DNA from: Terriglobia bacterium
GTDB taxonomy: Bacteria; Acidobacteriota; Terriglobia; 20CM-2-55-15
Reading direction: 5' to 3'
DNA length: 64,000 bases
Assembly: GCA_963664115.2 (NCBI GenBank)
Contig: CAXWPJ010000009.1
Span: 160,001-224,000 of the forward strand
Positions 1-64,000 of the stretch are shown in pieces (the stretch's first letter is position 1; every line of letters starts with the position of its first letter). The notes beneath the pieces were generated by a model, which did not search any database, was not told the DNA's origin, and saw nothing but the letters and a program-made list of their open reading frames with translations. A program made the translations under genes and the position numbers.

Positions 1-387
1 AGCAACCGTCATGTGCGAAATGCCGCCCAACTCGGCTGCCAATTTACGCGAGGACCAATGAGTCGATCCGTCGGCGGGTTTGTGTTTCGTAGTTCTCGCC
101 AGCACGCGCGCCTCAATCCGATCCGTCACCTTGTAGCGCTCGCGCCCGGCGTGGCGCGCAAACAACCCCGCAAGCCGATCCGAAGTAAATCGCTTGCTCC
201 ACCGCGCAATATAGCTGTCGCTGCAGTCGAGTTTCGCTCGAATCTCGGCCCAAGTGAATCCATCGGCCAGCAACAGAATCAAACGCGCATGTCGTGCCGA
301 GTCAGCACGACCGTTTCTTGTACCCGATTGCCGGTGAAGTTCCATACGCTCGCTTCTAGTCAGTTTCATCATGCCCTCGTCAGACAT
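1..387 (-). CDS. IS630-family transposase, N-terminal part (not in ORF track; no stop inside the window)
   Basis: My translation from ATG 387: MSDEGMMKLTRSERMELHRQ...ARHARLILLLADG...IARWSKRF...KPADGSTHWSSRKLAAELGGISHMTVA. This has the RxRxILL and THWS HTH motifs of IS630 transposases. Confidence 0.85.
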   Translation of the reverse strand, partial: MSDEGMMKLTRSERMELHRQSGTRNGRADSARHARLILLLADGFTWAEIRAKLDCSDSYIARWSKRFTSDRLAGLFARHAGRERYKVTDRIEARVLARTTKHKPADGSTHWSSRKLAAELGGISHMTVA

Positions 388-420
388 GATACTACCGATT
401 CATATGTTACAGTACACTAG
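1..420 (-). mobile_element. IS630-family element (variant C), left end only; continues beyond the window start
   Basis: Terminus ...GTTACAGTACACTAG ends in CTAG (417-420), like the other IS630 ends here, and the element carries a transposase N-terminus on the minus strand. Confidence 0.85.
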
Positions 421-429
421 GAGTACAAC

Positions 430-2013
430 TTGAAAAAGATCGAGCGGGCGCTCATCAGCGTTTTCGATAAACGCGGAATCGCAGATTTCGCGCGTGCACT
501 CAGGAACATGGGGGTCGAGATACTCTCTACCGGGGGCACCGCGCGTTTGCTGGCCGAGGAAGGCATCGAAGTTCGAGAGGTCTCCGAGATCACCGGCTTC
601 CCTGAAGTTCTCGACGGCCGCGTGAAAACGCTGCACCCGCGCATTCACGCTGGCATCCTGGCCATTCGGGAAAATCAAGACCATCAGGCGCAACTCGACG
701 AACACAACATCGGATACATCGACCTGATATGCGTGAACCTCTACCCTTTCGTCGAAACCACTCGCAAAGCCGGCGCGAGTTTCGAAGACATCATCGAGAA
801 CATCGACATCGGAGGGCCCTCAATGTTGCGCGCGGGTTCGAAGAATTTCAATGACGTTGCCGTAGTTACTGACCCGGATGACTATCCGGCCATCATTCAG
901 GAACTGGACCAGGGGGGCGGCAGGCTGTCTCCCTCGCGCCTGTTTTCACTGGCACAGAAAAGCTTTGTGCACACCGGGCAGTATGACGGCGCGATCGCTC
1001 AGTACTTGTCTCAAGTGAACTGGGAGGACGACGGGCCTGTCCTGCCCGGGGAAAACCTCTTTCCGCCGAAGTTGTTCATGGACTTCGAACGGGTTTCTGA
1101 GCTCCGCTACGGGGAAAACCCCCACCAGAGCGCCGCGTTCTACCGTTGGGGGTCCGAATCCGTTCATGGACTGGCAGCCGCCCGGCAACTCCAGGGAAAA
1201 GCACTTTCCTACAACAATCTGGTGGACCTCCAGGCAGCCTGGGCCCTGATCTTTGAATTTGAAGATCCGGCGTGCGCGATCCTCAAACATACGAATCCCT
1301 GCGGCGCGGCCCTGGGAAGTGACCTTGCCGACGCTTACCTGAAAGCGCTGGATGCCGATCCCGTGTCGGCCTTTGGATCGATCATTGCGGTCAATCGCAC
1401 CCTGGATGGGGCAACCGCCGAGCAGATGGCAAAGCTTTTCGTTGAAGCCATCATCGCCCCCGCGATCACAGACGAAGCCAAAGAGGTCTTTGCCCAAAAG
1501 AAAAATCTGCGCGTCCTGGAACTCAAGGACCGTAGAGCCCCTCGAGGCACCGCTGGCCTGGAAATACGCCGTGTGCTGGGTGGCATTTTGGTGCAGAACA
1601 CCGATGTGTCCAACGAGTTAGACGACCCGTCTGTCAGGGTGGTCACCCCACGGGAACCGTCCGAGGCCGAATGGCGCGACCTGCGCTTTGCATGGAAGGT
1701 GGCACGGCACGTTAAATCCAACGCAATCGTCCTTGCCTCCAACGGACGCACATCAGGTGTTGGAGCAGGGCAAATGAGTCGTATCGACTCGGTCAATATC
1801 AGTGTCGAAAAAGCCCGTCCGAGTGCTGTGGGAACCGTTATGGCGTCGGACGCGTTCTTTCCGTTTCGGGATGGCTTGGACGCTGCGGCGGCAGCGGGAA
1901 TCCGTGCCGTGATACAGCCCGGGGGGTCGCGTCGTGACGAAGAAGTGATCGCGGCGGCCACCGAACACGACATCGCGATGGTCTTCACCGGAACCCGGCA
2001 TTTCAAACACTGA
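430..2013 (+). CDS. purH: bifunctional AICAR transformylase/IMP cyclohydrolase
   Basis: Motifs RALISVFDK, LSTGGTA, GRVKTLHP, ENIDIGGPSMLR, LRYGENPHQ, KHTNPCG, SDAFFPF, IQPGGS and C-terminal RHFKH. TTG start follows AGGAG. Confidence 0.98.
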   Translation: MKKIERALISVFDKRGIADFARALRNMGVEILSTGGTARLLAEEGIEVREVSEITGFPEVLDGRVKTLHPRIHAGILAIRENQDHQAQLDEHNIGYIDLICVNLYPFVETTRKAGASFEDIIENIDIGGPSMLRAGSKNFNDVAVVTDPDDYPAIIQELDQGGGRLSPSRLFSLAQKSFVHTGQYDGAIAQYLSQVNWEDDGPVLPGENLFPPKLFMDFERVSELRYGENPHQSAAFYRWGSESVHGLAAARQLQGKALSYNNLVDLQAAWALIFEFEDPACAILKHTNPCGAALGSDLADAYLKALDADPVSAFGSIIAVNRTLDGATAEQMAKLFVEAIIAPAITDEAKEVFAQKKNLRVLELKDRRAPRGTAGLEIRRVLGGILVQNTDVSNELDDPSVRVVTPREPSEAEWRDLRFAWKVARHVKSNAIVLASNGRTSGVGAGQMSRIDSVNISVEKARPSAVGTVMASDAFFPFRDGLDAAAAAGIRAVIQPGGSRRDEEVIAAATEHDIAMVFTGTRHFKH

Positions 2014-2199
2014 AAAATAGGGTCAGAGCCCTAATTCCCCAATTTCACGCCGGCTTGCTTCTCGTTCGCGAATCGGGAAGTAGAGATCGGGTGCCATTTT
2101 CTCCTGCCCGCGATCCAATCAATACATGAAGAAATAGTCATGTCGACATATAATGAACAAAATTCGAAGATTGTTGACCGGCTGATTGGATCGAGAACT

Positions 2200-4158
2200 A
2201 TGAAAACACTCCTTTCAGGCCTGCTCGCAGGCCTCCTGGTATCGGTGCTCACCGTAACACCAGGATTCTCCCAGCCTCAGGAAGGGGTGCCGTCGTCGGC
2301 CGAAGCCTACTATCACTTTGCGATTGGCCGGACGCTTGAGGCCGAAGGCGATTGGGAAGGGGCCCTGGACGAATACGAGCAGGCACTGGCAATTGATCCA
2401 ACCAACTCAGCCGTCTACTCGGAAATGGCGGCCAGCTTTTTCCGCCACCAGCAGGTGCGGGATGCTATCGACTATGCGGAGCGGGCAATCCGCGCTGATG
2501 CCGACAACCTGGATGCCCATCAACTCCTCAGCTCGATATATACGGGACTCCTGAACGACGCCACAGACGGACGTGGAGTCGCTCCCGAAATCGTGGATCG
2601 TGCAATTGAGGAACTCGAAGAAGTAGTTCGCCTGGATCCAACCGAGCGGGACGCATATCTGATGCTCGGACGCCTGTATCGATTCCGGGACGAACCCGAA
2701 CGGGCCGCCCAGGTCTACCGAGACGTTCTGGAAATCTCTCCCGATTCTGAAGAAGGTGCGATCTCGCTCGCCGAGCTACAACTGGAATCCGGCAACGTGG
2801 ACGAGGCTGTCGAAATACTCCGGGAATTCTCTGAAGACCAGGGCGATTCTCGCGCTGTCCTCGCTCTCCTGGGACAGGCCTACATACGCGCCGAGGACTG
2901 GGACAATGCAGCCACGACCTACACGAAGGCCCTGGTTCTGGATCCCGAAGATGCCGATCTCCTCCGGGAAACAGCCCGAGCGCTGCTCATTTCGGGACGC
3001 CTGGAGGACGCAGCCCGGCGCTATGAAGAGCTGATTGCATTGGAACCGAACGACCCGATTGCTCATTTGCGGCTCGGACAGATCGAACGCCAGCGGATGA
3101 ATTTTGAAACAGCGCGGGATCATCTCGAAGAGGCCAACCGACTGGTGCCGAACAGTCCTGAGATTCAGTTCGATATGGCCTTGCTGGAACGCGACGAAGG
3201 AAACTTCGAAGAGAGCCTCACCCAGCTCAAACAGCTGCTAGAGGACACCCAACGGCCTAACGGCCGCTACACCGAAGGTGAACGCGGGAACCGAAGAATC
3301 TTTTTGACTAACGTCGCCCTGCTTCAAACCCGTCTTGAAACATTCGACGATGCGGTCGATACATTCGATCAGATGAAGGATCTCACGTCGAACAGGGACG
3401 GAACGATCGAGTCGTACATTGTCGAGACCTATCAGACCGCGGGACAATTGGATCGTGCACTCCAGTTCTGCAATGAAGCTCTGGATGTATTTCCGGCAAA
3501 TCCGCAGTTGCGACTGCAGCGCGCTGATCTGATCGCAGAACAGGGCCGGGTTGAGGCAGCCCTGGAACTGCTCCAGGCGATGGCAGCGGCCGAAGAAAAC
3601 AACTTTGGTATTTACTCGACCATGTTCTCGATTCATGAACGGACGGGCAACTATGAGGGTGCAGAAGAAGTCCTCGACGAAATGCTGGAGCGCTTCGAGA
3701 ATCGAGAGGAAGTCTACTTCCTGCAGGGAGCCCTCCACGAGAAGCAACGGCAATACGCGGATGCGGAAGCCGCTTTCCGGATGGCGTTGGACATCAATGC
3801 CGACAACCCCGCTGTACTCAACTATCTCGGCTATATGCTGGCCAACAACAACAGCAAACTCGAAGAAGCATTGGCGATGATTGAGATCGCTGTTGCCGCG
3901 GATCCGATAAACGGAGCGTATCTCGACAGCCTTGGGTGGGCATACTACAGGCTGGATGAACTCGAACTGGCGGAACGCTACCTCAAGCGGGCGGTCATTT
4001 TTTCACCTAAGGATCCCGACCTGCACGAACATCTGGGTGACCTCTACCTCCTGACGGGCCGCTCCACCGAAGCCCGGGCTTCATATGAACGATCCCTCGA
4101 GTTGGCCGAGGAACCGGAAGAGCAGGCAGCGGTTCAGGAAAAGCTCAACGGATTGTAG
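2200..4158 (+). CDS. exported tetratricopeptide-repeat protein
   Basis: Signal peptide from ATG 2200 (MKTLLSGLLAGLLVSVL...), then many TPR units. The C-terminal LNYLGYMLA...YLDSLGWAYY...EHLGDLY segment is typical of periplasmic TPR proteins. Confidence 0.9.
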   Translation: MKTLLSGLLAGLLVSVLTVTPGFSQPQEGVPSSAEAYYHFAIGRTLEAEGDWEGALDEYEQALAIDPTNSAVYSEMAASFFRHQQVRDAIDYAERAIRADADNLDAHQLLSSIYTGLLNDATDGRGVAPEIVDRAIEELEEVVRLDPTERDAYLMLGRLYRFRDEPERAAQVYRDVLEISPDSEEGAISLAELQLESGNVDEAVEILREFSEDQGDSRAVLALLGQAYIRAEDWDNAATTYTKALVLDPEDADLLRETARALLISGRLEDAARRYEELIALEPNDPIAHLRLGQIERQRMNFETARDHLEEANRLVPNSPEIQFDMALLERDEGNFEESLTQLKQLLEDTQRPNGRYTEGERGNRRIFLTNVALLQTRLETFDDAVDTFDQMKDLTSNRDGTIESYIVETYQTAGQLDRALQFCNEALDVFPANPQLRLQRADLIAEQGRVEAALELLQAMAAAEENNFGIYSTMFSIHERTGNYEGAEEVLDEMLERFENREEVYFLQGALHEKQRQYADAEAAFRMALDINADNPAVLNYLGYMLANNNSKLEEALAMIEIAVAADPINGAYLDSLGWAYYRLDELELAERYLKRAVIFSPKDPDLHEHLGDLYLLTGRSTEARASYERSLELAEEPEEQAAVQEKLNGL

Positions 4159-4244
4159 TGGCACCGACCACGCATAGCGGGACCGATAACAGGCCTGGTA
4201 CAAGTCCATTAGTCCCATAGCGACCCGGCAAATCCCATTTAGCC

Positions 4245-4832
4245 GTGAACTCTTTAGCCCCCAACACTGTCCTTAAAAGTAGCGACCAGGACCAAGTTGT
4301 TCCTGCAGCAGCAGTTGGCTCTATCGATTTCGAACTGGCCGCCGAAGAACATCGACCGTACCTGATGCGCATCGCGGTCGCTTCCACCCGGAACGTGGCT
4401 GACGCTGAAGACGTCGTCCAGGAAGCACTGATGCGAGCCCACCGCGGACTCAAAAATTTCCGCGGTGATTGTCCGCTCCGGATGTGGATGGCGAGGATCG
4501 TTGTACGAGTCTCGATCAACCACCGTAAGAGTTTCATGCGGATGATCAAACGGTGGACGTTTTTCAGCGACCTTGAAAGGGAAGATTCCGACGGACAGGT
4601 CCGCACGTTTGATGCCGCCGACGGATCAAACCGCATCGACCGTGAGGCACTGATTGATGTGGACCGGCAGATGAAGCGCTTGCCCCAGGAATTCCGGGTA
4701 CCGCTGCTGATGCTGGCGGTGAAAGGTATGACCATTCCCGAAATCGCGGAAATCCTTCAGATCCCCGAAGGTACTGTGAAGTCGCGGATTTTCTACGGGA
4801 GAAAGCGCCTCAAGAAGGCCTTAAAACTATGA
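4245..4832 (+). CDS. ECF-type RNA polymerase sigma factor
   Basis: Region 2 DAEDVVQEALMRA...W; region 4 EIAEILQIPEGTVKSRIFYGR. Confidence 0.93.
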   Translation: MNSLAPNTVLKSSDQDQVVPAAAVGSIDFELAAEEHRPYLMRIAVASTRNVADAEDVVQEALMRAHRGLKNFRGDCPLRMWMARIVVRVSINHRKSFMRMIKRWTFFSDLEREDSDGQVRTFDAADGSNRIDREALIDVDRQMKRLPQEFRVPLLMLAVKGMTIPEIAEILQIPEGTVKSRIFYGRKRLKKALKL

Positions 4833-5668
4833 GCAACGATTGTCATTGGGTCGAGTCCCGACTGGAAGATTTTCTCTCCGATAATGCCGATTCGGAAGTC
4901 CGAGCGCGCGTCGAATCACACATCGAAACCTGCGATGCGTGCCGACAGGAGGTGGAAGGATACGGTGAGGTCAACAACCGGGTTCGGGCTTATTTTGAAC
5001 ATCAACTGGCCCGGGCGGAGGGTGGAACCCGCCTGAGCCTTCGACCGATCCGCCTGGCAGGAGCTTTCGCAGGTGCCGGAGCCATTGCCCTCGCGCTCTG
5101 GATGGGAATGGGCATGCCTGATCCGGAATTGGCACCCACGCTTGAACAGGCAGCGCTTGGAGACGCTACTGATGAGGGCCTTGTTATGAAGGCCGCTGAA
5201 GGAGGGGAGGCTCTTAGGGCCAAGCCTGCAGAGGGTGAAACGACCCCCGAACTTGATTTCCCGACGACGGATTCCAATGCCGTCGCTGCCCGGCCCCCAG
5301 GAGCAAATGCAGATTTCTACGTCACCGACACGGCCGGCTATTCGCAGACCTTGGCAGACTACTCGGGATCGATACTCGTCCTGGGAGTTTTCGGCGAAAA
5401 CGGGTATGACGCCTTCGAAGAGGCTCATGCCGCCTACGGATCGGACGCCCGCTTCAACTTTGTCGGCGTAGCTTTGAATTCCGACATACGCCCGGCAAAC
5501 ATCACATTTCCGTTGGTGTCCAACCGCGGCTCCTCGCTGATGGGAACGCCGGCAGGAACGTTCACGATCGTGGGGCCGGATGGGGCCATAATGCGGCGTG
5601 GATTGTTCGATGTGGATTCGCTGGTCGACGTTCTGGGGTCCAGTCTCGAGGAGTTGGGAGCGCGTTAG
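4829..5668 (+). CDS. ZAS (zf-HC2) anti-sigma factor with one TM helix and a redoxin-like C-terminal domain
   Basis: Overlaps the sigma stop (ATGA). HxxxCxxC motif (HIETCDAC), a hydrophobic helix, then DFYVTDTAGYSQTLADYSGSILVLGVF, which resembles a TlpA/AhpC N-terminus. Confidence 0.85.
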   Translation: MSNDCHWVESRLEDFLSDNADSEVRARVESHIETCDACRQEVEGYGEVNNRVRAYFEHQLARAEGGTRLSLRPIRLAGAFAGAGAIALALWMGMGMPDPELAPTLEQAALGDATDEGLVMKAAEGGEALRAKPAEGETTPELDFPTTDSNAVAARPPGANADFYVTDTAGYSQTLADYSGSILVLGVFGENGYDAFEEAHAAYGSDARFNFVGVALNSDIRPANITFPLVSNRGSSLMGTPAGTFTIVGPDGAIMRRGLFDVDSLVDVLGSSLEELGAR

Positions 5669-5690
5669 GGTCGTGGGTAGGAATTCGGTG

Positions 5691-6847
5691 CTAGTGTACC
5701 CCGCTCGAAGTAATGTAACTAAAATAGCTTTCCAACGTCCAATAGAGAATGAGGAAAGCACCGACCATTGAATTGGATGACAAGCAGCGGATGGAGTTGG
5801 AGCGACTGAGTCGAAGCCGGAGTACATCGGTCCGGTTGGCGGAACGATCCCGAATTGTATTACTGGCCGCTGAAGGTCGGAACAATTATGAGATCGCCGC
5901 CCGCTTGGAGATCACGCGCCAGAAAGCGGGCCGCTGGCGCAATCGTTTTGTGGAACAGGGCTTGGCTGGGATCGAAAAGGATGCGCCGCGAAGCGGACGG
6001 ATTCCCACGATCAGTCGCCGGAAGCGAGCCCGGATCGTCAAGAAGACACTGGAAGAGAAGCCCCCGAACGCGACGCACTGGAGTCGGGCCTCGATGGCGA
6101 AGGCCGTTGGCGTGAGCGAGTCCACGGTCGGGAAAATCTGGCGGGTCCATGGACTGAAGCCTCATCTGTCACGAACCTTCAAACTATCCAACGACAAACG
6201 ATTCGCCGAAAAGCTGGAGGATGTGGTCGGTCTGTATCTGAGCCCACCGGAAAACGCCATTGTCTTGTCCTGCGATGAGAAGAGCCAGATGCAGGCCCTG
6301 GACCGCACGCAACCCGGGTTACCTCTGAAGAAGGGGCGGTGTGGCACCATGACCCACGATTACAAACGTAACGGGACAACCACGCTTTTCGCCGCGCTCA
6401 ACATCCTGGACGGTTCGGTCATCGGAACCTGCATGCCAAAGCATCGCCATCAGGAATGGATCCGGTTTCTGAATCAGATCAAACGCGCCATGCCGAAAGA
6501 TAAGGAGATCCACATTATTTGCGACAACTATGCGACTCACAAACATCAGAAAGTCGTCAACTGGCTCAAGCGTAACAAGCGTTTTCATGTGCACTTCACG
6601 CCAACCAGTGCGTCGTGGCTCAACATGGTCGAGCGCTTTTTCCGGGATCTGTCCGAGCAACGACTCCGGCGTGGCGTTTTCCGCTCGGTCCCCGAGTTGA
6701 TCCAGGCCGTGGAGGACTACCTCGCTCGTCACAATGAAGACCCGAAACCCTTCATCTGGACTGCAACGGCTTCCGACATCCTTGCTAAAGTCCAGCGCGG
6801 CCGGCGAAATCTTGATAAGTTACAGTCTGTTTAACGGGGACCACTAG
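5691..6847 (+). mobile_element. IS630-family element, variant A copy 1
   Basis: Imperfect terminal IRs CTAGTGTACCCCG...CGGGGACCACTAG with CTAG at both ends. Protein and ends match the inverted copy at 39390-40546. Confidence 0.96.
5749..6834 (+). CDS. IS630-family DDE transposase
   Basis: Motifs [41 protein letters not shown]. Confidence 0.97.
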   Translation: MRKAPTIELDDKQRMELERLSRSRSTSVRLAERSRIVLLAAEGRNNYEIAARLEITRQKAGRWRNRFVEQGLAGIEKDAPRSGRIPTISRRKRARIVKKTLEEKPPNATHWSRASMAKAVGVSESTVGKIWRVHGLKPHLSRTFKLSNDKRFAEKLEDVVGLYLSPPENAIVLSCDEKSQMQALDRTQPGLPLKKGRCGTMTHDYKRNGTTTLFAALNILDGSVIGTCMPKHRHQEWIRFLNQIKRAMPKDKEIHIICDNYATHKHQKVVNWLKRNKRFHVHFTPTSASWLNMVERFFRDLSEQRLRRGVFRSVPELIQAVEDYLARHNEDPKPFIWTATASDILAKVQRGRRNLDKLQSV

Positions 6848-6852
6848 GCGAA

Positions 6853-9800
6853 GTGCGGGGTTGGGCGTATCTGCGATCGGATGTGGCGCTGGTAGGAAGC
6901 GCGCTGTTGGGGACCGACAACGGATTTGCGCTGGTCAACGTCTCGGGCGCCGTGCTCGAAGCGGACTTCATACCGCCGGCCCAGGTGGTGGGATCGATCA
7001 GCGGCCGGGTGACCCAGGACGGTGTGGGCGTAGCGGAGGTGACGCTCTCCCTGGCGGGGACCCTACAAGCAACCACGGCGAGCGACAGTCAGGGTCGATA
7101 CAACTTTGGACAGTTACCAGCAGGGGAATACACGGTGACGGCCTCGCGTGTGGGGGCCCTGTTCGTACCCGGAGAACGCACGGTGACGCTGGGGCTGGAG
7201 AACGTGACGGACCAGGACTTCCAGGCCGGCGGGGTGATTCCCGCCGAAGTACCGGAGGTGAGGATTATTACGCCGTCGGCGGCGTTTCAAGGGACCGAGT
7301 TGCTGAACCTGACAATCCAGGGAGCAAACTTCAACCCGGCATCGGTGGTGGAGTTTGACGGGGAAGCCCTGCAGACGACGTTTGTGAGCGCGGGTGAGTT
7401 GCAGGCGGTCCTCTCTGCGGACTTGCTGGGAGAGACGGGGTCGGCCGACATACGTGTGGTGACGCCGCCGCCAGGTGGGGGCAGCTCATCGGCGGCTGTG
7501 TTTGTGGTGAACCTGGTGCCGGACAACCCGCTGATCGAAGGCCGGGTGGAGGTGGGTGCGTTTCCCGCTGGAGTGGCCATCGACCCCAACCGGCATATTG
7601 CTCTGGTCAGCAACGAAGGCGCGGACACGGTCTCGGTGATCGATCTGGAGACCTTGGAGGTGACGTCGACGATCGCGGTGGGGCGGAGTCCGGATGAGGG
7701 GATTGCGATTGATTCGGGACGGGATCTGGCCCTTGTGGCCAACGCGGGGGACAACAACGTATCGGTCATCGATCTGGAAACGAACACGGTGACGGGAACG
7801 ATCGATGTGGGCCGTTTTCCCATGGGGATTGCGATCGATCGGGGTGAGGCCGTCGCGATCGTGGTTAATGGAGCCGACGACACCGTCACCTTCATCGATG
7901 TGACGAACAACCAGGTGCTGGGGACGCTGGGTGTCGGGAGCCGGCCGGCCGGCGTGGCGGTCCACGACGGATTGGATATTGCCGTTGTGACCAACCGGGG
8001 ATCGGGTACGGTGAGCTTGATCGATGTGCGGACCCAGACCAGCGTGGGGACGATCGCGGTGGGGGACTTTCCCCGAGGCGTCGCGATCGACGAAGCAAAC
8101 GACCTGGCAGTCGTCGTGAACTCAAACAGCGACAGCGTGAGTCTGATCGATCTCAACGATCGGGAGTTGGTCGGCACGGTGAGTGTGGGGACCGCACCCA
8201 CCGCTGTGGCCATACATGAGGCCACAGGCCATGGCGTGGTGACCAACAGCGGAGTGACACGGGCGACGACGAGTCTGGGAGCGCTGACGACAGCGTCGAT
8301 CGTGAATATCAACAGCGCAGACCGGCTGGAAGACATCCCGGTCGGGAGCGCCGCATTCGGCGTGGCCGTGGATGAGGACCTGCAGCTGGCGGTGGTGGCG
8401 AACTTCGGTAGCAACGATGTGACGGTGATCCGGATTCCGAATCCCATTCCGCGAGTCAGCGATGTATCGCCGAAGACCTTTCCTGCTGGAGGGGGCGAGT
8501 TCACGATCACGGTGAGTGGAACGGGATTCCTGCCGACCTCTGTCGTGACCTTGAACGGAAAAAGTCTCCCGACGACCTTCGTGAGTTCGACGAGGTTGCG
8601 CGCTGTGGTATCGGCCGGCATAGTGGAAGACTTGTTGAACGTGAGTGCGTTGAGCGGCATGAGCGCCTTGAGTTTGAAGGATGCTGATCCACTGGTATCC
8701 GCTCAGCACATCACGGCGGAATTTAACGTCGGAGTTTCGAATCCAGGCCCGGGTGGGGGCCCCTCGCCCGAGCCACCGAACAGCGGAAGCAACGACATCG
8801 AGGTGGAGAACCCGGAACCGATCTTGCGGACGATATCGCCGAGACAGATCGACATCGGTGCCGACGAGTTTGTCTTGAGGTTGAGCGGGCGGAACTTTAA
8901 CCGGACCAGTGTGGTGAATTTCGGTTCGAGTAGGCATTCCGGGTTTGATGTGGACGAGACCTCGATACGAGTGCGGATACCGGGATCGGACCTGGTGATT
9001 GGTGAGACCGCGGTCTCGGTGACGAATCCGGAGCCGGGCGGAGGCACAAGCCGATCGTTGGAGTTCACGGTCACCGATCCGGCGAATCCGGCGCCGGTGA
9101 TCGAATCGGTGGATCCGCGCTCGGTGCCAGCCGGATCGGTGGCCTTGGGTTTGAGCATCGAAGGGAGTGGATTTATTCCCGGCGTGACGACGGTAAGATT
9201 GGATGGGGATAGGCTGGAAGCCACGGTGACGGAGACTTCGATCGATGCAGTGGTTCCGGCCGACTTGTTCGCGGTGCCGGAAACCTTGTCGGGCTTGGTC
9301 TTGAATCCGGAGCCCGGTGGGGGCACGGCGACGTTCTCGATCAACGTACTGAACCCGGAACCGACGATCGCCGGGTTTTCCCCGGAGACGGCAGAAGCGG
9401 GCATCTCCTTAGAGCTGACGGTACGGGGAACCGGGTTTGGACCGGCCTCAGAGATCACCCTCGACGCTACGCCGATCGACACCCGCTATGTGAGTGACAC
9501 CGAGTTGCTGGGTCGGGTCCCGGCCGGCTTATTGGAGAGTGGCGTGGAGCGCCGCATCGGGGTGCACAGTCCGCCGCCGGGCGGGGGCAGCGTGAGCGGT
9601 GGCGTTCTGGCGGTGGTGAATCCGGTTCCCGTTATTGAACGCGTGAACCCGGCCGAGGTGCATGTCGATGACCTGCCCGTGCGAGTCACGGTGCGGGGCA
9701 GCGGATTCTTGCCCAATTCCCGTGTGGAGTTGAATCAGCCGGTCGCGGTCACCGACCTCGAGATTTCAGGTAGCGAGACACTGAGCTTCACGGTGCCGGC

Positions 9801-12800
9801 TGATGCGGGAGCCGGGGTACACACGGTGACGGTCATTAACTCCGAACCGGGCGGTGGCGTATCCAACGGCGTGATGTTCACGATCACAGGAGCCCCGCCC
9901 GAGCTGACCGCCGTGAACCCGGACAGCGGGATCGCCGGCGTTGCGACGCGGATTGAAGTCAGGGGCCTGAACTTCGAGGAAGGCGCAGCGATTCTCTTCG
10001 ACGGCAGGTCCATTGGCACCCGGTTCGACTCGGAGACGTCGCTGTCGGGGACGATCCTGGCCGAGCTGCCCGGAGTGTTTGCTGTAGCAGTCGAGAACCC
10101 GGACGGGAAGACATCCAACAGTCGGGACTTCACGGTCCTGGTGGGGCCGAACCCCGAGCCCCGGATCAGCGATCTCAACCCAGATCCGTCCGACGTACAG
10201 CCTGGGAATCGGGTGACGATTCGCGGTTCAGGGTTCATCGAAGAAAGCGAGGTGACGATTGATGGGCGCCGGGTTGCTATCGAGGTCTTAAGCGATAGCC
10301 GAATCCGGTTCACCGCCCCAAACCTCAGCGTTGGCGGTCACAGGTTGAGGGTGATCAATCCCGCATCGGAAGGCGGCGGCGGTGGCAGGGACTCTCTGAG
10401 TTTCGATACTGTCTCGCACGAAGTCGTTGCAGACGTCTCCTTCAAGCTGGTGCGGGACCCGACGCTGATCGTCGAGGGTGAAGAAGCTATTATCGCACTG
10501 AGCCTGAGCGAAGCGCTGGACTTTGATCTGGAAGTCACCATAACCGTCGCAGACTCGAGTGTGGCTAAGATCGTGGACGAGGGCGATGAGGTGACGTCGT
10601 CGACGGGTACGATCCATGCTGGAGAAGTGCACGGGTCCGGGCCGATCAAGGGTTTAGCGGAAGGGACGACAACGGTGAAAGTCACCGCGGACGGATTTGA
10701 TACGGTGACGGCGACAATTCGCGTCATGCCGGCGGAGGGCGACGGCATTATCGACAGCGTGTCTCCGGCGAGCATCATCATTCCGGTCGGGGGCTCGTCC
10801 TCGTTCACCGTGACCCGGTTTGAAGACACCCAGGGCGCTCCCATCGCAATCGGGACCAGCACGGCACCGAACGACATCGCCGGCGTGGAATCGGGTCTGA
10901 CCTTCGGGGCGAATTCGCTGACGGTTTCGGGGACGGTCAACGGACTCGCAGCAGGATCCAACACCTTGAAGGTTGCCGGTGTCGATGCGCCGTCGCTGCT
11001 ATCGGACCACGTGATCAACTTCATCCCGCCCGATGTCGATTTGCCGCCGACCGTAGATCTGCAGACGACGGGGCTGGAAATCGAGTTCGAGGACGATGAC
11101 GATGACTATGAAGTGCGAGCGCTCCCGTTCACCTTCCCGTTCTTCGGCGGCGAAGAAGACTCGGTCTTCCCCTCCACGAACGGCTACGTGACCTTTGGCG
11201 CCGGCGACGACGAGTACGAGTGGGACGATCCGGAAGAGTTCCTGTCGATACCGCGCGCCGCCCCGTTTGCGACCGACCTGATATTGGTAGAAGACAGCAG
11301 TGTCTTTACGAACGAGATCACGATCGCGGGCGGCGACGCCTTCGTCGTGACCTACGAAGACATGGGTATCTACGACGAGCCCGACCTCGGCGGCATCCAC
11401 ACCTTCCAGGTCGTTCTATTCGAGACCGGGGCGATCCAGTTCCGCTACGGCGACATCAATAACGCGCCCTCCGAAACCGAAGAAGACGTCTGGGTCGGCG
11501 TCTCGCCGCAGCCGCCGAAGTTCGATGAGCCTTTTTCCGTATGGGGTGATGGCACACATCTTTACGTCGCGGACAGCGACAACGACGCCATTCGCCGCGT
11601 CTCACTGGAAACACGTGAGGTCACGACCTTTGCCGGAGGAACGAACGGCGATACCGACGGGATCGGCACGGCCGCCCAGTTCGACGAACCGCGCGGGATC
11701 ACGGGCGATGGCAACGGGAACCTGTACGTCGCCGATCGAGCCAACCACACGATCCGAAAGATCGCGATCGCGACCGGTGAGGTGACAACACTGGCTGGCG
11801 ATCCCAGCAACCAAGGCGATGAAGACGGAATCGGTTCGGCGGCTAGATTCTTTAGACCGCGGGACCTTGAGATCGTCGGAGGGGATCTCTACGTTACGGA
11901 CCGGGACAACCACACGATCCGCAAAATCGTGATCGGGACCCGCGATGTGACGACGTTTGCCGGTTCTGCGGGTGACGAGGGTTCCGATGATGGAATAGGA
12001 ACGGCTGCCCAGTTCGACCGACCACGCGGAATATGGTCCGACGGCACCTTCCTGTACGTTACCGACGATTTCAATCACACGGTGCGCAAGATCGAGATCG
12101 CGACGGCTGAAGTGACGACGTTTGCCGGCAAGATCGAGATCGCGACGGCTGAAGTGACGACGTTTGCCGGCCTAGCCGACTCCGCCGCCGACGATGACGG
12201 CATCGGATCGGCTGCACGCTTCGATCGTCCGGACGGCATAGACGGCGATGGCACCTATCTCTATGTTACCGAACGGGATAATGCCACGGTCCGGAGGATC
12301 GAGATCGCGACGCGCGAAGTGACGACTCTGGCCGGTGGCACTTTCGGTTTTGAAGACGGCGTCGGTACCGCGGCAAAGTTCCGGACTCCCTCTGGGGTCT
12401 GGCTAGACGGCAACGAGTTGTACATCGCGGATGAAGAAAACAACCTGATACGCAGACTGGACCTGACGAGTGGCGTCGTCGACACTTTCTCCGGCACCTT
12501 AAGTTTCGCCGGTTCCGGAATAAGTCCGGGCCTGATCAACGGTGTGGGAGCCCTCACCGACGACAGCGACGAGACACCGCTCAACAGTAACTACACGTTG
12601 GCCAGGGGCTTCATCTTCGACAAGTTCAATCCGGTCTCCGACAAGCTGATCTCGATTCCCGTCACGGTTACCGGCACGCCGACGCTGACCGGCGCCAGTC
12701 CAGATACTGGTGGAACGAGTAGCTCGTTAACTGTGACGCTGACAGGGACAGGTTTTGTCCCCGGCGGTACCACGGTCTCCGTTTTGGGAAGTGATGTCAC

Positions 12801-15519
12801 TGTCAGTAGCCTAAGTGTTTCAAGTACGACATCTTTGACTGCGACTTTCACGGTAAGCTCTGACCCGAGCCCTGGGGCTGTCAACGTGACGGTGACGACG
12901 GGAGCCGGAACGAGCGGGACCCAAGCCTATACCGTCACCGTGCCTTCACCCACACTGTCCGGCGTTGCGCCAACGTCCGGCCTCCAGGGTGGGGCAACTA
13001 ACGTGACCTTGACTGGAACCAACTTCACGCCGTCGTCAACGGTCAGTGCCGCAAGCAATATCACGGTGAGTAATGTCGTCGTTACTGGAACGACATCCAT
13101 CGCTGCGACACTGACAATCGATTCCGACGCAGCGACTGGTTCGCGGGATATCACCGTCACTACCAACGGCGGAGACGCTACCGTCTCCTTTACTGTCCTT
13201 GTGCCGACTCCCACGATCACGGGTCTCTCTACCGATTCCTTTAAACAGGGTTTCACCGGTCCTGTTACGATCACAGGGACGAACTTTTCCGGGACCGACG
13301 TCACTATAAGCGGGGCTACGGGGGCTTTTGTTTCCGGGTTTACAGTCGACAGCCCGACGCAGATTACGGCTATATTCGTTTTGAGTGCTGCTCCCGGTAC
13401 TCCAAAGGTCAAAGTGACGACCGCGAGCGGAACGAGCAATGAATTCTCGTTCGCTATCAATTCCAGCGATATCACAGCGGCAAGCGAGTTAGAAGCGACA
13501 ACTCTGGCGGGGAGTGAGGGTTTCGGGTCGGAAGACGGGACGGGATCGGCGGCAGCGTTTAATACGCCGAACGGATCCTGGTCGGACGGCACGAATCTTT
13601 ACGTTTCCGATTTCGTCAACCACACGATCCGAAAGATCGTGATCGGGACCGGCGAAGTGACGACGCTGGCGGGGAAGGCGGGAGTATCCGGGTCAGACAA
13701 CGATGCTTCTGGGGGGACCGACGCGCGTTTCAACGGACCGGCCGGTATCGTCGGCGATGGATCCGGGAATCTGTATGTCGCTGATTTCAATAACAACACG
13801 ATCCGGAAGATAGTGGTTTCCGGTGGTGTTGCAACCTCCGTTTCGACCCTGGCTGGCGACGCCAGCGAGGCGGCAGGGACTTTGGATGGTACCGGTAGCG
13901 CGGCTCGCTTCAACGGCCCATTCGGTATCTCCTGTTGCGGTGGCGCCCCTTCCGCCCTCTACGTGACCGATAGTGGCAATCACACGATCCGGGAGATCGT
14001 CGTCTCATCCGGTGCAGTGACGACCCCGGTGGGTGTGGCCGGAACCTCAGGATTCGTAAATGCGTCGGATAACCTTGCAAAATTCAATACGCCCAAGGGT
14101 CTCACTGAAATCAGCGGCAATCTCTATGTCGCGGATTCGGGAAACAACGCGATCCGAAAAGTCACGACTGTGGGAACACACAACGTGACGACCTTCGCCG
14201 GCAGCACGGCCGGAACCCCGGGTTCTACCGACGCTACCGGCACGGCGGCGCTATTCAACGGTCCGGTGGGTATCACTGCCGACGGCACAACCAGTCTGCT
14301 TGTCGGCGACCAGCTCAACCATACGATTCGGAAGATACAAATCTCAGACCAGGTAGTATCCACCTTTGGGGGTGCGGCCGCCAGCAGCGGCTTTGTCAAT
14401 GGCAATGCAAGCACCGCGCGGTTCAACCGACCCGGATTCGTGTTTGTTGCCAGCAGTACGTTGTATGTATCGGACGAGCTGAATCATGCGATCCGGAGCA
14501 CGGACACCGGTACCGTCTCTTTCTCCACACTTGCAGGGAGCCCAAACCCCAAGAGTGGAACGACGGATGAGACAGGGTCGAAGGCCCGATTCAATTTCCC
14601 GGGTGGGACGTGGGGCGATGGTTTGGGGAACCTCTACGTTTCAGACACCCTCAACCACACGATTCGAAAGATCGTGCTATCTACCGGTGCCGTGACGACC
14701 CTTTGGGGTTCAGGGTCTTCAGGTTCTACAAATGCCAAATTTACCTCGGCTGAATTTAGTTTCCCTGAAGGTTTGTGGGGTGACGGTCTGGGCATCCTGT
14801 ACGTTGCCGACACGGGAAACCACTTGATTCGTAAGATAGACATCTCGTCGGGAGACGTGACAACCTTGGCCGGTACAGGCTCAGCCGGACAGGCGGACCT
14901 GAGTGGGATAAGTGCTTCATTTGATTCTCCCCACGCTCTCTGGGGTGATAGCGCGACGCTCTATGTTGCGGACAAGAACAACCATGTGATCCGCAAGATT
15001 GTGATTTCAGGGGCGGCTGTTACCACGTTCGCCGGTGTCACCGACGATCCTGGCTTCCTGAATGATGATGGAACTTCAGCCAAGTTCAATACGCCACTGG
15101 GGATATGGGGTGACGATTCGAATATCTATGTGACGGACGGTCACAACAACAGAATTCGCAAGATTGAAATTGGCGGCACACAGACAGTAACAACGATTGC
15201 GGGGTCGGGGGACCCTAACGCAGTCGACAACGAGGATGGAGCTTTGGCCGCGTTCGCTTTTCCTCACGCGATCTGGGGAGATGGAACCAGCCTCTGGGTT
15301 GCCGACCTGAACAACAACTCGATTCGTAAAGTTGAAATTGCGAGCACTCACGCTGTAAGTACCGTAGCAGGGTTGGCCGGTAGCGCCGGCTTTGTCAACG
15401 GCACCGGTTCGGCCGCCCGGTTCAACTCGCCGCAGACAATCTGGGGTGATGGTGAGAATCTGTATATCTCGGGGGGCTCGAACCACCAGGTCAGAAAGCT
15501 CAGTCCTGTCCTCGAATAG
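6853..15519 (+). CDS. giant multi-domain surface protein (carboxypeptidase-regulatory-like, IPT/TIG repeats, YVTN beta-propeller, NIDO-like, NHL propellers); 5'-truncated at the IS630
   Basis: GSISGRVT...SDSQGRYNFGQLPAGEYTV; repeated PxIxxVxP...GxGF...NPxPGGG (IPT); V.VG..P.GVA...N.G...VSVID (YVTN); LPFTFPFFG..STNGYVTFG..TFQVVLF (NIDO-like); many F..P.G...DG..LYV.D..NHTIRKI (NHL). There is no signal peptide and the ORF starts 6 bp after the IS end. Confidence 0.88.
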   Translation: MRGWAYLRSDVALVGSALLGTDNGFALVNVSGAVLEADFIPPAQVVGSISGRVTQDGVGVAEVTLSLAGTLQATTASDSQGRYNFGQLPAGEYTVTASRVGALFVPGERTVTLGLENVTDQDFQAGGVIPAEVPEVRIITPSAAFQGTELLNLTIQGANFNPASVVEFDGEALQTTFVSAGELQAVLSADLLGETGSADIRVVTPPPGGGSSSAAVFVVNLVPDNPLIEGRVEVGAFPAGVAIDPNRHIALVSNEGADTVSVIDLETLEVTSTIAVGRSPDEGIAIDSGRDLALVANAGDNNVSVIDLETNTVTGTIDVGRFPMGIAIDRGEAVAIVVNGADDTVTFIDVTNNQVLGTLGVGSRPAGVAVHDGLDIAVVTNRGSGTVSLIDVRTQTSVGTIAVGDFPRGVAIDEANDLAVVVNSNSDSVSLIDLNDRELVGTVSVGTAPTAVAIHEATGHGVVTNSGVTRATTSLGALTTASIVNINSADRLEDIPVGSAAFGVAVDEDLQLAVVANFGSNDVTVIRIPNPIPRVSDVSPKTFPAGGGEFTITVSGTGFLPTSVVTLNGKSLPTTFVSSTRLRAVVSAGIVEDLLNVSALSGMSALSLKDADPLVSAQHITAEFNVGVSNPGPGGGPSPEPPNSGSNDIEVENPEPILRTISPRQIDIGADEFVLRLSGRNFNRTSVVNFGSSRHSGFDVDETSIRVRIPGSDLVIGETAVSVTNPEPGGGTSRSLEFTVTDPANPAPVIESVDPRSVPAGSVALGLSIEGSGFIPGVTTVRLDGDRLEATVTETSIDAVVPADLFAVPETLSGLVLNPEPGGGTATFSINVLNPEPTIAGFSPETAEAGISLELTVRGTGFGPASEITLDATPIDTRYVSDTELLGRVPAGLLESGVERRIGVHSPPPGGGSVSGGVLAVVNPVPVIERVNPAEVHVDDLPVRVTVRGSGFLPNSRVELNQPVAVTDLEISGSETLSFTVPADAGAGVHTVTVINSEPGGGVSNGVMFTITGAPPELTAVNPDSGIAGVATRIEVRGLNFEEGAAILFDGRSIGTRFDSETSLSGTILAELPGVFAVAVENPDGKTSNSRDFTVLVGPNPEPRISDLNPDPSDVQPGNRVTIRGSGFIEESEVTIDGRRVAIEVLSDSRIRFTAPNLSVGGHRLRVINPASEGGGGGRDSLSFDTVSHEVVADVSFKLVRDPTLIVEGEEAIIALSLSEALDFDLEVTITVADSSVAKIVDEGDEVTSSTGTIHAGEVHGSGPIKGLAEGTTTVKVTADGFDTVTATIRVMPAEGDGIIDSVSPASIIIPVGGSSSFTVTRFEDTQGAPIAIGTSTAPNDIAGVESGLTFGANSLTVSGTVNGLAAGSNTLKVAGVDAPSLLSDHVINFIPPDVDLPPTVDLQTTGLEIEFEDDDDDYEVRALPFTFPFFGGEEDSVFPSTNGYVTFGAGDDEYEWDDPEEFLSIPRAAPFATDLILVEDSSVFTNEITIAGGDAFVVTYEDMGIYDEPDLGGIHTFQVVLFETGAIQFRYGDINNAPSETEEDVWVGVSPQPPKFDEPFSVWGDGTHLYVADSDNDAIRRVSLETREVTTFAGGTNGDTDGIGTAAQFDEPRGITGDGNGNLYVADRANHTIRKIAIATGEVTTLAGDPSNQGDEDGIGSAARFFRPRDLEIVGGDLYVTDRDNHTIRKIVIGTRDVTTFAGSAGDEGSDDGIGTAAQFDRPRGIWSDGTFLYVTDDFNHTVRKIEIATAEVTTFAGKIEIATAEVTTFAGLADSAADDDGIGSAARFDRPDGIDGDGTYLYVTERDNATVRRIEIATREVTTLAGGTFGFEDGVGTAAKFRTPSGVWLDGNELYIADEENNLIRRLDLTSGVVDTFSGTLSFAGSGISPGLINGVGALTDDSDETPLNSNYTLARGFIFDKFNPVSDKLISIPVTVTGTPTLTGASPDTGGTSSSLTVTLTGTGFVPGGTTVSVLGSDVTVSSLSVSSTTSLTATFTVSSDPSPGAVNVTVTTGAGTSGTQAYTVTVPSPTLSGVAPTSGLQGGATNVTLTGTNFTPSSTVSAASNITVSNVVVTGTTSIAATLTIDSDAATGSRDITVTTNGGDATVSFTVLVPTPTITGLSTDSFKQGFTGPVTITGTNFSGTDVTISGATGAFVSGFTVDSPTQITAIFVLSAAPGTPKVKVTTASGTSNEFSFAINSSDITAASELEATTLAGSEGFGSEDGTGSAAAFNTPNGSWSDGTNLYVSDFVNHTIRKIVIGTGEVTTLAGKAGVSGSDNDASGGTDARFNGPAGIVGDGSGNLYVADFNNNTIRKIVVSGGVATSVSTLAGDASEAAGTLDGTGSAARFNGPFGISCCGGAPSALYVTDSGNHTIREIVVSSGAVTTPVGVAGTSGFVNASDNLAKFNTPKGLTEISGNLYVADSGNNAIRKVTTVGTHNVTTFAGSTAGTPGSTDATGTAALFNGPVGITADGTTSLLVGDQLNHTIRKIQISDQVVSTFGGAAASSGFVNGNASTARFNRPGFVFVASSTLYVSDELNHAIRSTDTGTVSFSTLAGSPNPKSGTTDETGSKARFNFPGGTWGDGLGNLYVSDTLNHTIRKIVLSTGAVTTLWGSGSSGSTNAKFTSAEFSFPEGLWGDGLGILYVADTGNHLIRKIDISSGDVTTLAGTGSAGQADLSGISASFDSPHALWGDSATLYVADKNNHVIRKIVISGAAVTTFAGVTDDPGFLNDDGTSAKFNTPLGIWGDDSNIYVTDGHNNRIRKIEIGGTQTVTTIAGSGDPNAVDNEDGALAAFAFPHAIWGDGTSLWVADLNNNSIRKVEIASTHAVSTVAGLAGSAGFVNGTGSAARFNSPQTIWGDGENLYISGGSNHQVRKLSPVLE
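12086..12171 (+). repeat. exact in-frame 42-bp tandem duplication within an NHL repeat
   Basis: GCAAGATCGAGATCGCGACGGCTGAAGTGACGACGTTTGCCG occurs twice in tandem and encodes KIEIATAEVTTFAG twice. Confidence 0.95.
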
Positions 15520-15770
15520 CTGATTGTGCCCCAAGTCGCCTTCCGTGTGTCTCACCAGCTATATATGATTCACGCACAGTCAATCCTCGCGTTGTGGGTT
15601 GCGACCGTGTTGGATTTGGCGGCGGCGACGAGCGCGTCTTGGAAAGTAATCGGGGACGGCCCAAGCTGTTCGGCTGATCTTAGGAACGGATCCTTTGAAT
15701 CCGCCCAGCAGACCCGGCTATCAGTCCAGCTGAGGCACCCCTCCCTGCAGTGGCTCCACGCCGACCCCAG

Positions 15771-15779
15771 TGATACAAT
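15771..15779 (+). promoter_or_regulatory. extended -10 promoter element for the glycosyltransferase cluster
   Basis: TGaTACAAT lies about 35 bp upstream of the GGGAGG-preceded ATG at 15815. Confidence 0.55.
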
Positions 15780-15814
15780 TTGTTTGCTGTTTTCTGGCAC
15801 CTTGGGGAGGTCTC

Positions 15815-16513
15815 ATGGAGAGAACTCGAACTGTGGTTGTGGTACTCCCGGCCTATAACGAGGGCCGGATGGTTCGTGACGTGATCGCCCACCTTCCTGA
15901 TTCGATCGATGGCATTCCATTAATTCCCATAGTCGTTGACGATGGCTCTTCCGATCAAACGAGCCGTGGGGCACGCGATGCGGGAGCTCTGGTGGTTCGG
16001 CATCGGACAAATCTCGGTGTGGGGGTGGCAACGCGCACCGGGTTTCGGGCTGCATGCGAGCTCGATGCGGATGTGATTGTAACGATGGACGCCGATGGGC
16101 AGCATGATCCGAACGACCTGCCGACCTTGGTCCGTGCAATCACCAACGGGGACTGTGATGTGGCCCTCGGCACCCGGCCGATCAGCTTTCGCACGATGCC
16201 GTGGTCTCGCTACATCGCCAACACCCTTTCCTACGCAGTGGTCGCAATGCTGTACGGGCGGAGAGTGGACGATTCACAGTCAGGATTTAAGGCCTTTACG
16301 CGCCATGCCGTCGAAACGATGGAGCTTAGCGCTAACGGCTATGAGATTTGTTCCGAAATGGTTGGCGAAATGTTTTCGAAGAAACTCCGCTACCGGTCCG
16401 TGCCGATTAGGGCGATCTACACCGAGTACTCCCAGAGGAAAGCCCAGCCGTTCCTGAACGGGGTCAACATCATTTTGCGGCTTCTGGCTGGACGACTGAT
16501 CCACGTGCGATGA
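15815..16513 (+). CDS. GT2 glycosyltransferase (polyprenol-phosphate mannose synthase-like)
   Basis: Motifs LPAYNE, VVDDGSSD, NLGVG, TMDADGQH, DSQSGFKAF. ATG 15815 has an RBS. Confidence 0.93.
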   Translation: MERTRTVVVVLPAYNEGRMVRDVIAHLPDSIDGIPLIPIVVDDGSSDQTSRGARDAGALVVRHRTNLGVGVATRTGFRAACELDADVIVTMDADGQHDPNDLPTLVRAITNGDCDVALGTRPISFRTMPWSRYIANTLSYAVVAMLYGRRVDDSQSGFKAFTRHAVETMELSANGYEICSEMVGEMFSKKLRYRSVPIRAIYTEYSQRKAQPFLNGVNIILRLLAGRLIHVR

Positions 16514-16887
16514 TTGTCATTCTCACCAAGACCTTCGCGATACTGTTAGCGCTCATCGTAATTTCAAAGAGTTATACGGACCTGCGGCTCCGAAGGGAAT
16601 CGTTGCTGATGTTCCTGTTCTGGACGACAACGTGGCTGGGTATCGTTCTCGTAGCTTTGGCGCCGTCGATCGTGGATCGTATCATCGCAATTGGCGGCGG
16701 GCAGGCCGGCATTGGGACTGTCTTCGGTATAACCTTCATGTTTATGTTCTTCGTCGTCTATCGAATTTACGTCAAACTGGATCGGACCGAGCAAAAGATG
16801 GTCCGGTTGGTTCAGGAGTTGGCCATGGAGGATGCGAAGATCGAAAAGCCTCCGGTCAAGCGATCTTCGGTCTCCGATGACGCTTGA
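16510..16887 (+). CDS. DUF2304-like small membrane protein
   Basis: Three TM helices then a coiled tail (EQKMVRLVQELA). It overlaps the GT2 stop, the usual GT2-DUF2304 pairing. Confidence 0.75.
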   Translation: MIVILTKTFAILLALIVISKSYTDLRLRRESLLMFLFWTTTWLGIVLVALAPSIVDRIIAIGGGQAGIGTVFGITFMFMFFVVYRIYVKLDRTEQKMVRLVQELAMEDAKIEKPPVKRSSVSDDA

Positions 16888-16999
16888 TGTCCTTTCCCGC
16901 CTGGGTCACCCAGTCACAGTCGTCGAAGTGGAAGCGATGCGGGCCAACTGAGCCCACAACCGTTTTTAAGATAGATGATGACCCCGTTTACAAGCTGAG

Positions 17000-17953
17000 A
17001 TGATGACAGATAAGAAGACAAAACACGCGGGTACGAAAAAGATGCTCGTGTTGGGAGCGCGCGGCACTGTGGGCCGCACTTTGGTCGACGAACTGGCTGG
17101 CCGGAAGCATGATCTGGTGATTGCGGATCGGGGATACTTCTCGGCGCCGAATTACTACAAGTGCGACATATCGGAGTATCGGCAACTGGAGCAGATTTTC
17201 CTCGATCACGACGTCGGATTTGTTTACAACTTGGCGGCCGAGTTCGGTCGCTGGAACGGCGAGGCCTTTTATGAAAATCTATGGACGACGAACGTCGTCG
17301 GGTTCAAGCACCTTCTGAGACTGCAGGAGCGATTCAAGTTTCGGATGGTCCACTTTTCATCCTCTGAAGTTTACGGAGACTACGATGGCGTCATGGCGGA
17401 AGACGTGATGGACACGCACGAAATTCGCCAACTCAACGACTACGCGATGACCAAGTGGGTGAATGAAATGCAGGCCTTGAACTCGGCCGCCATGTTCGGT
17501 ACCGAGACCGTCCGCGTGCGCTTATTCAACACCTACGGACCTGGAGAGTACTACAGCCCTTACCGCAGCGCCCTGTGCATCTTTTGTTATCACGCCCTGC
17601 ACGATCTCCCTTATACCGTTTATCTGGGCCACCGACGCACATCGACTTTCGTCACGGATGCCTGCAGGACACTGGCGAACATCTATGAACGGTTTCGCCC
17701 TGGTGAGGTCTACAACATCGGCGGTCGTGATTTGCACGACATGAAAACGAGTTCGGATATCATCATGAAGCTGCTCGGAAAGAGCGATGATATCGTGTCC
17801 TATCAAGAAGGTGAACCGTTTACGACCAAGGACAAGGTTGTGGATATCAGCAAGGCCGAACGAGAGCTCGATCATAAGAGCACCGTCGATCTGGAGGCCG
17901 GTTTGGCGCGCACATTGGAATGGATGAAAAGCGTTTACAGTGTGGACCGCTGA
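17000..17953 (+). CDS. NAD-dependent sugar-nucleotide epimerase/dehydratase
   Basis: GxxGxxG (GARGTVG), SSSEVYG, YxxxK (YAMTK), RLFNTYGP. Confidence 0.93.
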   Translation: MMTDKKTKHAGTKKMLVLGARGTVGRTLVDELAGRKHDLVIADRGYFSAPNYYKCDISEYRQLEQIFLDHDVGFVYNLAAEFGRWNGEAFYENLWTTNVVGFKHLLRLQERFKFRMVHFSSSEVYGDYDGVMAEDVMDTHEIRQLNDYAMTKWVNEMQALNSAAMFGTETVRVRLFNTYGPGEYYSPYRSALCIFCYHALHDLPYTVYLGHRRTSTFVTDACRTLANIYERFRPGEVYNIGGRDLHDMKTSSDIIMKLLGKSDDIVSYQEGEPFTTKDKVVDISKAERELDHKSTVDLEAGLARTLEWMKSVYSVDR

Positions 17954-17975
17954 GATCCGGCCAGCGGATTAAGGC

Positions 17976-19187
17976 TTGCTGTTGAAGATCCTTGTCGTTC
18001 ATGAGGTCAACTACCTCACAAAGATAGTTTACGAATTCCAGATCCTGCCCGAACTCCTTTCCATTCTAGGGCACGACGTTACCGTCGTAGATTTTGACGA
18101 TACCTGGGACGAAGTGTCGGATCGGCCTGTCATCGACCTCCGCACGACGCGTCAATCCGGAGTGCATCGCGCTTATCCAGATGCTTCGGTTCGTCTTAGG
18201 CATCCGGGCGTAGTCCGCTTACCCCTTGTCGCGAGGCTGTCCGGGGCCTTGACGAACGCGGTCGAGGTCTATAGAGCGCTCAGCGATTCCGACTACGACG
18301 TCGTTCTCCTCTATGGCGTTCCCACGGTTGGAATTCAGACTTGTCTCTCGGCGAGAAAACACGGTGTGCCCATCGTTTTCAGGTCAATCGACATTAGTCA
18401 CCAGCTTGTGCCTGCATCTGTTTTGGCGCCGCCGACTCGGCTGATCGAAAAGATCATCTATAACACCGCCGACGGGATTTCAGCGCTGACCCCCAGAATT
18501 CGGGACTATGTCCAATCGTACGGCGTCCCCGCGTCAAAAATTCATGTCCTGCCCGCAGGCGTTGACATGGAACGTTTCTGTCCAGGCTCCAGGAACGACG
18601 CCCTTCTTTCGGACTGGGGCATTACGCAAGCGGACCGTGTGATTCTCTTTATGGGGACAATCTATCGTTTCAGCGGTCTGGATCGCGTCATTGGGGACTT
18701 CCCAGCTTTGTTGTCCCGACATCCGAACTCCAAGCTGCTGGTGGTGGGAAAGGGCGATGACATGGAACGTCTGAAAAAGCGGTCTGAGAGCGTTGGAGTC
18801 TCCTCGAACGTGGTGTTCACAGGCGTCCAACCTTACTCATTGCTGCCCGACATTATCCGATCCTCAGATCTTTGCATCAATCCGTTCGAGCTCAACGCGA
18901 TAACTCGAGACATCTTGCCGACCAAGCTGTTCCAGTACTTGGCGTGCGGCCGTCCCCTGGTTGCGACCCAATTGCCGGGAACCATGCCGTTTCTCACAGG
19001 TGAGAGTGAAGGTGTCGTTTACAGAACGCTTCCCAACATCGTCAACACGCTGGCCGACCTACTGGATGCACCCCAACGGTGTGCAGAATTGGGAAACAAT
19101 GCTTCCCGTGCGATGGGTAGGCAGTATGACTGGAAACACATTGCCCAATCCCTGGCCAACTGGATCGAGGAGATCATTCAACGATGA
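17976..19187 (+). CDS. GT4 family glycosyltransferase
   Basis: GT-B fold motifs GVDMERF, LLVVGKG, PTKLFQYLACGRPLV. Confidence 0.9.
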   Translation: MLLKILVVHEVNYLTKIVYEFQILPELLSILGHDVTVVDFDDTWDEVSDRPVIDLRTTRQSGVHRAYPDASVRLRHPGVVRLPLVARLSGALTNAVEVYRALSDSDYDVVLLYGVPTVGIQTCLSARKHGVPIVFRSIDISHQLVPASVLAPPTRLIEKIIYNTADGISALTPRIRDYVQSYGVPASKIHVLPAGVDMERFCPGSRNDALLSDWGITQADRVILFMGTIYRFSGLDRVIGDFPALLSRHPNSKLLVVGKGDDMERLKKRSESVGVSSNVVFTGVQPYSLLPDIIRSSDLCINPFELNAITRDILPTKLFQYLACGRPLVATQLPGTMPFLTGESEGVVYRTLPNIVNTLADLLDAPQRCAELGNNASRAMGRQYDWKHIAQSLANWIEEIIQR

Positions 19188-20371
19188 AGGTTGCGATGGT
19201 CACACCTTATTTTTACTCTGCCTGGGATTACGGCGGCCCTCCCCGCAGTGCACATAACCTTGCAAGTTCACTGGCGCAACAGGGAGTGTCCGTGCGGGTC
19301 TTTACGACGGACACGGCTGGGGCTCGCCGGCTATCCGCAAAGGCAATAGAAGAGGCATCGATGGGCGCCAACCGAGGTCTTCAAGTTTGGCATTGCCGGA
19401 ACATGTCCAACCGGCTGGCCTTTCGTCATCGCCTCTTTCTTCCGACCCGATTTTCCGGAACACTCGATCGGAACCTTGGGGATTCTGAACTGATTCATGT
19501 CCATGAACTGAGGTCGTTTCTTACGGTGGCCGCCCGTCGGGCCGCCCGCCGGAGGGGTATCCCCTATGTGGTGTCTACCCACGGGGGCCTATTGCACTTG
19601 GGAAAGCGCCACGCGAAGGTATTGTTCGATACGTTTTGGGGAAGCCGCGTGATTCGAGACGCCGCAGGTCTGATCGCCGTGTCCGAGATGGAGGCAGAGC
19701 AGATGCGGTCTTTTGGTATTCGTAACGACCGCATTCACCTGTTACCGAATCCCATCGACACAAATCTCTATGACGTCTTGCCTGCTTCCGGGCAGTTCCG
19801 GGAGCGCTGGGGTTTAGGGACCTCAAAACTCGTACTCTTTCTTGGAAGGCTCAATTGGATTAAAGGTGCGGACCTGTTGATAACGGCTTTCGAAAAACTT
19901 TCCGGGGATGTCCACCTGGTTTTGGCCGGCCCGGACGATGGGCACAGAGCTCAGTTGGATGCCTTACTATCTCCTGAACTAGCTAAGCGAGTGACTTTTA
20001 CAGGACGCCTGGACCATGCTGATAAGTTGGCAGCCTTCGTGGACGCCGACATCTGCGTCGTGCCTTCTCGAAGCGAAATCTTTGGCATGGTCGTGCTGGA
20101 AGCCCTGGCCTGTCGGCGAGGCGTGTTGCTGTCCTCGGCTTGCGGCCTCATCCCCGAACTGGAGGATGAGGAATGTGTCCGCGTGTTCGAAAATGGTAAC
20201 AGCTCAGATCTGGCCCGGAAGCTCGATACCGCGTTAGGGAGCCGGCACTCTAAGGGGGGGGTGGAGGCTGCGCGTCAGTTCGTATTGAAAGGGTTTTCTG
20301 CTGAGGCGGTAGCCGCCCGGGCGCGGTCGATCTATACGTCGATCTATACAAGATTTGGGGCAGCGGATTAG
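19184..20371 (+). CDS. GT4 family glycosyltransferase
   Basis: YGGPPRS, FLGRLNWIKG, LAGPDDG, PSRSEIFGMVVLEALAC (ExxxxxxxE). Confidence 0.92.
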   Translation: MKVAMVTPYFYSAWDYGGPPRSAHNLASSLAQQGVSVRVFTTDTAGARRLSAKAIEEASMGANRGLQVWHCRNMSNRLAFRHRLFLPTRFSGTLDRNLGDSELIHVHELRSFLTVAARRAARRRGIPYVVSTHGGLLHLGKRHAKVLFDTFWGSRVIRDAAGLIAVSEMEAEQMRSFGIRNDRIHLLPNPIDTNLYDVLPASGQFRERWGLGTSKLVLFLGRLNWIKGADLLITAFEKLSGDVHLVLAGPDDGHRAQLDALLSPELAKRVTFTGRLDHADKLAAFVDADICVVPSRSEIFGMVVLEALACRRGVLLSSACGLIPELEDEECVRVFENGNSSDLARKLDTALGSRHSKGGVEAARQFVLKGFSAEAVAARARSIYTSIYTRFGAAD

Positions 20372-20498
20372 TTCAATGAATTGTCTTGTCTCCTGCAGTC
20401 GCTTCCCGGTTTAGATTCCGCTCCGCGTGTCGGGCACCAACGGCGAGCGCTCCACAACCAACGATCAATCGATCTTCCTACCAAGCGCACAGTGTTAC

Positions 20499-21821
20499 TT
20501 ACGCCCGGACGATCTTCTCCCGACCTGCCGTGATGCCCCGTGTTGCGTTGCGCGTGTCGATCACCAGTTGGGAATGATTGACGATCCACGAATAATCGAT
20601 TTTCGTGTGGTCGGTCGCGATCACGACTGCATGCTGTTTTTCGAGAAGATCCTCGCTTAACTCCACTGACGACAGATCAGAAAAATCGTAATGACGCATC
20701 TTGTGGAGTTTTGGGACGAAGGGGTCGTGGTAGGCGAGTTTCGCGCCTTTCTCCCTCAATAGACTCATAATTTCCATGGCGGGAGATTCCCTCGTGTCGT
20801 CGACGTCTTTCTTGTAGGCGACGCCAAGGATAAGGATCTTGGCCCCGCGTACTGACTTGCCGTCGTCGTTCAGACCCCAGGCGATCTTGTCGACGACGAA
20901 GCGCGGAATGGCCGTGTTGACCTCCCCGGCGAGTTCGATGAAACGGGTTGCAAAGCCGTGCTCCCGGGCTTTCCAAGCCAGATAAAACGGGTCGATTGGG
21001 ATGCAGTGACCGCCCAGTCCGGGCCCAGGATAGAAGGGTGTAAAACCGAAAGGCTTGGTAGCCGCGGCGTCGATGACTTCCCAGATATCGATGTCCATCC
21101 GGTCGCAGAGAAGCTTCAGTTCGTTGACAAGAGCGATGTTGACTGAGCGGTAGATGTTTTCCAGCAGCTTGACCAACTCCCCCGTGTCTGTTGAAGACAC
21201 CGGTACGAGTGCGTCGATCACCTGCCCGTATAGCGCCTTTGCGACAGACAGGCAATTGGGGGTCGTCCCGCCGACCACCTTGGGAATCGTCTGTGTTGAG
21301 AAGTGAGGGTTGCCGGGGTCTTCGCGTTCAGGAGAGTAAGCAAGAAAGTAGTCTTCTCCGGCCGCAAGCCCCGATCCTCGGAAGCGTTCGAGTAAAACTT
21401 CTCTCGTCGTTCCCGGATATGTCGTGCTTTCAAGGACTACGAGTTGTCCTTCACGGAGCGTTTTGCTGACAGCATCGGCCGTACTTTCAACGTACTGCAT
21501 GTCGGGTTCTCGGTTGCTGTTCAGCGGGGTGGGGACACAGATAATGACGCAGTCGGGGTGGGCAAGCTTCGAGAAATCCGCGGTCGCTTCGAAGCGGGCA
21601 CTGGATCGAATTGCCGCCACTCGAGCGGCCTCGACGTGTCCTATATAAGACTGGCCGGCGTTGAGTCGGGTGATCTTCTCCGGATCAACATCGAACCCAA
21701 TGACCTTAAAACCGACTTCCGCAAACCGGAGCACTAAGGGAAGGCCCACATAGCCCAGGCCGATGACGCCGACAACAACGTCATGGGATTTGATCTTTGC
21801 GATGAGTGCATCCCGGATCAT
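20499..21821 (-). CDS. UDP-N-acetylhexosamine 6-dehydrogenase (WbpA/TviB-like)
   Basis: GLGYVGLP, ICVPTP, ESTTYPGTT, SPEREDPGN, GPGLGGHCIPIDP, GVAYKKDVDDTRESP. Confidence 0.93.
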   Translation of the reverse strand: MIRDALIAKIKSHDVVVGVIGLGYVGLPLVLRFAEVGFKVIGFDVDPEKITRLNAGQSYIGHVEAARVAAIRSSARFEATADFSKLAHPDCVIICVPTPLNSNREPDMQYVESTADAVSKTLREGQLVVLESTTYPGTTREVLLERFRGSGLAAGEDYFLAYSPEREDPGNPHFSTQTIPKVVGGTTPNCLSVAKALYGQVIDALVPVSSTDTGELVKLLENIYRSVNIALVNELKLLCDRMDIDIWEVIDAAATKPFGFTPFYPGPGLGGHCIPIDPFYLAWKAREHGFATRFIELAGEVNTAIPRFVVDKIAWGLNDDGKSVRGAKILILGVAYKKDVDDTRESPAMEIMSLLREKGAKLAYHDPFVPKLHKMRHYDFSDLSSVELSEDLLEKQHAVVIATDHTKIDYSWIVNHSQLVIDTRNATRGITAGREKIVRA

Positions 21822-22915
21822 TTGAAGAAGTCGCGAATCTTTTCGATGACGTAGTCGATTTCTGTTTCTTCCAGCTCCGGATATATCGGCAGAGCCAGAC
21901 AGGTGCGGGCCGTTTCTTCAGCTCGAGGGAAGTCCCCGGGTGAACCGCATACAGCACCCAGTCCCCGCTGGAGATGCAAGGGAATGGAGTAGTAGATCCC
22001 GGTTCCGATCCCGTGGCCCGACAAGTTTTCCTTGAGAGCGTCCCTTTCGGACGTTCGGATCACAAACTGATTGTACACGGCTTCATTGTGAGGGCTTGGT
22101 GTTGGAAGCGTGACCATTCCTTCCAGCCTTTCCGAATATTGTTGTGCAATCTGACGCCGCCGCTCGTTCCATTCGCCCACGTAGGGCAGCCGGACCGATA
22201 TCGCGGCTGCCTGGAGGGAATCCAAACGGCTGTTGATACCCAGCACGTTGTGTTCGTGTTCGTTCTCGAGTCCATGTGCTCGGAGCAGGCGCAGGCGGTC
22301 TGCCGTCCCCGAGTCATGGGTTACGACCATGCCGGCATCCCCGATCGCTGCCAGGTTTTTCGTCGGGTAGAAGGATAAGCACCCGCAGAAGCCCATCGTT
22401 CCCGCCGCTCGACCACGATGTTTCGCTCCGAATGCCTGTGCGACATCTTCGATGATGAGGACGCCATGGTCCGCTGCGATGGCCTGGATTCGGAGCATGT
22501 CGGCGCAGTCGCCGAAAAGGTGGGTCACGATCACAGCGCGCGTGCTGGGGGTGATTTTGCGCCGGATATCATCGGGATCGATCTGAAAAGTTTGAAAGTC
22601 GATATCCGCAAAGACAACCCGCGCTCCGAGACGCACCGCCGATGAGGCCGTCGAAAAGAAACTGAATGCCGGGACGATGACCTCAGCACCGGGGCCGATT
22701 TCTGCAGCCATCAGTGCCAGCATCAGGGCGTCCGAACCGTTCGCGACGCCGATCCCCTGCTCGGTGGAGAGAGTCTCTGCGACAGCAGCTTCCGCCCGCT
22801 CGACCGCGGGACCTAGGATAAACTGTTGAGAGTCTATGACTTCCATCAGCGCGGTGCCCAGTTCCTCGCGAATACGGGCTGTCTGTCGTTTGAGATCGAA
22901 GAACGGTACTTTCAT
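21818..22915 (-). CDS. DegT/DnrJ/EryC1/StrS sugar aminotransferase (WbpE-like)
   Basis: VANGSDAL, IEDVAQAFG, SFYPTKNL (PLP lysine), GINSRLDSLQAA, LALPIYPEL. Confidence 0.93.
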   Translation of the reverse strand: MKVPFFDLKRQTARIREELGTALMEVIDSQQFILGPAVERAEAAVAETLSTEQGIGVANGSDALMLALMAAEIGPGAEVIVPAFSFFSTASSAVRLGARVVFADIDFQTFQIDPDDIRRKITPSTRAVIVTHLFGDCADMLRIQAIAADHGVLIIEDVAQAFGAKHRGRAAGTMGFCGCLSFYPTKNLAAIGDAGMVVTHDSGTADRLRLLRAHGLENEHEHNVLGINSRLDSLQAAAISVRLPYVGEWNERRRQIAQQYSERLEGMVTLPTPSPHNEAVYNQFVIRTSERDALKENLSGHGIGTGIYYSIPLHLQRGLGAVCGSPGDFPRAEETARTCLALPIYPELEETEIDYVIEKIRDFFK

Positions 22916-23113
22916 TGAATGTGCAGTGATGCTGGAATGAAATCGTTGGTCTTCAGGGACGAATGTCCCATAATATTCCGGTTAAACGTGTGTGCGCGTT
23001 GGCCGTCTAAACGGGTTAGCGTATTTGGTTTGAAGCTCTAAATCAACCTGCCGCTCTACTGGGAGTTGGCGCTGGAGCCGAGGACGCTCCGAACAATACG
23101 AAATGGAGTTGAG

Positions 23114-23980
23114 ATGCCGCAGATGATGACTCGAATGATGTTCTCACGACGAATAGCGCCCTTCATGTTCAGCTTTTTGCTGATTCCAGTTCTCATTTCC
23201 ATCCCTGCACGAGCCCAGGATGGTGGCTTGAGGGACGAACAACCCCCCATTCCTGTAGAGGAAATTATCAGCCAGTTTGCGAGCATGGAGTCGGAGTTCA
23301 GGTCGGCCCGTGGCAACTATACCTATCGCCAGGACGTTACGGTCCAGGAATTGAACGCGCGCGACCGCGTGATCGGCGAATACCATATGATCAGCGATAT
23401 TCTCTTCGAGCCCGACGGTCTCTCGAGGACAGAGAAAGTCGTCTTCGCACCTCCGAGTACGCTCGAGGGCATTCAGCTCACGCCACAGGACCTGGACGAT
23501 ATTCGCGACATCCAACCTTTCGTTCTTACGACGGAAGACCTGGATCTTTACGACGTCGAGTATCTTGGAAAGGAACTGATCGACGAGATCGACACCTATG
23601 TTTTCCAGGTCGGCCCGAAAGCGATCGAAGACGGCGAGCGATATTTCGAGGGTCAGATCTGGGTGGATGATCTCGACCTTCAGATTGTAAAGACATACGG
23701 CAAGGCCGTGCCCGACATCACGGAAAACGGCCAGGAGAACCTGTTTCCGCGTTTCGAGACTTACCGGGAACAGATCGACGACTATTGGTTCCCGACGTAT
23801 ACCCGGGCCGTCGACACCTTGAATTTCTCTAGCGGCCCCAAAAAGATCCGCCAGGTGATCCGGTATGAAGACTACAAGCAATTCGCTTCAGACGTCACCT
23901 TCACCTTCGGTGACGAGATCGAGGACGAAGCGGGCGCCGACTCTGTGGATTCCACGGACCCAGCACCTCCTGAGCAGTAG
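23114..23980 (+). CDS. exported hypothetical protein
   Basis: Hydrophobic signal segment ending ARA, then an acidic beta-rich body (FEGQIWVDD, YWFPTY). ATG 23114 follows GGAG. Confidence 0.8.
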   Translation: MPQMMTRMMFSRRIAPFMFSFLLIPVLISIPARAQDGGLRDEQPPIPVEEIISQFASMESEFRSARGNYTYRQDVTVQELNARDRVIGEYHMISDILFEPDGLSRTEKVVFAPPSTLEGIQLTPQDLDDIRDIQPFVLTTEDLDLYDVEYLGKELIDEIDTYVFQVGPKAIEDGERYFEGQIWVDDLDLQIVKTYGKAVPDITENGQENLFPRFETYREQIDDYWFPTYTRAVDTLNFSSGPKKIRQVIRYEDYKQFASDVTFTFGDEIEDEAGADSVDSTDPAPPEQ

Positions 23981-23990
23981 GTAGAGTGTT

Positions 23991-24023
23991 CCGGATGGGT
24001 CAGCGAACTACCGGCCCATCCGG
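23991..24023 (+). terminator. stem-loop after the hypothetical gene
   Basis: Inverted repeat CCGGATGGG...CCCATCCGG 10 bp after the stop, without a clear U-tract. Confidence 0.5.
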
Positions 24024-24078
24024 TCTATAACTCCCGACAACCACAGCAGATAAGCCTCCCTTCCTCCAATTCCCCCTG

Positions 24079-24087
24079 TGCTAAACT
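24079..24087 (+). promoter_or_regulatory. extended -10 element for yebC-ruvC
   Basis: TGcTAAACT lies upstream of the AAGGAG RBS. Confidence 0.5.
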
Positions 24088-24115
24088 GATATCGAAATTC
24101 GGATAAGGAGTCACT

Positions 24116-24862
24116 ATGTCGGGCCATTCCAAGTGGCACAGTATCAAACACAAGAAGGCCGCGACCGATGCGAAGCGGGGCAGATCATTCACGAAGGTGA
24201 TCAAGGAAATCACGATCGCCGCGCGACTCGGAGGCGGAGATGCTGAAGCCAACCCGAGGTTGCGTAAAGCTGTCAGCGACGCGAAAGCGCTGAACATGCC
24301 CGCCGATAACATCAAGCGCGCCATCATGAAGGGGACGGGTGAGCTGGAAGGTACCGCGATTGAAGAGATCGTATACGAAGCTTATGGCCCGGGAGGGGTG
24401 GCGGTGATGGTCGAGGTGCTGACTGATAATCGAAACCGAACCGTGAGTGAACTGCGTTATGTCCTGAGCAAAAACGGTGGAAATCTGGGCGAGAGCGGTT
24501 GTGTAGCCTGGATGTTCACGAAACGCGGCTACATCCGGGTGCCGTCAGCGAATCTGGACGAAGAGACCGCAATGAATGCTGCAATTGAAGCGGGTGCGGA
24601 AGACTTCACGGCCCAGGGAGATCAGTACGAAATCCTGACCGAACCCGAATCGTTCCATGCGGTTCTTGGAGAGCTCAAAGAAAAGGGTATCGAGCCCGAA
24701 ACGGCCGAACTTTCCATGATCCCTCAGAACTACATCAAACTTGAGGGCAAACCTGCCCACCAGATGATTAAGCTGATGGACGCGCTCGACGACCACGAGG
24801 ACGTCCAGAACGTGTACGCAAATTTCGACATCGAAGAGTCGGAACTCGCTGACGTTATGTAG
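24116..24862 (+). CDS. yebC: YebC/PmpR family protein
   Basis: [33 protein letters not shown]. Confidence 0.97.
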
Positions 24863-24898
24863 CTTCCGTAGCGAGCCGCGTTCCCGGGCCCCTTTACT

Positions 24899-25396
24899 AT
24901 GAGGATTCTTGGAGTAGATTGCGGTTCCAGGGTGACCGGGTACGGTGTGATCGAAACCGGGACAGATAGCTATCGCTACGTGGATTGCGGCGCGATCCGG
25001 ACCAAGGCATCCGATCCTCTGGCTCTGCGCCTGCAATCGATACATGCTGGTCTCCAGGAAATCATTCGGGACCACACACCTGACGTGGCCGCGTTCGAAA
25101 GCATCTTTCATGCAGCCAACGTTCAGAGCGCCCTCAAACTCGGTCACGCGAGAGGCGTATCCTTGTTCGCGGCGGCGCAGGCAGGACTTCCGGTTTACGA
25201 GTATTCCGCCCTCCAGGTGAAGTCTGCGGTGACCGGTTACGGCCGAGCTGAGAAGGTTCAGGTGCAGCAGATGGTGCGATCCCTGCTGCGGCTCGCCGAA
25301 GTCCCGGAACCTCACGATGCATCCGACGCGCTGGCTGTAGCAATTTGCCACGCGCAGAGCTACAAATTTGAGGAGGCGACCGCCATCCGTGACTAA
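24899..25396 (+). CDS. ruvC: Holliday junction resolvase
   Basis: MRILGVD.G...TGYGVI, LGHARG, VKSAVTGYGRAEK.QV, DASDALAVAICH. Confidence 0.96.
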   Translation: MRILGVDCGSRVTGYGVIETGTDSYRYVDCGAIRTKASDPLALRLQSIHAGLQEIIRDHTPDVAAFESIFHAANVQSALKLGHARGVSLFAAAQAGLPVYEYSALQVKSAVTGYGRAEKVQVQQMVRSLLRLAEVPEPHDASDALAVAICHAQSYKFEEATAIRD

Positions 25397-26012
25397 TTTG
25401 ATTCTCATTTCAGTTCTGGCGCTCCTTCCCCAGATCGACTTCACGACATTCAGCTTTTGCCGTGACGGCCTGGGCGGTACCGGCGACCTGCAGTGCATCC
25501 GACTCGACGCCTCGGGCCAGGGCACCTTCATGCTGACGTACGCAGATGCCGATACAGTAGAAGAGGAGCTTCGCTTGTCGGTATCGGGAACCCGTAAGTT
25601 CATCGATTTGCTGGCGGCAACCGAATATCTGGCGGATGCGGATACATACGATTCCGGCCGGGAGGTGCTGAGCCTTGGGCTCAAAACCCTGACGCTGGAA
25701 GGGCCTGCGGGAAACCGGGAAGCGGCTTTCTACGTGGCCACTCCGCGTGAAGCAAGCGAACTGGCTGCGTTTTTCGACCGCTTGATCATCCAGGAGATGC
25801 TCCTGCTCGACATTGAGTCCGCCTTGCAGTTCGATCGCTTAGGCATCCCGGGCAGGTTGGATCAGATCGAAAGAGACCTCGGCCGGGACCGGCTGGCCGA
25901 CGCGCTGCGACTGATTCCTGTGCTCGAGCGTATCGCTGCCGACACCCGGTTGGTCAACTATGCGCGTACGACGGCTACGCGACTGAAGGAAGAGATTGAG
26001 GCAAGGTACTGA
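25389..26012 (+). CDS. hypothetical protein, probably exported
   Basis: GTG 25389 follows GAGGAGG and overlaps the end of ruvC. Short hydrophobic N-terminus. Confidence 0.7.
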   Translation: MTNLILISVLALLPQIDFTTFSFCRDGLGGTGDLQCIRLDASGQGTFMLTYADADTVEEELRLSVSGTRKFIDLLAATEYLADADTYDSGREVLSLGLKTLTLEGPAGNREAAFYVATPREASELAAFFDRLIIQEMLLLDIESALQFDRLGIPGRLDQIERDLGRDRLADALRLIPVLERIAADTRLVNYARTTATRLKEEIEARY

Positions 26013-26015
26013 AGC

Positions 26016-26711
26016 GTGATCCGAATTCTCATCACATTACTCACACTCTCGCTGGTCTTACCGGTCTTGGGCCAAGATAGTCCTCAAGACGTTGCTCAGG
26101 GTGGGGCCCGGATCGTAGCGCGCGGCGACGTCGTAGAAATTACCGATGGAGCTTCTGAGCGCTATAGTGTGCAAGATCCGCTGGAGGAAGGCGATTTGCT
26201 TCGGACGGGGCCTGCGTCTTTCGCTGTGATCGATTTGAATCCTGGATTCCGATTGACGATTGGGCCTGATTCCGTCGTTGGACTGGAATCGTTCGGTACC
26301 GTGCCGGCTATCCGCCTGGAGCAGGGTAGAGTCCGCGTTCAGACCCACTCGGGGGCTCTTCGCGTCCAGTCTTCGGTCGGTGATTTCATAGTGTCGGAGG
26401 TTCCAGGCGAAGCGGAACTGGAACTCTCAGAGGGCAGAGTCATTCTCCAGGTGCTTTCCGGAGGTCTCACGATGGAAAACGTGAATGCGGAAGATGTAGT
26501 CTTTCGAGCGCCAGGCCAGCGCGCCGCTCGTAGCTATCAGGCAGGCTCGATCATAGGTTCCGGGGACGGAGAACAGTCCAACTATTCCTACGGTCCGAAC
26601 GGCTATGGCTGGTATCCAAACGTCTATGTTGGATACCCCGGGTTTCCGTATGAAGCTCCCCTCGACACACGACCCACCGAAGTTCGTCCCCGCCCCGGCC
26701 GCCGTCGGTAA
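26016..26711 (+). CDS. exported FecR-domain protein
   Basis: Signal peptide, then GDLLRTGPAS.A.I.L..G..L.IGPDS and RLEQGRV, which are FecR-like. Confidence 0.75.
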   Translation: MIRILITLLTLSLVLPVLGQDSPQDVAQGGARIVARGDVVEITDGASERYSVQDPLEEGDLLRTGPASFAVIDLNPGFRLTIGPDSVVGLESFGTVPAIRLEQGRVRVQTHSGALRVQSSVGDFIVSEVPGEAELELSEGRVILQVLSGGLTMENVNAEDVVFRAPGQRAARSYQAGSIIGSGDGEQSNYSYGPNGYGWYPNVYVGYPGFPYEAPLDTRPTEVRPRPGRRR

Positions 26712-26760
26712 CAAATTCCGACAGTTAAAAGTCGGCCTTCAGGGTTGCAAGCATCAAAGC

Positions 26761-26845
26761 CTTCGTGACCTTCGTGTCTTCGTGTTAAAAAAGTCTTTGA
26801 GTTAAAAAAGCCTTCGCGTCTTCGCGCCTTTGCGGTGAAAAAGTC
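26761..26845. repeat. two units of a CTTCG(T/C)G-periodic intergenic repeat between convergent genes
   Basis: CTTCGTGACCTTCGTGTCTTCGTGTT and CTTCGCGTCTTCGCGCCTTTGCGGTG, each followed by AAAAAGTCT. Same family as 46739-46818. Confidence 0.8.
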
Positions 26846-27664
26846 TCAGGAAACGATCACCCCCGCATACCCCACCACACGATCCCTATCCCCGAACGCA
26901 TCCCCTGAAGTAGCGTAGCGGACCAACTCGGCATTGGATGCGCCCAGCCGATTGGCCGCGACCAGCATTGCCGTTGCAGGCCCGACCCCGCACATGGAAA
27001 TCCCTTCCGAGAGAACGACGTTATAGAGTCCGTCCGCGTCTCGCACCAACATGCGGTCGATCGCTTTTCTGTCCTTGACCCTCGTCGGGCCCTCGGCTTC
27101 GTAGTGGTTCATGTCGCTCGAGGCGATGATCAGGATGTCATCGGAGCTTTCACCGATGACCTTGGCCATCGCATCGCCAAGATGTTTGAGCACTCCGAGG
27201 TCGGAAGTTCCGACTGTGATCGGTACGAATCGTAGATCGGACTCGGTCAGAAACTGAAGAAACGGCAGCTGAACTTCCAGTGCGTGCTCAGACCGATGGG
27301 CTTCGGTGTCCTCTTCAAGATCGGGGTCCAGTGCCATCAGTCGCACCGCCAGGTCCGTGTCGATGGCGACGTTTCCGATGGGCGTTTCCCATTCACCCGT
27401 ACTTACTATGGCCAGGGGTCGGCCAAGTCCCGTGTGGTTGGGGCAAAGGATGATGAAGCGCTCGGGCAGCTGAAGACGGGAGTAGACGGCTCCCGCGACT
27501 TGGCCCGAATAAACATAGCCAGCGTGGGGGACGACGATCCCAAGTGCGCGCCCAGCTGTGGGGTGGGGTTCTTCCCCGGGGGACGTAACAGCTCGGAGGG
27601 TTTCCTCAAGGGCGGCGCGATCTTCCGGATAAAAGGTACCGGCAACGGTCGGCGGGCGAATCAT
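26846..27664 (-). CDS. amrB: AmmeMemoRadiSam system protein B (MEMO1 family)
   Basis: RPPTVAGTFYP, PHAGYVYSG, PNHTG, EHALEVQLPFLQ, SSDMNHY, MCG, VVGYAG. Confidence 0.93.
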   Translation of the reverse strand: MIRPPTVAGTFYPEDRAALEETLRAVTSPGEEPHPTAGRALGIVVPHAGYVYSGQVAGAVYSRLQLPERFIILCPNHTGLGRPLAIVSTGEWETPIGNVAIDTDLAVRLMALDPDLEEDTEAHRSEHALEVQLPFLQFLTESDLRFVPITVGTSDLGVLKHLGDAMAKVIGESSDDILIIASSDMNHYEAEGPTRVKDRKAIDRMLVRDADGLYNVVLSEGISMCGVGPATAMLVAANRLGASNAELVRYATSGDAFGDRDRVVGYAGVIVS

Positions 27665-27707
27665 AAACTACCCTGGAACGACAGTGCGTGCGTGAACTGC
27701 GATTCAG

Positions 27708-28748
27708 CTACTCGCCGACGGAATTGTAGAAGCCCCTCTTGTGGCGAACTTTCAGCTCGTCCAGGTCTCCGTCCTGATCCACATCCACGTCGTCGACTTC
27801 GATACGTAACTCTCGCAGATCGTTGTCTTCTTCGAGATCTCTCGGCACAAATCCCAGGCTGTACTGGTTCCTCAGATGGATGCCGACGGTTTCGTAGATG
27901 CCGGGGTATTCCCCATCAAATCGCGGGAAGAAGGCTGTGCCGCCCGTGATCCGTGCCAGGGTCTGTAGCGCGTTTTTTGCCTGGAGCATCTGCATTCGGG
28001 CGATGTTACCCATGCGGCTTTCGTTAAAAAGAAAGAAAGACTGGCCCATACCCACAGGGTAGATCATCGTGTCGGAGGACTCCGCCTGCCGAAGCATGTC
28101 GTTGTAGTTTCGTTTGCTGAAGGTATCGATGCCGCTGCTCAACAGGAAGATCGCCTTCTTTCCCTCGATGTTTTCCAACCGGTCAAGCGTGAAGCCGACA
28201 GCGTCGTACAGAGATGTTTCCCTGAAGCCGGGAAACTGGAGGCTCCGGAGGCCGTTAAACAGCTCGTTCTGGTTTTGCGTGAAGTCGGTGACGATCTGGG
28301 GCCGGATGTCGTAGCTGATGATAGCCGCCCAGTCGTTCTCCCGTAGCGACTGAATGAACCCAGCTGAAGGGCCGATCACGTCGTCGTAGTAGTAGGTGAA
28401 CGTGTCGCCAAACTCAATCACGATGACGACCGTCAGTGGTGTGTCCGTCGGGCTGAAATTTGTGACCAGCTGTTCTTCGTCGTCTACGAAGACACGGAAG
28501 TGTTCTCTCTCCAGACCCGAGATCGGGTTGTCGTTTCTGTCGGTTACGACGACATCCACATTGATGACCTCGATGTCGATCGAGAGAGAGAAGCGATCAT
28601 CAACGTCCAGATCCGGGGCCCCGTCCCGTTCCGGAAGCGGCGGGAGCGGGATGTCTGCTCCGACGTTCCGCCTCGGGCCCTGAGCTAGGGCGAAACCCAC
28701 GCCGAACACTATCAAAACGGCCAGAGCAATCAATCGTCTGGGAATCAT
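27708..28748 (-). CDS. exported VWA-domain protein (acidobacterial type)
   Basis: Signal peptide; VINVDVVVTD..DNPISGL, TSLYDAV, KAIFLLSSG.D, TGGTAFFP, LRNQYSLGF. Confidence 0.88.
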   Translation of the reverse strand: MIPRRLIALAVLIVFGVGFALAQGPRRNVGADIPLPPLPERDGAPDLDVDDRFSLSIDIEVINVDVVVTDRNDNPISGLEREHFRVFVDDEEQLVTNFSPTDTPLTVVIVIEFGDTFTYYYDDVIGPSAGFIQSLRENDWAAIISYDIRPQIVTDFTQNQNELFNGLRSLQFPGFRETSLYDAVGFTLDRLENIEGKKAIFLLSSGIDTFSKRNYNDMLRQAESSDTMIYPVGMGQSFFLFNESRMGNIARMQMLQAKNALQTLARITGGTAFFPRFDGEYPGIYETVGIHLRNQYSLGFVPRDLEEDNDLRELRIEVDDVDVDQDGDLDELKVRHKRGFYNSVGE

Positions 28749-29021
28749 TAGGAAATCTCCTCAGATGCTGTTGCTAGAGCGTACATCGGTCTGCGATACG
28801 ACGCAATATCTTCAGCATCGAATCGCAACGGTGCTTGCATGGGCCGGGGAGAGCCTCGATCCTATCTCTTTAGACGTCGGATGGCAAGAATTGTCGCCAG
28901 TTCGGGTGCCGGGTAGGTTTACATTGGAATATCTGGCCTCGAAGACTATCGTGTTCCCGCACGTTACACGCAGCGAAACGCCGCCTGCAGCCGGGAGGAA
29001 ATCTTTTCGAGGAGACCGCTG

Positions 29022-30368
29022 ATGATTACTGAAAGTGCAATCGTTGCCATTGGAGGCCTGATCGCTGTGATCGCACTCCTGTTCTTGATGATCACGCGCT
29101 TCAAGTGGCACGTGTTCATTGCGCTCCTGGTGCCGATCGTGCTATTTGCCCTGCTGCCGGGCATCGATCGGAGTGCATTCATCACTGCTTTTGAACAGGG
29201 GTTTGGAGGCACGATCGAGAGCATCGCGGTCGTCATCGTGGTCGGATCCATCATTGCGGAAGCGCTCAAGCATACGGGTGGAATCGAACGCATTACGTCT
29301 TCGATGGTCCGTTGGGTGGGAGAGAAGCGCATGCCACTGGCTCTGACAATGAGCGGCTGGATAATTGGCCTGGCCATTTTTTCCGATGTTGGTTATGTGA
29401 TTCTCAATCCACTCGTCCATTCTGCCGCGCTCAAGAGCGCTCTGAACATGAGTGTCATGGCCACGGGCCTGGTTGGCGCGATGCAGATGACACACGCGAT
29501 GGTTCCGCCCACGCCGGGCCCGTTGGCGGCCGCTGCGCTGGTCGGTGCCGATCTGGGGACGGTGATCGTCTACGGAGGACTGGCAACCTTGATCGCTTCC
29601 TTGGCGGGTTGGGTTTTTGCCCTGGTGGCCGGACCCCATATCGTCTCTCCACCTTCGGAAGAATTCGTCGGCAAATCGCTCATCGAACAGGGACGGGAAT
29701 CGGAATTGCCTTCAACGTGGCGGGCCTACGCACCCATCCTCATTCCCTTGACCCTGATCGCGGGACAGAGCGCTGCGCGACTGATGTTGTCTGAAGATCA
29801 CATCGTCAACGCGGTGATGCTCTATCTGGGATGGCCCGTTGTGGCTCTCGGCATCGGTGTCCTGCTGGCGTACCGGAATACCACCCCGGACCAGGGGGCG
29901 GCCCGCACTGGCGAATGGGTCGAGAACGCGCTCCGGACCTCAGCCATGATCATCATGGTCACAGGCCTGGGCGGCGCGCTGAGTCAGATCCTTCGCGGAA
30001 CGCCGGCTGTCGAAACGATCGCCACTGCCGTTGCGTTCACGGGCTTGCCTGCGATCTTCCTGCCATTCGTTCTGGGCATCGTCGGCAACGTGATCACGGG
30101 CTCGACAACGGTAGGCGTTATCACTGCAGCGTCCGTGGTCGCTCCGATCATGGGTACGCTGGGCCTCAGCCCCGAGGCGACGATGTTGGCCGGCGCCGCC
30201 GGTTCGATCATCATCAAATTTCCCAACTCGAGCTACTTCTGGGTCTGTACTTCGCTTTCAAGGATGTCTTTGAAGGCTGCCCTGATGTCGTACGGGGGTG
30301 TGACCTTCGTGAACGGGACCGTCGCAATGGTGGTGGTGTATGCGTTGTGGGCGGCGGGTCTGATCTGA
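29022..30368 (+). CDS. GntP/DsdX family permease
   Basis: Multi-TM protein with IFSDVGYVIL, THAMVPPTPGP, GSTTV and NSSYFW. Confidence 0.88.
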   Translation: MITESAIVAIGGLIAVIALLFLMITRFKWHVFIALLVPIVLFALLPGIDRSAFITAFEQGFGGTIESIAVVIVVGSIIAEALKHTGGIERITSSMVRWVGEKRMPLALTMSGWIIGLAIFSDVGYVILNPLVHSAALKSALNMSVMATGLVGAMQMTHAMVPPTPGPLAAAALVGADLGTVIVYGGLATLIASLAGWVFALVAGPHIVSPPSEEFVGKSLIEQGRESELPSTWRAYAPILIPLTLIAGQSAARLMLSEDHIVNAVMLYLGWPVVALGIGVLLAYRNTTPDQGAARTGEWVENALRTSAMIIMVTGLGGALSQILRGTPAVETIATAVAFTGLPAIFLPFVLGIVGNVITGSTTVGVITAASVVAPIMGTLGLSPEATMLAGAAGSIIIKFPNSSYFWVCTSLSRMSLKAALMSYGGVTFVNGTVAMVVVYALWAAGLI

Positions 30369-30531
30369 CGAGGGTTGCTTGGTTCTTTCGCTCGTATCGA
30401 AGGTTCAGATTGAAGGTCTCGAAGGCCGCGCGCGTCGTTCAATGTCAGAAGCTGAGGCGTTCCCGCATGCAGGCTTGCGCTTGTCTTGAATTGTTGTCGC
30501 GAAGAGTCCGATACACTTTATGGGAAGCGGG

Positions 30532-31749
30532 TTAGCCGAGTGAGAAACTCTGCTCCGCCATATTGACGATGTAGCGGCCGATGACGAGCGAGGAGGTTGC
30601 CCCCGGAGAAGGTGCGTTGAGTACGTGGACTGCGTTGGGTGTCTGTTCGATACGGAAGTCATCCAGAAGAGAACCATCAGGCGCCACTGCCTGCGCCCGG
30701 ACGCCGGAGCCTCCCGGACCCAGATCGCTTGATGTCACTTCGGGTATCAGCTGCTGAAGGCTTTTGACGAACACGCTCTTCCTGAACGACCTGTTGATTT
30801 CCCACACAGCGATCTTCCATTCGCGAAGCGCCAGTCGCCAGAATCCCGGGTAAGCCAAAGTGTTGGCGAATTCGACGAGTGAGATGTCCCTCTTGCGGTA
30901 ACCCTCCCTTTTCGTTGCGAGCACAGCGTTTGGTCCCGCCTCCACAATGCCCTTCATCGTTTGTGTGAAGTGGACTCCCAGAAAGGGAAAATTCGGATCG
31001 GGAACTGGATATATCAGGCCTTTGACCAGGGATTCCTTTTCTTTGATCAGCGTGTAGTACTCACCCCGAAACGGGATGATTCTGAGGTTCGGCCGCACAC
31101 CCATCATTTGAGCCACGATGTCGGAATGCAGTCCGGCGCAGTTGACGACGTTCCGTGTCTTGAACTCTCCTGCATCGCTTTCGAGGATCGTTTCGCCTGC
31201 GGCCTTTATGACCCGTTTCAAGCGGGTGTTGAACTGTGCGTTCCCGCCATTCCGCTGCACCTTGTCTAAATAGACCCGGGCCACCTTACGAAAGTCGACG
31301 ATGCCGGTTCCGGGAGCCCACAGGGCCTTGATGGCGCGGACATGGGGTTCGATTTCCTGGATCCGTTCAGGTCCGACCAGTTCCAGTCCCTCGACCTCAT
31401 TTGCCATTCCACGTTCAAGAAGTGACTGGAGTCGCGGTATTTCCTCTTCGCGCGTTGCAACGATCAACTTGCCGCATGTCCATGTTGGGACCTCGTTGTC
31501 GACGCAGAACTGTGTCATCGAAGCGCGACCTTCGACACAAAACCGCGCCTTGAACGATCCCGGCTTGTAGTAGATCCCTGAGTGAATCACACCGCTGTTG
31601 TGGCCGGATTGCTGGGATGCGGGATGCGGATCTTTTTCGATGATGCAAACGCGCAGATCCGGGTGCCGCTCGAGCAGGTGCATTGCGGTTGAGAGGCCGA
31701 TCAGTCCGGCACCGATCACGGTTACATCGTATCGTTGGGTCGTCGCCAA
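30532..31749 (-). CDS. lhgO: L-2-hydroxyglutarate oxidase
   Basis: IGAGLIG, SGHNSGVIHSGIYY, IPFRGEY, IYPVPDP.FPFLGVH, GVRAQA, NAPSPGATSS. Confidence 0.9.
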   Translation of the reverse strand: MATTQRYDVTVIGAGLIGLSTAMHLLERHPDLRVCIIEKDPHPASQQSGHNSGVIHSGIYYKPGSFKARFCVEGRASMTQFCVDNEVPTWTCGKLIVATREEEIPRLQSLLERGMANEVEGLELVGPERIQEIEPHVRAIKALWAPGTGIVDFRKVARVYLDKVQRNGGNAQFNTRLKRVIKAAGETILESDAGEFKTRNVVNCAGLHSDIVAQMMGVRPNLRIIPFRGEYYTLIKEKESLVKGLIYPVPDPNFPFLGVHFTQTMKGIVEAGPNAVLATKREGYRKRDISLVEFANTLAYPGFWRLALREWKIAVWEINRSFRKSVFVKSLQQLIPEVTSSDLGPGGSGVRAQAVAPDGSLLDDFRIEQTPNAVHVLNAPSPGATSSLVIGRYIVNMAEQSFSLG

Positions 31750-31815
31750 GGATTCTCCTTTCAGGGTTCACTGACGGTGAATTGGGATCCACACATACCC
31801 CGAAGTACATTACCA

Positions 31816-32971
31816 CTAGTGGTCCCCGTCAAACAGACTGTACCTTATTGAGGCTCTTGCGAGCGCGTTGGACTTTTTCAAGGATGTCGGAAGCCTTAGC
31901 GGTCCAGATGAACGGCTTTGGATTCTGGTTATGGCCGGCGACGTAGTTTTCCACGGCCCTTATTAACTCCGGAACAGAGCAGAAAACCCCACGCCGAAGC
32001 CGTTGTTCAGAAAGATCCCGGAAGAAGCGTTCAACCATGTTGAGCCAGGATGCGCTGGTTGGCGTGAAGTGCACATGAAATCGTGAGTTGCGCTTGAGCC
32101 AGTTGACGGCTTTCTGGTGTTTGTGCGTCGCATAGTTGTCGCAGATGATATGGATCTGCTTGTCTTTGGGCACGGAGCGTTTGATTGTATTGAGAAACCG
32201 AATCCACTCCTGATGCCGATGCTTGGGCATGCAGGTCCCAATCACTGAACCGTCCAGGGTATTGAGCGCGGCGAACAACGTGGTCGTTCCATTGCGCTTG
32301 TAATCGTGGGTCATGGTGCCACCGCGCCCCTTCTTCAAAGGTAACCCGGGTTGCGTACGATCCAGGGCCTGCATCTGGCTCTTCTCATCGCAGGATAAGA
32401 CGATGGCGTTTTCCGGCGGACTCAGATACAGACCGACCACATCCTCCAGCTTCTCGGCAAATTGTTTGTCGTTGGACAGTTTGAATGTGCGTGACAGATG
32501 TGGCTTCAGTCCATGGGCCCGCCAAATCCTTCCGACTGTCGCATCGCTGACTCCGGTCGCCGCCGCCATCAAAGACCGGCTCCAATGCGTCGCGTTGGGG
32601 GGCTTCTCTTCAATCGTCTTCTTCACGATCCGGGCCCGCTTCCGGGCGCTGATCGAGGGAATTCGTCCACTTCGGTGCGCGTCCTTTTCGATCCCTGCCA
32701 GTCCATGTCGCACAAAACGATCGCGCCATCGCCCGGCCTTCTGGCGCGTAATCTTCAGCCGGGCTGCGATATCCTGATTATTCAGCCCTTCGTCGGCCAG
32801 TAAGATAATTCGGGATCGTTCTGCCAACCGTACCGTCGTACTCCGGCTTCGACTCAGTCGTTTCAATTCCTTGCGCTGTTCGTTATCCAATTCAATCGTT
32901 GCTGCTTTTCTCATACCAACATTTGACGTTGGAAAAGCAATTACGTTACATTAATTTCGACGGACTACACT
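31816..32971 (-). mobile_element. IS630-family element, variant B copy 1
   Basis: One end is CTAGTGGTCCCCG (31816). The other is ...GGACTACAC followed by TCG rather than TAG. Direct repeat of 58876-60033. Confidence 0.95.
31829..32914 (-). CDS. IS630-family DDE transposase
   Basis: Same motifs as 5749-6834; protein identical to 58889-59974. Confidence 0.97.
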   Translation of the reverse strand: MRKAATIELDNEQRKELKRLSRSRSTTVRLAERSRIILLADEGLNNQDIAARLKITRQKAGRWRDRFVRHGLAGIEKDAHRSGRIPSISARKRARIVKKTIEEKPPNATHWSRSLMAAATGVSDATVGRIWRAHGLKPHLSRTFKLSNDKQFAEKLEDVVGLYLSPPENAIVLSCDEKSQMQALDRTQPGLPLKKGRGGTMTHDYKRNGTTTLFAALNTLDGSVIGTCMPKHRHQEWIRFLNTIKRSVPKDKQIHIICDNYATHKHQKAVNWLKRNSRFHVHFTPTSASWLNMVERFFRDLSEQRLRRGVFCSVPELIRAVENYVAGHNQNPKPFIWTAKASDILEKVQRARKSLNKVQSV

Positions 32972-33207
32972 CGCGGAGCTGGATTCGCCCCCAGCACGAT
33001 GATCAAGGCGCAGAGACTCCCTTCCATGTCTCACGACTGTCTGACGAACTCTCTTGTCATCGGCAATGAGGGCAGACAGCCTTGCCGGGGTACAGGCCTC
33101 CGAGCTGGACGCCTCAGAGCGACGTGGTAAGTCTCAAATGGGGCTATACCCCCTTGATGGGAGAGAGCGTTGACAGTCAGTAACTAAAAGAAAACAGCTG
33201 CTTTACA

Positions 33208-33216
33208 TGCTAAACT
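33208..33216 (+). promoter_or_regulatory. extended -10 element upstream of the tRNA-Ser fragment
   Basis: TGcTAAACT ends 7 bp before the first base of the tRNA. Confidence 0.5.
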
Positions 33217-33223
33217 GAGCGAC

Positions 33224-33266
33224 GGAGGAATGGCCGAGTGGTTGAAGGCGGTGGTCTTGAAAACCA
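33224..33266 (+). tRNA. 5' fragment of tRNA-Ser(TGA), lacking the T arm and 3' acceptor strand
   Basis: GGAGGAATGGCCGAGTGGTTGAAGGCGGTGGTCTTGAAAACCA gives the acceptor 5' strand, D arm and anticodon arm (TGA at 33258-33260). No GTTCGAATC follows. Confidence 0.85.
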
Positions 33267-33290
33267 AGCTGGTAATAGCTCGTTCTTTCC

Positions 33291-33366
33291 GCTCAATCGT
33301 TTAGCTGATCGTTGTTGCCTCGTTTTACCTACTGTTTGGGCTATTCTGTGGCAGAAACTGTGGCAG
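33291..33366 (+). other. att-like flank: IHF-like site and direct repeat
   Basis: TCAATCGTTTA resembles the TCAANNNNTTR IHF core. CTGTGGCAG repeats at 33346 and 33358, like tyrosine-integrase arm sites. Confidence 0.55.
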
Positions 33367-33434
33367 GAATCTCCCGACCGCTCGTCCGCTTTCCGCGTCA
33401 GGCTATATGTGGGCGTACCCTATGCAACCGATAG

Positions 33435-34859
33435 CTAAGGTGGGCTTAGAACAGAGGGCCCTTGGCAGCCCGTGGCAGAAGTGGCATATTTTGAGCCGGA
33501 ATTCACAGGAGTGTTCCGGGAAGGATCGGCTGCGAAATCGTTTCGGGAGCGGTGACGATCGAAAGAGAGCGTTGCATAGTGGCTCCAGAGCAGTATCAGG
33601 GTGAACAAGGCAGTGACATGCTGGCCCTGAAGGCCTCGCGGTGTGCCATTCCCGAAATTGTTCCGAAGAATCAGGCTCAGATTCAACGCAGCGTACTGAA
33701 TCAGAACACGCTTGAGAATGTTGTCGCGATGTCGCAGGTGAACCCGACGCATTGCGCCAGTTTCCAGCGTGTGCGCAAACGGTTGTTCCAACATCAGTCC
33801 CCGCTGTCGGAGTAACCGCTTGCCCCGCTCACCCCGGATCCGCCGCCGGTTCGCATAGACGGCCTTTTGTTCGTCGGGCTTGCCTTTCCAGTTGCGCCGG
33901 CCCCGGTCCGGCTCCGAGATGTAGCTGCGCATATTGAGGTCCCTGAAACCGGTCAGCGTATCGTTACTGTGATATCCCTTATCGGCCACGATTTCGGAGA
34001 GGCAATCATCCCGCAACTTCGATTCAGGATCGGCCGCCAGTGTCTCCATCTGACGAGCCGCTTCGATCATCGTCTCTTTGATCGTCGTCGTGTCGCCCTG
34101 GTCGGTGCCCTGCACGGTGACTGCCAGGATGGCCCCGGTCTTCATGTCGGCGGCATGTGCGACCTTGTGCGCCAGATCAGTCCGGCCGTCCTTCATCTTC
34201 GTGATTCGCGCGTCCGGGTCGTGGGGATGTTCCCACTCTTTGTTCGATCCCTTCTTCGTGCGCTTTCGGTCCAGCCGGGCCCGCTCGGCCTGGGTCGGAG
34301 TCTCAATGCCCGACGCCTGCGCCAGCCGTGTCAGGAACTCGTTGTAGGCTTCTCCGGTATCCCGTCTCACGATCGTTCGCATCGCCGCATTCGCCTCCAG
34401 CGTCGATGCATCCACGCCCACCGTCTTCCCATCGATCAGGCCCTCACTGGCCAACACGCCCAACATCCACGAAAAAACCTTTCCATGCGTTTCCAGATCG
34501 ATCAGCCGTCGGGTTCGCGACACCGTCGAATGATCCGCCACCGCGTCGCTCAGTCCCAATCCCAGAAATTCCCGCAAGCTCAGAGAATCGGCACACCGCC
34601 ATGCGATTCCCCGCTCCGAATCGATCCCTTCAAAGTAGCCGACCAGCAGCATCCGAAAATACCTGCCCGGTGCCAGGCTCGGCCGACCCATCACTGCGGC
34701 GTAGAACTTCTCGCAGGCATCCTCGACGAACCGGTCGAAATTCGTCTCATTCAGGATTCGGTTCACCCGTTCATAGAACACGTGGCCCGCGGTTCGCGGC
34801 AACTCCGCCGTCGCCACCCACAACGTCTCCTGTCGGTCCTTTCTTCGTCCCATTCCCAT
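33435..34859 (-). CDS. IS1182-like DDE transposase
   Basis: GRPSLAP..YFRMLL..YFEGIDSER (DUF772-type N-terminus), VGVDAS, ADKGY. The ORF reads through the element end. Confidence 0.9.
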   Translation of the reverse strand: MGMGRRKDRQETLWVATAELPRTAGHVFYERVNRILNETNFDRFVEDACEKFYAAVMGRPSLAPGRYFRMLLVGYFEGIDSERGIAWRCADSLSLREFLGLGLSDAVADHSTVSRTRRLIDLETHGKVFSWMLGVLASEGLIDGKTVGVDASTLEANAAMRTIVRRDTGEAYNEFLTRLAQASGIETPTQAERARLDRKRTKKGSNKEWEHPHDPDARITKMKDGRTDLAHKVAHAADMKTGAILAVTVQGTDQGDTTTIKETMIEAARQMETLAADPESKLRDDCLSEIVADKGYHSNDTLTGFRDLNMRSYISEPDRGRRNWKGKPDEQKAVYANRRRIRGERGKRLLRQRGLMLEQPFAHTLETGAMRRVHLRHRDNILKRVLIQYAALNLSLILRNNFGNGTPRGLQGQHVTALFTLILLWSHYATLSFDRHRSRNDFAADPSRNTPVNSGSKYATSATGCQGPSVLSPP

Positions 34860-34954
34860 AGCGCGGTCTCCTTACCTCAATGTTCCTCGCGATATGGTCG
34901 CATCCGGTCCTTCTTCTAAATACTATGAAACCGACTTTCACCACGGGCTGCTAG
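33465..34954 (-). mobile_element. IS1182/IS5-like element
   Basis: IRs GCAGCCCGTGGCAGAAGT (33465) and ACTTTCACCACGGGCTGC, the latter followed by TAG (CTAG 34951-34954). Confidence 0.88.
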
Positions 34955-36425
34955 TACTACTGTGTTACAAAATGACGAGCTTGTGTTAGCATTGGCACAT
35001 GAGCGCCAAAACGAAGGCGCCAGGCACTCAGGAAGAACGTTTTGCGGCCTATATGGAACGCCTGGCGTCGGCCGCCGGACACGCCGACCGTCATGAACCG
35101 CTGAAGTGGTACTGCAAGGGATTGCTGCTGCCAATCAAGCGCAAGAGCGTGGAGCCGATGGCGGCGCGATTGGCTCCGGATAATGTGCGCCAAATGCATC
35201 AGTCGCTGCATCACCTGGTGGCGGATGCCCCCTGGGAGGATGCGGCCATATTGCGACAAGTCCGGGAGTCGACGTTGCCGGGGATGGAAGCGCACGGTCC
35301 GATTGAATCGTGGATTGTCGACGACACCGGATTCGTGAAGAAGGGGACCCACTCGGTAGGTGTGGCCCGGCAATACTGTGGACAGGTCGGCAAGCAGGAG
35401 AACTGCCGGGTGGCGGTCAGTCTGTCGGTAGCGACGGCGAAATCGAGTCTGCCCGTGGCATGGCGGCTGTACCTGCCGAAGCTTTGGGCGAACGATGCCG
35501 AACGCCGCAAGAAGACCGGTGTCCCCGACGCGGTTGGATTCCAGACCAAAATCGCGATTGCTCTGGACCAAATCCGACAGGCGATTGCGGACGGTGTGGG
35601 GACGGCTCCCGTGTTGGCCGATGCCGCCTACGGCAACGACAGTAAGTTTCGCGCGACGATTACCGCACTGGGGCTGCCTTATGTGGTTGGCATCCAATCC
35701 TCGACCTCGGTCTGGGAGCCCGGTCGGCAACCCCTGCCCAAGAAGTCGTGGACCGGCCAGGGGCGCCCGCCGACGCTGTTGAGGCGTCACAAGAAGCATC
35801 GTCCTGTTTCGGTCAAACAACTGGCTCTCTCCTTGCCTCGACAAAAATGGAAGAACGTGTCCTGGCGCGAAGGCACGGCCGACACGTTGCGCTCCCGCTT
35901 CGCCGCAATCCGGATTCGCACGGCTCATCGCGATCATGAGCGCCACGAGCCCCATCCGGAAGAATGGTTGTTGATCGAATGGCCCAAGACCGAATCCGAA
36001 CCGGTTCAATACTGGCTCTCCAGTCTCGGGACCAATACCTCTCTTTCAAATCTGGTCTATCGGGCCAAGCATCGCTGGATCATCGAACGCGACTATCAGG
36101 AACTCAAGCAGGAACTCGGACTGGGCCATTACGAAGGTCGCGGCTGGCGTGGATTTCACCACCATGGCGCTTTATGCATCGCAGCTTATGGGTTCCTGGT
36201 CGCTGAGCGGAACCGTTTTTCCCCCTCTGCATTTGTCACGCATGTTGGACTATCCGTCCCCCAACTCCCCAGACACTTCAAACCCCGCGGAGCCCCGGAT
36301 CCGGCCCGAGCGACATAATCCGTGCTCGATCGCCTCACTTCGCATTCGCATCGCACGATTCCTCATCCAGCAACTCCCGTGCTGTCCGCTCTGTGGGCCG
36401 CTTCGTTTGTAACACAGTAGTACTA
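34952..36425 (+). mobile_element. IS701-family element
   Basis: Perfect 20-bp IRs TAGTACTACTGTGTTACAAA / TTTGTAACACAGTAGTACTA. Confidence 0.92.
34999..36318 (+). CDS. IS701-family transposase
   Basis: RKSVEPMA, IVDDTGF.KKG.HSVGVARQYCG..GK..NC, ADAAYG, RWIIERDYQELKQELGL.HYEGR.W.GFHHH. Confidence 0.95.
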   Translation: MSAKTKAPGTQEERFAAYMERLASAAGHADRHEPLKWYCKGLLLPIKRKSVEPMAARLAPDNVRQMHQSLHHLVADAPWEDAAILRQVRESTLPGMEAHGPIESWIVDDTGFVKKGTHSVGVARQYCGQVGKQENCRVAVSLSVATAKSSLPVAWRLYLPKLWANDAERRKKTGVPDAVGFQTKIAIALDQIRQAIADGVGTAPVLADAAYGNDSKFRATITALGLPYVVGIQSSTSVWEPGRQPLPKKSWTGQGRPPTLLRRHKKHRPVSVKQLALSLPRQKWKNVSWREGTADTLRSRFAAIRIRTAHRDHERHEPHPEEWLLIEWPKTESEPVQYWLSSLGTNTSLSNLVYRAKHRWIIERDYQELKQELGLGHYEGRGWRGFHHHGALCIAAYGFLVAERNRFSPSAFVTHVGLSVPQLPRHFKPRGAPDPARAT

Positions 36426-37106
36426 TGTGCTTGCAGGAAAATTTCGATTGGGAAAAAAGGTCGGGGCGGAAGGGATGGGGATCGTGTACCGTGCAGTCGA
36501 TCTGACCCTGCGGCGACCGGTGGCAATAAAGGCCTTGCCCCGCATGTCACCCGTAGCATCACTTCGTTTGCGGCGGGAAGCTCGAGCTATTGCTGCGGTA
36601 AATCACCCCAATCTCGCCATGATATTCGGCGCTCAGACTTGGAAAGGCACTCCGATGCTCGTCTTCGAGTTTCTCGAAGGTGGCAGTCTTCGAGATCTAT
36701 TAAAACGAGGACAATTGCCTTACGCTGAGGCGCTTCAACTCGGCATCACACTGGCTGACGTACTCGACCATATACACGGCGCCGGTATCCTGCACCGGGA
36801 CATTAAGCCAGGCAACATTGGATTCACGGCAACTCACGTCCCGAAACTGATGGATTTTGGCCTGGCGAGGATTTTTTCGTGGACACAGTGGCAGGACCAC
36901 TCAACGCTATATCGTGAGAACGAAGATCCAGACCAGACCTTGACCGTTCCCTTCGGTTCCACCGGTGACGGGAAAGGTTTGGCTGGAACACCGCTCTATT
37001 TGTCTCCAGAAGCGATTAAGGGTCTAAAACCATCTCCCCTGAACGATTTGTGGGCTTTGGCGATAACGCTGTTCGAATCTTTGGCCGGCGCACACCCTCT
37101 TGCTGA

Positions 37107-38491
37107 GAGTTATAACCGAATCTGGTGTTTGAGGGATTGAATAAGAGCGGCGTATCTGGTTGATTTGTTGTGACAAAACTTCAAAGCAACCATAGGAGAT
37201 ACGCCACTGTGAGCAAGAGTAACGTGAATGGACCGGAAGGTCGAGAAACGATTGAGGATCCAGTAACAGAACTACTACGAGTTGGGGCACAGCAACTGAT
37301 CCAACGCGCAGTGGAAGCCGAATTGGCAGAGCTGCTATCCCAGCACGGTGGCCGGCGAACTGAGACAGGAAACGCCGGGGTGGTACGCAACGGTTATCTG
37401 CCGGAACGCGAACTGCAGACGGGATTGGGTCCGGTAACAGTCCAAATCCCGAAGGTCCGTGCCAAGACGGGCGAAGCTGTGACGTTCCGATCGGCCCTGG
37501 TACCACCGTACATTCGGAAGACGAAGTCGCTGGAAGCAGCGGTGCCGTGGTTGTATTTGAAAGGCGTTTCCAGCGGCGAGATGGGTGAGGCCCTAAAAGT
37601 TCTTGTCGGTCCCCAGGCGCAGGGTCTGTCGGCGAGCACGGTATCGCGGTTGAAACAGGTTTGGGGCGAACAGTACCGCCTCGGATGCGAGGAGCGTTTG
37701 GATGCAGATCGCTGGGTCTATGTCTGGGCCGACGGCATCTACAGCGGACTTCGGGCGGAACAAACCAAGTTGTGTGCATTGGTCGTGATCGGCGTGAATG
37801 AACGCGGAGAGAAGCGTTTCCTGGCGATCGAAGACGGTGTACGGGAATCGACACAGAGTTGGCGCGAGGTCTTGTTGAAGCTGAAGTCCCGTGGGATGAA
37901 TGTTCCGAAGTTGGCCATCGGTGACGGTGCGATGGGGTTCTGGGCCGCACTGGAGGAAATCTATCCCGAGACACGTCAACAACGTTGCTGGATGCACAAA
38001 GTCATGAACGTCCTCAACTGCCTGCCCAAGTCGGTCCAGGCGAAGGCGAAACAGGCCCTGCACTCGATCTGGCAGGCCGAGACGAAGGCAGACGCCGAGA
38101 AGGCATTCGACTTGTTCATTGAAACCTATGAACCGAAGTATCCGAAAGCCACACTCTGCCTGCAGAAAGACAGAGAGGAACTGCTGGCCTTTTACGACTT
38201 TCCGGCCAAGCACTGGCAGAGCATCAGAACGACGAATCCCATTGAGTCGACCTTTGCCACCATTCGACACCGAACGAAGCGATCCAGAGGTTGCCTGACA
38301 CGGGATGGCATGCTGCACATGATGTTCAAACTGGGCCAGTGCGCTGAGAACAATTGGCGACGATTACGAGGATTCGATGATCTGAGCAAGGTAATCATCG
38401 GAGTGAAATTCAACGATGGTGTCGAAGCGACACAAGTCGATCAGGCCGCCGCTTGAATCAATCTCCTAAACACCACTTTTGACAATAACTC
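37107..38491 (+). mobile_element. IS256-family element with a 9-bp target duplication
   Basis: IRs GAGTTAT...TGGTGTTT. DR TCTTGCTGA at 37098-37106 and 38492-38500. Confidence 0.96.
37209..38456 (+). CDS. IS256-family (mutator) transposase
   Basis: RNGY, YVWADG, RES..SW, GDGAMGF, QRCWMHK, IRTTNPIES. GTG start follows AGGAG. Confidence 0.95.
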   Translation: MSKSNVNGPEGRETIEDPVTELLRVGAQQLIQRAVEAELAELLSQHGGRRTETGNAGVVRNGYLPERELQTGLGPVTVQIPKVRAKTGEAVTFRSALVPPYIRKTKSLEAAVPWLYLKGVSSGEMGEALKVLVGPQAQGLSASTVSRLKQVWGEQYRLGCEERLDADRWVYVWADGIYSGLRAEQTKLCALVVIGVNERGEKRFLAIEDGVRESTQSWREVLLKLKSRGMNVPKLAIGDGAMGFWAALEEIYPETRQQRCWMHKVMNVLNCLPKSVQAKAKQALHSIWQAETKADAEKAFDLFIETYEPKYPKATLCLQKDREELLAFYDFPAKHWQSIRTTNPIESTFATIRHRTKRSRGCLTRDGMLHMMFKLGQCAENNWRRLRGFDDLSKVIIGVKFNDGVEATQVDQAAA

Positions 38492-38725
38492 TCTTGCTGA
38501 CTGTCCGGCCCACGAAATCAACGAACGCATTGCCAAAAGTAGTCTTCCAAGAATTGAAAGTGTCTTTCCCGAGTGCACTCCCGATCTCTCAAGTTTCTTC
38601 AACCGTGCGCTCGCTTCGGACCCATCACTCAGACACGCATCAGGAAGAGAATTCCAGGAACATTTGGAGGACGTAGCCGGATCCGCCATGAGTCGGACCC
38701 ACTCGCCCTGACTGCCTGAGTCTAA

Positions 38726-38755
38726 CGAACCCGTCCAGCATCGCAGATGGGTTCG
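38726..38755. terminator. hairpin between the convergent kinase and activator genes
   Basis: CGAACCCGTC...GATGGGTTCG forms a 10-bp stem with one G-U pair. Confidence 0.5.
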
Positions 38756-39389
38756 ATGTCAGTGGACAGCTGTGTTCTTCAGGCCGAGGTGCCTCGGATT
38801 CGGATCGAACCGACATCGTCTTTCAAGTTGTGCCGGGCGATCAATCTATGAAGGTTATTGGGGTGGACCCCCAGAAGTCGGGCAGCTTCGGCAATGTTTC
38901 CATCTGCCGAACGAATTGCATCCAGAATTATGCGTTTCGTGGCGTCATTGATCGCATCGTAAAGTTTGGGCATCCGTGAGTCGGCCTGAGCATTACCTCG
39001 AGTAAGCTCATCCGGGAGGTCCTGCGCCAGAATGAGTTGACCGTCGGCCTTGATCACGGCGTGCTCAATCGCATTCTGTAATTGACGGATGTTCCCGGGC
39101 CAGTCGTGATTCAAAAGACAACCATGTGCAGCATCTGATATTCCGCTGACAGCCTTGCCATATTTCTCGCTGGCAGTCTGAACGAAACGAGCGGCAAGGC
39201 CCCGAATGTCGTCCCGCCGCTTTCTGAGCGGTGGGACTTCTATACTGAAGACATTCAACCTGTGGTAAAGGTCTTCGCGAAACGAACCCCGATCGATCGC
39301 CGACTTCAAATCCACATGCGTCGCAGCTATTAATCGGATATCGACTTTGAGCGTAGCGTTCCCACCCACTCTTTGAAACTGACCTGTTT

Positions 39390-40546
39390 CTAGTGGTCCC
39401 CGTTAAACAGACTGTAACTTATCAAGATTTCGCCGGCCGCGCTGGACTTTAGCAAGGATGTCGGAAGCCGTTGCAGTCCAGATGAAGGGTTTCGGGTCTT
39501 CATTGTGACGAGCGAGGTAGTCCTCCACGGCCTGGATCAACTCGGGGACCGAGCGGAAAACGCCACGCCGGAGTCGTTGCTCGGACAGATCCCGGAAAAA
39601 GCGCTCGACCATGTTGAGCCACGACGCACTGGTTGGCGTGAAGTGCACATGAAAACGCTTGTTACGCTTGAGCCAGTTGACGACTTTCTGATGTTTGTGA
39701 GTCGCATAGTTGTCGCAAATAATGTGGATCTCCTTATCTTTCGGCATGGCGCGTTTGATCTGATTCAGAAACCGGATCCATTCCTGATGGCGATGCTTTG
39801 GCATGCAGGTTCCGATGACCGAACCGTCCAGGATGTTGAGCGCGGCGAAAAGCGTGGTTGTCCCGTTACGTTTGTAATCGTGGGTCATGGTGCCACACCG
39901 CCCCTTCTTCAGAGGTAACCCGGGTTGCGTGCGGTCCAGGGCCTGCATCTGGCTCTTCTCATCGCAGGACAAGACAATGGCGTTTTCCGGTGGGCTCAGA
40001 TACAGACCGACCACATCCTCCAGCTTTTCGGCGAATCGTTTGTCGTTGGATAGTTTGAAGGTTCGTGACAGATGAGGCTTCAGTCCATGGACCCGCCAGA
40101 TTTTCCCGACCGTGGACTCGCTCACGCCAACGGCCTTCGCCATCGAGGCCCGACTCCAGTGCGTCGCGTTCGGGGGCTTCTCTTCCAGTGTCTTCTTGAC
40201 GATCCGGGCTCGCTTCCGGCGACTGATCGTGGGAATCCGTCCGCTTCGCGGCGCATCCTTTTCGATCCCAGCCAAGCCCTGTTCCACAAAACGATTGCGC
40301 CAGCGGCCCGCTTTCTGGCGCGTGATCTCCAAGCGGGCGGCGATCTCATAATTGTTCCGACCTTCAGCGGCCAGTAATACAATTCGGGATCGTTCCGCCA
40401 ACCGGACCGATGTACTCCGGCTTCGACTCAGTCGCTCCAACTCCATCCGCTGCTTGTCATCCAATTCAATGGTCGGTGCTTTCCTCATTCTCTATTGGAC
40501 GTTGGAAAGCTATTTTAGTTACATTACTTCGAGCGGGGTACACTAG
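39390..40546 (-). mobile_element. IS630-family element, variant A copy 2
   Basis: CTAG at both ends; inverted copy of 5691-6847. Confidence 0.96.
39403..40488 (-). CDS. IS630-family DDE transposase
   Basis: Protein identical to 5749-6834. Confidence 0.97.
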
Positions 40547-42038
40547 CACACGCAGGAGCGATCCCTGGACTCCGCCCTCCATCTCTCCAACCTCGTCCAG
40601 GAAAAGCGTCCCTCCATCCGCAATCTCAAGCTTGCCTTTTCGTTTCACCGCCCCAGTGAAGGCTCCCGGCTCGCTTCCAAAGAGTTCAGTTTCGACGAGT
40701 TCGCGTTTCAGGCTTGCGCAATTGAGGTCGACGAAAGGTTTGTCTGACCGGCGACTCGCATTGTGGATGGCCCTAGCAACAAGCTCCTTTCCGCTGCCTG
40801 TCTCTCCGCGTATCAACACCGTCGCGCCCGTGTCGGCGACTTTGGAAATCGCTGCCCTAACGCGCGCAATAGGCTTGCTGTCACCCAACATGTTGTGGTC
40901 GATCTGTTCCCCTTCCTTGTACTCCCGGTCTGCCATTTCCAGTAGCTGCACATTGCTCAAAGTCGCCTTAACGATTCCCGCAATTCCCACCACCAATTCC
41001 AGGTCCTCCTCGTCGATCGCTCCTGCCTTTCTGGAATCAATATAGATGATTCCGCTCACCTTCCCCGAGTGACAGATTGGAACGCACAACAGTGACTGGA
41101 TTCCCGGCGCCTGTATACTTTCAGCTTCTTTGAGTCGCTGGTCCCCGATCACTTCCTTGCATACGACGCCTTCCTGCTTCTCTAAAACCCGATGTACAAC
41201 AGTGCGGCTGACAGAAAGTGGATCTCGCGTGCCGGGAACCTGTCGAGCACACTTGAAGGAAAACTCTCTGCTGCCGGTGGGACCGTGAGGATCCATCATG
41301 ATCGCTCCACGCTCCGCTTCGGTTGCGGTCAAAATCAAGTCCAGCAGTTGTTGGCTGAGGTCATCGATATCCGTAAATCGTCCCAACAACTGACTGACCT
41401 GAAGCAAGACCTCAAGATCTCCCACCACTCGTCCCCCGACTGACGGCGCCCTCCCGAGCTTCTCAGGTCGAAGATATTTCGAATCCTCGGACCCTAGGCG
41501 AGACATGGAACGGGTATCCTCATCCGTCAGGTTGGGGTCCTCTTCGATCCGAACTTGGGTCGAAAGTTCTTCGGTTTCCTGGACAAAGAAGCCAAGAACG
41601 GATCGGCCAACTCGTACCTGATCGCCATGTTGAAGGGGATGCTCTCGAACAGGGAGTCCGTTTACAAAGGTTTGGTTATAGCTGTTCAAGTCGCGAATGG
41701 AGAATTCACCGTCCGCAGTTCTCAGAATAAGGCAGTGTCGCCTCGACACCAAATCATCGTCCAAGGCCACCGCGTTCGCGTCTGTTCGCCCAAGCGACGT
41801 CTCGTTTCTCGTCAGATCCACTACGGATCCAGCCAGAGGCCCCGATATTCGAACGAGTCTCGGTTTCATCTCGGGTTTCCCGTAACTAATAGTCGATCAG
41901 CAAAATTTGCTTCGTCCTAAAATCAGATCCTACACCCGCACAAACATTTCGGCGATAGCTCGATTATCTCAATGTCATCCCAAATTATGCGTCCGCGCTT
42001 ACTAATCCGTTGGCCCCATTAAGAGAGTCCCACGTATA

Positions 42039-42054
42039 GGTTTCGCGTGAAACA
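42039..42054. promoter_or_regulatory. parS-like palindrome
   Basis: GGTTTCGCGTGAAACA matches the consensus TGTTTCACGTGAAACA at 14 of 16 positions; intergenic. Confidence 0.4.
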
Positions 42055-42240
42055 AAAAAAGGCTGGCCGGTTTTCCATTGTCGCGGGCGGCGCTGCGGCA
42101 AGCAAAGATCCCACTATGCGGCTGAGGTTAGGACCGACGCCGATCGCCTGCCGCATGAAGAAACTCGGCATTCATGATCGTCACCCCCGGCAGACAGCCG
42201 GTGGGCCAGCCGTCGCATGTTGAGACAGCAAGCTGAGGCC

Positions 42241-42552
42241 TCAGCCCAGAGTCGCGTCGAGGTTTACCACGTCTTCGTCGCCGATGACTTCCGCGCTGTG
42301 GACCATCCCGCCTGGAATGGCGACGGAGTCGCCTGCTTCCAGAATGACGCTCTCACCGAGCACGGTTACGCGAAAGCGACCGGACAGAACCCCATCGATC
42401 TTATCGATGTCGTGCGTGTGATCCGGAAAGTACGTCCCGGGCGGATAGACATAGCGCGAAACAAGAAATCCACGATTCTCCAGGCTGTCCCGCATGGCCG
42501 CCTCAGTCAGCGGTCCGTCCTGATCGGCGTCCCATTTTTCTATCCGTATCAT
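42241..42552 (-). CDS. cupin-domain protein
   Basis: YPPGTYFPDHTH...VLSG...LEAGD.V.IPGG.VHSAEV. Likely start ATG 42552. Confidence 0.85.
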   Translation of the reverse strand: MIRIEKWDADQDGPLTEAAMRDSLENRGFLVSRYVYPPGTYFPDHTHDIDKIDGVLSGRFRVTVLGESVILEAGDSVAIPGGMVHSAEVIGDEDVVNLDATLG

Positions 42553-42762
42553 CAGTGCAAGCAGCTTCCTGGAAATGCCTTGGGATTTTCTGTTACTTAA
42601 TTTCTCGATGTCATCGAATAAAAAGGCGGTTGCCGTCTGAGTCGCCTGCACCTTGGGCTCCGAGCGGCGAGCAGGAACAAGAACTCCCGAAAACCGCTGG
42701 CCGCTGATTTCGGCTCCAGGCTGACGTACTCGGGTCGCCTCTATTTAACCATCCATATATTA

Positions 42763-43659
42763 CTACTTAAAAAACTTTCGAATCACGTCACGACCATCAG
42801 AATCCACGGATGGAACCAAGCCAGGGAACGATCTCGATTGAATCGGAAAGAGCCATCCCATCACAAGATGGTAGAGGGCAAACAACTCCAGCGAGAAGGG
42901 AACATAACCACCATATCCGAGGATCGGCATCTCAAACAGATGGAAGTAATCGAGGAAAGGAATCTGGTACGTCCATTTCGGATAGGACAGATAGTTCCAC
43001 ATCTCCCAAAAAAAGCCGCAGATCAGACACCCTAGACCCAGCGAAACAACAGGCCGCCAGTCCCCTTCCGCTATCGATCGCAAAATTGATCGGTGGCCCA
43101 GCGCGTCGTTGATTGGATCAACGATGAAGAACACTGACAACCAAACCAATGGGAAAAAGTACAAAGGCCAAACGAGTAAGCAAACCAACATAGCGATACC
43201 GGTGGCAGTAATTCCAAGATGGGCGCCACGTCCGATCGCGATCGAACCCATTGCCGGAAACTTCTGAACCCACCCAAGGCTGCTCACCCATTCTGCAGTC
43301 CCAAACACCGCGGGAATCACGGTCGAAAAACTCAAAGATGCCCAGAAAAAATACTCGAGATCGGTGAATTCGGCCCGCCCTTCATAGATCCAGTTACCGG
43401 TTCGCGCATTAATGAGCTCGAAGATCCACCAGGTCGGAGCGGATACTAAAAACAGGCCCAGATACTGACCCCGGCTCCGTGTCCACAACGACGTTCCCAG
43501 GCGCCGATAAGTCCACGCGTCGACGGTGATGCAGTAACCCAGCCAAAGCGGAAAAAACCCCCACTGCGTTCTCAGTTCGGAGAGCGACCAGTTCAGGGTC
43601 CAAAACACGGCAACTAGAACCAGACCGATCGTTCCCCGTAAAGGCCATCTCCTGATCAT
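42763..43659 (-). CDS. hypothetical multi-pass membrane protein
   Basis: About 8 hydrophobic helices with twice-repeated W..FE..N...W.Y / FWE.WN...W.Y motifs. Confidence 0.8.
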   Translation of the reverse strand: MIRRWPLRGTIGLVLVAVFWTLNWSLSELRTQWGFFPLWLGYCITVDAWTYRRLGTSLWTRSRGQYLGLFLVSAPTWWIFELINARTGNWIYEGRAEFTDLEYFFWASLSFSTVIPAVFGTAEWVSSLGWVQKFPAMGSIAIGRGAHLGITATGIAMLVCLLVWPLYFFPLVWLSVFFIVDPINDALGHRSILRSIAEGDWRPVVSLGLGCLICGFFWEMWNYLSYPKWTYQIPFLDYFHLFEMPILGYGGYVPFSLELFALYHLVMGWLFPIQSRSFPGLVPSVDSDGRDVIRKFFK

Positions 43660-43974
43660 GTCAAATCACTCTCGGCTGGAGGCCGGCGTCAGGGTACAGG
43701 CGGTAATCGAGTTGCTCACATCGATTGGTCAACATCGTCCAATCCCCCGCTGGCTCGGCCGCACGTAACTTTCACCCACTCCCAAACGTATTCAATAGCT
43801 TGGGGACGATAGCCTCGAGGCCTCATCCCCCGGGACGGGACCCGTAAACGCAAGAAATTGATTCCTTAGGTCTCACAATCGACTGTGACCGCCATAAACC
43901 CTTCAGTGGGAATATACTAGTAGGTTTGGCACGGCCTCATACACTGAAACAGGGACTTCAAACTTACTAAAAAT

Positions 43975-46229
43975 ATGATAAGAACCCGACCGATCGCCCT
44001 TCTGCTACTACTCCTTATCTTTTTCGGACAGACGACACCCCAGGCCACCGCGCAAGAAGGTCTCACCGGCTTCGAAGACCGCCGCGTCATGGTCGCAGCA
44101 CGCCTTGAGCCCGGCGAAAACATAGATCTCGACGGTATTCTGGACGAGGCTGCCTGGGAACGGGCCGAACCGGCCGCCGACTTTGTTCAGATCGACCCCG
44201 ACAACGGGGCGCCGCCAACCGAACCCACCGAGGTATACATCCTCTTCAGTGAAAACAGCATGTATATGGGAGTCGTCGCGTATGACTCCGAACCGGACGA
44301 GCTCAGAGGCAACACAATGCTTCGCGACGAATTTTTGGGGGCTGATGATCGATTCATGTGGGTCTTCGATACGTATCTGGATGAACGCACCGGATACTTC
44401 TTCGAAATGAACCCGTCGGGAGCCATGGGCGATAGCCTGATCGGCGGTGCTGGTGGTGGCGGTGGATTTGGCGGCGGTGGTGCCCGCGCCTGGGACGGCA
44501 TCTGGGACGCTCAGGTGCGCCGGAGCGAAATCGGCTGGGTCATTGAGATCGAAATGCCGTTCCGGACGCTGAACTTCGACCCGAACGCACAGGCCTGGGG
44601 CATCAATTTCCAACGAACGGTCCGCCGAAAGAACGAAGAAACCATCTGGAACGGATATCAGCGGGACAGTGGGGGCCTGCGGCGGATGTCGAATGCCGGA
44701 CTGATCGTCGGCATGTCGGAAATCAGCCAGGGCGTCGGCCTGGACGTCAGGCCCTACTTGACAGGACGGGCGAAGTCGTCTCCGGGTCGCGGGACCGATA
44801 CCACCTACACGGGAGATACAGGTATTGATTTCGTGTACAACGTGACACCGAGCCTCCGAGCCAACTTTACGGTCAACACTGATTTTGCGGAAACAGAGGT
44901 TGATGACCGGCAAGTGAACCTGACACGATTTTCTCTCCGATTCCCGGAAAAGCGGGAGTTCTTCCTCGAAGGCAGCAATTTCTTCTCCTTCTCCGGTTTC
45001 GGTGATGCGTTCTTCAGCCGCCGGATCGGCCTGAACAACGGTCAACCCCAGCGCATCGACTACGGAGCCAAACTCACTGGGCAAGCCGGAGCTCACGATA
45101 TCGGTGTACTGCAGGTTCGTACGGCTCAGGACGTGTCTCGGGAGGCGACATTCTGGGCGAGGACTTCACTGTATTCAGGGGAACGCGGCGCTTGTTCACC
45201 GAATCCCACGTTGGGATGATCTACACCCGTCGCAGCACCCGCGAAGGCCAGGTCACGGACCCGACCCTCGTTGCCGGACCCGCGCTTCAAACCACAGGGT
45301 TCGATCTCAATCTTTCCACGCGGCGCTTCATGGGGGACAAGAATCTCTCCTTCAATTCGCACTACGTAACAACGACGAATCCGGACGATACCGGAAAGAA
45401 CGGGCGTTATGGCGCGTCGCTCACTTATTTCAACGACCTGTGGGCCGGCAGGCTCGGCATGACCGAAACTCAGGAGAACTTTGACCCTGCGCTGGGTTTC
45501 GTCAACCGAACAGGGATCAAGCAGTACGATTCCTTTGTTCGCTTTGCTCCCCGTCCCGAAAACCACCCTGTGATTCGGCAGTTCGAGTGGAACGTAGGCT
45601 ACAGACAGATAAGTGACAGCCGGAACGTCATGTTGTCGCAGAGAATTAATTTCGGCGTCTTCCAGATGAACTTTCATTCTGGAGACAGAATTGGCATTGA
45701 CCTCACAAGAGAGTTCGAAAGGCTCGAGGAAGATTTCGAAATGGGCCCGAACGATACCGTTGTTCTGGCAGCGGGAAACCAATATCGGTACAACAGATAC
45801 GAGATCGAATGGGGAATGAGCGGCCAGCGGCCCATCGCTCTTGGAGGAGAGTTCCGCGGGGGCAATTACTTCAGTGGGACTCGCCGCGATTTCCAGCCGC
45901 GTCTGTCCATCCGGCCTAGAAACGGCCTGGTCATCAGCCTAAGCAACGAATGGACGCGTATCGAACTGCCTGAGGGTAGCTTCTCGGTCAGCGTTTTTGA
46001 GGCCAACGTGGGCGCCCAGTTCAGTCCCTGGATATCAATAGCCAACAGTATCCAATACGATAACGAAAGCCGAAACCTGGGTTGGCAGGCCCGATTCCGC
46101 TGGATCCTAAATCCCGGCAACGATCTCTATCTGGTCTACAACCACAACTGGTTGAGCGACCCGGCCGGAGGATTGACCACCCTAGATCGACAGCTCGCGT
46201 CCAAGTTGGTATACACCCATCGTTTCTAG
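43975..46229 (+). pseudogene. CBM9-like/DUF5916 outer-membrane protein with a frameshift near 45140
   Basis: Signal peptide, LDG.LDE.AW, W..E...PF.TL, NTDFAETEVD, FPEKR.FF.EG, FFSRRIG. The protein continues in another frame (GGDILGEDFTVFR...) and ends in a beta-barrel-type YTHRF. Confidence 0.85.
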
Positions 46230-46292
46230 AACCCCTCAAATTAGGGCAAGACGCTGTTATTCCGATGTCCGGGTGCGGTAGGGTTGGAGGCC

Positions 46293-46688
46293 ATGAAAAA
46301 GCTCGAAAAAACAGAAGAGAAATGGCGGGAGGCACTGACACCGGAGCAGTACAGGGTCTGCCGTGAGAAAGGCACCGAACCTCCATTCACCGGGAAGTAT
46401 CACGACTCGAAGGAGGCTGGAATCTATCACTGCGTCTGCTGCGGCAACGAACTTTTTGAATCGGAAACCAAATTCGATTCGGGAACAGGATGGCCCAGCT
46501 TCTATCAGGCGATCTCGGACGAGAAAGTCGCGACCGAGGAAGACAACAATTACGGCATGCGTCGCACGGAGGCCGTCTGTAAGGCCTGCGGCGCCCATCT
46601 CGGGCACGTTTTCCCCGATGGGCCGCAGCCGACCGGGCTCCGCTATTGCATCAACTCCGCCGCTTTAAATCTGGACAAGAAAGAATAA
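46293..46688 (+). CDS. msrB: peptide-methionine (R)-S-oxide reductase
   Basis: [42 protein letters not shown] follows GGAGG. Confidence 0.97.
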
Positions 46689-46738
46689 GACGTGCATTGA
46701 GAGGCACTGAGGCCAAGGGAATTCGATTTCCGTTTCTT

Positions 46739-46818
46739 AACACGAAGACACGAAGGGCACGAAGAACGTAGATATATATTTTCTTCGGATACCTTCGTTG
46801 ACTTCGCGTCTTCGTGTT
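46739..46818. repeat. inverted pair of the CTTCG(T/C)G-periodic repeat (REPIN-like)
   Basis: AACACGAAGACACGAAGGGCACGAAG ... CTTCGTTGACTTCGCGTCTTCGTGTT, between convergent genes. Confidence 0.8.
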
Positions 46819-46857
46819 GAATCTTTAATCTTCGGCTCTTGCTCTGCGGCTTTATGT

Positions 46858-47418
46858 CTATTGGTCTTCCAGTTCCGGACTGTCGGCTGTGGCCGGTTGG
46901 CCCAGCGCCCACCGGATAATTCCCGTCGAGTCGACGAAGAAAGATCGCTTGGATTCCATATCAGATGCAGGTTCCGCCATCAGGCTATAGGCGTCTGCAC
47001 TGGGACTGCCTCTCATGCGTATCCTGTAACCATTGTCGTCGAGCGATGGGTCCGTTTCCAGCGACAGCTCCTGGACCAATTCCTCTAAGGTCAGTGCGTA
47101 TCGACGGCGGAGCATCATGAAAGTGGCCTGGGCCAGGCTGATATCCCTGACGGCTTGAAGTCCCTGAGCCTCACTGGCACTCCGCACTTCGGCGAGCAAC
47201 AACTCCGCAGCAGCCGCGTTTGGACTTGTGGCGAAGCTCGAGATGATGTTTTCGAGAATGCGTTCGCTTTCTCCGAGTTGGCCGGCTTCGTTCGCGGCAA
47301 CCGCCTGATCGTACATTCGGGACGGATCATCGGCAGGCTCGAGTGCCCCACCATCCCCACCCGCACAAGCGAACAAAACCGTACAGAGCAAAAGTGCGAT
47401 CGTAAGTTTTCTCATCAC
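46858..47418 (-). CDS. lipoprotein with a TPR-like hairpin and a pilin-like C-terminal domain
   Basis: Lipobox LFAC; a helical repeat; then RDISLAQ..F.....RYA..LEEL, GYRI, AEPA, RSFFVDSTGIIR. Confidence 0.75.
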   Translation of the reverse strand: MMRKLTIALLLCTVLFACAGGDGGALEPADDPSRMYDQAVAANEAGQLGESERILENIISSFATSPNAAAAELLLAEVRSASEAQGLQAVRDISLAQATFMMLRRRYALTLEELVQELSLETDPSLDDNGYRIRMRGSPSADAYSLMAEPASDMESKRSFFVDSTGIIRWALGQPATADSPELEDQ

Positions 47419-47454
47419 ATGCCTCGGATCAACAGGGAATTAGATTGGCGACAT

Positions 47455-48654
47455 TCATGATCGGAGAGTAAATCCGACCACGATGGGATCGTGGTCCGAC
47501 AGCGGCGGTTCTCTTGCTGTCATCCCCTCCAGGATAGCTGGGGTCTGCTCCGGATCATTCGCATCCACTTCAATTCCTTTGCCGGCAAACCAATCCAGTT
47601 TGAGGGAGCAGCGTCCTCCCTCTTTTGCCAATGCCCAATTGATAAACCAAAAGCACCACCGCGGAATCCATTCACCCATGTTCTTGTTTGCCGCAAGGTC
47701 TCGGATCGAATAGTGCAGGGTACATCCACCTGCTACGTTGAGATCCCGGTAGTTATAACCGCGATCTTCAAGTTCCCGAAACAGATGCCGTTCGAACCAT
47801 CGGTCAGGGTAGGGGTAATGCCGTTTGAGCACACCCCGGATTCCCATCAACACGCGCCGGACATATCCAAGAATAGAATATAAAGCGCGCCGGGCATCGT
47901 GCGTCGTCGTGTTCCAGTCCCCGCCAATGAGGACCGGCAGCCGGGGTTCGAGGCCATCCAGATGATCCAGCAGTAAGCGCATCTGACTATGCCGGTGGCG
48001 TTGGGACGAGTGGGCGTCCATATGCAACGCCACTACTTGAAACTTCCCAAGCGGGTGTTCGACGTCGGCAATGATGGCACGCTGAGAACCGAGACGCTTT
48101 TCCCGACCAACCATCTTGTCCTTCCCGTTCGGTAGCGCCAGCGTGTGCGCGCCCAGCAGCGGGTATCGGGACATGATCGCATTGCCATGGAGAGCCAGCG
48201 TATTCTCCCCCTCCGCCTCGGCTTCGACTCCCGCGCCTTTGTTGAGCGCCAGGTAACACGGCGCAAACACGAAATGAACGCCCAGGCCGGCGGCAATCTC
48301 ACGAGCCACGTGGCGATTCCCTGTTCGCGCCATCCCATAGTCGACCTCCGTGAGCAGCCAAACGTCGCTTGAAGCCAATGTCGGATCGGTGCGAAGAGCC
48401 TCAAGGATGCCGTCGAGTTGAATCCCGCGCTCGATGTTCCAGGCTGCGATCCGGATTGGGCGGCGCGGCGGCGGTGTAACCGGCGGAAAGCTGCCGAGCT
48501 CGAGCCCACCCAGCACACGGTCCAACTCGGGTCTCAGCTCCTCGAAGAGCGGAGAGCCTGTACATGCATCGGTGGTTTCGAATCGAGCCAGATCCGCAAA
48601 GTAAGTTTGGAGATTGTGGTCCAGTGGAGACCGTGCGCGCGCGGATGTCGTCAT
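47455..48654 (-). CDS. endonuclease/exonuclease/phosphatase family protein
   Basis: AWNIERG, LLTEVD, GNAIMSR, GGDWNT, LDW, SDHDP. Confidence 0.9.
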   Translation of the reverse strand: MTTSARARSPLDHNLQTYFADLARFETTDACTGSPLFEELRPELDRVLGGLELGSFPPVTPPPRRPIRIAAWNIERGIQLDGILEALRTDPTLASSDVWLLTEVDYGMARTGNRHVAREIAAGLGVHFVFAPCYLALNKGAGVEAEAEGENTLALHGNAIMSRYPLLGAHTLALPNGKDKMVGREKRLGSQRAIIADVEHPLGKFQVVALHMDAHSSQRHRHSQMRLLLDHLDGLEPRLPVLIGGDWNTTTHDARRALYSILGYVRRVLMGIRGVLKRHYPYPDRWFERHLFRELEDRGYNYRDLNVAGGCTLHYSIRDLAANKNMGEWIPRWCFWFINWALAKEGGRCSLKLDWFAGKGIEVDANDPEQTPAILEGMTAREPPLSDHDPIVVGFTLRS

Positions 48655-48850
48655 AGGCGTTTGGAACTGGGCCTTCTGCGGTCTGCTGATAACTCTTCCA
48701 TTACAGTCGTCGTAATACCTGCCTAGTCCCGAAAGACTAAATTAACAATGGTTTCAACGCATGTGAAGACACTACCCGATGTCCGTAAATGCGTTTCGAC
48801 AGTTTCGACACTCTACCCTTGATCCTGAACGGCATGGGTGTGATGCTTTA

Positions 48851-48909
48851 GCCCGCTTGCAATCTACCACAGCTGCCCGCGCGGTGATTTTCAGGTAGAC
48901 AAGCGGGCA
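48851..48909 (+). promoter_or_regulatory. structured 5' leader of the DUF1538 operon
   Basis: GCCCGCTTG pairs with CAAGCGGGC and TCTACC with GGTAGA. An internal TGCCCGC competes for the same 3' arm. Confidence 0.4.
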
Positions 48910-48948
48910 ATCTGCGGAAGCTAGAACTGCGATGATAGGGAAGGCCGC

Positions 48949-50724
48949 ATGACCCAACACATTCGGTTCGGGAGCTATAACCGTGAACTGAACATCCACC
49001 TGGACCAGATCAGCTATAACGAGATGATCCCGCCCGTCACCTACGATGCGGCCGGCAACGAACTCCCTCAAAAACCGGAAGCGCTCTCACTCGGTGCAGG
49101 AGATGTCTATCGTCTACTGCGCCCCTATCTTACTCTCAGGTTCATCGATCAGTTCAAGGCGGTGATGCCGCTAGCCTTGTATCTGGTGTTGTTCCAGCTT
49201 TTCATTCTGCGACAGGCGGTGCAGGATGCCTGGATTATTTCGATCGGCCTGCTCGCAGTCGTCATGGGTTTGATGCTGTTTATGGAGGGGTTAAAGGTCG
49301 GTTTGATGCCATTCGGGGAAACGCTCGGCATTTCGCTGCCGGCCAAGGCAACGCTCGCCACCGTAGTGGCCGTCGTGTTCTTGCTGGGCATAGGCGTCAC
49401 GTTTGCGGAACCTGCAATTGGCGCGCTACAGACAGCGGGCTCACTGGTCAGTGTGTCCCAGGCGCCCTATCTCTACACATTGCTGACGGACTGGGCGGGT
49501 ACGCTTGTACTCGCGGTTGGTATCGGAGTCGGACTTGCCGCCGTGCTCGGCACGATACGCCTCATCTTCGGATGGAGCCTGAAACCCCTGATCTACGTCA
49601 CGCTTGCACCGGTTTTGGCAATCAGCGCCTACATGGCGCTCGATCCGGAATTGTCTAAAGTTCTCGGCCTTGCTTTCGATTCTGGCGCGGTGACGACGGG
49701 ACCCGTCACCGTACCGCTGGTTTTGTCCCTGGGAATCGGCATTGCCCATGCGGCGGGTAAGGGAACGGACTCGTTGTCCGGCTTCGGTATCGTCACGCTC
49801 GCATCTCTTTTCCCCATTATCGCAGTGATGGGGCTCACGCTCTATGTCGCCGGGCAGACAGACCCGGAATCGATCCTCGCCGCCGCAAACGAACTCCAGG
49901 CCGAAACGAGTGAGCTGCCCTGGTATCAATTGACGCCGGCTGTGGAGGTCATTGGCGGCATCCGCGCCATCATCCCGCTGGTGGTTTTTCTTTTGCTGGT
50001 GTTGCTCGTGCTGCTCAGGGAGCGCTTGCCCAACCCGAAAATCATTGGATTCGGCATTCTGCTCTGTGTGCTCGGTATGTGTATCTTCAATCTGGGCCTA
50101 GGTTATGGTCTTTCGAAGTTGGGTGGACAGAGCGGCGGCTTGGTTCCCGCAGCGTTTACAAGCATACAGGGCGTGGACGGTTCGCCTTTGTATTTCCTGG
50201 CACTGGGACTCGGCATTGCCATCGGCTTTGCCTGGCTCCTGGGCTTTGGAGCCACGTTGGCTGAACCTGCGCTGAACGCATTGGGTATCACAGTTGAGAA
50301 CCTAACCAACGGGTCTTTCAGGAAGTCGACGCTGATGTATGCAGTGTCTGTCGGTGTGGGCTTTGGTGTCGCAATCGGCGTAGCGAAGAACATATTCGAC
50401 ATTCCAATGGCGTGGCTTTTGATTCCGGGTTACTTGATCGCGGCTGGATTGACCGCCTTATCGAGTGAAGAGTTCGTCAACATCGCCTGGGACAGTGCAG
50501 GCGTCACGACAGGGCCCGTGACGGTCCCTTTGGTTCTGGCGATGGGACTCGGGTTTGGCAATGCACTCGGGGCAATTGAGGGATTCGGTATCCTGTCCAT
50601 GGCGTCGATCGGTCCCATCATTGCAGTTCTTTCAACCGGTCTCTATATTCGCTGGAAAATTGCCCGAAGGCATGCAAGAGCTGAAGCGGAAGACTACGAG
50701 GAGCCCACGGGTGCCATGGTATGA
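48949..50724 (+). CDS. fused double-DUF1538 membrane protein
   Basis: Two internal repeats: FAEPA/LAEPA, AFDSGAVTTGPVTVP/AWDSAGVTTGPVTVP, GFGI..AS..PIIAV. Confidence 0.88.
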   Translation: MTQHIRFGSYNRELNIHLDQISYNEMIPPVTYDAAGNELPQKPEALSLGAGDVYRLLRPYLTLRFIDQFKAVMPLALYLVLFQLFILRQAVQDAWIISIGLLAVVMGLMLFMEGLKVGLMPFGETLGISLPAKATLATVVAVVFLLGIGVTFAEPAIGALQTAGSLVSVSQAPYLYTLLTDWAGTLVLAVGIGVGLAAVLGTIRLIFGWSLKPLIYVTLAPVLAISAYMALDPELSKVLGLAFDSGAVTTGPVTVPLVLSLGIGIAHAAGKGTDSLSGFGIVTLASLFPIIAVMGLTLYVAGQTDPESILAAANELQAETSELPWYQLTPAVEVIGGIRAIIPLVVFLLLVLLVLLRERLPNPKIIGFGILLCVLGMCIFNLGLGYGLSKLGGQSGGLVPAAFTSIQGVDGSPLYFLALGLGIAIGFAWLLGFGATLAEPALNALGITVENLTNGSFRKSTLMYAVSVGVGFGVAIGVAKNIFDIPMAWLLIPGYLIAAGLTALSSEEFVNIAWDSAGVTTGPVTVPLVLAMGLGFGNALGAIEGFGILSMASIGPIIAVLSTGLYIRWKIARRHARAEAEDYEEPTGAMV

Positions 50725-51098
50725 CTAGAGAACTTACGACACTCACAGATGTTTCGATGATCACGTGCATCGTCCAGCGCGGGAAAGCGGACCGCGTCAT
50801 CCAGGCCGCCCAAGATGCCGGGGCCCAGGGTGCGACGGTCTATTATGGTTACGGTAGCGGCGTTCGTGAGCGGTTGGGGATTCTCGGGCTCGCGATCGAA
50901 GTCGAAAAAGAAATCATCGTGACACTGGTTGCCGATGATCAGGTCGATCGTATTTTTGAGCGGATGTACTTCGCGGCTGAACTAGATGTACCTGGGAACG
51001 GCATTATCTATGTCACCAAACTCGATAAAGCCGCCACATACATCCCCAAGGAAATTATCGAGCGCCTAAACGCCAAGGTATCGGAGTCGGCCCGGTGA
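50721..51098 (+). CDS. P-II-like signal transduction protein
   Basis: ITCIV.RG.AD....A...GAQGAT....YGSG, EKEII, PGNGIIYV. ATGA overlap with the upstream gene. Confidence 0.88.
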   Translation: MTRELTTLTDVSMITCIVQRGKADRVIQAAQDAGAQGATVYYGYGSGVRERLGILGLAIEVEKEIIVTLVADDQVDRIFERMYFAAELDVPGNGIIYVTKLDKAATYIPKEIIERLNAKVSESAR

Positions 51099-51439
51099 AG
51101 GGCATTATCGAAAATGCCAAGCTGATTACCTGCATCCTGCCAAAAGGAAAGGCGCAACTCGTCCAGAAGGCGTTGGTCGAAGAAAAGGGATTACACACTG
51201 CCAATTTTCACCATGGTCGTGGTGTTGGCAGCTTTTCACCCTTGACAGCCAGGGGTATGGGTGAGCAACAGGAAAAGGAGATTCTTGAAGTCAACGTGGC
51301 CGACGACAGGGCCGACGACCTATTCGAGTTCATGTTCTTCAAGGGCGAAATGGACCAGCCTCACGGCGGCATCATTTTCATGACCACCCTAGTCAATGGC
51401 ATGGGCATGGGTGTGCCGGACCTGTCGGGCGAAGGGTGA
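51095..51439 (+). CDS. second, divergent P-II-like protein
   Basis: LITCILPKG, GRGVG, EKEIL, PHGGIIFM. GTGA overlap with the upstream gene. Confidence 0.8.
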   Translation: MKGIIENAKLITCILPKGKAQLVQKALVEEKGLHTANFHHGRGVGSFSPLTARGMGEQQEKEILEVNVADDRADDLFEFMFFKGEMDQPHGGIIFMTTLVNGMGMGVPDLSGEG

Positions 51440-51539
51440 ACGCTTTCATCGGGCGTGTCCGGACGCGATTGCAACGGGCGCCGGCAGTGCCGCGGATCCG
51501 TTAGCCTGCGGTTCCACGGGAAAGAGGTATTGGAGACTC

Positions 51540-54062
51540 ATGGAACTGGACCTGGGATCCGTCGTACTTCTGCTCGCAGGACTCCTTCTCGCCTCCGCGC
51601 TGATATCGCTTCTCGCAGGCCGCACGGTGTTTCCATATACGGTCCTTCTGGTTGTCTTCGGCTTCGCTCTCCGCTTGATGTTCGCCGAATGGGAAGGCTT
51701 TGAATTTCTCGAATCGGAAATCGTCACGGAAATCGTATTGTTTGTTTTCCTGCCTACGTTACTTTTCGAATCCTCGTTCAATCTCGACTCCAAGCTTCTT
51801 TTCCGGAACATCGTTCCGGTACTGACCCTCGCGATCCCCGCCTTTCTTCTTTCGACGGCGATCGTGGGCTACCTCGGATCCTGGGCGCTGGGCATACCAC
51901 TCGCCACCGCACTTCTTTTTGGAGCACTTATCTCAGCCACCGATCCTGTGGCGGTCGTCGCTTTGTTCAAGGAACTTGGGGCCCCGAAGCGACTGATGGT
52001 GTTGGTTGAGGGTGAAAGCCTGTTCAACGACGCGACGGCGATCGTCCTGTTCAACGTACTGTTGGGAATCGTGGTGGGTGGAGCGGCGGCAACGCTGTCG
52101 CTGACCTCGGCCATCATCAACTTCCTTATCGTATTTATCGGCGGAATCGTTGTGGGCGCCATTATCGCTTTTACTTTTGCCCAGATCTTGTCTCTGGTGC
52201 GCGACAACGAGCTCGTTGAAATCACGCTGACGACGATAGTTGCGTACATGTCGTTCATCGTCGCCGAACACTACCTCCACGTTTCGGGTGTGATGGCGAC
52301 AGCAACAGCGGGCGTCATTCTGGGAGGGTGGGGGCGCACGAAGATTTCTCCATCTGTCGGCCATTTCATGCACTCGTTCTGGGAGTACCTCTCCTTTTTA
52401 GCAAATTCATTGATTTTCCTCCTTGTGGGACTCGTACTGAGCCCGGCCCTGATTCGCGACTCCTTCGTTGCGCTGCTTCTGGCGATACCCATCGTTTACT
52501 TTTCCCGTGCGTTCAGCATCGCCCTCGCAGTGCCTTTGGTCAACCGGACCCGGATGATCGAACCGATCGATATGCGGTATCGCCTGGTCATGTTCTGGGG
52601 GGGGCTCCGGGGAGCGTTGGCACTGGCGCTGGCCCTGAGCCTGCCACCGGACTTTGCAGCGAAGGAGTTGATACTGGTTTCTGCGATGGGCGTGGTCATG
52701 GCTACCCTGCTCGTCAACGCAGTGACCATAGGACCGCTGCTTCGAATGCTCGGCTTCGATCGACTCTCACCCGCTGAACTGTTTGCCCGATTCGAAAGCC
52801 TGCTGATGCTGAAGCGTGAGACCCGTTCCAAGCTGGGCCGCTTCGGGGAAGAAAGAGCGATCGCGCCCAGTATCGTCGACAGAGTCCGTACGAACTACCT
52901 GAACCGGGAATCACAGATCGAATCCGAACGCGAAGTATCGATGTCAGGCGAAAGTCAGCTCGAAGAGAAGGACCTTTTGCAGGTCGTGGCCCATCAGGCC
53001 CTGTGTGCCGAGAAGCAACATTATTGGGAAGAGTTCTATGAGGGCAATTTGCGCGAGACGGCCTACAAACAACTCATCCAGGACGTGGACTATCAGACCG
53101 ATCACGTTAAGGCATACGGCGAACTCCCAGAAACGTTCGAAGAGGCCGGCACCCGCGAGAGCACACTGGACCGCCTTCTCTACAAACTCGGGATATTCGG
53201 TTCCTACGTCCAGACGCGCAAAGTGAGTCAGATGGCGGACCGCTTCGAGCAGAACAGCGCGAAGGCCGCCGGCGCCCGTTCGGTAGGATCGCTGTTGGAT
53301 AGACTGCGCAAGGAAGAAACCATTGACGAAGACGCATATGCAGCGGTGCGTCACTACTATCAATCCCGTCACGACAAGGCACAACGCGAGCTGGCATCAA
53401 TGGCATCGGACTATCCCGAGTATGTCGAACGCACCCAGGAGTTCCTGCTGACGCGCAGTTGCCTCCACAACGAAGAAGCCACACTGAAAATGTTAAGGGA
53501 ACTCGGGCTCGTTCCCGATAATGTTTACCTCCAACACAAAGAAGAGATCCAGGATGGCCTCGCGCGGCTCCGCTCCCGGCCTGTTGAAACTCTGCAGCTC
53601 GATCCCTCGGCCTTGCTGGCTCAGATTCCTCTGTTCGAGCACTGCGGTAATAATGCTCTGCAGCGCGTGGCCGCGCTTCTCGAATCCGAGTCGTTTGCCG
53701 AAGGCGACCGGATCGTGCGGCAGGAAGAGTCGGGAGACTCGATGTACGTCATCGCCCGGGGTGCCGTGCAGATACTCAGGGAAGTTGAGAATCAAGCGCC
53801 CGATTTGTTGGCTATTCTGGTGGCCGGAGGATTTTTCGGAGAGATTGCCTTGCTCGCCGAGTCACCCCGAACAGCCACAGTGCGGGCGGCAAGCCCGTGT
53901 ACAATGCTGCGACTGCGTCGTCAAAATCTCGAATCACTGATGGATGCGACGCCTGACTTAAGAAGTTCGGTTCAAAGAGCTTACAAGGAACGCCTGGCTG
54001 TATTGGAATCCTTGGGGAATCAGGAAACCTCAGCCACTGAAGGCCACGCCTCTCCGGCATAG
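51540..54062 (+). CDS. CPA1 Na+/H+ antiporter with a C-terminal cyclic-nucleotide-binding domain
   Basis: ATDPVAV, EGESLFNDATA, HVSGV, WGGLRGAL; a long helical cytoplasmic region; FGEIALL..SPRTATVRA. ATG 51540 follows GGAG. Confidence 0.93.
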   Translation: MELDLGSVVLLLAGLLLASALISLLAGRTVFPYTVLLVVFGFALRLMFAEWEGFEFLESEIVTEIVLFVFLPTLLFESSFNLDSKLLFRNIVPVLTLAIPAFLLSTAIVGYLGSWALGIPLATALLFGALISATDPVAVVALFKELGAPKRLMVLVEGESLFNDATAIVLFNVLLGIVVGGAAATLSLTSAIINFLIVFIGGIVVGAIIAFTFAQILSLVRDNELVEITLTTIVAYMSFIVAEHYLHVSGVMATATAGVILGGWGRTKISPSVGHFMHSFWEYLSFLANSLIFLLVGLVLSPALIRDSFVALLLAIPIVYFSRAFSIALAVPLVNRTRMIEPIDMRYRLVMFWGGLRGALALALALSLPPDFAAKELILVSAMGVVMATLLVNAVTIGPLLRMLGFDRLSPAELFARFESLLMLKRETRSKLGRFGEERAIAPSIVDRVRTNYLNRESQIESEREVSMSGESQLEEKDLLQVVAHQALCAEKQHYWEEFYEGNLRETAYKQLIQDVDYQTDHVKAYGELPETFEEAGTRESTLDRLLYKLGIFGSYVQTRKVSQMADRFEQNSAKAAGARSVGSLLDRLRKEETIDEDAYAAVRHYYQSRHDKAQRELASMASDYPEYVERTQEFLLTRSCLHNEEATLKMLRELGLVPDNVYLQHKEEIQDGLARLRSRPVETLQLDPSALLAQIPLFEHCGNNALQRVAALLESESFAEGDRIVRQEESGDSMYVIARGAVQILREVENQAPDLLAILVAGGFFGEIALLAESPRTATVRAASPCTMLRLRRQNLESLMDATPDLRSSVQRAYKERLAVLESLGNQETSATEGHASPA

Positions 54063-54075
54063 CAGGAGTCGATCG

Positions 54076-55752
54076 ATGGATACATTTAACTCATTCCTGA
54101 CGGTCATGAACAACGTGCTCTGGCACAACGTTGTGCTCTTCGTCATCCTCGGTCTCGGACTTCTGTTGACGGTATGGACGAAATTTGCTCCGATCGTTGC
54201 ATTCACCCACGGAATCGCCGTTATTCGAGGCAAGTTCGACGACAAGGACGACCCGGGTGCCATCAATCACTTCCAGGCCCTGTCCGCGGCACTGTCGGCA
54301 ACCGTCGGGCTAGGGAACATTGGGGGCGTCGCTCTGGCCATCTCCCTGGGAGGACCGGGCGCCGTGTTCTGGATGTGGGTCGTCGGCTTAGCGGGAATGG
54401 CCATCAAAACCACGGAAGTGACGCAATCCATGCTCTATCGGAACATGGCAGACCCGGACAATCCGCACGGCGGGCCCATGTTTGTCGTCAGCCGCGGTCT
54501 CGCCGAGATGAATCCCGCACTCAAGGGCCTGGGACGCTGGATTGGCTACATTTTCTGCCTCACGCTGATGGTATCGACCGTCACTGGCGGCAATATGTTT
54601 CAGGCCTGGAACGTGGGCAACGTGACCGCGTTAAACTTCGGCATTCCCTCGCTCTTGACGGGAATCGTGCTGGCAATCATCACCGGGATGGTGATTATCG
54701 GAGGAATTCAGCGAATCGGGGCTGTCGCCGGACGCCTCGTGCCGTTCATGTGCGGCCTCTACCTCCTGGCATCGGTCTATGTACTAATCTTGAACTTCAG
54801 CGCGATCCCCGGACTGTTTCGAATGATCTTTGTTTCCGCGTTCAGCCCGGTCGAGGCCCAGGGCGCGTTTCTGGGTGGAACTTTCGGCTATGCCTTTCTG
54901 CTGGGAATGCGACGGGCTCTGTTCTCGAACGAAGCAGGGCAGGGTTCCGCACCCATCGCGCACGCTGCCGCCCGCACCAACGAACCGGTTCGGGAGGGCA
55001 TCGTTGCAGGCTTGGGACCCTTTATCGACACGATTATCGTGTGTACGCTGACGGCACTCGTGATCCTGGCCAGTGGGGCGTGGAACCGCGGACCCGAAAC
55101 CGAATTCGAAAGCCCTCCCGAAATCGTAGAAGTCTCGCCGGGAGCGTGGACAATAGAAACTTCGGCGCTCGACTCGAACGTGGAATGGCAGGCCGGTCAG
55201 AACGTATTCGTGGTGATCGAAACGGGCATCCAGAATGAGCAGACAGGCGCAACGGTCGATCAGATTTCCGGCATAATCGTTACCTCCGGCGACACTTATG
55301 CCGTCGAATGGAACACATGGACTGGATCCCAAGCCCCCACCGTCAGCGGCTCCGGCATTTACATGAACTACACCGGCGCCAGCCTTACAAGTTATGCGTT
55401 CGATCGCGTCCAGCCGGGCCTGGGCCGTTGGCTCGTCACGCTGGCGTCCTGGCTGTTCGCGATATCGACGATGATCTCCTGGAGTTACTACGGGGAGCAG
55501 GGCATCATCTTCATGGCCGGCGCCAAGTGGGTCCGTACGTACAAATTTATTTACTGCCTGCTGATCATCGTGGCCACCTCGGGCTTCATCACGACCGACC
55601 AGCAACTCGACGGCCTGACCGGAATTGGGACCGCCGTCATGTTGTTCGCGAACATCCCTATCATCCTGATCTTCAGCCGACAGGCGATGTCGCACTATCA
55701 CGAATATCTCGGACGCCTGCGCTCCGGGGAAATGCGGCGGACCATTTCATAG
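54076..55752 (+). CDS. alanine/glycine:cation symporter (AGCS) with an inserted soluble domain
   Basis: ATVGLGNIGGVA, GGPGAVFWMW, GGPM, RALFSNEAGQGS, FIDTIIVCT, FAIST.ISWSYYG. Confidence 0.93.
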   Translation: MDTFNSFLTVMNNVLWHNVVLFVILGLGLLLTVWTKFAPIVAFTHGIAVIRGKFDDKDDPGAINHFQALSAALSATVGLGNIGGVALAISLGGPGAVFWMWVVGLAGMAIKTTEVTQSMLYRNMADPDNPHGGPMFVVSRGLAEMNPALKGLGRWIGYIFCLTLMVSTVTGGNMFQAWNVGNVTALNFGIPSLLTGIVLAIITGMVIIGGIQRIGAVAGRLVPFMCGLYLLASVYVLILNFSAIPGLFRMIFVSAFSPVEAQGAFLGGTFGYAFLLGMRRALFSNEAGQGSAPIAHAAARTNEPVREGIVAGLGPFIDTIIVCTLTALVILASGAWNRGPETEFESPPEIVEVSPGAWTIETSALDSNVEWQAGQNVFVVIETGIQNEQTGATVDQISGIIVTSGDTYAVEWNTWTGSQAPTVSGSGIYMNYTGASLTSYAFDRVQPGLGRWLVTLASWLFAISTMISWSYYGEQGIIFMAGAKWVRTYKFIYCLLIIVATSGFITTDQQLDGLTGIGTAVMLFANIPIILIFSRQAMSHYHEYLGRLRSGEMRRTIS

Positions 55753-55801
55753 CAGACCGTGAGAGCAGTCTGTGGGTATACGGGAACGGGTATTTCGATA
55801 A

Positions 55802-55864
55802 GGGACGGACACTTCCTGCTACATCGTGACTTGACGACTGTATTTCCGATGAAGTGTCCGTCCC
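55802..55864. repeat. 14-bp perfect inverted repeat (REP/MITE-like)
   Basis: GGGACGGACACTTC ... GAAGTGTCCGTCCC with a 35-bp spacer. Confidence 0.75.
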
Positions 55865-55874
55865 CTAAAGTCCA

Positions 55875-57431
55875 ATGATCTTTCGTAGTCCCCATCCTCC
55901 AGTCACCATTCCCAACGTTTCACTGGCAGATCTGATCCTGACTCGGGCCGCGGGTTTCGGCGACAAACCGGCTCTCATCGATGGGTTGACCGGCAGGAGC
56001 TACACGTTCACGGAATTCGTTGCCTCGGTGCGGCGTATTGCCGCAGGTCTGGCTGAGTTGGGGTTCAAGAAGGGCGATGTCCTGGCACTGATGTGCCCCA
56101 ACTGTCCCGAGTATGGAATGGTGTTTCTGGCCACGGCTCTGTTGGGCGGCATTAACACGACCTTAAGTCCGATATCGACCTCCATGGAGTTGGATTCCCA
56201 GTCCAGCGACGCCGGAGCCCGGTATCTCTTCACCACGCCCGAGGTGCTGGCTCGGACCGCGAGCAGCGCCACGAGAAAGTGGAAGCAGACGATCGTTTTG
56301 GGCGATGTTTCGGGCACCACTCCATTCGAAGCCCTGTTGGAATCCAAAACCGAAGCACCCCTTACCCCGATTAATCCCAGCGAAGACCTTGTCGTCCTTC
56401 CCTATTCCAGCGGCACCACAGGGATTCCGAAAGGCGTCAAGCTGACGCATCAAAACGTGGTCGCCAATCTACGACAGATCGCCACAGGGATATTTACCGA
56501 GGCCGACGTCATCGCCGGTTTACCTCCCTTTTTTCATATCTATGGCCTCACTGTCGTTCTCCAACTGGGGCTGTATTTAGGAGCGACCGACGTGGTCCTG
56601 CCCCGATTCGAGATGAACTCCTTTGTGGATAGCGTCGAGCGCTACCAGATTACGCACGTCAACCTTGTCCCGCCGTTGATCCTCTCGCTCGCAAAGCACG
56701 CTGCGCTCGAACCGAAACGGCTTGCGAGCCTGAAGACCGTTCAGAGCGGTGCCGCGCCACTGTCTCCGGAAACGGCGCGATCGTTCGCCGAGCGCTTCGA
56801 CTGTCGCGTCCTTCAAGGCTACGGTCTTACCGAAACCAGTCCCGTCACCCACCTGGCGAGACGGACGTCCCGAGACATTCCGATTGGATCGATCGGGCCT
56901 CCGGTCCCAAACACCGAGTGCCGCATACTCGACCTGGAAACGGGACGCGAACTCGGACCCGATCAGCGAGGGGAGCTTTTCATAAGAGGTCCTCAAGTCA
57001 TGCAGGGTTACTTGAACGATGCCGGTAAAACAGCCGGGATGATCGACTCTGAAGGCTGGCTGCGCACCGGAGACATCGCGTACACCGACGAGCAAGGCAA
57101 TTTCTACATCGTCGATCGCGCCAAGGAACTGATCAAGTACAAGGCCTACCCGATCGCCCCGGCTGAACTCGAATCCGTCCTGCTCTCCCACCCTTTGGTT
57201 CGAGACGCTGCAGTGGTACCAATCCCCGACGATACGGCCGGCCAGATACCGAAAGCTTTCGTTGTCGGCGAGAATTCGCTGGATGCGACTGAATTGATGT
57301 CCTGGGTGAGTGAACGCGTAGCGCCGTACAAGAAAATCCGTCAGATCGAGTTCGTTGAGGAAATTCCTAAATCCGCTTCCGGCAAGATACTGCGGCGCGT
57401 TTTGATGGAGCGTGGGGAAGTTAAGAGTTGA
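55875..57431 (+). CDS. 4-coumarate--CoA ligase-like acyl-CoA synthetase
   Basis: LPYSSGTTGIPKG, PFFHIYG, SGAAPL, QGYGLTE, GWLRTGD, VDR.KELIKYK, PKSASGKILRR. Confidence 0.92.
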   Translation: MIFRSPHPPVTIPNVSLADLILTRAAGFGDKPALIDGLTGRSYTFTEFVASVRRIAAGLAELGFKKGDVLALMCPNCPEYGMVFLATALLGGINTTLSPISTSMELDSQSSDAGARYLFTTPEVLARTASSATRKWKQTIVLGDVSGTTPFEALLESKTEAPLTPINPSEDLVVLPYSSGTTGIPKGVKLTHQNVVANLRQIATGIFTEADVIAGLPPFFHIYGLTVVLQLGLYLGATDVVLPRFEMNSFVDSVERYQITHVNLVPPLILSLAKHAALEPKRLASLKTVQSGAAPLSPETARSFAERFDCRVLQGYGLTETSPVTHLARRTSRDIPIGSIGPPVPNTECRILDLETGRELGPDQRGELFIRGPQVMQGYLNDAGKTAGMIDSEGWLRTGDIAYTDEQGNFYIVDRAKELIKYKAYPIAPAELESVLLSHPLVRDAAVVPIPDDTAGQIPKAFVVGENSLDATELMSWVSERVAPYKKIRQIEFVEEIPKSASGKILRRVLMERGEVKS

Positions 57432-57446
57432 AAATCGAAAGTTCAG

Positions 57447-57492
57447 AACACCGGCACGAAACAAGGACTCCTAACTTGTCACCCGGTGTTTT
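57447..57492 (+). terminator. hairpin between convergent genes
   Basis: AACACCGG...CCGGTGTT with an inner ACAAG/CTTGT pair, followed by Ts. Confidence 0.45.
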
Positions 57493-57500
57493 CTCCTCGA

Positions 57501-58874
57501 TCATTGATCGAGGACCGGAACCTGTTCCAGAAATCGTGAATCCCGGGTGCCAAGCGCTCCGACAATCCGAATCGGCATATTCGAACGGATCCGCACGTAT
57601 CCCGATTGGAAAGTCTCGGGCAAAACTCTAGTGTGCTGACCCCTCGGAGAGAGCGATACTTCTTCCACTTCCATGACAGTGCCGTCGGCTTCTACGAACT
57701 CGATCGTGACTTCGGTCTGGACGGCCAGCAGTTCGTTGGGATTGGCGATGGCAAGCCCGGAGTAGTAGGTGCTCCCACCCAGAGCCAACGGAATGACCCA
57801 TGGACCCGCCGACGCAGGACCGATGGGGTATGACATCGACGACTGGGTAAAGGTCCCCTGTCCGATGGCGGCAACCTCCACGTTCCCGACCAGAGCAACC
57901 GCCTGGTTCTGGGAGTCGCGAATCCTTATGTACCCATCCACAACGGGAGCCGGGAAAATGGCGATCGTGACAACGCCAAACAGTTCCTGAACGTCACTGC
58001 GAATACCCTCGCCCGGTCCCAGCGTACGCTCGACCACTTCTCCGACAACATTTCCGGAACCGTCCTCAGCAATGAGTTCGACGGTGAGTGTTTCCTCAGT
58101 GGAATTGACGAGGTTCAGCGTCGATCGATACCCCCCGCCGAAAACGAAGAACGGAGCCAGATACAGACCTGTAGTCTCCCCCACAGCTTGGGCGTCCAGA
58201 ACGTTCGAGAAGAGCGGCGTCTCCACTCTCTGCCAGGCAACGACAGCGTCACCCGAGCTCAGGCGAAGGTAGCCTTCGAAGGCACGCCCCCCCGCACCGT
58301 TGTCGGGCAGGACATCGCTGAAGGCTTCAGAGATCTTCAACGTGACGTGCCTGTTGGCACCCAGAGTGATAGGGACGCTCCCCACCGAAACGCCGTCGAG
58401 ACCAATCAGTTCGAGCGTAACGCTGGCTGGAAAGAAACCTCCCGGCCTCGCAATCGTGACGAGGGTATCGGTGTGCCCCAACTCTTTGAAGCCCGTGTCC
58501 ACACGGACGTCGGGAAGGGTGAGTGACGTCGCGGGTAAAACAGGCTCAGCGATCGTGAGACGGTCCGGGTCTCCGTGAGCCAGAACGACGTCCACGCTTG
58601 AGCCACCGGAATCCACTCGGATCCAACCCGAATCCGGACGCACACCCCCGACAAGAATTTCTTCCAGCAGCAATGCACGTTGTTCACCTGCAACCAGAGT
58701 CACCTGCCCACCCAAGACGCTACCGGTGTCACCATCTGTCGCCGACACCTCGACGATGGCCGTCGAATTTCCTGAATTGACGAACGAAAGCCCGATGTAG
58801 TCGTTGGGACCTGTGTCGAAAAGAGGTAGAAAGCTCTGGAGCAGCAACGTCAGGAAAAGAGCCGGCATTGTCAT
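57501..58874 (-). CDS. exported hypothetical protein with about 4 repeats of a beta-sandwich unit
   Basis: Hydrophobic N-terminus from ATG 58874. Repeated [GL]..VN/AN...V.......DG and G[WY].R[IVL] units. Confidence 0.8.
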   Translation of the reverse strand: MTMPALFLTLLLQSFLPLFDTGPNDYIGLSFVNSGNSTAIVEVSATDGDTGSVLGGQVTLVAGEQRALLLEEILVGGVRPDSGWIRVDSGGSSVDVVLAHGDPDRLTIAEPVLPATSLTLPDVRVDTGFKELGHTDTLVTIARPGGFFPASVTLELIGLDGVSVGSVPITLGANRHVTLKISEAFSDVLPDNGAGGRAFEGYLRLSSGDAVVAWQRVETPLFSNVLDAQAVGETTGLYLAPFFVFGGGYRSTLNLVNSTEETLTVELIAEDGSGNVVGEVVERTLGPGEGIRSDVQELFGVVTIAIFPAPVVDGYIRIRDSQNQAVALVGNVEVAAIGQGTFTQSSMSYPIGPASAGPWVIPLALGGSTYYSGLAIANPNELLAVQTEVTIEFVEADGTVMEVEEVSLSPRGQHTRVLPETFQSGYVRIRSNMPIRIVGALGTRDSRFLEQVPVLDQ

Positions 58875-58875
58875 G

Positions 58876-60033
58876 CTAGTGGTCCCCGTCAAACAGACTG
58901 TACCTTATTGAGGCTCTTGCGAGCGCGTTGGACTTTTTCAAGGATGTCGGAAGCCTTAGCGGTCCAGATGAACGGCTTTGGATTCTGGTTATGGCCGGCG
59001 ACGTAGTTTTCCACGGCCCTTATTAACTCCGGAACAGAGCAGAAAACCCCACGCCGAAGCCGTTGTTCAGAAAGATCCCGGAAGAAGCGTTCAACCATGT
59101 TGAGCCAGGATGCGCTGGTTGGCGTGAAGTGCACATGAAATCGTGAGTTGCGCTTGAGCCAGTTGACGGCTTTCTGGTGTTTGTGCGTCGCATAGTTGTC
59201 GCAGATGATATGGATCTGCTTGTCTTTGGGCACGGAGCGTTTGATTGTATTGAGAAACCGAATCCACTCCTGATGCCGATGCTTGGGCATGCAGGTCCCA
59301 ATCACTGAACCGTCCAGGGTATTGAGCGCGGCGAACAACGTGGTCGTTCCATTGCGCTTGTAATCGTGGGTCATGGTGCCACCGCGCCCCTTCTTCAAAG
59401 GTAACCCGGGTTGCGTACGATCCAGGGCCTGCATCTGGCTCTTCTCATCGCAGGATAAGACGATGGCGTTTTCCGGCGGACTCAGATACAGACCGACCAC
59501 ATCCTCCAGCTTCTCGGCAAATTGTTTGTCGTTGGACAGTTTGAATGTGCGTGACAGATGTGGCTTCAGTCCATGGGCCCGCCAAATCCTTCCGACTGTC
59601 GCATCGCTGACTCCGGTCGCCGCCGCCATCAAAGACCGGCTCCAATGCGTCGCGTTGGGGGGCTTCTCTTCAATCGTCTTCTTCACGATCCGGGCCCGCT
59701 TCCGGGCGCTGATCGAGGGAATTCGTCCACTTCGGTGCGCGTCCTTTTCGATCCCTGCCAGTCCATGTCGCACAAAACGATCGCGCCATCGCCCGGCCTT
59801 CTGGCGCGTAATCTTCAGCCGGGCTGCGATATCCTGATTATTCAGCCCTTCGTCGGCCAGTAAGATAATTCGGGATCGTTCTGCCAACCGTACCGTCGTA
59901 CTCCGGCTTCGACTCAGTCGTTTCAATTCCTTGCGCTGTTCGTTATCCAATTCAATCGTTGCTGCTTTTCTCATACCTACATATGACGTTGGAAAAGCAA
60001 TTACGTTACATTAATTGTGATGGACTACACTAG
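58876..60033 (-). mobile_element. IS630-family element, variant B copy 2
   Basis: CTAG at both ends. Confidence 0.96.
58889..59974 (-). CDS. IS630-family DDE transposase
   Basis: Protein identical to 31829-32914. Confidence 0.97.
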   Translation of the reverse strand: MRKAATIELDNEQRKELKRLSRSRSTTVRLAERSRIILLADEGLNNQDIAARLKITRQKAGRWRDRFVRHGLAGIEKDAHRSGRIPSISARKRARIVKKTIEEKPPNATHWSRSLMAAATGVSDATVGRIWRAHGLKPHLSRTFKLSNDKQFAEKLEDVVGLYLSPPENAIVLSCDEKSQMQALDRTQPGLPLKKGRGGTMTHDYKRNGTTTLFAALNTLDGSVIGTCMPKHRHQEWIRFLNTIKRSVPKDKQIHIICDNYATHKHQKAVNWLKRNSRFHVHFTPTSASWLNMVERFFRDLSEQRLRRGVFCSVPELIRAVENYVAGHNQNPKPFIWTAKASDILEKVQRARKSLNKVQSV

Positions 60034-60264
60034 ATATAGACGGGAGGATGCGTTTAGCGTTTACGTGATCGAGACAAAAGTTGTAAGGAATTGATCGACA
60101 ACCTGGAACCGCTGGGAGTGGCTATGCGGTTTGTGTCCCGGAATGGGACAGGCGCCGAGACGAAGTCACTTTCGCCCTGGCGCCTTGGATTTATTCTACC
60201 TACTACGTTGGTTGCTAAGGTACCAGCGCGATTCCTTCTGCCTCAGGGTCGTTCTGGTCTCCAG

Positions 60265-62121
60265 CTAGTCCCAAAACAAGCGCATAACCAGTCCGCCGAG
60301 GCCCAGTTCGCGCCGATAGAATTCGAGGCATAGAATCCCGTTCCCGGATGGCCTGTTCCAGGTATCGAGTTTCTGTTGAATCTGTTTCAGTTCAGCCTCG
60401 CTGGTGTTGGACGGTTGACAGAAACCGGGACCTCGATCGCCCGGGCTCAGAGTCATGATCGGGTCAACATCGCAGAGGCTGACGCAACACATCCACCCCG
60501 CGGAACAAGACCGGCAACCACCGGTTCCAGGCCAGGATCCGGAACAGAATGCGCCGCCCGGTGCGCACGAGTTGGCACGGCACAAGCATGAAAGCGTTCA
60601 AGAAGGTTTTGAACTCCATGCGCAGCACGGTTTGCTTCTCAGCCTGATATTTTTGGCCCCAACGTCCGGTTTCGGGAAGCAGCAATGCAAACCACGCTTT
60701 CAGTGTCCAGGCCAGTGACGCGATCACCATGTAGGCCCAGTTGCTGGTCTGATCTCCGACCGGCATCCGCAACGCCTGAACGCCGTTCTTCAACTGCTCA
60801 ATGAGATTCTCCTGATTGCACCGTTGATTGGCACGCATCACAATCTGGTCGGCCGGATCCGAACGGTTGGTAATGTAGAAGAAGTACCGGATGTCGTCAA
60901 ACAACACCTGCTCTCCTTTGGCCACCGACAGATTCTTCCGCACCACGACGACACGGTAGTCCCGATCGCAGGCTCCGGGTCGATACCGAAACTCGGCCAC
61001 ATCCTCACCCTGCAAGCGGATATTGTCGAAACCGCGCTGCCGAACGATCTCTTCCTTCACGTTGTCGGGACGTTGGCGCGGTTCGGTCGCCACGTCGTAT
61101 TTCGCGGGCCGTTCCAGGCGCTTCCACTGGCGCGGCTCCAGTTCATCGGCCCGGGCCTTCAGGTTCGCCATCGCGTCAATCCCGAATATGAAACCCACCT
61201 GCTGGTCGTCCCATCCGTCCAGATGCCGGGTCTGGCTGAAGTCCGTGTCCCCGCGCAGCAGGATCTGGCGAAACCCCGCATGCCGGCACAATGCGATGGC
61301 TTGGTCGAACCGGACCGCGGCTCCTTCATGCGACGGCCGGTTGCCGCTACGATTGACCAGATACAGCGGTTCGGCGGTGTTGGCCAGCGAGATCATCAGC
61401 GGGTGATATCCCCACGTCCCGTCGTAGGCCACGTCCATCCCTTGCTTGCATTCCCCCGTGGTTTCGGCCAGTGTCCCGTCCGCGTCCAACACCGCTTCTT
61501 CGAAAAACGCCGCCGGTTGCTGTCGCCAGACTCCGAGCCGGACTTGATTGGTTGCCTCCATCAGACACTCCACGTCGTCGGCCTCGAATCTCCGGCAGAA
61601 GTCTCCCGCCGTCGTCGGATCCGGAATCCGTTGCGCTCCCAGCGCATCCAGATACACCGCATCGTTGCGCCGCAGTTCGATGTCTTCCAGGCACGTTCCT
61701 CCGCTCAAGGCGTTGTAGGCGATGTTCAGCACGTGATCCGACTCGTGATACGGCAGGTGCCGCTTCAACACATGCACGCCCTTGTCGATGGCTTCGATCA
61801 GCCCGGTCCGCCGCGCCACCAGTTGCATCGTCCCGATACCACCAACCGATGTGCCCCGCGTCCGCTCTCCCATCTCGTACTGAATGTTGCTCGCCGAAAA
61901 CATCGGCTCTACCTGATCCGTCCAATGCCGGTCCCCAAGCCGACGTTCGATTCGCCGCTTGCGGTTCCTCATGTTCTTGCGCGTATAATCGTTCATCTGA
62001 AATGCCTCCTTTTCCGAAGAATCTGTTCAAGGTTTTTTTCGCACGGAGAGGGGGCATTTCGGGTACTTCCGCTCTTATTGCACTATCATTTCCTCGTCAA
62101 TCACGCTTGTTCAGGGGCTAG
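60265..62121 (-). mobile_element. IS1380-family element
   Basis: Ends CTAG-TCCCAAAACAAGCG and CGCTTGTTCAGGGG-CTAG; CTAG is duplicated. Confidence 0.93.
60464..61996 (-). CDS. IS1380-family transposase
   Basis: LDADGT, GYHPL, RSGN..SH, LRGDTDF, FYITN, QRCNQENLIEQLK. Confidence 0.93.
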   Translation of the reverse strand: MNDYTRKNMRNRKRRIERRLGDRHWTDQVEPMFSASNIQYEMGERTRGTSVGGIGTMQLVARRTGLIEAIDKGVHVLKRHLPYHESDHVLNIAYNALSGGTCLEDIELRRNDAVYLDALGAQRIPDPTTAGDFCRRFEADDVECLMEATNQVRLGVWRQQPAAFFEEAVLDADGTLAETTGECKQGMDVAYDGTWGYHPLMISLANTAEPLYLVNRSGNRPSHEGAAVRFDQAIALCRHAGFRQILLRGDTDFSQTRHLDGWDDQQVGFIFGIDAMANLKARADELEPRQWKRLERPAKYDVATEPRQRPDNVKEEIVRQRGFDNIRLQGEDVAEFRYRPGACDRDYRVVVVRKNLSVAKGEQVLFDDIRYFFYITNRSDPADQIVMRANQRCNQENLIEQLKNGVQALRMPVGDQTSNWAYMVIASLAWTLKAWFALLLPETGRWGQKYQAEKQTVLRMEFKTFLNAFMLVPCQLVRTGRRILFRILAWNRWLPVLFRGVDVLRQPLRC

Positions 62122-63465
62122 TACAGACTCCAAAGGGAGATCTCCTCTTCCGTCACCCTCATACCGAAGCTCAATTCGGATGTCTTTCAAACTGATATCC
62201 GAGTTCTGCTGAATTAACCGTGCGACTATTCCGGCGACATGAGGGGAAGCCATGCTCGTGCCGGACATTCGCGTGGTCCCACCATTCAATTGAGTGGATA
62301 GAATTCCGATGGATTTCAACTGGCATCCTTTATTGATGTCTTCCTGTTTCTCGCCAGGAGCCGAAACGGTCACTCCAACTCCCAAAAACCCCGTCAGGTC
62401 CGAAGTATCTAAATAAAATGCTCCATCTGTCGTGAAATAAGAGGCCGTGTCCGCCAGCACAGGGTCCGGGTGGCGTTTGCACTGGCTTATTCCGTCCAGA
62501 GCCGTCGTGCTCGCCACAGCGAAGACCTCGGGAAAACCAGCGGGCACCATGTCCTTGACTTCCTTCGTCCGATCATTACCCGCAGAAACGACAACTGCGA
62601 CACCTTGGCCCGTCAATGCCGTAATGGCTGAACGCAAGGCAGAATCATCGGAACTGGCGGATCGGCCTAGACTCATGTTTACGACGTCGATCGAATTTCC
62701 AGCCGGAGAGGCGTTGTTTAAGTCCCAAATCGAGTTCAAGCCATAGATGACGCCCGAGTCTAAGCCGGAACCCGTAGAGTCAAGTACCTTAACGCAATAG
62801 AGATCAACTCCTGGCGACACCCCAAGGACATCAATGAGGTTGTCCTGTGCCGCCACAATACCCGCTACGTGAGTACCATGCCCATTGTCGTCCTGACATG
62901 TGCCACCGAAATCATCGTAGATAGCTACGACCTGCGGAAGATCATGATGCCCAAGATCGATTCCCGTATCTACAATCGCGACACCAACACCCAAACCAGT
63001 CCAGCTACCAGGACCCGCTCCTACCCGTACAACGCCTGAGGGAACTTCTTGGGGAGGTGGATCTCCACCGCCGTCACCTCCTCCTCCCTTTCCACCACCC
63101 GGGTTATCGGGCTTCTTATTCGCCCGCTGGAAGGCAAACACCGGTCTATCGGGTACGATGCTCAATACGGACGGATCGTTCCCCAAGGCGGCGAGCGCGT
63201 TCGCGTTTGGAACCGTCACCGCGATGGCGTTGATGATCGAGTAATTATGGCGGAGTGCCGCGCCGGCGTTGTTCGCTGCGACCGCCCGGACTGCGGGGAT
63301 CGTTCCGTCACGGAAGGTCACGATGTAGTTCTGGGGACCCTGGGCCATAGCGGGAAGGAAAGATCCCTGGACCAGGGTCAGCAGTATTGCAATCCCAATA
63401 CAGACAATGAATGGATGAACGGGCTTGGATACTTTGTGGGGGGCGGTGTTGGAGACGGTCGTCAT
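62101..63465 (-). CDS. S8 subtilisin-like serine protease with I9 propeptide; native C-terminus displaced by IS1380
   Basis: Catalytic triad VAIVDTG, HGTHVAG, SGTSMASPH. Removing the IS restores ...ESVLAGDQNDPEAEGIALVP*, with the stop at 60215-60217. Confidence 0.94.
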   Translation of the reverse strand: MTTVSNTAPHKVSKPVHPFIVCIGIAILLTLVQGSFLPAMAQGPQNYIVTFRDGTIPAVRAVAANNAGAALRHNYSIINAIAVTVPNANALAALGNDPSVLSIVPDRPVFAFQRANKKPDNPGGGKGGGGDGGGDPPPQEVPSGVVRVGAGPGSWTGLGVGVAIVDTGIDLGHHDLPQVVAIYDDFGGTCQDDNGHGTHVAGIVAAQDNLIDVLGVSPGVDLYCVKVLDSTGSGLDSGVIYGLNSIWDLNNASPAGNSIDVVNMSLGRSASSDDSALRSAITALTGQGVAVVVSAGNDRTKEVKDMVPAGFPEVFAVASTTALDGISQCKRHPDPVLADTASYFTTDGAFYLDTSDLTGFLGVGVTVSAPGEKQEDINKGCQLKSIGILSTQLNGGTTRMSGTSMASPHVAGIVARLIQQNSDISLKDIRIELRYEGDGRGDLPLESVLAPEQA

Positions 63466-63612
63466 TCTGAACCTCCGGTTCTAAGTACGCTACCTTCGCT
63501 TTATATAAGAGTAGGATTTTACCCTAGGGACACGCACGCTGTGTCAATATTTTGTCACAAACATTGCACGCCTGGTTTTTTGAGCATCTAACCCGTTTAT
63601 TCATATATTGTT

Positions 63613-64000
63613 ATGACTATCAATAACCAGGATTCAGAAGGCATTATTTCCTCGGATCCCTTCCTGCACTGGTTCGACGCATTGTGGGAACGTCACACGA
63701 AAGAGCTGACCTTTCAGGAAATTCGGAAGGCCGTACAGGCTCTCTCGCGAGCTTACGTTGAGACACGCGGTAAACGCGTCGCCTCTGCCCTGGCAAGCGC
63801 CGGGAAGCGTGCCGGCTTCGCTCTCTTCTATGGGCCGCTGCACTTCCTGTTGCTCCGGAACATCTGCAGGGAACTCGATGTCTCCAGACACAAATGCAAG
63901 CGGATCCTGGATCTGGGCTGCGGCACCGGAGTGAGCGGCGCAGCCTGCGCACTCGAAACCCGGAGCGAGCCCGAAATAGTCGGAATCGACCAAAATTCAT
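63613..64000 (+). CDS. SAM-dependent methyltransferase, partial (runs off the window; not in ORF track)
   Basis: My translation from ATG 63613: MTINNQD...VQALSRAYVE...FALFYGPLHF...RILDLGCGTG...IVGIDQNS. Confidence 0.85.
   Translation, partial: MTINNQDSEGIISSDPFLHWFDALWERHTKELTFQEIRKAVQALSRAYVETRGKRVASALASAGKRAGFALFYGPLHFLLLRNICRELDVSRHKCKRILDLGCGTGVSGAACALETRSEPEIVGIDQNS

Follow-up and report, generated by a model that had tools for sequence, protein, structure and literature searches.

The window, a stretch of 64,000 nucleotides from a Terriglobia bacterium, carries five genes that the original prediction had read as a single system. The first (48949-50724, plus strand; 591 residues) encodes a fused double-DUF1538 protein, an UmpA+UmpB-like membrane transporter, and is followed on the same strand by two P-II-like genes, referred to here as P-II-a (50721-51098; 125 residues) and P-II-b (51095-51439; 114 residues, GTG start). 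These are core genes 1 to 3. Outside the conserved core lie, also on the plus strand, the gene of a CPA1 antiporter with a cNMP-binding domain (51540-54062; 840 residues), which is resident at the locus, and that of an AgcS symporter (54076-55752; 558 residues), which accompanies a downstream CoA ligase gene. Direct reading of the DNA agrees with the predicted layout: the genes are co-directional, with two 4-base stop/start overlaps, after which the genes are separated by 100 and then by 13 bases. The longer of these gaps presumes that the antiporter begins at the ATG at 51540, the start position of its orthologues; a longer alternative from the ORF finder, at 51396, would overlap P-II-b. A promoter/terminator scan, otherwise uninformative, found no terminator-like site in either gap (51440-51539 and 54063-54075). 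Just upstream, at 48673-48873 on the plus strand, BLASTN and shuffled alignments reveal the decayed 5' (pore) remnant of an MthK-like K+ channel gene.

What kind of protein is the transporter? It matches PF07556 twice, with 347 bits against a Pfam gathering cut-off of 22.6, and its halves share 33% identity across 251 columns (E 8e-29). The internal duplication holds as predicted, both motifs being present in each half: AEP at 153-155 and 438-440, and DSxxVTTGPVTVP at 244-256 and 515-527. The invariant membrane acids are E154 and D244 in the first half and E439 and D515 in the second; E154, D244, T250 and T254 are unchanged in 127 of 127 repeats from fused and split DUF1538 proteins. The AF2 model (pLDDT 92) and hydropathy agree on two 7-helix units, and the model shows broken helices at AEP and Thr-rich breaks at TTGPVT. 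The loops alternate between basic and acidic, a pattern that flips between the halves. The halves are probably inverted, with 14 helices and both termini inside, and the four invariant acids may form the ion site. Searches of solved structures with the full model gave no Foldseek match at E <= 0.001 and noise-level hits by VIA (wide search: best Z 6.8, rmsd 7.1 over 176 aligned residues, to the Na+/Ca2+ exchanger 3v5s; second search: best Z 4.8). A single repeat likewise had no Foldseek match and, in the wide VIA search, a noise-level best Z of 6.7 on a 58-residue hairpin, and of two PDB sequence searches one returned nothing and the other two chance matches. Such an absence of fold matches does not prove a new fold. 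Of 26 DUF1538 representatives that are long or partial, 25 have no added Pfam domain and the other one has weak sub-cut-off matches, and none of 150 scanned representatives contains a P-II domain; four DUF1538-P-II fusions (P0276-P0278 and P0284) were excluded as apparent frameshift or assembly artefacts. DUF1538 homologues are also present in protists.

The original prediction held that DUF1538 has no known substrate, a statement that must be dropped since UmpAB of Halomonas zhaodongensis, of the DUF1538/PF07556 family, is a published two-component Na+(Li+,K+)/H+ antiporter (PMC5484666). It is an obligate heterodimer with K0.5 values of 0.26-0.46 mM, characterised in one paper by growth of E. 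coli KNabc and by assays on vesicles, without purified protein (PMC5484666). The window protein scores far under the UmpA/UmpB equivalog cut-offs (199/490 bits for NF041627 and 148/500 for NF041628), so that its function is transferred from a distant subfamily.

P-II-a scores 36 bits against PF00543, above the 25-bit cut-off, and P-II-b 17.6 bits, below it; the profiles of both find solved P-IIs (down to E 1.6e-6 for P-II-a and at E 8.8e-5 for P-II-b). The two are 38-39% identical to each other, and mean column identity is 43% for P-II-b versus 68% for both P-II-a and DUF1538. The top phmmer match of P-II-a is entry 9p1x (E 1.3e-4), which we take to be NifI1, and no chain named SbtB occurs among the 24, 39 and 25 PDB matches obtained for the window P-IIs by sequence searches. 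The same genome holds a separate canonical GlnK-like gene (contig C5) adjoining a gene that, judged by its N-terminal motif, is presumably amtB-like. As had been predicted, both window T-loops are short, by 5 residues relative to this canonical P-II, and contain no Tyr; the Tyr51 column holds Ile and Glu. Among 70 P-II-b relatives, 32 have a Tyr at position 52, which falls in the column of canonical position 46 and not in that of 51. P-II-a has a short, highly conserved T-loop with a hydrophobic tip (GxGVRERLGxLG) and keeps the canonical T29, G35, G37, K58, G87 and G89, without Q39, K90, R101 and R103 and without a basic residue at position 38. P-II-b has an invariant R42-G43, a PHGG B-loop and a T-loop Arg53 aligned to canonical Arg47, presumably the GlnK residue with a role in AmtB; R53 is found in 61 and G54 in 62 of 70 relatives, in the columns of canonical R47-G48. 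Against the canonical protein of the genome, K58 is the only one of Q39, K58, K90, R101 and R103, which we take to be the 2-oxoglutarate/Mg-ATP residues of GlnB/GlnK, that both window P-IIs retain. With K90, R101 and R103 missing in both, and the basic residue 38 in P-II-a, nucleotide binding may be weak or absent. A natural P-II-a+b fusion (P0279) exists, as do three-domain P-II chains whose middle domain is a-like.

The conserved unit is these three genes. Both P-IIs follow the fused DUF1538 gene in 76 of 79 related loci, and the remaining 3 stop at a contig edge less than 300 bases downstream, two of them already showing the start of P-II-a; the predicted link between DUF1538 and two P-IIs is therefore near-absolute. 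No other neighbour family is general, the commonest mixed cluster touching 24 of 79 loci at scattered positions. Of 30 loci with split UmpA/B-type pairs, 28 have a single P-II gene immediately after the pair, and the other 2 lie at contig ends. Among the 12 best NF041627 loci, 3 of which come from genomes already in the 30-locus set, a P-II is downstream in 11, with 1 true miss within about 700 bases, and annotated plasmid records list DUF1538 followed by a 'P-II family nitrogen regulator' in 4 of 4 cases. In one class-level sample of gammaproteobacterial genomes, 69 of 251 carry the DUF1538 family, and no UmpA above its equivalog cut-off was found in 400 genomes. The pairing seems to be unstudied; the main text of the UmpAB paper has no occurrence of PII or P-II (PMC5484666).

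Do the antiporter and the symporter belong to the same system? The antiporter matches PF00999 and PF00027 and has a membrane domain, a cytosolic helical domain and a C-terminal cNMP-binding domain, as in SOS1 and SLC9C1. Its residues 9-683 align with Arabidopsis SOS1 (E 1.4e-64), and the alignment with 8j2m runs to residue 801; it carries a GESLFND ion motif and an FGE...RTA cassette that looks intact, so the cNMP-binding domain of the original prediction stands, as one predicted from sequence. A literature search for bacterial SOS1-like antiporters found no paper. The AgcS protein matches PF01235, TIGR00835 (395.6 bits, cut-off 272.65) and 6cse (E 3.4e-79), and by sequence it is a Na+/amino-acid (alanine/glycine) symporter. 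A single selected sodium module made of all five genes and gated by nucleotides, in which cAMP acts on the antiporter and a heteromer of P-IIs controls DUF1538, would suit their tight spacing, the absence of terminator-like sites from both gaps, the gene order kept in two relatives (G001 and G003), the presence in the genome of seven adenylate/guanylate cyclase matches and one DAC, and the place of both DUF1538 and AgcS in a top-20 list of predictors of growth pH (PMC13255231). Synteny largely refutes this idea, which we regard as very improbable. All five genes occur together in 1 of 79 loci (L001) and are linked in 2 of 40 relatives, all of the same genus, so the conservation expected for the five holds for the core and fails for its neighbours: among the 62 loci with enough sequence downstream, the antiporter comes after the core in 4 (the other 58 have no CPA1 match), and the symporter does so in 2 of 52. 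Outside one genus neither of them is linked to the core, which is the outcome named in advance as refuting the module. Of 40 relatives, 8 have a close CPA1 orthologue, which adjoins DUF1538 in only 2, and 14 have a close AgcS orthologue, with any DUF1538 present in just 3 of these 14; the distance between the two genes is 15 kb in G013, 23 kb in G017 and 415 kb in G007. Part of the association does recur. CPA1 directly follows the core in three separate lineages on a quick tree, one of them with NhaB 1.3 kb further, whereas a rough count gives an expectation of about 0.03-0.06, and AgcS lies 1.4 kb (L015) and about 9 kb (G021) from the cassette in two further acidobacterial genomes.

The history of the locus points the same way. 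Two members of the genus, G002 and G004, give no match to DUF1538; the antiporter of the former is interrupted, and that of the latter is reduced to a remnant. A third, G003, has a frameshift in DUF1538, and in sister genomes a K+ channel occupies the slot of the cassette. The remnant upstream of DUF1538 matches this channel gene by BLASTN (43 nt, 79%, E 2.9e-4), and its local alignment to the G004 gene outscores 300 of 300 shuffles; a second candidate remnant, in the 100 bases between P-II-b and the antiporter, was discarded because 23-112 of 300 shuffles did equally well. Since the decayed 5' end of the channel lies upstream of DUF1538, the cassette was likely inserted there. It was probably acquired horizontally, landing in a K+ channel gene that preceded an SOS1-like antiporter already resident there. 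In this genus the five genes may share a transcript and make up a recent salt/pH cluster, not a fixed system; antiporter and symporter are separable neighbours of the core. What survives of the original prediction is the linkage of DUF1538 to two P-IIs and the cNMP cassette, and its five-gene module falls with the claim of an absent substrate.

How might the cassette work? With modest confidence, it can be read as a P-II-gated, UmpAB-type cation/H+ exchanger. The fused membrane protein would likely exchange Na+ or K+ for H+, and P-II-a and P-II-b would assemble into a mixed trimer, which likely binds the cytoplasmic face of the transporter and gates it, probably on an adenylate-type signal. 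P-II-a, with its invariant hydrophobic T-loop, may anchor the trimer and P-II-b, with the equivalent of GlnK Arg47, may plug the pathway; a mixed trimer would suit a pseudo-two-fold transporter. Is the cargo really a cation? The P-II pair could instead gate a carrier of a nutrient or anion (bicarbonate, phosphate, organic acid) with Na+ or H+, the exchange by UmpAB being a side activity. Broken helices and Thr-rich breaks such as those of the DUF1538 model are features of substrate sites in Na+-coupled carriers, and many carriers of the family are autotrophs by title (Thiothrix, Chromatiaceae, Nitrospinota), although others belong to the heterotroph lineages OM182, Halieaceae and SAR86. KNabc-type screens accept many unrelated families, having reportedly assigned Na+/H+ activity to RDD, MFS, CDF and UPF0118 proteins, and both established P-II-gated transporters, AmtB for ammonium and SbtA for bicarbonate, carry nutrients, according to the part of 10.1101/2023.08.10.552651 consulted. 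However, the sole experiment on the family found cation/H+ exchange, four invariant acids with few invariant bases favour cations, and the context hints at Na+/K+ (the replaced K+ channel, the three lineages with CPA1 next, the growth-pH list), which makes a nutrient cargo rather unlikely.

A further alternative, which appears improbable, leaves the P-IIs without direct gating: they would be separate homotrimers, or relay the state of the transporter elsewhere, and co-location would mean co-expression only. UmpAB is active in E. coli without any P-II, so a P-II is not required for activity, and P-II-b is by far the less conserved of the pair. Against this stand the stop/start overlaps, a linkage that is almost complete across phyla whether the P-II has one, two or three domains, the lack of any third gene accompanying the cassette, and the precedents set by GlnK-AmtB and SbtB-SbtA.

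If the gated-exchanger reading is right, P-II control of a cation/proton exchanger ties salt and pH control to energy or nucleotide state, and the assays of UmpAB, the sole characterised member, left out its likely regulator. P-II forms with one, two and three domains offer a natural series for studying the control of a two-fold carrier by a three-fold sensor, and the transporter itself combines a confident model with no solved match. A bolder, tentative proposal that we hold somewhat less likely is that DUF1538/UmpAB with its dedicated P-II makes up a third class of transporters gated by P-II, one that is very widespread and the first in which P-II would control monovalent-cation/pH homeostasis, with an unsolved fold, an asymmetric P-II heterotrimer (a anchoring, b plugging) that would solve the three-fold/two-fold mismatch, and a fused form also found in diverse protists. 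The five-gene arrangement has little importance beyond showing that a salt/pH cluster can be assembled by insertion.

Among known systems, plant SOS1 and sperm SLC9C1 resemble the window antiporter as CPA1 exchangers with a cNMP-binding domain; unlike them it is bacterial, lacks a voltage sensor and lies outside the DUF1538 core, and its cNMP-binding domain is a predicted one. Borrelia BB0017, considered as a DUF1538 system, was rejected as YitT/DUF2179 on the consulted part of PMC6516651. UmpAB shares with the window transporter two homologous 7-helix DUF1538 units with conserved Gly/Pro/Thr and acidic residues, but it is encoded by two separate overlapping genes, whereas the window units form one chain with a 60-residue N-terminal extension, coupled to two P-II genes. 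Like the window P-IIs, NifI1 and NifI2 are encoded in tandem, and they keep the ADP/ATP/2-oxoglutarate residues that the window proteins lack and target a soluble nitrogenase, not a membrane transporter encoded alongside. The pockets of the NifI heterotrimer, which consists of two NifI1 and one NifI2, are unequal, as far as the consulted part of 10.1101/2025.09.09.675011 describes. The closest parallels in layout are GlnK-AmtB and SbtB-SbtA, where a gene for a protein of the P-II fold is coupled to that of a transporter. P-II-b shares its Arg47 equivalent with GlnK; both window P-IIs share with SbtB the loss of the 2-oxoglutarate residues, although their neighbour is not SbtA. The window transporter is unrelated to AmtB and SbtA and is joined by two different P-IIs, not one, and where those systems are three-fold, trimer on trimer, its model predicts a pseudo-two-fold single chain.

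The five ORFs of the locus lie where the original prediction placed them: a fused double-DUF1538 transporter (48949..50724), two P-II-like genes, P-II-a (50721..51098) and P-II-b (51095..51439), a CPA1 antiporter with a cNMP domain (51540..54062) and the Na+/amino-acid symporter AgcS (54076..55752). Direct reading also returns the junctions that were claimed, two 4-base overlaps followed by gaps of 100 and 13 bases. The Pfam domains are DUF1538 twice, P-II twice (the second below cut-off), Na_H_Exchanger with cNMP_binding, and Na_Ala_symp. The five genes are similar to one another in G+C and GC3, and the three core genes (DUF1538 and both P-IIs) are each single-copy in the 4.9-Mb genome. Do the five form one conserved system, as was proposed? 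A scan of genome contigs gave 202 confirmed stretches, the best 80 of which make up 79 loci at 60-95% identity, and all five genes stand together in just one of these 79. DUF1538 is followed by both P-IIs in 76 of them, and in the other three the contig ends less than 300 bases after DUF1538. Clustering of the flanking ORFs in the same 79 loci gave only lineage-bound neighbours. The genes are as first described; the boundary of the system was drawn too wide, the conserved part being the three-gene core.

Is the P-II partner confined to fused transporters? PF07556 is present in 69 of 251 sampled genomes from the class of genome G041, and the 30 best-scoring loci are split UmpA/B-type pairs, with a single P-II directly downstream in 28 and a contig edge in the other two. 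Among the best 12 NF041627 loci, three of them from genomes already in the split-pair count, a P-II is present in 11; the sole miss, L141, has none within ~700 bases. DUF1538 precedes an annotated P-II in all four plasmid records examined (of six plasmid matches), this P-II being two-domain in both Clostridia. Since the linkage recurs in fused loci, split pairs and plasmid records, P-II generally accompanies the DUF1538 family, as one-, two- or three-domain proteins. Chains of ~380-400 aa with up to three P-II-like domains were also seen (P0286, P0287, P0289-P0292; three named Treponema), in which the middle domain alone is clearly P-II-a-like, and P0279 is a clean P-II-a + P-II-b fusion. RefSeq annotation already displays the DUF1538-P-II neighbourhood. 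Full-text searches showed us no study of a DUF1538/UmpAB-P-II pairing, though subscription reviews of P-II-like families may list it; the core is a widespread P-II/transporter pairing that is apparently unstudied.

DUF1538 had been taken to have no known substrate, which does not hold for the family: its member UmpAB has cation/H+ exchange (PMC5484666), the family's one published activity. Halomonas umpA and umpB restore growth of E. coli KNabc at up to 0.4 M NaCl only when together, their products co-precipitate, and UmpAB in vesicles exchanges Na+, K+ and Li+ for H+ with K0.5 of 0.26-0.46 mM (PMC5484666). The terms 'PII' and 'P-II' do not occur in the main text of that paper, whose supplementary Table S1 could mention neighbours, and passages of PMC12093952 in which UmpAB is proposed as a salt adaptation do not mention PII either. 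The window protein corresponds to UmpAB in a single chain; it matches both the UmpA and UmpB NCBIfam models, below cut-off for each, and its halves are 33% identical. AlphaFold2 models the whole protein at pLDDT 92 and pTM 0.89, and one repeat alone at pLDDT 91, with a predicted seven or so membrane helices per repeat, broken at AEP and TTGPVT. Mean loop charges over 70 sequences alternate between basic and acidic and flip from one half to the other, which is consistent with inverted repeats and both termini inside. E154, D244, T250 and T254 are invariant in all 127 repeats, fused and split. Neither sequence nor fold searches found a solved structure matching the transporter. Its N-terminal 40-60 residues (48949-49130), with I5, F7 and S22 nearly invariant, are typical of the two-P-II subfamily, and most long and protist homologues align only from residue 40-60 onward; this segment might be where the P-II pair docks. 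EukProt protist sets supplied five of the ten long homologues looked up (P0153, P0159, P0133, P0161 and P0182; all fused, 43-47% identity), under names including Paulinella, Stephanoeca, Lentomonas and Namystynia; some of these may be contaminants. Some genomes (G043, G044, G075, G254, G258) hold two DUF1538 systems, one fused and of the window subfamily, the other split or shorter fused, which suggests different roles.

What, then, of the two remaining genes? By sequence, the antiporter is a bacterial CPA1 protein of the SOS1/SLC9C1 type, with the full SOS1-like architecture, a GESLFND motif and a complete-looking cNMP cassette; seven matches to cyclases and a single DAC occur in the source genome. 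AgcS is a typical member of its family, with an additional ~95-residue loop (55080-55370) that the solved archaeal protein (6cse) lacks. Among the best 79 loci, a CPA1 antiporter follows the core in four of the 62 whose downstream side extends 3.4 kb or more: L001, the closest related locus, titled Terriglobia (Acidobacteriota); L010 (36%); and L035 and L040 (33%, without the cNMP domain). AgcS follows in two (L001 and L015) of the 52 that extend 5 kb or more. Is the neighbourhood then purely accidental? Three separate branches have CPA1 next after the core, against ~0.03-0.06 expected by a rough count, NhaB lies 1.3 kb beyond CPA1 in L010, and the cassette is near AgcS in L015 and in the relative G021, so pure accident is disfavoured. 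The recurring CPA1, NhaB and AgcS neighbours suggest a shared salt/pH theme and no fixed system. The five-gene string is fragile: DUF1538 is frameshifted in G003 and G021 and the antiporter interrupted in G002 and G007, some of these possibly assembly errors. At L010:3766-9005, in a marine gammaproteobacterium, the core, a cNMP antiporter of 36% identity and NhaB form an independent cluster. G021 and G013 both carry a BCCT transporter in the same region (L090:13224-14816, L096:10462-12057), adjoining the cassette in G021.

The history of the locus was followed in 40 relatives, with regions fetched from eight. DUF1538 exceeds cut-off in three (G001, G003, G021), close antiporter orthologues (at least 68%) occur in eight, several interrupted or frameshifted, and close AgcS orthologues (at least 69%) in 14. 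In G007, G013, G017 and G021, a K+ channel gene (Ion_trans_2 + TrkA) lies between the antiporter and the divergent EEP-family gene that is also present in the window; in G004, of the window's genus, the channel is broken, the antiporter reduced to a scrap and AgcS intact. The 294 bases 5' of the window DUF1538, aligned to the G004 channel gene where it encodes the pore, beat 300 of 300 shuffles, as do the equivalent stretches of L001 and G003; against the four other-genus channels, 2-6 of 300 shuffles score as well as the window stretch. Positions 48673-48873, between the EEP-family gene and DUF1538, are what is left of the 5' end of a decayed K+ channel gene of MthK-like type, and the source genome has no close copy of the channel elsewhere (best 29%). 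A CoA ligase accompanies AgcS, and the distance from AgcS to the antiporter is 15 kb in G013, 23 kb in G017 and 415 kb in G007. In a quick, unrooted tree of 73 DUF1538 rows (70 from A3, L010 and the partial frames of G003 and G021, with fragmentary loci excluded), the window protein falls within a group of 23 rows that has 100% support and includes 19 Pseudomonadota; the G021 copy is placed elsewhere. We infer that the cassette was gained sideways. In the simplest account, it would have landed in the K+ channel gene, in front of an antiporter already resident there, AgcS having been brought alongside earlier, in the window's genus. Two ORFs just downstream (58889-59974 and 60464-61996) resemble IS630- and IS1380-type transposases, and related loci are also IS-rich. 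Three conserved ORFs lack a Pfam match: 57501-58892 (-), a secreted-looking 463-aa protein; 46858-47418 (-), a lipoprotein weakly resembling BamD; and 42763-43659 (-), a 298-aa membrane protein.

Compared with the source genome's own canonical P-II on C5, P-II-a and P-II-b both keep G35, G37, K58 and G89 and have lost Q39, K90, R101 and R103, residues that act in 2-oxoglutarate and phosphate binding. P-II-a is as conserved as the transporter (mean column identity 68%), and its G45, G47, L52, G53, K63 and E64 do not vary; the tip of its T-loop is hydrophobic, as in the single P-IIs of split systems. P-II-b averages 43%; R42-G43 is invariant, position 46 is basic in 61 of 70 sequences (Ser in the window copy), and R53-G54, found in 61-62 of 70, aligns to canonical R47-G48, Arg47 being the GlnK residue that plugs AmtB. 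The G27/T29 side of the nucleotide cleft is kept by P-II-a and absent from P-II-b, so a mixed a/b trimer would have unequal pockets. In SbtB, arginines of the T-loop can act in nucleotide binding as well as in plugging (10.1101/2023.08.10.552651), and unequal pockets within one trimer, like those predicted here, are found in NifI1/NifI2 (10.1101/2025.09.09.675011).
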